From a candidate division FCPU426 bacterium (lineage in GTDB: Bacteria > Oederibacteriota > JAAXVQ01 > JAUVAV01), in contig DAOWGI010000035.1 of assembly GCA_030637655.1 (NCBI GenBank), positions 1 through 12,693 on the forward strand: a stretch of 12,693 nucleotides of DNA, given 5' to 3'. A program made the position numbers and the translations under genes. Below, in pieces: positions 1 to 12,693 of the stretch. The notes beneath the pieces are model-generated. The model was not told where the DNA came from and did no database searches. It saw only the letters and a list, made by a program, of their open reading frames with translations. How positions within the stretch are numbered: the first letter of the stretch is position 1; every line of letters begins with the position of its first letter.

Positions 1-50
1 TGATTGTAGCCGGGGTCCAGGTACCTTTGATTTTGTTTATAAAATCAATA

Positions 51-79
51 GATTCCGGCTGGAATCATGCCGGAATGAC
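51..79. repeat. Half of a GTCATTCC...GGAATGAC-type palindromic repeat (GATTCCGGC-tggaatcat-GCCGGAATGAC)
   Basis: 8-bp stem ATTCCGGC/GCCGGAAT ending in GAC; same architecture as the right half of the element at 10416-10491. Confidence 0.6.
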
Positions 80-153
80 GATGCTGTAATGACGATAGAA
101 GTACCTACCGTTAATAGAAAGGATGTCTGATTTACCCACACAAAACCCGGAAG

Positions 154-258
154 AGCCTTAAGTTTTTCTATGGCCTGTTGGCTACCGAGCAAAACTCCGC
201 AACGTAGCGAATCCCATAGATTGTCCAAACACACTAACCAGCTTTGCTTCCCACTTGC
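154..258 (-). pseudogene. Possible remnant of a REP-associated (Y1/HUH) tyrosine transposase C-terminal region
   Basis: Translation DNLWDSLRCGVLLGSQQAIEKLKA resembles the 'PW..L.....LGS..F.E..' segment of RAYT-like proteins; recognition by eye only, no start or HUH motif. Confidence 0.25.
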
Positions 259-274
259 AGGAATCTATATTCTA

Positions 275-303
275 TGGCAATATAAATCCTCTATTAATAT
301 AAT
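275..303 (+). promoter_or_regulatory. Putative sigma70 promoter of cupin copy 1 (identical copy at 2400-2428)
   Basis: TGGCAA-17 bp-TATAAT, then AGGA RBS before ATG 320. Confidence 0.5.
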
Positions 304-319
304 TAGGAACAAATAACAT

Positions 320-823
320 ATGAAAGACGCACTGTATTGGATAAACAAGTTGGACTTACAACCTCATCCGGAAGGCGGTTATTACCGGGAAACCTTTCGC
401 GCCCGGGAAATCATTCCTGAAGCAGGTCTGCCGCCCCGTTTCCAAGGCCCGCACAACATGTCTACGGCCATTTATTATTTGCTGGAAAAAACCGATTGCT
501 CTCATTTCCACCGCATACAGGCAGACGAAGTCTGGCATTTTTATACAGGCAGTTCCCTGTGTCTACATGTTTTTAATCCGCTCAAATTTTATTCTTGCAT
601 CCGTCTGGGTTCCCAACCCGAAGCCGGTGATGTGTACCAAACTGTGATTCCGGCCGGTTCCTGGTTTGCAGCTCACTTGCTGGATACTGAAGAATTTGCT
701 CTGGTGGGCTGTACGGTAGCGCCAGGATTTGAATTTCGCGACTTTGAATTGGGTCAACAACAGGATTTGATTCAACAATTCCCCGATCACCGCGAACTGA
801 TCGAAAAACTCACCCAATCGTAA
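320..823 (+). CDS. Cupin domain protein, DUF985/Cupin_5 family, copy 1
   Basis: Motifs LQPHPEGGYYRET, TAIYYLL, SHFHRI.ADEVWHFY.G, LVGCTVAPGFEF. Confidence 0.93.
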   Translation: MKDALYWINKLDLQPHPEGGYYRETFRAREIIPEAGLPPRFQGPHNMSTAIYYLLEKTDCSHFHRIQADEVWHFYTGSSLCLHVFNPLKFYSCIRLGSQPEAGDVYQTVIPAGSWFAAHLLDTEEFALVGCTVAPGFEFRDFELGQQQDLIQQFPDHRELIEKLTQS

Positions 824-833
824 AACCATTTAT

Positions 834-861
834 CACCGCCGAGACGCAGAGGACGCAGAGA
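834..861 (+). repeat. CACCGCCGAG-ACGCAGAG-G-ACGCAGAG short tandem repeat after the cupin stop (second copy 2959-2986)
   Basis: Repeated ACGCAGAG units seen directly in the sequence. Confidence 0.6.
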
Positions 862-913
862 AACTATCGGTCCCCTCGCCCACCAAAACAAATCGAAAAC
901 ACACGGAGTCACA

Positions 914-2062
914 TCATAAACGAATAAACCATTTTTTATGATATAGCACATATAACAGACCAAACCAAATCAAAGTATAGGATAATGCATAAAGCAAAGA
1001 ATTAAGATGCATATAGGGTGTGAGCGGCTGAAAGCAGGTTTGAAAAATCCAGGCTTTTAAGGAAACCCCGGTTGTGAGTTTAATCCTTACTAAACACTTG
1101 GCCGTAAAAGAACTGAGAAAATAGGCAAGAATAGCATTAGTACCAAAGATCTGAAAAGGCTTCATAAAAGCAGACCAGGTTTTTACATCCGCATACCAAT
1201 AGATTCCACTGAAAATAATTAATGCTAATCCTGAACTTACCAAAACATAAGAACTGCTCCAGAGGGATTTATTGATTGGGAAAAACGGCGAAATACTATA
1301 ACCTAAAATCAGCATCCCGGTTCCAACCAACACCATTCCCAAAAGTTTTCGCCGTGTTGAAATGGTTTTTTGTAGCCACCAGCAACATATAATTCCGGAT
1401 AAGGTAGTAGCCAAAGCCGAAATAGTACTGAAAAGTCCTTCAGGATCCCACCGGTATTTTGCATAAGCCCATAAGTGGCCATTCATTATCAGACGATCAA
1501 TATAAGCAGCTAGATTATTTTCCTTGGAATTTAATAATCCTGCGCCCTGGCCGGGAACAGGTACGTATTTCATACAAATAAAATAAATTGTCAATAAAGC
1601 GAAAAACAGAAAACCTAAAGTTAAAACAGATGAATTATTTTGCTCATTGTTTTTTTTATGACAAGCCAAGTAAATAAAAGAAGCTAAACCATAGCAAAGA
1701 CCAATTCGCTGCAATACACCCGGGAAGCGCAGGTGATCTCCTTTAAAAGGAAAGCCGTTCAAGACCAGGCCCAGGAGAATTAATAAAAACATTCTTCGTA
1801 AAATTCGCCAGGACACAGTAGCCAGGGAAGTTTGCTGAATGAGCCGGGGATTGAGCGATAAAGGGATGGCCATACCCACAATGAATAAAAAGAAAGGGAA
1901 GATTAAATCAGTAGGAGTCAAGCCCTGCCAGACTGCATGCCGCAAGGGGGCAAATATATGTTTGTAGGTCCCAGGATTGTTGACTATCAGCATGGCAGCT
2001 ATAGTTAAACCGCGAAAAACATCAAGAGAAATGATGCGTGACTTGACAGTAAGTTTGTCCAT
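914..2062 (-). CDS. Membrane acyltransferase, heparan-alpha-glucosaminide N-acetyltransferase-like (NagX / DUF1624 / DUF5009)
   Basis: RIISLDVFRGLTIAAM..VN, HA.W.GLTPTDLIFPFFLFIVG, GVLQRI, DPEG, PINKSLWSSSYVL; many hydrophobic segments. Confidence 0.9.
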   Translation of the reverse strand: MDKLTVKSRIISLDVFRGLTIAAMLIVNNPGTYKHIFAPLRHAVWQGLTPTDLIFPFFLFIVGMAIPLSLNPRLIQQTSLATVSWRILRRMFLLILLGLVLNGFPFKGDHLRFPGVLQRIGLCYGLASFIYLACHKKNNEQNNSSVLTLGFLFFALLTIYFICMKYVPVPGQGAGLLNSKENNLAAYIDRLIMNGHLWAYAKYRWDPEGLFSTISALATTLSGIICCWWLQKTISTRRKLLGMVLVGTGMLILGYSISPFFPINKSLWSSSYVLVSSGLALIIFSGIYWYADVKTWSAFMKPFQIFGTNAILAYFLSSFTAKCLVRIKLTTGVSLKAWIFQTCFQPLTPYMHLNSLLYALSYTLIWFGLLYVLYHKKWFIRL

Positions 2063-2170
2063 AGTTACCTTAATATAGTGAGTATTAATTCTCAGTAGTT
2101 ATAAACCCGTAGTCTATCAATTATAGCACCAACCTGACTGTTAGGTCGCGAAACATTTGAACCGTAAACT

Positions 2171-2197
2171 GGGCAAAGGTGGTTGGCACCTTTGCCC
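2171..2197. repeat. REP-like palindrome GGGCAAAGGTG-GTTGG-CACCTTTGCCC
   Basis: 11-bp perfect stem; 24 bp identical to 6037-6060. Confidence 0.9.
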
Positions 2198-2319
2198 TAA
2201 GTTAAGCCTGACCCCAACACATTGACTGTTCGTCAAAGCATCACTGGCGCTGGATAGAAATGATAGAAAAAATGATTGGAAAAACCGATGTCGTTTTTTG
2301 GAAATCAACTATAGATAAA

Positions 2320-2347
2320 GTAGGGAACGGTCGCGACCGTTCCCTAC
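2320..2347. repeat. GTAG-type REP palindrome GTAGGGAACGGTCGCGACCGTTCCCTAC
   Basis: Perfect 28-bp palindrome with GTAG/CTAC ends. Confidence 0.9.
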
Positions 2348-2377
2348 AATTTCAATCCCAATCCCAGGTTTATTCTG

Positions 2378-2996
2378 ACTTGTGGTAATCTATATTCTAT
2401 GGCAATATAAATCCTCTATTAATATAATTAGGAACAAATAACATATGAAAGACGCGCTGTATTGGATAAACAAGTTGAACTTACAACCTCATCCGGAAGG
2501 CAGTTATTACCGGGAAACCTTTCGTGCCCGGGAAATCATTCCTGAAGCTGGTCTGCCGCCCCGTTTCCAAGGCCCGCACAACATGTCCACGGCCATTTAT
2601 TATTTGCTGGAAAAAACCGATTGCTCGCATTTCCACCGCATCCGGGCAGACGAAGTCTGGCATTTTTATACAGGCAGTTCCCTGTGTCTACATGTTTTTA
2701 ATCCGCTCAAATTTTATTCCTACATCCGTCTGGGTTCCCGACCCGAAGCCGGTGATGTCTTCCAAACCGTGATTCCGGCCGGTTCCTGGTTTGCAGCTCA
2801 CTTGCTGGATACTGAAGAATTTGCCCTGGTGGGTTGTACGGTAGCGCCGGGATTTGAATTTCGCGACTTCGAATTAGGTCAACAACAGGATTTGATTCAA
2901 CAATTCCCCGATCATCGAGAATTAATTAAAAAACTTACCCAATCGTAAAACCATTTATCACCGCCGAGACGCTGAGAACGCAGAGAAAATATAGGT
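2378..2996 (+). repeat. Direct repeat copy 2 of 253-871
   Basis: Gap-free alignment at offset 2125 with scattered substitutions. Confidence 0.97.
2445..2948 (+). CDS. Cupin domain protein, DUF985/Cupin_5 family, copy 2
   Basis: 160/167 aa identical to copy 1; HPEGG changed to HPEGS. Confidence 0.92.
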   Translation: MKDALYWINKLNLQPHPEGSYYRETFRAREIIPEAGLPPRFQGPHNMSTAIYYLLEKTDCSHFHRIRADEVWHFYTGSSLCLHVFNPLKFYSYIRLGSRPEAGDVFQTVIPAGSWFAAHLLDTEEFALVGCTVAPGFEFRDFELGQQQDLIQQFPDHRELIKKLTQS

Positions 2997-3014
2997 TTAA
3001 AAGATAAAAATAAA

Positions 3015-3228
3015 GTAACTACTCAGGTCTGCAAGGAACAGGGCGCTTTGGTCTTTTTTCAAGCGTGGCAGCGGTAACTGCGGAGATGTGGTTTAGAAAA
3101 GCATATCCCCCTATTGCCCGTTACCAGCCTAGACCTTGGTTTTCCGCTTTGCAATGCTTGAAAAAAGACCAAAGTGACCTGCCAGGCGTGAATACTTGAA
3201 TACTTTTTTTACCCACTTGGGTAGTTAC
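3015..3228. mobile_element. MITE-like non-autonomous element, 214 bp
   Basis: Terminal inverted repeats GTAACTACTCAGG (3015-3027) / CTTGGGTAGTTAC (3216-3228), 11/13 match; flanked by the 8-bp direct repeat AAAATAAA (3007-3014 and 3229-3236); long internal inverted repeat; no transposase. Confidence 0.8.
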
Positions 3229-3317
3229 AAAATAAATGCATAAAAACAAACACACAATATAATGAATTTTATTGAATTCAAATGACAAATGAAGATGTGA
3301 CCCCATTTCCATTTCGT

Positions 3318-4778
3318 TTATGACAGTAATGAAGTCCCGCGCTTGCCTGCGTGGCGCAATACAACCTTGTACTCTTTGGCCATTTTCTCTATTTCCTTGA
3401 ACGAGGCATTTCGCGCCAGGCGCAGATTTTTTTGGGCCAGCTTATAATCCGGCTTCAGCTCCAAAGCCTTTTCCAAACACGGTATAGCCTGCTTGACATC
3501 CATCAGCAGCAGGTGCGCTATCGCAAGATTATGCCAAACCACATGGTTCCAAGGCGCCAATTCAAGATATTCCAAAAAAACCTCCGCCGCCTTTTGAGGC
3601 TTGCCATTCTGAAGATGCTCCAGACCTAAATAAAACAGTTTCTCTGCCTTGGCCTCGATTTCCGCGCCCGGTTCCAGGGGCGTCAGATTAACGCTAAACC
3701 CGACCCTTCTCTCGGGATTGCCAAGCTGCTCGCGCTCTTCAAGAATCGCTTTCAAAGGCGTTTTTCCACCAAACTCAGTCTTGGGTTCTGAAAACCACAT
3801 TTTTTGCAGCCGGTTTGCTTCCGCCTCTGCTTCAGCCAAATTGGGGAAATCCTCCGGCTTCACCTTCTGCATTACATAACTCATGCAAATCCTGATTAAG
3901 CTCACCTCAACCGGCCCCTTGGCAACATGGCCGGCTGACTCCTCGACCCATGAGTTCCACAGTTCAATAAAGGCGGCTTGCAGCCTGGAGAATATTTCGT
4001 CGTGTTGGGGCCGCAGGAGGATTTTTTTTACCAGGCCCGCGAAGGCCTGAGTGTGAGAGCCTTTGGCCGAGAAACTCTGCCGGGCTTCCTGGATCGTCTG
4101 GAGAATGTCTCCCCGCTTGGCTCCAGCTTCAAGGCCGAGTTTTATAAAATGCTGATCAGCCGTAATTTTTTTGGTTCCCCCAGCCTCAGCAATGAGCTTA
4201 ATCACATCCAGTATGGTCAGGTTCGGAGATGGACCAGTCTTGGTCGAAGTTTCCGGTTTCACATTGCCGGCAAGTTTGAGCATTGCCGTAGCCGCCGGGG
4301 GAAAGGAATACGACTTGCCGGTTAAGATAAAAAAATCCTGAAAGAGCAGGACCCGGAGGATGGCGCATTGTCCCTTGGCCAACCAGGCCGATGCTTGAGT
4401 GTCGAAAACAGAATACTCAATTCCGGTAAGCAAATCGTGGAGCAAGAGCTGCTTGCCGATCCGCACAGCCTTGACCTCGAAAATGCTGAATACACCGTTC
4501 AAGAATCCGTGATAGAGTCCCTTTTGTTCGGCTGAAAGATCGCCTTTTTCCAGAAAGTCCTCCAAGATCGATTGGCGTCCGGACTTCCGGCGGAAGTCGA
4601 AAATCAACCAATCCGTGAACATGGATTGCCTGTCTGCCTCATCCATGTCCAGACCCTTGAACAAGGCCGCGTTCTCCTCCACCACCTTTTGTATTTTTGG
4701 CCGGCGGCTTATAAATTCTTCCATTCCGGAATAAAATTCGCGCATTGCTGGTTGGTAAAACACGGCTTTATCATCCAT
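3318..4778 (-). CDS. Hypothetical multidomain protein with C-terminal TPR repeats (486 aa from MDDKAV)
   Basis: RBS AGAAAGGA before ATG 4778; TPR pattern (AEKLFYLG..HLQ.G...KA...F...LELAP..HVVWHNLA.A......KQAI..LEKALELKPDY..A..NL); W...P...FGGKTP motif resembling the Xre/MbcA/ParS-like C-terminal module; N-terminus resembles the domain found in SEC-C-associated proteins. Confidence 0.8.
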   Translation of the reverse strand: MDDKAVFYQPAMREFYSGMEEFISRRPKIQKVVEENAALFKGLDMDEADRQSMFTDWLIFDFRRKSGRQSILEDFLEKGDLSAEQKGLYHGFLNGVFSIFEVKAVRIGKQLLLHDLLTGIEYSVFDTQASAWLAKGQCAILRVLLFQDFFILTGKSYSFPPAATAMLKLAGNVKPETSTKTGPSPNLTILDVIKLIAEAGGTKKITADQHFIKLGLEAGAKRGDILQTIQEARQSFSAKGSHTQAFAGLVKKILLRPQHDEIFSRLQAAFIELWNSWVEESAGHVAKGPVEVSLIRICMSYVMQKVKPEDFPNLAEAEAEANRLQKMWFSEPKTEFGGKTPLKAILEEREQLGNPERRVGFSVNLTPLEPGAEIEAKAEKLFYLGLEHLQNGKPQKAAEVFLEYLELAPWNHVVWHNLAIAHLLLMDVKQAIPCLEKALELKPDYKLAQKNLRLARNASFKEIEKMAKEYKVVLRHAGKRGTSLLS

Positions 4779-4847
4779 AAAATTATCCTTTCTCCGCCCA
4801 GCCGTTGTCCTGACAGCACACCACGTGTATTCACCGGGCCAATGAGA

Positions 4848-4867
4848 ATTTGGTGCCAGCCACAAAT
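4848..4867 (-). repeat. REP-like site, inverted copy (ATTTGGTGCCAGCCACAAAT)
   Basis: Core GGTGCCAGCCAC is the exact reverse complement of GTGGCTGGCACC at 5663-5674. Confidence 0.7.
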
Positions 4868-5045
4868 GTGTGTGTGGGGGGGCGCACACATCATTATACT
4901 ATGGTATATGGTGGAGAGCACTGGGAATGTCTAAACGTGCTTGACGTGGCAGAGATGCCACTCTATAAATCTCGTGAAAGATCGTTAAGCATTGTGCATC
5001 GTATGAATCAATGTCCCCGTATTTTTCAGCGCTTTGTTAGAAAAT

Positions 5046-5285
5046 TTAGACGGATTGGCCTATTTCGTAAAGAAAATCTGGTGAAAAATCAGCATTATTG
5101 GGCCAAACAATAGTATCAATATCCTTGTTAAGGGTTACTGATTTAAAGTATAAGATATCTTTTAAAGGTTCAAAAATCCTTCCATCAAGATGGGGCTGTA
5201 AATCAACCAATTTATACTCATTATTCTCAAATTTTAATTTTAATTTATAACCTTCAATGTATGTTACATCAGTTATCCAATGCAT
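5046..5285 (-). CDS. DUF2442 domain protein, putative antitoxin
   Basis: ITDV.YIEGYKL.L.FEN.....VDL, G.IFEPLKD..YF..V, TIVWPN.ADF.PDFLYE; GGAGG RBS; follows the DUF4160 gene. Confidence 0.9.
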   Translation of the reverse strand: MHWITDVTYIEGYKLKLKFENNEYKLVDLQPHLDGRIFEPLKDILYFKSVTLNKDIDTIVWPNNADFSPDFLYEIGQSV

Positions 5286-5294
5286 GATGGCCTC

Positions 5295-5555
5295 CTAAAC
5301 TAAGGGATCAATTTTTTTAAGGTCTTCTTTTCTCTTAGCCAACTCCCAATCCTCAATTAATTCGCTTCTATGTTCAAATGCCCATTCCAAAATAAGAGAA
5401 ACTACTCTTTTGTGTAAGCTTCCTTCAATAAGTCTTAATTCATTTATAGAAAAAGCTGCTCTTTCTCCGCCATATTTAGCGTGAAAATGCGGTGGTGCAT
5501 GATCTTTGTAATACATTGAAATAACTATTCCTAAAAATCTACAAACTTCTGGCAT
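5295..5555 (-). CDS. DUF4160 domain protein, putative toxin
   Basis: MPEVCRFLGIVISMYY.DHAPPHFHA.YG...A.F.I, EWA.EH..EL..DW, KIDPL; AAGGAG RBS. Confidence 0.92.
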   Translation of the reverse strand: MPEVCRFLGIVISMYYKDHAPPHFHAKYGGERAAFSINELRLIEGSLHKRVVSLILEWAFEHRSELIEDWELAKRKEDLKKIDPLV

Positions 5556-5577
5556 TGTAACTCCTTTAGATTAACGA

Positions 5578-5594
5578 ACTGACTGACTGACTGA
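5578..5594. repeat. (ACTG)4 microsatellite in the toxin-antitoxin leader
   Basis: ACTGACTGACTGACTGA. Confidence 0.7.
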
Positions 5595-5612
5595 TAGGAA
5601 TTTAGTTTCCAG

Positions 5613-5645
5613 ATTAAGTATGCCATTACTGCTTAATTCCGTCAA
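5613..5645 (-). promoter_or_regulatory. Putative sigma70 promoter of the TA pair with an overlapping operator palindrome
   Basis: Minus strand TTGACG-17 bp-CATACT with TGn extension; inverted repeat ATTAAG(5613-5618)...CTTAAT(5632-5637). Confidence 0.6.
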
Positions 5646-5648
5646 TTT

Positions 5649-5879
5649 CTAAAGAGATAAAGGTGGCTGGCACCGCCCCCTCGCTGCTTCTTCACCACTT
5701 ATTAAAAAAGGCATCCGCAGATCCATGATGCATAAATCATAGCGCTCCCGGCCGACCTGTTCAAGAACCTCAAGGCCGTTTGAGACAATATCCAGATCCA
5801 GATCAACAAACCAGTTTTTTGCTAATAATTTGTAGACAATTTGAAGAGAAACTCTGTTTTCTGCCAAGAGAACGCGCAT
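5649..5879 (-). pseudogene. Truncated response-regulator receiver domain
   Basis: MRVLLAEN...LDIVSNGLEVLE....RYDLCIMDLRMP...GEEAAR; similarity stops after helix 3, at the REP-like site 5659-5674; beta4/beta5 with the conserved Thr and Lys are absent. Confidence 0.75.
5659..5674 (+). repeat. REP-like site AAAGGTGGCTGGCACC (right arm truncated)
   Basis: 15/16 match to the core of the 2171 and 6037 copies. Confidence 0.8.
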
Positions 5880-6036
5880 AATCTCCATCCCTTTGGAATC
5901 GGTTTGTTTTAAAACGGTTACATTCAAATCACAAGATGAATATATCGCTTAAAATACCTTTTTTTGAAATTAAGACAAACACAGTAATCTGTGCGGCATT
6001 TCTGTATTCCATTATTTTTTCAAAGCGTTAACCGCA

Positions 6037-6060
6037 GGCAAAGGTGGTTGGCACCTTTGC
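6037..6060. repeat. REP-like palindrome GGCAAAGGTGGTTGGCACCTTTGC
   Basis: Identical to 2172-2195; directly abuts the premature stop of the Fic fragment. Confidence 0.9.
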
Positions 6061-6435
6061 TCAAATATGGCCGCGCCCCAAACTATGCAGTTTCAAAACA
6101 GTTTTTTCTGAAATCGGGAGTCCCACCCCTTGTTCATGGATCAGAGACAGGGCTTGCCGGTAACCTTGAACTTCCTCCTCATCCCGGTCACGTAAAAGCG
6201 GCTTTCCAAAGATGACAGTAGCAATACGGGATTTGTCGATTTCCACGCCTTCAATCCGGTTGGAGGATACGGCACTTTCGATGAGGGCGTGTTCACGAAG
6301 TGCTTTGAGGCGTTGCGGGGCTTGTCGCGTGAACAATTCCTGTTTGCCCCGCGCCTCTCCAAGATCAGATAAATACCAGGATGTTGTTGCCGGAACGGTT
6401 TCGAACTTTCGAGCAAAGCATTGTATGGTCATCAT
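6061..6435 (-). pseudogene. Fic family protein, N-terminal fragment only
   Basis: LREHALIESAVSSNRIEGV (contains SxxxEG inhibitory motif), E.EVQGYRQAL..IHE, I.E..VLKLH; ends before the catalytic HPFxxGNGR motif. Confidence 0.82.
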
Positions 6436-6539
6436 AACGGGTCAGCTCCTGTTTCGTAATATGCCTCATCTTCCCGAACCAGCATTGGCCTGGTCATAGG
6501 CCAATAATGCGCCATATGGGTCATTTCATGCCATTTCAT
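6432..6539 (-). CDS. Possible 35-aa leader ORF coupled to the Fic gene
   Basis: MKWHEMTHMAHYWPMTRPMLVREDEAYYETGADPL*; its TGA overlaps the Fic ATG (ATGA); no clear RBS. Confidence 0.25.
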   Translation of the reverse strand: MKWHEMTHMAHYWPMTRPMLVREDEAYYETGADPL

Positions 6540-6621
6540 CACTTTTATTCATGAGATTCTTAACAAAGTTACAAAATTTGCCTCTGTCAAAAGTAGCCTC
6601 AAATGCACTCTTGATGATGTC

Positions 6622-6653
6622 TTTTGAATTTTGATTTTCGAATTTCGTATTTT
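6622..6653. repeat. Degenerate heptamer tandem repeat TTTYGWW x4.5
   Basis: TTTTGAA TTTTGAT TTTCGAA TTTCGTA TTTT. Confidence 0.65.
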
Positions 6654-6686
6654 ATCAGTATGCAGCAGTGGCTGGTTTTAAAATTT

Positions 6687-7142
6687 TTATTCTTTCAGAC
6701 TTTCAGGTTTGGTTTCCAATTTGGCTTTGATGAAATCTTTGTGCTCCAGCCACAACAGGTTGCTAATTTTACGGATGGTTTCCACTTCCGAATGAGAAAG
6801 TTCATGATCCGCCCAGGCTACGGAAAACAAATCCCGCACCAATTGCACCCGCTCCGAATACTCGTATTCCTGATTGACTTCCCGAGTAAAGCCTTGCCAG
6901 TCCAAACGCTCCTCAATGGCCCGTTGGGAAGCTGCTAAAATTTCCTGTTGCTCCTCCGGAGTGGTATAGCCTTTCTTGGCCAATAGTGCCTTTTTGGTTT
7001 CTATTTCCTGCTCTGTAATTTTTCCATCAGCCTTAGATACCAGGGATAGCAGAGCGCCCAAAACAACACGGTAGGTCAATTCATGACCGGGTTTCTCTTG
7101 GCTTTGGCTAATCATCTGAGTAAAACGATCCAAAATTCCCAT
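6687..7142 (-). CDS. TerB family (tellurite resistance-like) protein
   Basis: ALL..VSKADGKITEQE, LFSVAWADHELSHSE...IRKI..LL; AAGGAG RBS. Confidence 0.85.
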   Translation of the reverse strand: MGILDRFTQMISQSQEKPGHELTYRVVLGALLSLVSKADGKITEQEIETKKALLAKKGYTTPEEQQEILAASQRAIEERLDWQGFTREVNQEYEYSERVQLVRDLFSVAWADHELSHSEVETIRKISNLLWLEHKDFIKAKLETKPESLKE

Positions 7143-7174
7143 CGTTTTTTAGCTCCTTCAAACATTATATTTAA

Positions 7175-7888
7175 TTACAGGTTACGCAGGCCAATCTCAC
7201 GCACATAGGGCCGGGCTATCTCCTGAAAACGCTCCAGCACTTCGCGCGGATAGGGCGGACGGCCATTCAAATCAGGATGGGTAACATGCGTGGGCAGATA
7301 TTGCTGCAGATAATAGGCAGGCGCTCCCTGAATTAATTTGGCAATGGCCAAAACATCCTGGTCCATGACCAAACCCGGAACACAAGTGGTGCGGAACTCA
7401 TATTCCAAATTAGAAGTGGACTTTAAAAAGGAAACGGTCTCTTGCAACTGCTCGGCAGCGTCCGCCGGCGCTTGCAAAGCCCGGGGATAGCGCTGCGGAG
7501 AAGTCTTCATATCCACTGCCACATAATCCACCAAATTCTCTTTGACCAATATCTTGAGGATATTGGCACGCATGCCATTGGTATCCAATTTGATAGTCAG
7601 ACCCGTCGTGCGGAGGCTGCGTAAAAGATAGGTCAATTGCGCATGAACTGTCGGCTCCCCACCGGTTACCACAATACCATCCAATAGTTTTCGGCGGCGC
7701 TTGATGGCCTCAATCAATTCGTCCAAACGGAGGTCTTCCAGTCCCTGATCTTCGCTCACCAATAGCGTATTATGGCAAAAAGGGCAGCGCAAGTTGCAGC
7801 CGCTTAGAAAAACCACGGCGGCAACCCGGCCCGGAAAATCAATTAGGGAAGTCCCTAAAAATCCCTTGATGCCCTGAATAATATTCAT
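7175..7888 (-). CDS. nrdG: Anaerobic ribonucleoside-triphosphate reductase activating protein (radical SAM)
   Basis: SLIDFPG..AAVVFL.GCNLRCPFCHN (CxxxCxxC), GIVVTGGEPT, KLDTNG, YEFRTT. Confidence 0.95.
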   Translation of the reverse strand: MNIIQGIKGFLGTSLIDFPGRVAAVVFLSGCNLRCPFCHNTLLVSEDQGLEDLRLDELIEAIKRRRKLLDGIVVTGGEPTVHAQLTYLLRSLRTTGLTIKLDTNGMRANILKILVKENLVDYVAVDMKTSPQRYPRALQAPADAAEQLQETVSFLKSTSNLEYEFRTTCVPGLVMDQDVLAIAKLIQGAPAYYLQQYLPTHVTHPDLNGRPPYPREVLERFQEIARPYVREIGLRNL

Positions 7889-8034
7889 TTGGTAACAGTC
7901 TCTTTGGTTGGCACTTCAAATTCAGTCCGATCTTTGAATTCTTCGCGTTTGCCTTTATTCCATTGCTGTACCGGCCGGAAATACCCGACCACACGGGAAT
8001 ACACCTCGGTTTTTTGCGTACATTTCTTTGACAT
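7885..8034 (-). CDS. 49-aa stand-alone glycyl-radical segment of class III RNR (separate NrdD C-terminus)
   Basis: My translation: MSKKCTQKTEVYSRVVGYFRPVQQWNKGKREEFKDRTEFEVPTKETVTK*; RVVGY glycyl-radical motif and WNKGK.EEF.DR; strong RBS AAAGGAGGT; stop overlaps the nrdG start (ATGA). Confidence 0.93.
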   Translation of the reverse strand: MSKKCTQKTEVYSRVVGYFRPVQQWNKGKREEFKDRTEFEVPTKETVTK

Positions 8035-8039
8035 GGATA

Positions 8040-10130
8040 TTACCTCCTTTCACTCGTTACAGGAGTGGGTGAAGTTTTGACTTGCTCTTTTTCCCGGGTT
8101 TGAATTTCTTTGACAGGCGGCTCCTCGTAAGCAACCCGGCCTTCTTCCTTCATATGCGGACACTCGTAATGCTCTCCGCGGATGTATCCATGCACCGGAC
8201 ATACGGAGAAGGTTGGCGAGATGGTAAAATACGGCAAATGATAATTTTCCGCAATACGCCGCACCAAATTGCGGCAAGCCATGGGATTATCAATACTCTC
8301 GCCCAGGAAAATATGTAAAACCGTGCCACCGGTATAACTGGCTTGTAATTCATCCTGATGCTCCAGGACCTCAAAAATATCAGTAGAGCCATCCACTGGA
8401 TATTGGGTGGAATTGGTATAATAGGGTTCATCCGTACCTGACGTCAGTATATCTGGAAATTCGCGCCGGTCCAAGCTGGCAAAGCGATACGAAGTCCCTT
8501 CTCCCGGTGTGGCTTCCAAGTTATAAAGATCACCATCCTCTTCCTGGTATTCCTGCAAACGCTTCCGCATAACGTGCAAGGTCTTGAGCGCTAAATCCCG
8601 GCCCTCATTACTGTCAATGCCTTTGCCAATTAGATTCCGCACAGCCTCGTGCATGCCGGAAAGACCGATGGTGGAAAAATGATTGGACCAGTATTGTCCG
8701 ATGCGCTGTTTGACTCCGGCTAAATAAAATTTGGAATAGGGGTATAGATTTTTCTCAGTATACCGCTCCACAATCTTGCGCTTGGTTTGCAGGCTCTCAC
8801 GAGCAAGGTCCATGAGATTGAGAATGCGGGAATGGAATTCATCCTCAGAGGTTGACAAATACGCTGCCCGGGACATATTCAAGGTCACCACACCCAGACT
8901 CCCGGTCAAAGGATTGGAGCCAAATAATCCGCCGCCGCGTTTGCGCAGTTCGCGATTATCCAAACGCAGACGGCAACACATGGAACGCGCGTCTTCCGGA
9001 TCCATATCACTGTTAATGAAATTGGCAAAATAGGGTATGCCGTATTTCGCGGTCATGGCAAAAATATCATTCACAATCGGCGCTTCCCAATTAAAATCAC
9101 GTGTCAGGTTGTAGGTAGGTATGGGGAAGGTAAAAATACGTCCGCGCGCGTCTCCTTGCATCATAACTTCACAAAAGGCCTTATTGAACATATCCATCTC
9201 ATTTTGGAACTCACCATAAGTACACTCTTGCAGCTCTCCGCCAATGATGACCGGTTCACATTTCATGCGTTCCGGTATCTGCAAATCCATGGTCACATTG
9301 GTAAACGGAGTTTGGAAACCGACCCGGGTAGGCACATTGATATTAAATATGAATTCCTGCATGCATTGCACCACTTCACGATAGCTGAGTTTATCGTACG
9401 CGATGAACGGCGCCAGGTAGGTATCAAAATTCGAAAACGCCTGAGCGCCGGCCGCCTCGCCCTGCAGGGTGAAAAAGAAATTGCAGATTTGTCCCAAAGC
9501 GGTCCGGAAATGGTTGGGTGGACCACTCTCGGTTTTTCCATAGGCACCTTGCAGTCCCTGCATAAACAGATCGCGCAGATCCCAACCGCAACAGTAGACC
9601 GAGAGAGAACCGAGGTCATGAATATGAAAATCACCGTTTAAGTGCGCGGCCCGGACGCGTTCGGAATGAATTTCCTCCAGCCAATATTGCGAAACCAAAA
9701 TGGCGGTAATATGATTATTCATCCCTTGCAAGGAATAGCTCATGTTGGAGTTTTCTTTAATACGCCAATCATTTTTTCCCAGATAATTATCAATAAGCTC
9801 ATTGGCCGATGAGAAGAGCTCTTGGGTATGGCGCAGTTTAGTGTGCTGGGCGCGATAGAGAATATATTGCTTGGAGACTTCTTTAAAACCCTGGTCCATC
9901 AAGGTGGTTTCAACGATGTCCTGGACATTTTCTACAGTTGGAATCTGATCTCCCTTGTAGATCGCGCGCAAGATGTTGTGGACTCGACGCGCAACATTTT
10001 GGGCTTGTTCAAGATCATGTTGACCAACAGCTGACATAGACCGGTACACTGCATTGACAATCTTCTGCTCATCAAAAAGAACTAATCGCCCATCCCTTTT
10101 CCTAATCTGGCCAATGCCCTGAATTTCCAT
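8040..10130 (-). CDS. nrdD: Class III ribonucleoside-triphosphate reductase large subunit with N-terminal ATP cone, lacking the glycyl-radical loop
   Basis: IRKRDGR...FD..KI ATP cone; HIHDL...YCCGW; SMCCRL finger loop; GS.GVVTLN; LEATPGEG; YTGGTVLH; CPVH...CPH; start moved to ATG 10130 after AGGGGG. Confidence 0.95.
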   Translation of the reverse strand: MEIQGIGQIRKRDGRLVLFDEQKIVNAVYRSMSAVGQHDLEQAQNVARRVHNILRAIYKGDQIPTVENVQDIVETTLMDQGFKEVSKQYILYRAQHTKLRHTQELFSSANELIDNYLGKNDWRIKENSNMSYSLQGMNNHITAILVSQYWLEEIHSERVRAAHLNGDFHIHDLGSLSVYCCGWDLRDLFMQGLQGAYGKTESGPPNHFRTALGQICNFFFTLQGEAAGAQAFSNFDTYLAPFIAYDKLSYREVVQCMQEFIFNINVPTRVGFQTPFTNVTMDLQIPERMKCEPVIIGGELQECTYGEFQNEMDMFNKAFCEVMMQGDARGRIFTFPIPTYNLTRDFNWEAPIVNDIFAMTAKYGIPYFANFINSDMDPEDARSMCCRLRLDNRELRKRGGGLFGSNPLTGSLGVVTLNMSRAAYLSTSEDEFHSRILNLMDLARESLQTKRKIVERYTEKNLYPYSKFYLAGVKQRIGQYWSNHFSTIGLSGMHEAVRNLIGKGIDSNEGRDLALKTLHVMRKRLQEYQEEDGDLYNLEATPGEGTSYRFASLDRREFPDILTSGTDEPYYTNSTQYPVDGSTDIFEVLEHQDELQASYTGGTVLHIFLGESIDNPMACRNLVRRIAENYHLPYFTISPTFSVCPVHGYIRGEHYECPHMKEEGRVAYEEPPVKEIQTREKEQVKTSPTPVTSERR

Positions 10131-10257
10131 AAAAAGAATGCCCCCCTGCAAGAATGGCTGAGATATACGGCCTCTGATTACGAGAAAAAAGGCCTTATTT
10201 CGTCAATTTTCAGTAGAAATAGTATAGAAATTGGTAAAACTGGGTTTTCTGCTAAGA

Positions 10258-10305
10258 TCACAATATCTTGTTGTATGGCTAATATCGATATACTATATAC
10301 ACGAC
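10258..10305. promoter_or_regulatory. Putative tandem NrdR boxes
   Basis: TCACAATATCTTGTTG (10258-10273) fits acaCwAtATaTwGtg; weaker ATACTATATACACGAC starts 32 bp away (10290-10305); upstream of nrdD. Confidence 0.65.
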
Positions 10306-10323
10306 ATACACATATATTGTCAA
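10292..10323 (-). promoter_or_regulatory. Putative nrdD promoter
   Basis: Perfect TTGACA at 10323-10318 followed after 18-20 bp by TATATAGT; spacing not optimal. Confidence 0.45.
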
Positions 10324-10415
10324 TCGTATATTTTATTAATATTTTTCCTGTTTTTTTGCTCCCGACGGCAACAGCAATTTCGGTAAAATGTCAGTGAACT
10401 GCGGTTAAACAAAGG

Positions 10416-10491
10416 TTGTCATTCCCGAGGGTTTAATCGGGAATCTGGTTTTTTAAACCGTATCCCCGATACAAGCATTCGGGGATGACAA
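10416..10491. repeat. Double-hairpin palindromic repeat TTGTCATTCCCG...CGGGAATC...TATCCCCG...CGGGGATGACAA
   Basis: Terminal inverted repeat TTGTCATYCCCG with two internal hairpins; related to 51-79. Confidence 0.85.
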
Positions 10492-10577
10492 ACAAAAAAA
10501 CACATGACTGACATATTATCAATTTCGTGATTTTTCGCTTGCTTTTTTAAAAATTGCCACAGCGTACAGTCCTTGAG

Positions 10578-10605
10578 GTAAAGGCGACCGGCCGGTCGCC
10601 CCTAC
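10578..10605. repeat. GTAG-type REP palindrome (minus strand GTAGGGGCGACCGGCCGGTCGCCTTTAC)
   Basis: GC-rich palindrome 3 bp past the stop of the 10609 gene; may also act as a terminator or mRNA stabiliser. Confidence 0.8.
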
Positions 10606-10608
10606 GGT

Positions 10609-12018
10609 TTATTTTTTCTTCGCCGTCTTTTTAACCTTTTTCTTCACCACTTTTTTAGTCACTTTCTTTTTCACACCAGCTTTGTTCTGCTTAAAAGCCG
10701 GTACCGGCGGTTGCCAGGTTGCAGTCGAACGAACTTCTGTTTTTGCTTTTGTTTTTGCTTTTGCTTTTGGCACTGCAGGTTTTTGCCGCGTGTCGGCAAT
10801 TTTTGCCGCTATAGCTTTGGCTGGTGTTGCCATAGGTTGTGGTTGTGGTTGTGGTTGTGGTTTAGCTTTCACCATCCCCTGCTTGCCTGGTTTTTCAAAT
10901 CCCCTGGTCAACCACATGGCGCCAATACCAACCAGAACAACCAGTGCCATCAAGACCCCGCCTAAAATAGGAATCAACCCCATAAGCGCTAAAATCGTGA
11001 ACCCGAGTGCCATGGCCCCCAGGCTGGGACCAGTAGCTCCGACCTTAGGTTTAATTAATAAAATCCCCAGCAGGTATCCCATACCAATACCTGCTGCCAA
11101 CATAACAAGCAGGAAAAGAAGTCCTAGAATAATGGCCGGCGGAATACCAATCAAAGATATAATAAGCACTACCAATAAAATAAGTGTCCCGAAAACGGTT
11201 AAAGCACCCCAACCCATACTGGGCCAAAATTTATAACGCATCACCATGGCATAGCGCCGGATTTGATTCGGCAGGAGTATTACAAACAGGCACCCAAAAA
11301 TAAGCGCTCCTAAATATACCGAAACCCGGAATAATATTTTGCCTATATGCCATATGTTCTTCCACCCTGAATCAGCGCCAACACCATCCTTTGGCACGGG
11401 TGTTTTCCAATTCGGCGGATACTGGACCACTGCTCCGGTATTGGTCTGGATCTCATGACTGGAAATATAGTCCATAGGTCCCAATATTTTTGCCTTGCGT
11501 CCCAGTACGATGGAATCTGCGGTAATGTACAGCTTGCCGGTAACCGTAGCATCAATAAGTACCTTTTTCGCCTTGATTCCCAGATTGCCATTCACCAGGC
11601 CTGACACGTGCACGTCCGAACCTAAAATCCACACATCTTTTTCAAACATACTCTCCGGACTGATGAAAATTTCCGATCCCAAAATTAGTGTGCTGCCGAC
11701 CACACTCCCGGAAAACATAATTTCACTGCCCACTACCCGCGCATCATCCCCGACCTTGGCTCTCACTTCAACTTTTATAGCAGCCAGGTTTAAGTCTTGC
11801 ATCACTTTCCCGGAAATCACGACCTGGGATGACCCGGCCGCAAACAAATCCTGCTGTGCCTCACCCTGAAAAATTACTTTTTCTCCGGCCATATATAAAT
11901 CTTCTTCCACTTGTACATTTTGATCCAGTATGATTTCATCTCTGAATAAAAACTGCATGCCCCAGGCGGAAACCTGAGTGAGCATAAGAACAGCCATGAG
12001 CATTACTATTTTTTTCAT
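10609..12018 (-). CDS. Bactofilin-like (polymer-forming) beta-helix membrane protein with signal peptide, TM bundle and basic low-complexity tail
   Basis: AAGGAG RBS before MKKIVML; signal-like N-terminus; repeated V.I.G.V..DL units; about 5-6 hydrophobic helices; PQ repeats and Lys/Ala/Val-rich C-terminus. Confidence 0.8.
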   Translation of the reverse strand: MKKIVMLMAVLMLTQVSAWGMQFLFRDEIILDQNVQVEEDLYMAGEKVIFQGEAQQDLFAAGSSQVVISGKVMQDLNLAAIKVEVRAKVGDDARVVGSEIMFSGSVVGSTLILGSEIFISPESMFEKDVWILGSDVHVSGLVNGNLGIKAKKVLIDATVTGKLYITADSIVLGRKAKILGPMDYISSHEIQTNTGAVVQYPPNWKTPVPKDGVGADSGWKNIWHIGKILFRVSVYLGALIFGCLFVILLPNQIRRYAMVMRYKFWPSMGWGALTVFGTLILLVVLIISLIGIPPAIILGLLFLLVMLAAGIGMGYLLGILLIKPKVGATGPSLGAMALGFTILALMGLIPILGGVLMALVVLVGIGAMWLTRGFEKPGKQGMVKAKPQPQPQPQPMATPAKAIAAKIADTRQKPAVPKAKAKTKAKTEVRSTATWQPPVPAFKQNKAGVKKKVTKKVVKKKVKKTAKKK

Positions 12019-12131
12019 ATGACGCTCCTTTAAGAACAAGATCAGGATGGTATTTCAAAACCCCACAGTCTGATAATTACAAGAAAAAACATAGCACCTG
12101 CACAGTATTTTATCAAAAAAAAACGTGCCTG

Positions 12132-12583
12132 TCAGTCAAGCAAAGCTATTATTTTCATCTCTTCACCGCAACTGGGACAGATAAGCGGATCTACTTCCCA
12201 AATTTTCTTGATCAACTCCCGCCATTTTTTTGATGGCACTTCCGGAGCTTGGTAGGTCGAGATGTCTATTAATATTTCGAGCATTTGAGCAGGTGAACAC
12301 TTGACCGCAGCCTTTCTACTGCTCTTCTGATCAACTGTTCGGCTGCTTTGATTTTCGCAAAGCGAAAATCCGGTATATGCTGCGTTATGGCTGCTATAAA
12401 TTCTCCCGCAGTAAATACTTTGAAGTTCCCTTTGACCTTGGGATTTGGCTTTGAGCGGTATATCACGCTTCCCGTCTTTTCATTATACAACATCTTTTTT
12501 TCTGAAAACGGACTCCGGATTATATACTGCGCCAGTCGTTCCAGACCTGACTTGGCTTCCCTTTTGACTGGTTCTCCCTTATG
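12132..12583 (-). pseudogene. IS91-family (Y2 HUH) transposase remnant in two frames
   Basis: HKGEPVKREAKSGLERLAQYIIRSPFSEKK...F.VFTAGEFIAAITQHIPD, then in another frame KKWRELIKKIWEVDPLICPSCGEEMKIIALLD*; the expected VRYYGxYS segment is missing. Confidence 0.8.
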
Positions 12584-12604
12584 CAGACGCGATTAATCGC
12601 GTCT
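12583..12604. repeat. REP palindrome GCAGACGCGATTAATCGCGTCT
   Basis: Perfect palindrome core AGACGCGATTAATCGCGTCT; sister copy at 12644. Confidence 0.85.
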
Positions 12605-12643
12605 TTGTTATTTGAGACAAAAGACAGAAAAAACCATTTTTAT

Positions 12644-12670
12644 GTAGAGACGCGATTTATCGCGTCTCTG
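12644..12670. repeat. GTAG-type REP palindrome GTAGAGACGCGATTTATCGCGTCTCTG
   Basis: GTAG start and 11-bp stem; forms a REP doublet with 12583-12604. Confidence 0.85.
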
Positions 12671-12693
12671 TCAGGCATCATCAACAATTAGAA

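Follow-up and report, generated by a model that had tools for sequence, protein, structure and literature searches.

The window analysed here, a 12,693-nt stretch from a candidate division FCPU426 bacterium (genome G000), carries four copies of a dispersed REP-like repeat. This repeat is the cognate repeat of a RAYT encoded on another contig of the same genome, and rearrangement joints lie at about +5 nt from several of its copies. We consider it reasonably probable (roughly 0.6) that these features reflect an atypical REP/RAYT system with rearrangement joints at its sites, probably through nicking and strand transfer by the RAYT.

The core of the repeat family is GTGG(C/T)TGGCACC, with GTGCCTGGCACC as a variant, and its full form is a hairpin of 19-25 nt, AAAGGTG-GYTGG-CACCTTT(GC). 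Two full hairpins are present on the + strand of the window. Repeat A (2171..2197; core 12-mer 2179-2190) has an 11-bp stem that runs 8 bp past GTG/CAC, the loop GTTGG, and a DNA fold of -14.8 kcal/mol, and repeat D (6038..6060; core 6044-6055) has a 9-bp stem and a DNA fold of -10.1 kcal/mol. Repeat B (4848..4867; core 4852-4863) is an inverted copy on the - strand with flipped outer stem letters (ATTT...AAAT) and, by a reading of the pairing, one bulged C. Repeat C (5659..5674, +) comprises the left arm and core, with a response-regulator receiver stump in place of the absent 3' arm. The 16-mer AAAGGTGGYTGGCACC occurs exactly at 2175, 5659, and 6040, each time on the + strand, and 24 nt are identical between 2172-2195 (A) and 6037-6060 (D), which form direct repeats 3865 bp apart.

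The first-pass annotation had quoted the letters of its sites correctly throughout and had singled out 12-24-bp copies as its strong evidence, a judgment borne out by a search of the window for long copies with at most 3 mismatches: 5 matches were found against 0.14 expected, a number reached in 0 of 200 shuffles. The fifth match, at 3969 inside the TPR gene, is probably due to chance. The shorter signal then proposed, a TG-N-C-(A/C)-CC 7-mer marking gene 3' ends, fared differently. The window has 11 copies of TGNCMCC where 12.63 are expected (at least 11 in 145 of 200 shuffles). Genome-wide, in the geometry originally proposed, 38 copies fall in the 60 nt downstream of the stop codons of 2404 ORFs (150 aa or more), against 44.9 expected. 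The sites at 869-875 (+), 2209-2215, 3298-3304, and 5012-5018 were therefore dropped as chance 7-mers, and the claim that acyltransferase, TPR, and toxin-antitoxin units each end near a site consequently falls, although the distances given (38, 13, and 27 bp) are correct. True sites precede the minus-strand gene blocks, lying on their 5' (upstream) side; they do not mark 3' ends. A supposed hybrid site at 12-28 (-), which by reading matches the 16-mer at 12 of 16 positions, lies inside a different multi-copy repeat of ~80 nt (window positions 1-82 match more than 10 contigs).

Genome-wide, GTGG[CT]TGGCACC occurs 22 times and GTGNNNGGCACC 70 times, against 11 for the reversed control, with the excess carried by six variants. 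Five of these were kept in the family definition; GTGCAAGGCACC was excluded because its 3 copies all lie within long ORFs. This yielded 45 family sites in the genome, 4 of them within the window, and 37 of the 45 are outside ORFs of at least 150 aa, even though such ORFs cover 84.4% of the genome (p = 8e-23). The long copies in the window are real members of this dispersed REP-like family. Sites are mostly antiparallel to genes in this genome (17 vs 5) and parallel to them in arrays of G014, a relative from another family. The conserved part of the repeat is a near-palindrome of 12-13 nt that supplies both loop and inner stem. A separate 5' GT[AG]G foot is lacking; by reading, the foot is AAAG or variable, and GTGG falls inside the stem/loop. 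A stable extended hairpin was found at A and D only among 48 scored sites of this genome, the other 46 extending by at most 2 bp, and AAGGTG-N5-CACCTT occurs nowhere in the genome besides these two copies. No Rfam family matches the repeat, and a search of a library of papers, supplements excluded, returned 7 matches to the 12-mer, all eukaryote-related by title and none in a bacterial context.

An HUH/REP-associated tyrosine transposase acting in trans, suggested in the first-pass annotation, has its best candidate in P0001, a RAYT-class HUH/Y1 protein encoded on contig C87. This protein passes NF047646 with 84.6 bits (cut-off 80), has TnpA-REP (4er8) as its best relative among solved structures, and by reading carries HFH at 60-62 and Tyr 120. 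The core of the repeat family brackets the gene, an arrangement seen across the 15 RAYT copies found in the order, which are spread over 8 of its 15 genomes. Upstream, every one of the 13 copies with sufficient flank has an inverted core at a distance of 75-89 nt; downstream, 10 of 11 testable copies have a direct core at 21-209 nt. On their outer side, several RAYT-proximal sites carry tandem 11-nt units ('GGCAC(C) plus 5 nt'). The RAYT-proximal copies on C87 and the window copies have different flanks. The gene with its ends forms a unit of ~0.93-0.95 kb, as read from site spacings. The RAYT is not a single-copy, vertically kept gene but is multi-copy in several genomes (up to 4 copies in G012), and a truncated second copy is present on contig C49 of this genome.

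The two main 12-mers occur in 11-48 copies in 8 of 8 RAYT-positive genomes and in 0-3 copies in 20 of 23 RAYT-negative genomes, the compared genomes being kin rather than independent samples. The remaining three (G003, G005, and G009), in which no RAYT orthologue was found, have 12, 16, and 8 repeat copies. Together with the mainly extragenic dispersal and the inverted cores around the RAYT gene, these data bear out the REP-likeness that had been proposed for the long copies and identify the hairpin repeat as the cognate repeat of the C87 RAYT.

The same hairpin occurs outside the phylum. An exact 21-mer was found at 85 metagenome loci, 84 of which have a GC content of 0.53-0.71, and the hairpin form is the rule among them. 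Among the 83 matches that could be scored, the next copy is inverted in 63 and direct in 18. A RAYT (23-26% identical to P0001) is encoded beside hairpin doublets at three distinct loci, one of which (L144) has doublets on both sides of the gene, and the best match of the metagenome RAYT in this genome is P0001. In high-GC metagenome contigs, a distant RAYT is surrounded by the hairpin in the form of REPIN-like doublets.

All four window copies lie in a variable stretch bounded by a terB-nrdG-nrdD backbone (6687..10151, -; Pfam) that is matched at the DNA level in all the other genomes of the family (10 of 10). The first-pass annotation held that a receiver and a Fic gene are cut off at sites, and both cuts were confirmed. 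The Fic stump (6061..6435, -) comprises the first 124 codons of a 354-codon gene and ends within 1 nt of the hairpin foot of repeat D; 118 of its 124 residues are identical to residues 1-124 of a protein on contig C17, the Fic domain of which spans residues 107-211. Homology to C17 and to contig C129 of sister genome G001 begins at 6062, at repeat D. The receiver stump (5649..5927, -; Pfam Response_reg positions 7-59 of 111) is cut after residue 83 of the listed ORF, 4-7 nt from the core of repeat C. The alignment of its paralogues on C96 and C112 covers residues 11-83, beyond which both paralogues continue in open frames of 247 and 254 aa, with 1 TAA inside the C96 match.

Comparison with G001 gives a further joint at repeat D: the two genomes share the repeat and, at 87% identity, the DNA to its left, but their sequences to its right are unrelated. 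Near repeat B, homology to G001 fades at about 4825-4846, making that joint approximate. Joint evidence in the window covers B, C, and D, not A. Outside the window, the end of the C49 RAYT unit, compared with C81, and three junction comparisons in G014 place joints at the same offset of about +5 nt as Fic/D, G001/D, and receiver/C. In G014, a 1465-nt segment holding one gene of 442 codons is present or absent between two site copies, with crossovers inside or directly after the core; both loci end contigs and the genome has 5% contamination, such that strain variants rather than paralogous loci are possible. Among relatives, no complete segment of the window lying between two sites was seen to be present in some and absent from others. 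Collectively, these observations support the coincidence of repeat sites with rearrangement breakpoints that had been claimed, at C and D and approximately at B; a clean cassette-like presence/absence was seen once, for the G014 gene.

We infer that the RAYT makes these joints, and most likely does so by nicking single-stranded DNA where the hairpin has its 3' foot, ~5 nt beyond GGCACC on the 3' side, after which the nicked end would be joined to other DNA by strand transfer. Next to a repeat copy, accessory gene blocks could thereby be gained, lost, or replaced. In this reading the DNA 3' of the repeat has been exchanged, which left the Fic and receiver stumps. The stretch between B and C (4852..5674) has the geometry and gene polarity of the RAYT unit, in that an inverted pair of cores, GGCACC outward, surrounds DUF2442 (5046-5285) and DUF4160 (5295-5555) genes; beyond the core, it has no sequence similarity to the C87 unit.

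The joints might instead have been made around passive REPs in a flexible island, by IS or MITE activity or by illegitimate or, between longer repeat units, RecA-dependent recombination, with the RAYT uninvolved. REP sequences have long been known as rearrangement endpoints. The variable stretch also holds an IS stub (2250-2325), an IS66-type MITE (214-247 bp), and a GTAG REP, any of which could have caused deletions, and the G014 sites are embedded in units of 180-270 bp that are 85-98% alike and long enough for homologous recombination. Yet crossovers in G014 are confined to the core or the nucleotides right after it rather than spread over that unit, the window repeats are 16-27 nt long with the Fic joint at most 1 nt and the receiver joint only a few nucleotides away, and the end of the C49 RAYT unit shares the offset. 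We regard passive REPs as an unlikely explanation.

About as tentative is a reading in which RAYT and hairpin repeat together form an HUH-based cassette shuffler. Single genes or small blocks with one site each would be excised, inserted, and permuted by a nick ~5 nt 3' of GGCACC and strand transfer between site copies, and the accessory and defence arrays in the window, on C68, and on contigs C11 and C4 of G014 would have been built in this way, with an integron-like function achieved by single-strand HUH chemistry. Somewhat less likely still is a dedicated integron-like capture system, in which one-site cassettes leave as single-stranded circles and insert at another site to build arrays. 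Several observations are consistent with gene capture of this kind: three of the four window sites, including the A/D direct repeats, are co-oriented; four sites with a common orientation separate restriction-modification, toxin-antitoxin, RhuM, and Fic modules on C68; and in G014, 6 kb of C11 contain nine sites, which lie between modules of one or two genes, shared modules recur in permuted order, beside the RAYT gene in C4, and the 442-codon gene comes and goes between site copies. Against this, repeat B is inverted, the modules include gene stumps, the IS stub, and the MITE rather than tidy cassettes, the RAYT of G000 is on a contig other than that of the window and has no array, genome G002 has the DUF4160/DUF2442 pair after terB with no site nearby, no integron integrase scores above cut-off, and the window segments show no presence/absence in relatives. 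Integron-like gene capture, which would make the window an array built stepwise, is possible but unlikely.

That the motif is a regulator's operator or a transcript-end hairpin, and plays no part in rearranging DNA, is very improbable, since, for all that the sites are extragenic and the fixed upstream distance from the RAYT start would suit autoregulation, by reading no T-run follows the hairpins, most copies lack a stable hairpin, genes are cut at sites, Rfam has no match, and REPIN-like doublets flank RAYT genes in unrelated organisms.

The preferred reading, in which an atypical REP/RAYT system has its sites at rearrangement joints, bears on the cellular role of RAYTs, which is still an open question in the field. 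RAYT activity on REPs in vitro is described in PMC3479197, and REP mobilisation is otherwise proposed from genome comparisons in PMC6006769 and PMC5581495. New here are the link between a non-GTAG repeat family and a RAYT clade of an uncultured phylum, the use of the same hairpin by a distant RAYT from high-GC organisms, and several natural joints at one offset from the repeat, which predict a nick site and look like strand-transfer products. Should the joints prove to be made by the enzyme, the role of RAYT/REP systems would go beyond the spreading of small repeats to the shuffling of accessory genes in flexible islands, and if cassettes are indeed shuffled, RAYTs would gain a concrete genomic activity.

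Among known systems, integrons (IntI with attC arrays) share with this one hairpin-capable sites between co-oriented accessory gene blocks and, in G014, a one-gene segment between direct site copies beside the enzyme gene. However, no IntI was found in this genome, which is 91.55% complete (best TIGR02249 match 85.3 bits, cut-off 265), and no attI or Pc was identified. By reading, the sites are simple hairpins of 19-27 nt or bare 12-mers, unlike attC with its paired R/L core sites and extrahelical bases, and the blocks include gene stumps and other mobile debris. IS91/ISCR elements use Y2 HUH enzymes, and the element carries its own gene next to captured DNA; they resemble the present system in having an HUH enzyme and one-ended events in which unrelated DNA from the flank becomes joined to a fixed end of the element, and they differ in that the enzyme here is a Y1 RAYT and the window has no transposase gene.

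IS200/IS605 elements (IS608, ISDra2) are closer in their Y1 HUH chemistry; their ends are defined by hairpins and are cut a few nucleotides from the hairpin, as described in PMC3479197. The gene-plus-ends unit, with several copies and a truncated one, is a further likeness. In contrast, P0001 fails NCBI's IS200 model NF033573 (29.1 bits, cut-off 55), its ends are inverted copies rather than same-strand hairpins, and solo sites far outnumber genes.

With REPtrons (E. coli TnpA-REP and Pseudomonas REPIN-RAYT), the system shares an HUH/Y1 protein that passes NCBI's RAYT model, a gene between inverted copies of a short repeat that is itself dispersed extragenically, and, in metagenome relatives, inverted hairpin doublets. 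REPs are imperfect palindromes of 20-40 nt; here a stable hairpin is seen at A, D, and the metagenome loci. RAYT classes with atypical, non-GT[AG]G structures are described in PMC6006769, as are E. coli strains in which REPtron loci are replaced by a toxin-antitoxin operon. The present system differs in lacking a separate 5' GT[AG]G foot, in its conserved near-palindrome and only ~45 copies, most without a stable hairpin, and in a RAYT that is multi-copy in several genomes, and its repeat copies cluster in accessory islands, where they abut cut genes.

Screening of the window for the 7-mer TGNCMCC, which the first-pass annotation had proposed as a recurring junction signal at gene 3' ends, recovered 11 copies where 12.63 were expected, a count that 145 of 200 shuffled sequences also reached. 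Genome-wide, in the geometry proposed by that annotation, 38 copies lie within 60 nt after the 2,404 stop codons against 44.9 expected. Because the 7-mer occurs at chance level, the sites read at 869-875, 2209-2215, 3298-3304, and 5012-5018 are noise, and the claim that the acyltransferase, TPR, and TA units each end near a site falls with them. The sequence read at 12-28 belongs to another multi-copy repeat of ~80 nt: window 1-157 is 99% identical to contig C91:18739-18895, and 1-82 is the ~80-nt repeat, present on >10 contigs, which probably accounts for contig C42 ending at window 1. The letters quoted in that annotation are present where it read them, and its long copies are real, comprising three exact 16-mers (2175, 5659, and 6040), an inverted 12-mer (4852-4863), and identical 24-nt copies at 2172-2195 and 6037-6060. 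We denote these repeats A (2171-2197), B (4848-4867, minus strand), C (5659-5674), and D (6038-6060). The observation is partly confirmed and its interpretation partly supported.

The core GTGG(C/T)TGGCACC is present in 22 copies genome-wide, and one-letter neighbors add GTGCCTGGCACC (12 copies), GTGGCCGGCACC (6), and GTGGTTGGCACC (4). GTGNNNGGCACC totals 70 copies against 11 for its reversed control, and the family consensus is a 13-nt near-palindrome, GGTG(G/C)C(T/A)GGCACC. When the five main variants are considered, 37 of 45 sites lie outside ORFs of at least 150 aa (p = 8e-23); such ORFs occupy 84.4% of the genome. Sites cluster on C81 (six) and on C42, C68, and C109 (four each), and where both neighboring genes are co-directed, 17 sites are antiparallel and 5 parallel to them. 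Contig ends are not enriched for sites (9 of 45 within 2 kb versus 14.6% expected, p = 0.2). The enrichment extends to sister genomes within the family and order (for example, 36 + 12 copies in G008 and 2 + 19 in G012), with reversed controls at 0-1 per strand per genome. Searches returned no Rfam match and no tRNA gene, and the inverted site pairs in G002:C11 and G003:C26 enclose no clear cargo gene. By reading, TGGCAC fails as a sigma-54 promoter since its GG-to-GC spacing misfits most copies, and a coding N-terminus ('KKWLAPV') fails on unconserved flanks and on several copies with in-frame stops or no start; intrinsic terminators are dismissed since no T-run follows the hairpins. A ~115-nt composite repeat, comprising two GTAG-type REPs and a tail with the perfect 13-mer, GGTGCCAGGCACC, at its end, occurs on C81 (1-113, 5110-5228, and 6905-7020) and C49 (447-560). 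In G008:C62:1-300, a 102-nt unit combining an A-rich tract, the 12-mer, and a small hairpin that has a T-run is repeated three times in tandem, and could form a small-RNA-like or MITE-like array.

A search with PF01797 identified four Y1 genes in this genome, of which the intact one (C87, 11622-12266, minus strand) encodes a protein, P0001, that passes the NCBI RAYT model NF047646 (84.6 bits, cut-off 80) and falls below the cut-off of the IS200 model (29.1 bits versus 55). Among solved structures, its closest relative is E. coli TnpA-REP (4er8, E = 0.005). Cores bracket the gene: two stand upstream, at distances of 85 and 118 nt, and a variant stands downstream at 185 nt, GGCACC facing outward. 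Across the order, 15 copies of the RAYT orthologue were identified in 8 of 15 genomes; all 13 copies whose flank measures at least 150 nt have an inverted core 75-89 nt upstream, and 10 of the 11 whose flank measures at least 300 nt have a direct core 21-209 nt downstream. All eight genomes with the orthologue carry 11-48 copies of the two main 12-mers, versus 0-3 copies in 20 of 23 genomes that lack it, the exceptions being G003 (12), G005 (16), and G009 (8). On C49 this genome has a second RAYT copy, which a composite repeat ending with the perfect 13-mer truncates near codon 75, and C81 retains only the leader of the gene. A contig search for near kin of the RAYT recovered a single close relative (68%). 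We consider it highly probable (roughly 0.85-0.9) that the repeats are a REP family tied to this RAYT.

The same hairpin occurs in metagenomes, where the exact 21-mer AAAGGTGGYTGGCACCTTTGC was identified at 85 loci; the G+C content of 84 of these (0.53-0.71) indicates that they derive from other organisms. The metagenomic unit is 19 nt long, with a 7-bp stem and the loop GCTGG. Among 83 scorable matches, a second copy follows within 30 nt in inverted (63) or direct (18) orientation and is absent in two, a further 11 matches being too near a contig end to score. At four loci (three distinct), doublets flank a Y1 gene whose product is 23-26% identical to P0001, as at L144 (doublets at 2-46 and 741-785, gene at 103-714), and the best match of the metagenomic protein in our genome is P0001 (E = 1.6e-14). 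Repeats A and D of the window thus represent canonical units of a REP family that forms REPIN-like doublets and has a RAYT of its own. Within this genome the hairpin form is confined to A and D, the stem extending by at most 2 bp at the other 46 of 48 scored sites; repeat B, by reading, remains paired, its outer letters being flipped and one C bulged.

Several homologies end at these sites. Window 6062-6464 is 95% identical to C17:2762-3164, and the Fic ORF (124 residues) corresponds to residues 1-124 of a 354-residue protein on C17 (118/124 identical), in which the Fic domain occupies residues 107-211. The homology begins one base past the 3' foot of hairpin D, and a G001:C129 match (96%; G001 is the sister genome) begins at the same base, in agreement with the earlier claim that this gene is cut at a site. 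At the position of D in G001:C37, the left flank is 87% identical and the repeat is present with one core change, and unrelated DNA follows immediately after CACCTTTGC. The parallel claim for the receiver gene also held: paralogues on C96 and C112 align to stump residues 11-83 and continue in open frames to 247 and 254 aa (the C96 match contains one TAA), and the cut lies 4-7 nt from GGCACC of repeat C, which is without a 3' arm. The stump has no similarity to response regulators of G005 and G014. The G001 counterpart of the TPR gene is 91% identical, with similarity fading at ~4825-4846 beside repeat B, at whose position G001 has only a degenerate core.

Comparable joints were identified elsewhere. 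The RAYT unit on C49 ends in GGCACCAGTTC and is followed by DNA that on C81 stands after unrelated sequence, and on C68 an HATPase_c_4 gene has its 5' end cut 7 nt from a site. A minus-strand accessory island of this contig (C68:1-18500) encodes HTH-M78, HigB-like, DUF3037, two RhuM, Hypoth_Ymh, DUF6119, a restriction-modification methylase with ResIII, Fic, XRE, and RadC. Its four sites belong to a 25-nt subfamily and share one orientation, and the island terminates at a second radical-SAM and ATP-cone locus. In G014, from another family, two contig-end loci share modules (94-99% identical) in permuted order: one junction is chimeric with the crossover within the core, and two more junctions fall directly after GGCACCTTTCG. 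One of the loci has a 1465-nt segment with a single 442-codon gene, set between two site copies in direct orientation; the other locus lacks this segment. Outside several RAYT-proximal sites, 11-nt units that consist of GGCAC(C) and five further letters are repeated in tandem. Together, the joints and tandem units place the joint ~5 nt 3' of GGCACC, at the 3' foot of the hairpin. Among contigs of four public runs, one from run X1, which may be the source sample, covers 3165-6155 with 0 differences. None of the joints listed for these contigs connects two sites, although contigs lose rare forms and are hence uninformative on excision.

The joints in the window lie in a flexible spot. The genome comprises 120 contigs (3.28 Mb, 45% G+C), the window being the whole of C42, and Pfam assigns to it two Cupin_5 genes (320-823 and 2445-2948, plus strand) and, on the minus strand, a DUF5009-like acyltransferase (914-2062), a TPR protein (3318-4889), DUF2442 (5046-5285), DUF4160 (5295-5555), a partial receiver (5649-5927), a weak Fic_N match (6061-6435), and TerB, NrdG, and NrdD (6687-10151). 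The terB-nrdG-nrdD genes are conserved in all 10 other genomes of the family, and the stretch is considered flexible because the content after terB differs between genomes. G005 encodes a cupin_5 gene (its only one near terB) and a two-component pair. G002, from another genus, encodes a DUF4160/DUF2442 pair (G002:C12:2161-3940). The low identity of this pair to that of the window (41% and 27%) and the lack of a site near it suggest, from sequence comparison, that such pairs arrived repeatedly at this spot. The pair itself was rejected as a mobile cassette, the sole other DUF4160 of this genome (C30:78164) being far from every site.

Other elements in the stretch offer alternative causes of deletions, namely a GTAG REP (a double-foot palindrome at 2311-2356, >100 BLAST copies, of a family distinct from the core repeats), an IS66-type MITE (2986-3234; 214-247 bp, ~20 copies, 88-96% identity), and an IS stub directly right of repeat A (2250-2325; it matches the 3' end of a DDE_Tnp_1_6 transposase gene of G010:C140 at 83% identity). 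Further repeats comprise a 634-nt direct duplication (238-871 and 2364-2996, 94% identical) of the Cupin_5 gene and flanks, enclosing the acyltransferase gene and repeat A; a ~140 bp MITE (10375-10535) whose copies, complete or partial, number on the order of 100; and 20-nt palindromes AGACGCGATTWATCGCGTCT at 12585-12604 and 12648-12667, with many copies elsewhere, arrayed in tandem where C60 begins; a Y1_Tnp match is present on that contig as well. About 10 nt past the terB stop codon, CAGTGGCTGGTTTT (6664-6677) matches the first 10 letters of a C68-type site and is either a decayed copy or chance, since CACC is missing.

How the RAYT might act can be framed by analogy with E. coli TnpA-REP, which passages of PMC3479197 describe as nicking single-stranded REP DNA at a position set by hairpin-foot bases, with strand transfer possible. 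The RAYT would recognize the core or hairpin, nick at its 3' foot, and join the nicked end to another strand, such that blocks beside a site would be replaced, inserted, or lost. We regard the odds that the RAYT makes the joints as evenly balanced; a true cassette-capture system is improbable. The unit from B to C (4852-5674) has the geometry and gene polarity of a RAYT unit with DUF4160/DUF2442 as cargo, and part of PMC6006769 describes E. coli strains in which a toxin-antitoxin operon has taken the place of REPtron loci; that the pair here stands in place of a RAYT is, by that parallel, a tentative and somewhat doubtful reading. A literature search, mostly short of full text and excluding supplements, recovered neither the core in a bacterial context nor any description of gene cassettes bounded by RAYT/REP; atypical repeats are listed in supplement tables of PMC6006769, which lay outside that search and may bear on novelty.

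Among known systems, this one is not a member of IS200/IS605, nor is it an integron, as no integron integrase passed the cut-off in our search. It is REPtron-like, and differs from REPtrons in that its repeat is atypical, with a conserved core of 12-13 nt and without a GT[AG]G foot, in that repeat copy number is low and the RAYT multi-copy, and in that its sites are clustered in accessory islands with joints at a fixed offset.

Follow-up and report, generated by a model that had tools for sequence, protein, structure and literature searches.

To our knowledge, all class III ribonucleotide reductases (RNRs) studied to date are single chains, in which the radical domain must leave the barrel to reach the activase. 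The closest described systems are the one-chain NrdD enzymes with their NrdG activases from T4 (1H78), T. maritima (4COI/4U3E) and P. copri (8P23), represented by the models NF006126 and TIGR02487. The reductase encoded in the window, meaning the whole 12,693-nt stretch of DNA analysed here, belongs to the same family by profile and shares with these enzymes the ATP-cone, the MCCR finger loop, the CxxH/CxxC metal-site residues, the RVVGY loop and an adjacent nrdG gene. In contrast to the one-chain forms, its chain is cut between the third and the fourth metal ligand, and the radical glycine, together with the probable fourth ligand, is found on a separate protein of 49 residues.

Two groups of described proteins come close to this arrangement. 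GrcA/YfiD is the "spare part" of pyruvate formate-lyase (PFL), an autonomous glycyl radical cofactor, and it resembles the small protein of the window as a small, free-standing glycyl-radical-loop protein docking into a large glycyl-radical enzyme (PMC8683613, PMC12288474). Genes-in-pieces RNRs are represented by NrdA-a/NrdA-b of Aeromonas phage Aeh1 and split NrdJa/NrdJb, some of them working, and by phage nrdD genes divided by an intron, an intein or fragmentation (PMC3653736). As in the window, the catalytic subunit is distributed over two ORFs (PMC3653736, citing Friedrich et al. 2007); unlike the window, the splits come from homing endonucleases, introns, inteins or unexplained fragmentation, and none is presented there as a small, conserved subunit bearing the radical, nor as dividing a metal site (PMC3653736).

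The differences from GrcA concern both membership and function. GrcA accompanies, as an additional copy, a PFL that is itself complete, and comes into action once oxygen has cleaved the enzyme, whereas the large subunit of the window has no glycine of its own, so that its small protein would be obligate. In a Pfam scan at E up to 0.1 the small protein matches PF13597 only, with no PFL-type Gly_radical domain; it is encoded by one gene, beside a large subunit from which the radical domain is absent. We know of no zinc ligand in GrcA.

Organization of the nrdD–nrdG locus

Three genes follow each other on the minus strand in the order large subunit, small subunit, activase. The gene of the large subunit, nrdD-large (8040..10130), encodes 696 residues from an ATG at 10130, which is the more likely start, a TTG upstream at 10151 being also possible, and it ends with the TAA at 8042-8040; AAAGGAGGT is located at 8050-8042. 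After a spacer of 5 nt, the small gene (7885..8034) begins with an ATG at 8034 in a different frame and runs for 49 codons to its stop at 7887-7885. Its putative ribosome-binding site, AGGAGG (8043..8048), is placed 8 nt before the ATG, inside the last codons of nrdD-large. The ATG of nrdG (7175..7888) at 7888 overlaps the TGA of the small gene as ATGA. The small ORF with its own ribosome-binding site, separate frame and ATGA overlap, noticed in a first-pass annotation of this DNA, is thus present with all these elements on the minus strand. The product of nrdG is a radical SAM protein with the CxxxCxxC motif, and it matches TIGR02495 (NrdG2) with 192.5 bits at a cut-off of 131.15. No RNA family was matched in the window at the Rfam gathering thresholds.

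The large subunit

The product of nrdD-large is recognized by PF13597 (604.9 bits), PF03477, TIGR02487 (526.7 bits) and, above its cut-off of 548, by NF006126, the PRK08270 NrdD profile (1017.8 bits). The 562 positions of the Pfam NRDD model are shared out between the two ORFs, with positions 1-526 on the large and 526-562 on the small one. The large chain possesses the ATP-cone, the finger loop and three zinc ligands, and the radical glycine is absent. According to section 10 of the Burnim preprint, the MGCR/MCCR motif contains the finger-loop catalytic cysteine. Since this motif (M384-C385-C386-R387) and YCCGW are invariant in 29/29 large-subunit rows, the catalytic machinery of the large chain is intact. 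Of the features expected for a class III NrdD, the profile match, the finger-loop motif and an adjoining dedicated radical-SAM activase are present, the RVxGY radical loop lies on the separate 49-residue protein, and the four-ligand metal site (CxxH and CxxC) is not contained in one chain.

The three ligand residues, compared with the one-chain CxxH...CPxC pattern, are Cys644 (codon 8201-8199), His647 (8192-8190) and Cys657 (8162-8160), and their columns are invariant in 29 large subunits. The chain stops after the C-P-H of the second zinc knuckle, ending in ...SVCPVHGYIRGEHYECPH, and continues only as a hydrophilic tail of 37 residues (660-696; 8043..8153), delimited by translation and alignment, in which no RxxGY motif occurs. 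Across 13 order-level relatives, the tail has an identity of 0.14 and the body one of 0.82. Because it is unconserved here and measures only 0-10 residues in other lineages, the long tail is, judged by these alignments, not part of the split design.

The small subunit

The small protein begins M-S-K-K-C and contains TEVYSRVVGY, with Cys5 at 8022-8020 and the putative radical residue Gly17 at 7986-7984. It matches positions 526-562 of PF13597 with 43.7 bits (cut-off 26.2; E 2e-11). A Pfam scan at E up to 0.1 returned no other family, and NCBIfam holds no dedicated model for it. The protein collection contains 347 small homologues at 90% clustering. Among the 120 listed, the glycine of the radical loop is present in all, and the equivalent of Cys5 in 111; six of the others are called from a later Met, and three carry S, L or K. 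Codon comparison shows strong purifying selection on the small frame: when 14 small genes were compared over their first 36 codons, the mean pS was 0.76 and the mean pN 0.04 (91 pairs). In this genome, which is 91.55% complete, the small gene was found only once.

Distribution and origin of the split

In the phylum sample, 36 genomes have an NF006126 match above the cut-off, and all 34 loci examined by translation carry a split nrdD, 14 of them window-like and 20 of a second type. The two-ORF layout is also present in each of the 13 relatives retrieved from the order; its recurrence there and the 347 small homologues argue that it is not a chance product. The split is not unique, as the first-pass annotation had supposed, and the order large, small, nrdG, proposed there as a check, recurs in the second type. 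Outside the phylum, the small-subunit form occurs in metagenome-assembled genomes (MAGs) labelled Desulfuromonadales, Lentisphaerota, Verrucomicrobiota, Planctomycetota and others, and the layout in MAGs labelled Victivallis vadensis, Desulfuromonas, Trichloromonas, Geoalkalibacter and Syntrophotalea. At three loci (L052, L070, L116) the small genes lie inside long chance open frames and are not fused genes.

The second type (L015-L034), belonging to a sister lineage in the same phylum, shares with the window the NF006126 class, the gene order, a break within one residue (located one residue later than in the window's nrdD) and a K/R-E-E-like start of the tail after the Cys4 position. In contrast to the window, its large chain has an intact CPxC and terminates in a heptad helix of about 20 residues, and its small protein starts with a heptad helix of similar length (about 20 residues) and has K, R or H instead of Cys at position -5. 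The sequences suggest that its pieces are probably held by paired helices rather than by a shared metal site.

The break inside the CxxC knuckle, singled out earlier as the notable detail, is found in several phyla, and the enzyme bodies that carry it do not form one clade. In a FastTree of 155 rows the in-knuckle break takes 4 changes, of which the starred branches force only 1, and in an IQ-TREE quick tree of 66 picked rows 2 changes are forced. A single clade of bodies with this break was rejected by an AU test (p 3.25e-08; lnL difference 113.5); the trait itself served to define the group, although the first tree had already been seen when the test was run. Recombination of the 3' module alone may also account for this distribution of the break.

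The probable fourth zinc ligand and co-folding of the two chains

In the nearest one-chain relatives, CxxH...CPxC is followed by three residues and [T/C]EVYSR. Cys5 is located five residues before the Glu, as is the second Cys of CPxC in these relatives, which agrees with its earlier placement at the spacing of the missing ligand; on the large chain, Met660 occupies this position. The distribution of the cysteine was counted in 71 split loci with both parts visible, after four loci (L026, L052, L070, L097) with small genes inside long chance open frames had been set aside. The cysteine is missing on the large and present on the small piece in 49 loci, present on the large and missing on the small in 21, on both in none and on neither in one. 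It thus occurs exactly once in 70/71 loci, the 49 and the 21 falling into only a handful of clades. From this pattern, the small protein probably carries the fourth ligand of the zinc site.

The large chain (residues 120-696), the small protein and Zn were also co-folded. The docking score reached 0.83, compared with 0.10 for the best control, a mark attained by 58/80 solved complexes and 2/110 mismatched pairs. Between runs, contacts agree to at least 83%, with a partner pLDDT of at least 74. The interface joins residues 640-647, 650 and 653-661 of the large chain with 2-20 of the small one, and the 37-residue tail lies outside its confident part. The small protein is thus predicted to dock on the large chain, with a score that possibly reflects memory of the one-chain NrdD structures (T4, T. 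maritima, P. copri) from a tool that reports no zinc geometry. The sequence anatomy favours the earlier claim of two polypeptides, and co-folding, which had been proposed as a check, favours their docking. The second part of that claim, a zinc site joining the chains, is strongly suggested by the complementary cysteine pattern and is compatible with the co-fold.

Alternative explanations

One alternative is that the gene is broken, or that assembly or sequencing went wrong: an indel error close to the 3' end of a long gene would leave just such a stop and frame change. Fourteen sequencing runs were found, stored as contigs only and with no RNA run listed among them; the junction is bridged only by contigs of X1, from which this DNA may itself derive, and of X5, those of X3 ending on both sides of 8027-8099. 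A 377-nt contig from a run of another study covers 7969-8300; it differs by 11 substitutions and has no indel, so that the stop and the frame change stay in a diverged sequence. A check against assembly error of the kind proposed in the first-pass annotation thus leaves the junction unchanged. With the architecture kept in every examined locus of the phylum and in several other phyla, and with purifying selection on the small frame, an error is the least probable of the explanations, and the encoding of the enzyme as two polypeptides is upheld by ORF anatomy, conservation and selection alike. Hardly more probable is recoding into one chain by a programmed frameshift, stop read-through, translational bypass or protein trans-splicing. 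At five loci (L037, L039, L040, L043, L044) both ORFs are indeed in frame with a single TGA or TAG between them. Between close relatives, however, the frame relation changes from a shared frame with TGA/TAG to a shifted one, and gaps of -1 to 515 nt occur among relatives, with the start of the small protein fixed. Every small gene has its own ATG (alignment A1 omits L044, in which no such start was located), and a comparable purine-rich site precedes it in most of the 32 relatives listed. The 37-residue tail, as noted, is unconserved. The halves of split inteins are far longer than this tail or the four residues before Cys5, and no intein motif is present. Frameshift, read-through and a split intein were rejected on these grounds.

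A different question is whether two polypeptides exist in which Cys5 is not a zinc ligand. The site would then be three-coordinate, supplemented by water or His654, or the metal would be lost, and only beta-strand pairing, with the radical loop buried in the barrel, would keep the small protein in place. The contacts of least error in the co-fold are in fact strand to strand, between 640-644 of the large chain and 9-13 of the small one, with Cys5 not among them. His654, in the motif G-E-H, is conserved in 13/13 order-level rows and could in principle stand in for the missing ligand; the same His is, however, frequent in one-chain forms with an intact CPxC and all four ligands, and it varies in the sister lineage. 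The single locus with the Cys on neither piece (L094, a Leptospirales MAG) and two small homologues with VPVEVYSR (P0113, P0118) lack it at this position on both chains, and because of them a split enzyme without this ligand can apparently exist. Against this stand the retention of Cys5 in most of the small proteins listed and its complementary, never doubled, occurrence, which make this explanation unlikely for the window.

The proposed two-subunit enzyme

The preferred reading, with a probability of about 0.75, is an obligate two-subunit glycyl-radical class III RNR in which the small chain gives both the Cys5 ligand and the Gly17 radical. The 696-residue subunit would contribute the ATP-cone, the catalytic barrel with the MCCR finger loop and the ligands Cys644, His647 and Cys657. 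The 49-residue subunit would complete the zinc site with Cys5, its beta-strand TEVYSR would pair with TFSV of the large chain, and Gly17 would be converted to the radical by NrdG. Zinc bridging, assembly and activation by NrdG are all inferred. With the ribosome-binding site inside the last codons of the large gene, the 5-nt gap and the ATGA overlap, the three genes are probably translationally coupled, and the coupling would lead to near-equal amounts of the three proteins.

A further extension of this two-subunit reading is offered tentatively, as the odds are against it: the small protein may be an exchangeable radical cartridge, activated by NrdG off the enzyme, docked, and latched when Cys5 completes the zinc site, so that after O2 cleavage at Gly17 only a 6-kDa piece is replaced. 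The cut between the third and the fourth ligand would then have been selected more than once, as the bodies that carry it are not one clade. The genome also encodes a second RNR large subunit (PF02867, in a 1170-aa open frame), for which no PF00268 partner was found in the genome; the notion of NrdD as an indispensable enzyme was dropped because of this second subunit.

In the full-text literature searched, which comprises main texts mostly from outside the subscription journals, no account was found of an NrdD whose radical subunit is encoded separately; the split arrangement is conserved and widespread, yet without a description there. The form is common, and where gene callers and family models presuppose a single chain, the small gene is mislabelled or missed. 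The small protein would be the first candidate for a detachable radical part outside pyruvate formate-lyase. A free 49-residue radical loop would represent a minimal substrate for NrdG, and the split enzyme would allow a direct test of whether the zinc site merely holds the radical loop in place.

Organization of the split nrdD locus

Translation of the minus strand identified a large nrdD open reading frame (ORF) extending from TTG 10151 to the TAA at 8042-8040. ATG 10130, giving 696 residues, is the likelier true start, since the NF006126 profile of the NrdD class opens seven residues past that Met and relatives start there. The protein terminates with ...SVCPVHGYIRGEHYECPH, followed by 37 hydrophilic residues. 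Five bases past its stop codon, in a different frame, ATG 8034 opens a small ORF of 49 codons on the same strand, with AAAGGAGGT located upstream (8050-8042, minus strand). The small protein begins with M-S-K-K-C and contains TEVYSRVVGY, and the TGA of its gene shares ATGA (7888-7885) with the ATG of the next gene. NCBIfam analysis assigned the large protein to NF006126 (1017.8 bits, cut-off 548) and the gene downstream of the small one to TIGR02495 (NrdG2, the radical SAM activase), and holds no model specific to the small protein. The Pfam NRDD domain is split over the two proteins (the large matches positions 1-526 of 562, the small 526-562), and an ATP-cone is also present on the large one. 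The first-pass annotation, which had described these ORFs, their frames and motifs, and the ATGA overlap, is therefore right in every detail.

The domain search also revealed (i) two 167-residue Cupin_5 (DUF985) genes, at 320-823 and 2445-2948 on the plus strand, which are a local duplication; (ii) a DUF5009 gene between them (914-2062, minus strand); (iii) a gene for a TerB-domain protein directly 3' of nrdG and on the same strand (6687-7142, minus strand). Upstream of nrdD, AT-rich, partly palindromic stretches (ACAATATATGTGT and ACAACAAGATATTGTG, 10259-10320) recall NrdR boxes. The NF006126 search of the window's genome gave no stand-alone ATP-cone match.

Genuineness of the split

Contigs from public sequencing runs were aligned to 7800-8300 of the window; an identical contig of run X1, possibly the origin of this DNA, was not counted. 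A 377-nt contig from a different study covers 7969-8300 with 11 substitutions and no indels, thus a diverged strain retains both the stop and the frame change, and the assembly error at the junction that had called for a check finds no support in it. Among 99 genomes of the phylum, 36 have an NF006126 match above the cut-off; 33 of these and the window were translated (34 loci; G091 and G096 were left out), and a stop separates the body from the radical loop in 34/34, so that none of these relatives within the phylum has the continuous nrdD frame that would have spoken against the split. In 13 order-level relatives the ORFs lie in the same frame, with TGA or TAG between, or are shifted, and the two genes are spaced -1 to 515 nt apart. 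The N-terminus of the small protein is nevertheless constant in the order: M-x-K-K-C without exception, mostly preceded by a purine-rich ribosome binding site (RBS; 13 relatives). Over the first 36 codons of 14 small genes (91 pairs), mean pS is 0.76 and mean pN 0.04, synonymous sites being near saturation and replacement sites almost unchanged. The independent contig, the phylum-wide conservation and this purifying pN/pS exclude a pseudogene or an assembly error, and the same evidence argues against recoding into one chain.

In one order-level relative, L046 (G006:C1), the small gene starts about 515 nt after the large-gene stop, compared with -1 to 123 nt in the others, and the spacer may contain a same-strand ORF with hydrophobic stretches.

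Distribution of the putative metal ligands over the two chains

The nearest one-chain relatives, of about 590-820 residues, carry ...PTFSIC-P-x-H-G-Y...G-E-H-x-x-C-P-x-C, mostly three residues, then [T/C]-E-V-Y-S-R-V-V-G-Y; the metal site of the subfamily is therefore CxxH plus CxxC. Their last Cys precedes the Glu of EVYSR by five residues (position -5), and so does Cys5 of the small protein, as the first-pass annotation had proposed for the missing fourth ligand. Cys644, His647 and Cys657 of the large protein are invariant in 29 aligned large subunits, and its fourth-ligand position is occupied by M, D, H, Q, A or E in the order-level relatives. Beyond that position, residue identity is 0.14, versus 0.82 in the body (13 rows), and lineages elsewhere that share this cut have tails of 0-10 residues, one ORF ending directly after C-P-Y. 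The tail is therefore incidental, and in the window it serves mainly to carry the RBS of the small gene.

Ligand placement was counted at 71 split loci with both pieces visible. The fourth ligand is missing from the large chain and present at -5 of the small one in 49, the reverse holds in 21, Cys occurs on both pieces in none and on neither in one (L094), although these counts overstate independence because the loci are kin in only a handful of clades. Apart from L094, every locus thus retains a single copy of the fourth ligand, and the position of the cut decides which chain carries it; this is the distribution predicted for a functional four-ligand site common to two chains. L094 (a Leptospirales metagenome-assembled genome, MAG) breaks this rule: as with the small homologues P0113 and P0118, neither piece has a Cys where the fourth ligand would be ('VPVEVYSR').

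A second type of split occurs in other families of the phylum (20 loci, L015-L034), where the cut falls one residue later than in the window. The large chain retains C-P-x-C and finishes with about 20 heptad-like residues with 3-4 hydrophobic spacing; the small protein opens with a similar stretch of about 20 residues and has K, R or H, and no Cys, at -5. These stretches may form a paired-helix clasp in place of the shared metal site.

Occurrence of small radical proteins

The suggestion that the split may not be unique is borne out by 347 small homologues of 26-86 residues in a collection of 5.8 billion proteins and by their spread over several phyla. Among the 120 listed, all have the radical glycine and 111 have Cys at -5; of the others, six are annotated from a Met further downstream, while three have S, L or K. 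By script count, the best 80 loci of the species-genome collection comprise 40 split, 32 fused (three of them small genes within long chance open frames), six small-only and two lacking the motif. According to MAG labels, the in-knuckle type of cut, which separates the third ligand from the fourth, occurs in Desulfuromonadales and other Thermodesulfobacteriota, Lentisphaerota/Victivallales, Verrucomicrobiota, Planctomycetota (Thermoguttaceae) and Muiribacteriota.

Genes for small radical-loop proteins that lack an nrdD body within the available DNA were found at L048 (G079:C59), L050 (G090:C72), L069 (second site of a Lentisphaeria chromosome), L084 and L103, and are candidates for extra 'spare' copies. 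Elsewhere in genome G079 there is a complete pair of the second type. For G090 (96% complete), searching with NF006126 yielded no nrdD body, and the small ORF lies between putative outer-membrane-like and metE-like ORFs, both guessed from sequence. Proteins of 87-119 residues with their own CxxC...CxxC ribbon and radical loop are represented by L079, L110 (both Patescibacteria MAGs), L107, P0137, P0161, P0165, P0171-P0173, P0179, P0234 and P0240. At L079 and L110 the gene follows a complete one-chain NrdD and is a true extra copy, and at L107 the body's own radical loop is decayed. In P0131-P0162 (169-196 aa) the small-subunit sequence continues without a stop into a lipoprotein-signal-like stretch (hydrophobic, small residue, Cys) and an unknown domain; Pfam matched the NRDD tail alone, and the extension could reflect a genuine fusion, an overlooked stop codon or an error of gene calling. 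P0139 joins the small subunit to a dCMP/cytidine deaminase domain, and P0205 joins it to a glutaredoxin/thioredoxin-like domain.

PMC3653736 describes split nrdD as intron, intein or fragment cases of phages, and also split NrdA and NrdJ. In a full-text search of main articles, mostly from outside the subscription journals, neither a separately encoded NrdD radical subunit nor a metal site divided between chains came to light.

Origin of the in-knuckle cut

Trees were built from 380 body residues ending at the first ligand, the columns of the trait itself being excluded. In FastTree (155 rows) the in-knuckle type needs four changes, of which well-supported branches force only one; two are forced in an IQ-TREE quick tree of 66 picked rows, where a 100% branch separates the Lentisphaerota-Verrucomicrobiota-Planctomycetota group from the window's group. 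A single clade of in-knuckle bodies was rejected by the AU test (p 3.25e-08). Two explanations remain: the in-knuckle cut has more than one origin, or recombination carried the 3' module from one nrdD lineage to another. The window's clade joins the Desulfuromonadales type (support 87-90, not starred) and not the second type of its own phylum, although a K/R-E-E-like tail start is common to both split types of the phylum.

Docking and proposed mechanism

Co-folding of large-protein residues 120-696 with the small protein and Zn, each protein supplied as an alignment, predicted the docking that the two-chain reading had put up for checking, with a score, which carries no metal geometry, of 0.83 versus 0.10 for the best control. 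The mark is attained by 58/80 solved complexes and 2/110 mismatched pairs; because one-chain NrdD structures exist, the pass may reflect likeness to them. Runs agreed in at least 83% of contacts, with partner pLDDT of at least 74. The predicted interface joins large 640-647, 650 and 653-661 with small 2-20, TFSV pairing with EVY and the tail being uninvolved.

The catalytic set of the large subunit is intact in conserved columns: the MCCR finger loop, which marks the double-cysteine subclass (Burnim preprint, section 10), and two cysteines in YCCGW. The window's genome also encodes a second ribonucleotide reductase large subunit (G000:C105:11094-13748, PF02867, 440 bits) in an open frame of 1170 aa; a search of that genome for PF00268 returned no small subunit, and this second enzyme is probably class II. 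In PMC8683613 and PMC12288474, GrcA swaps in for the cleaved radical part of pyruvate formate-lyase, a possible parallel for replacement of a cleaved small protein; the window's genome has only one small gene.

In the proposed mechanism, the small protein would insert its radical loop into the barrel, like the C-terminal domain of one-chain enzymes, and Cys5 would complete the zinc site holding that loop, the role of the zinc finger being attributed to Logan et al. 2003 in the Burnim preprint. NrdG would generate the radical on Gly17, either in the assembled enzyme or on the free small protein, and coupled translation of the large, small and nrdG genes would keep the three products in step.
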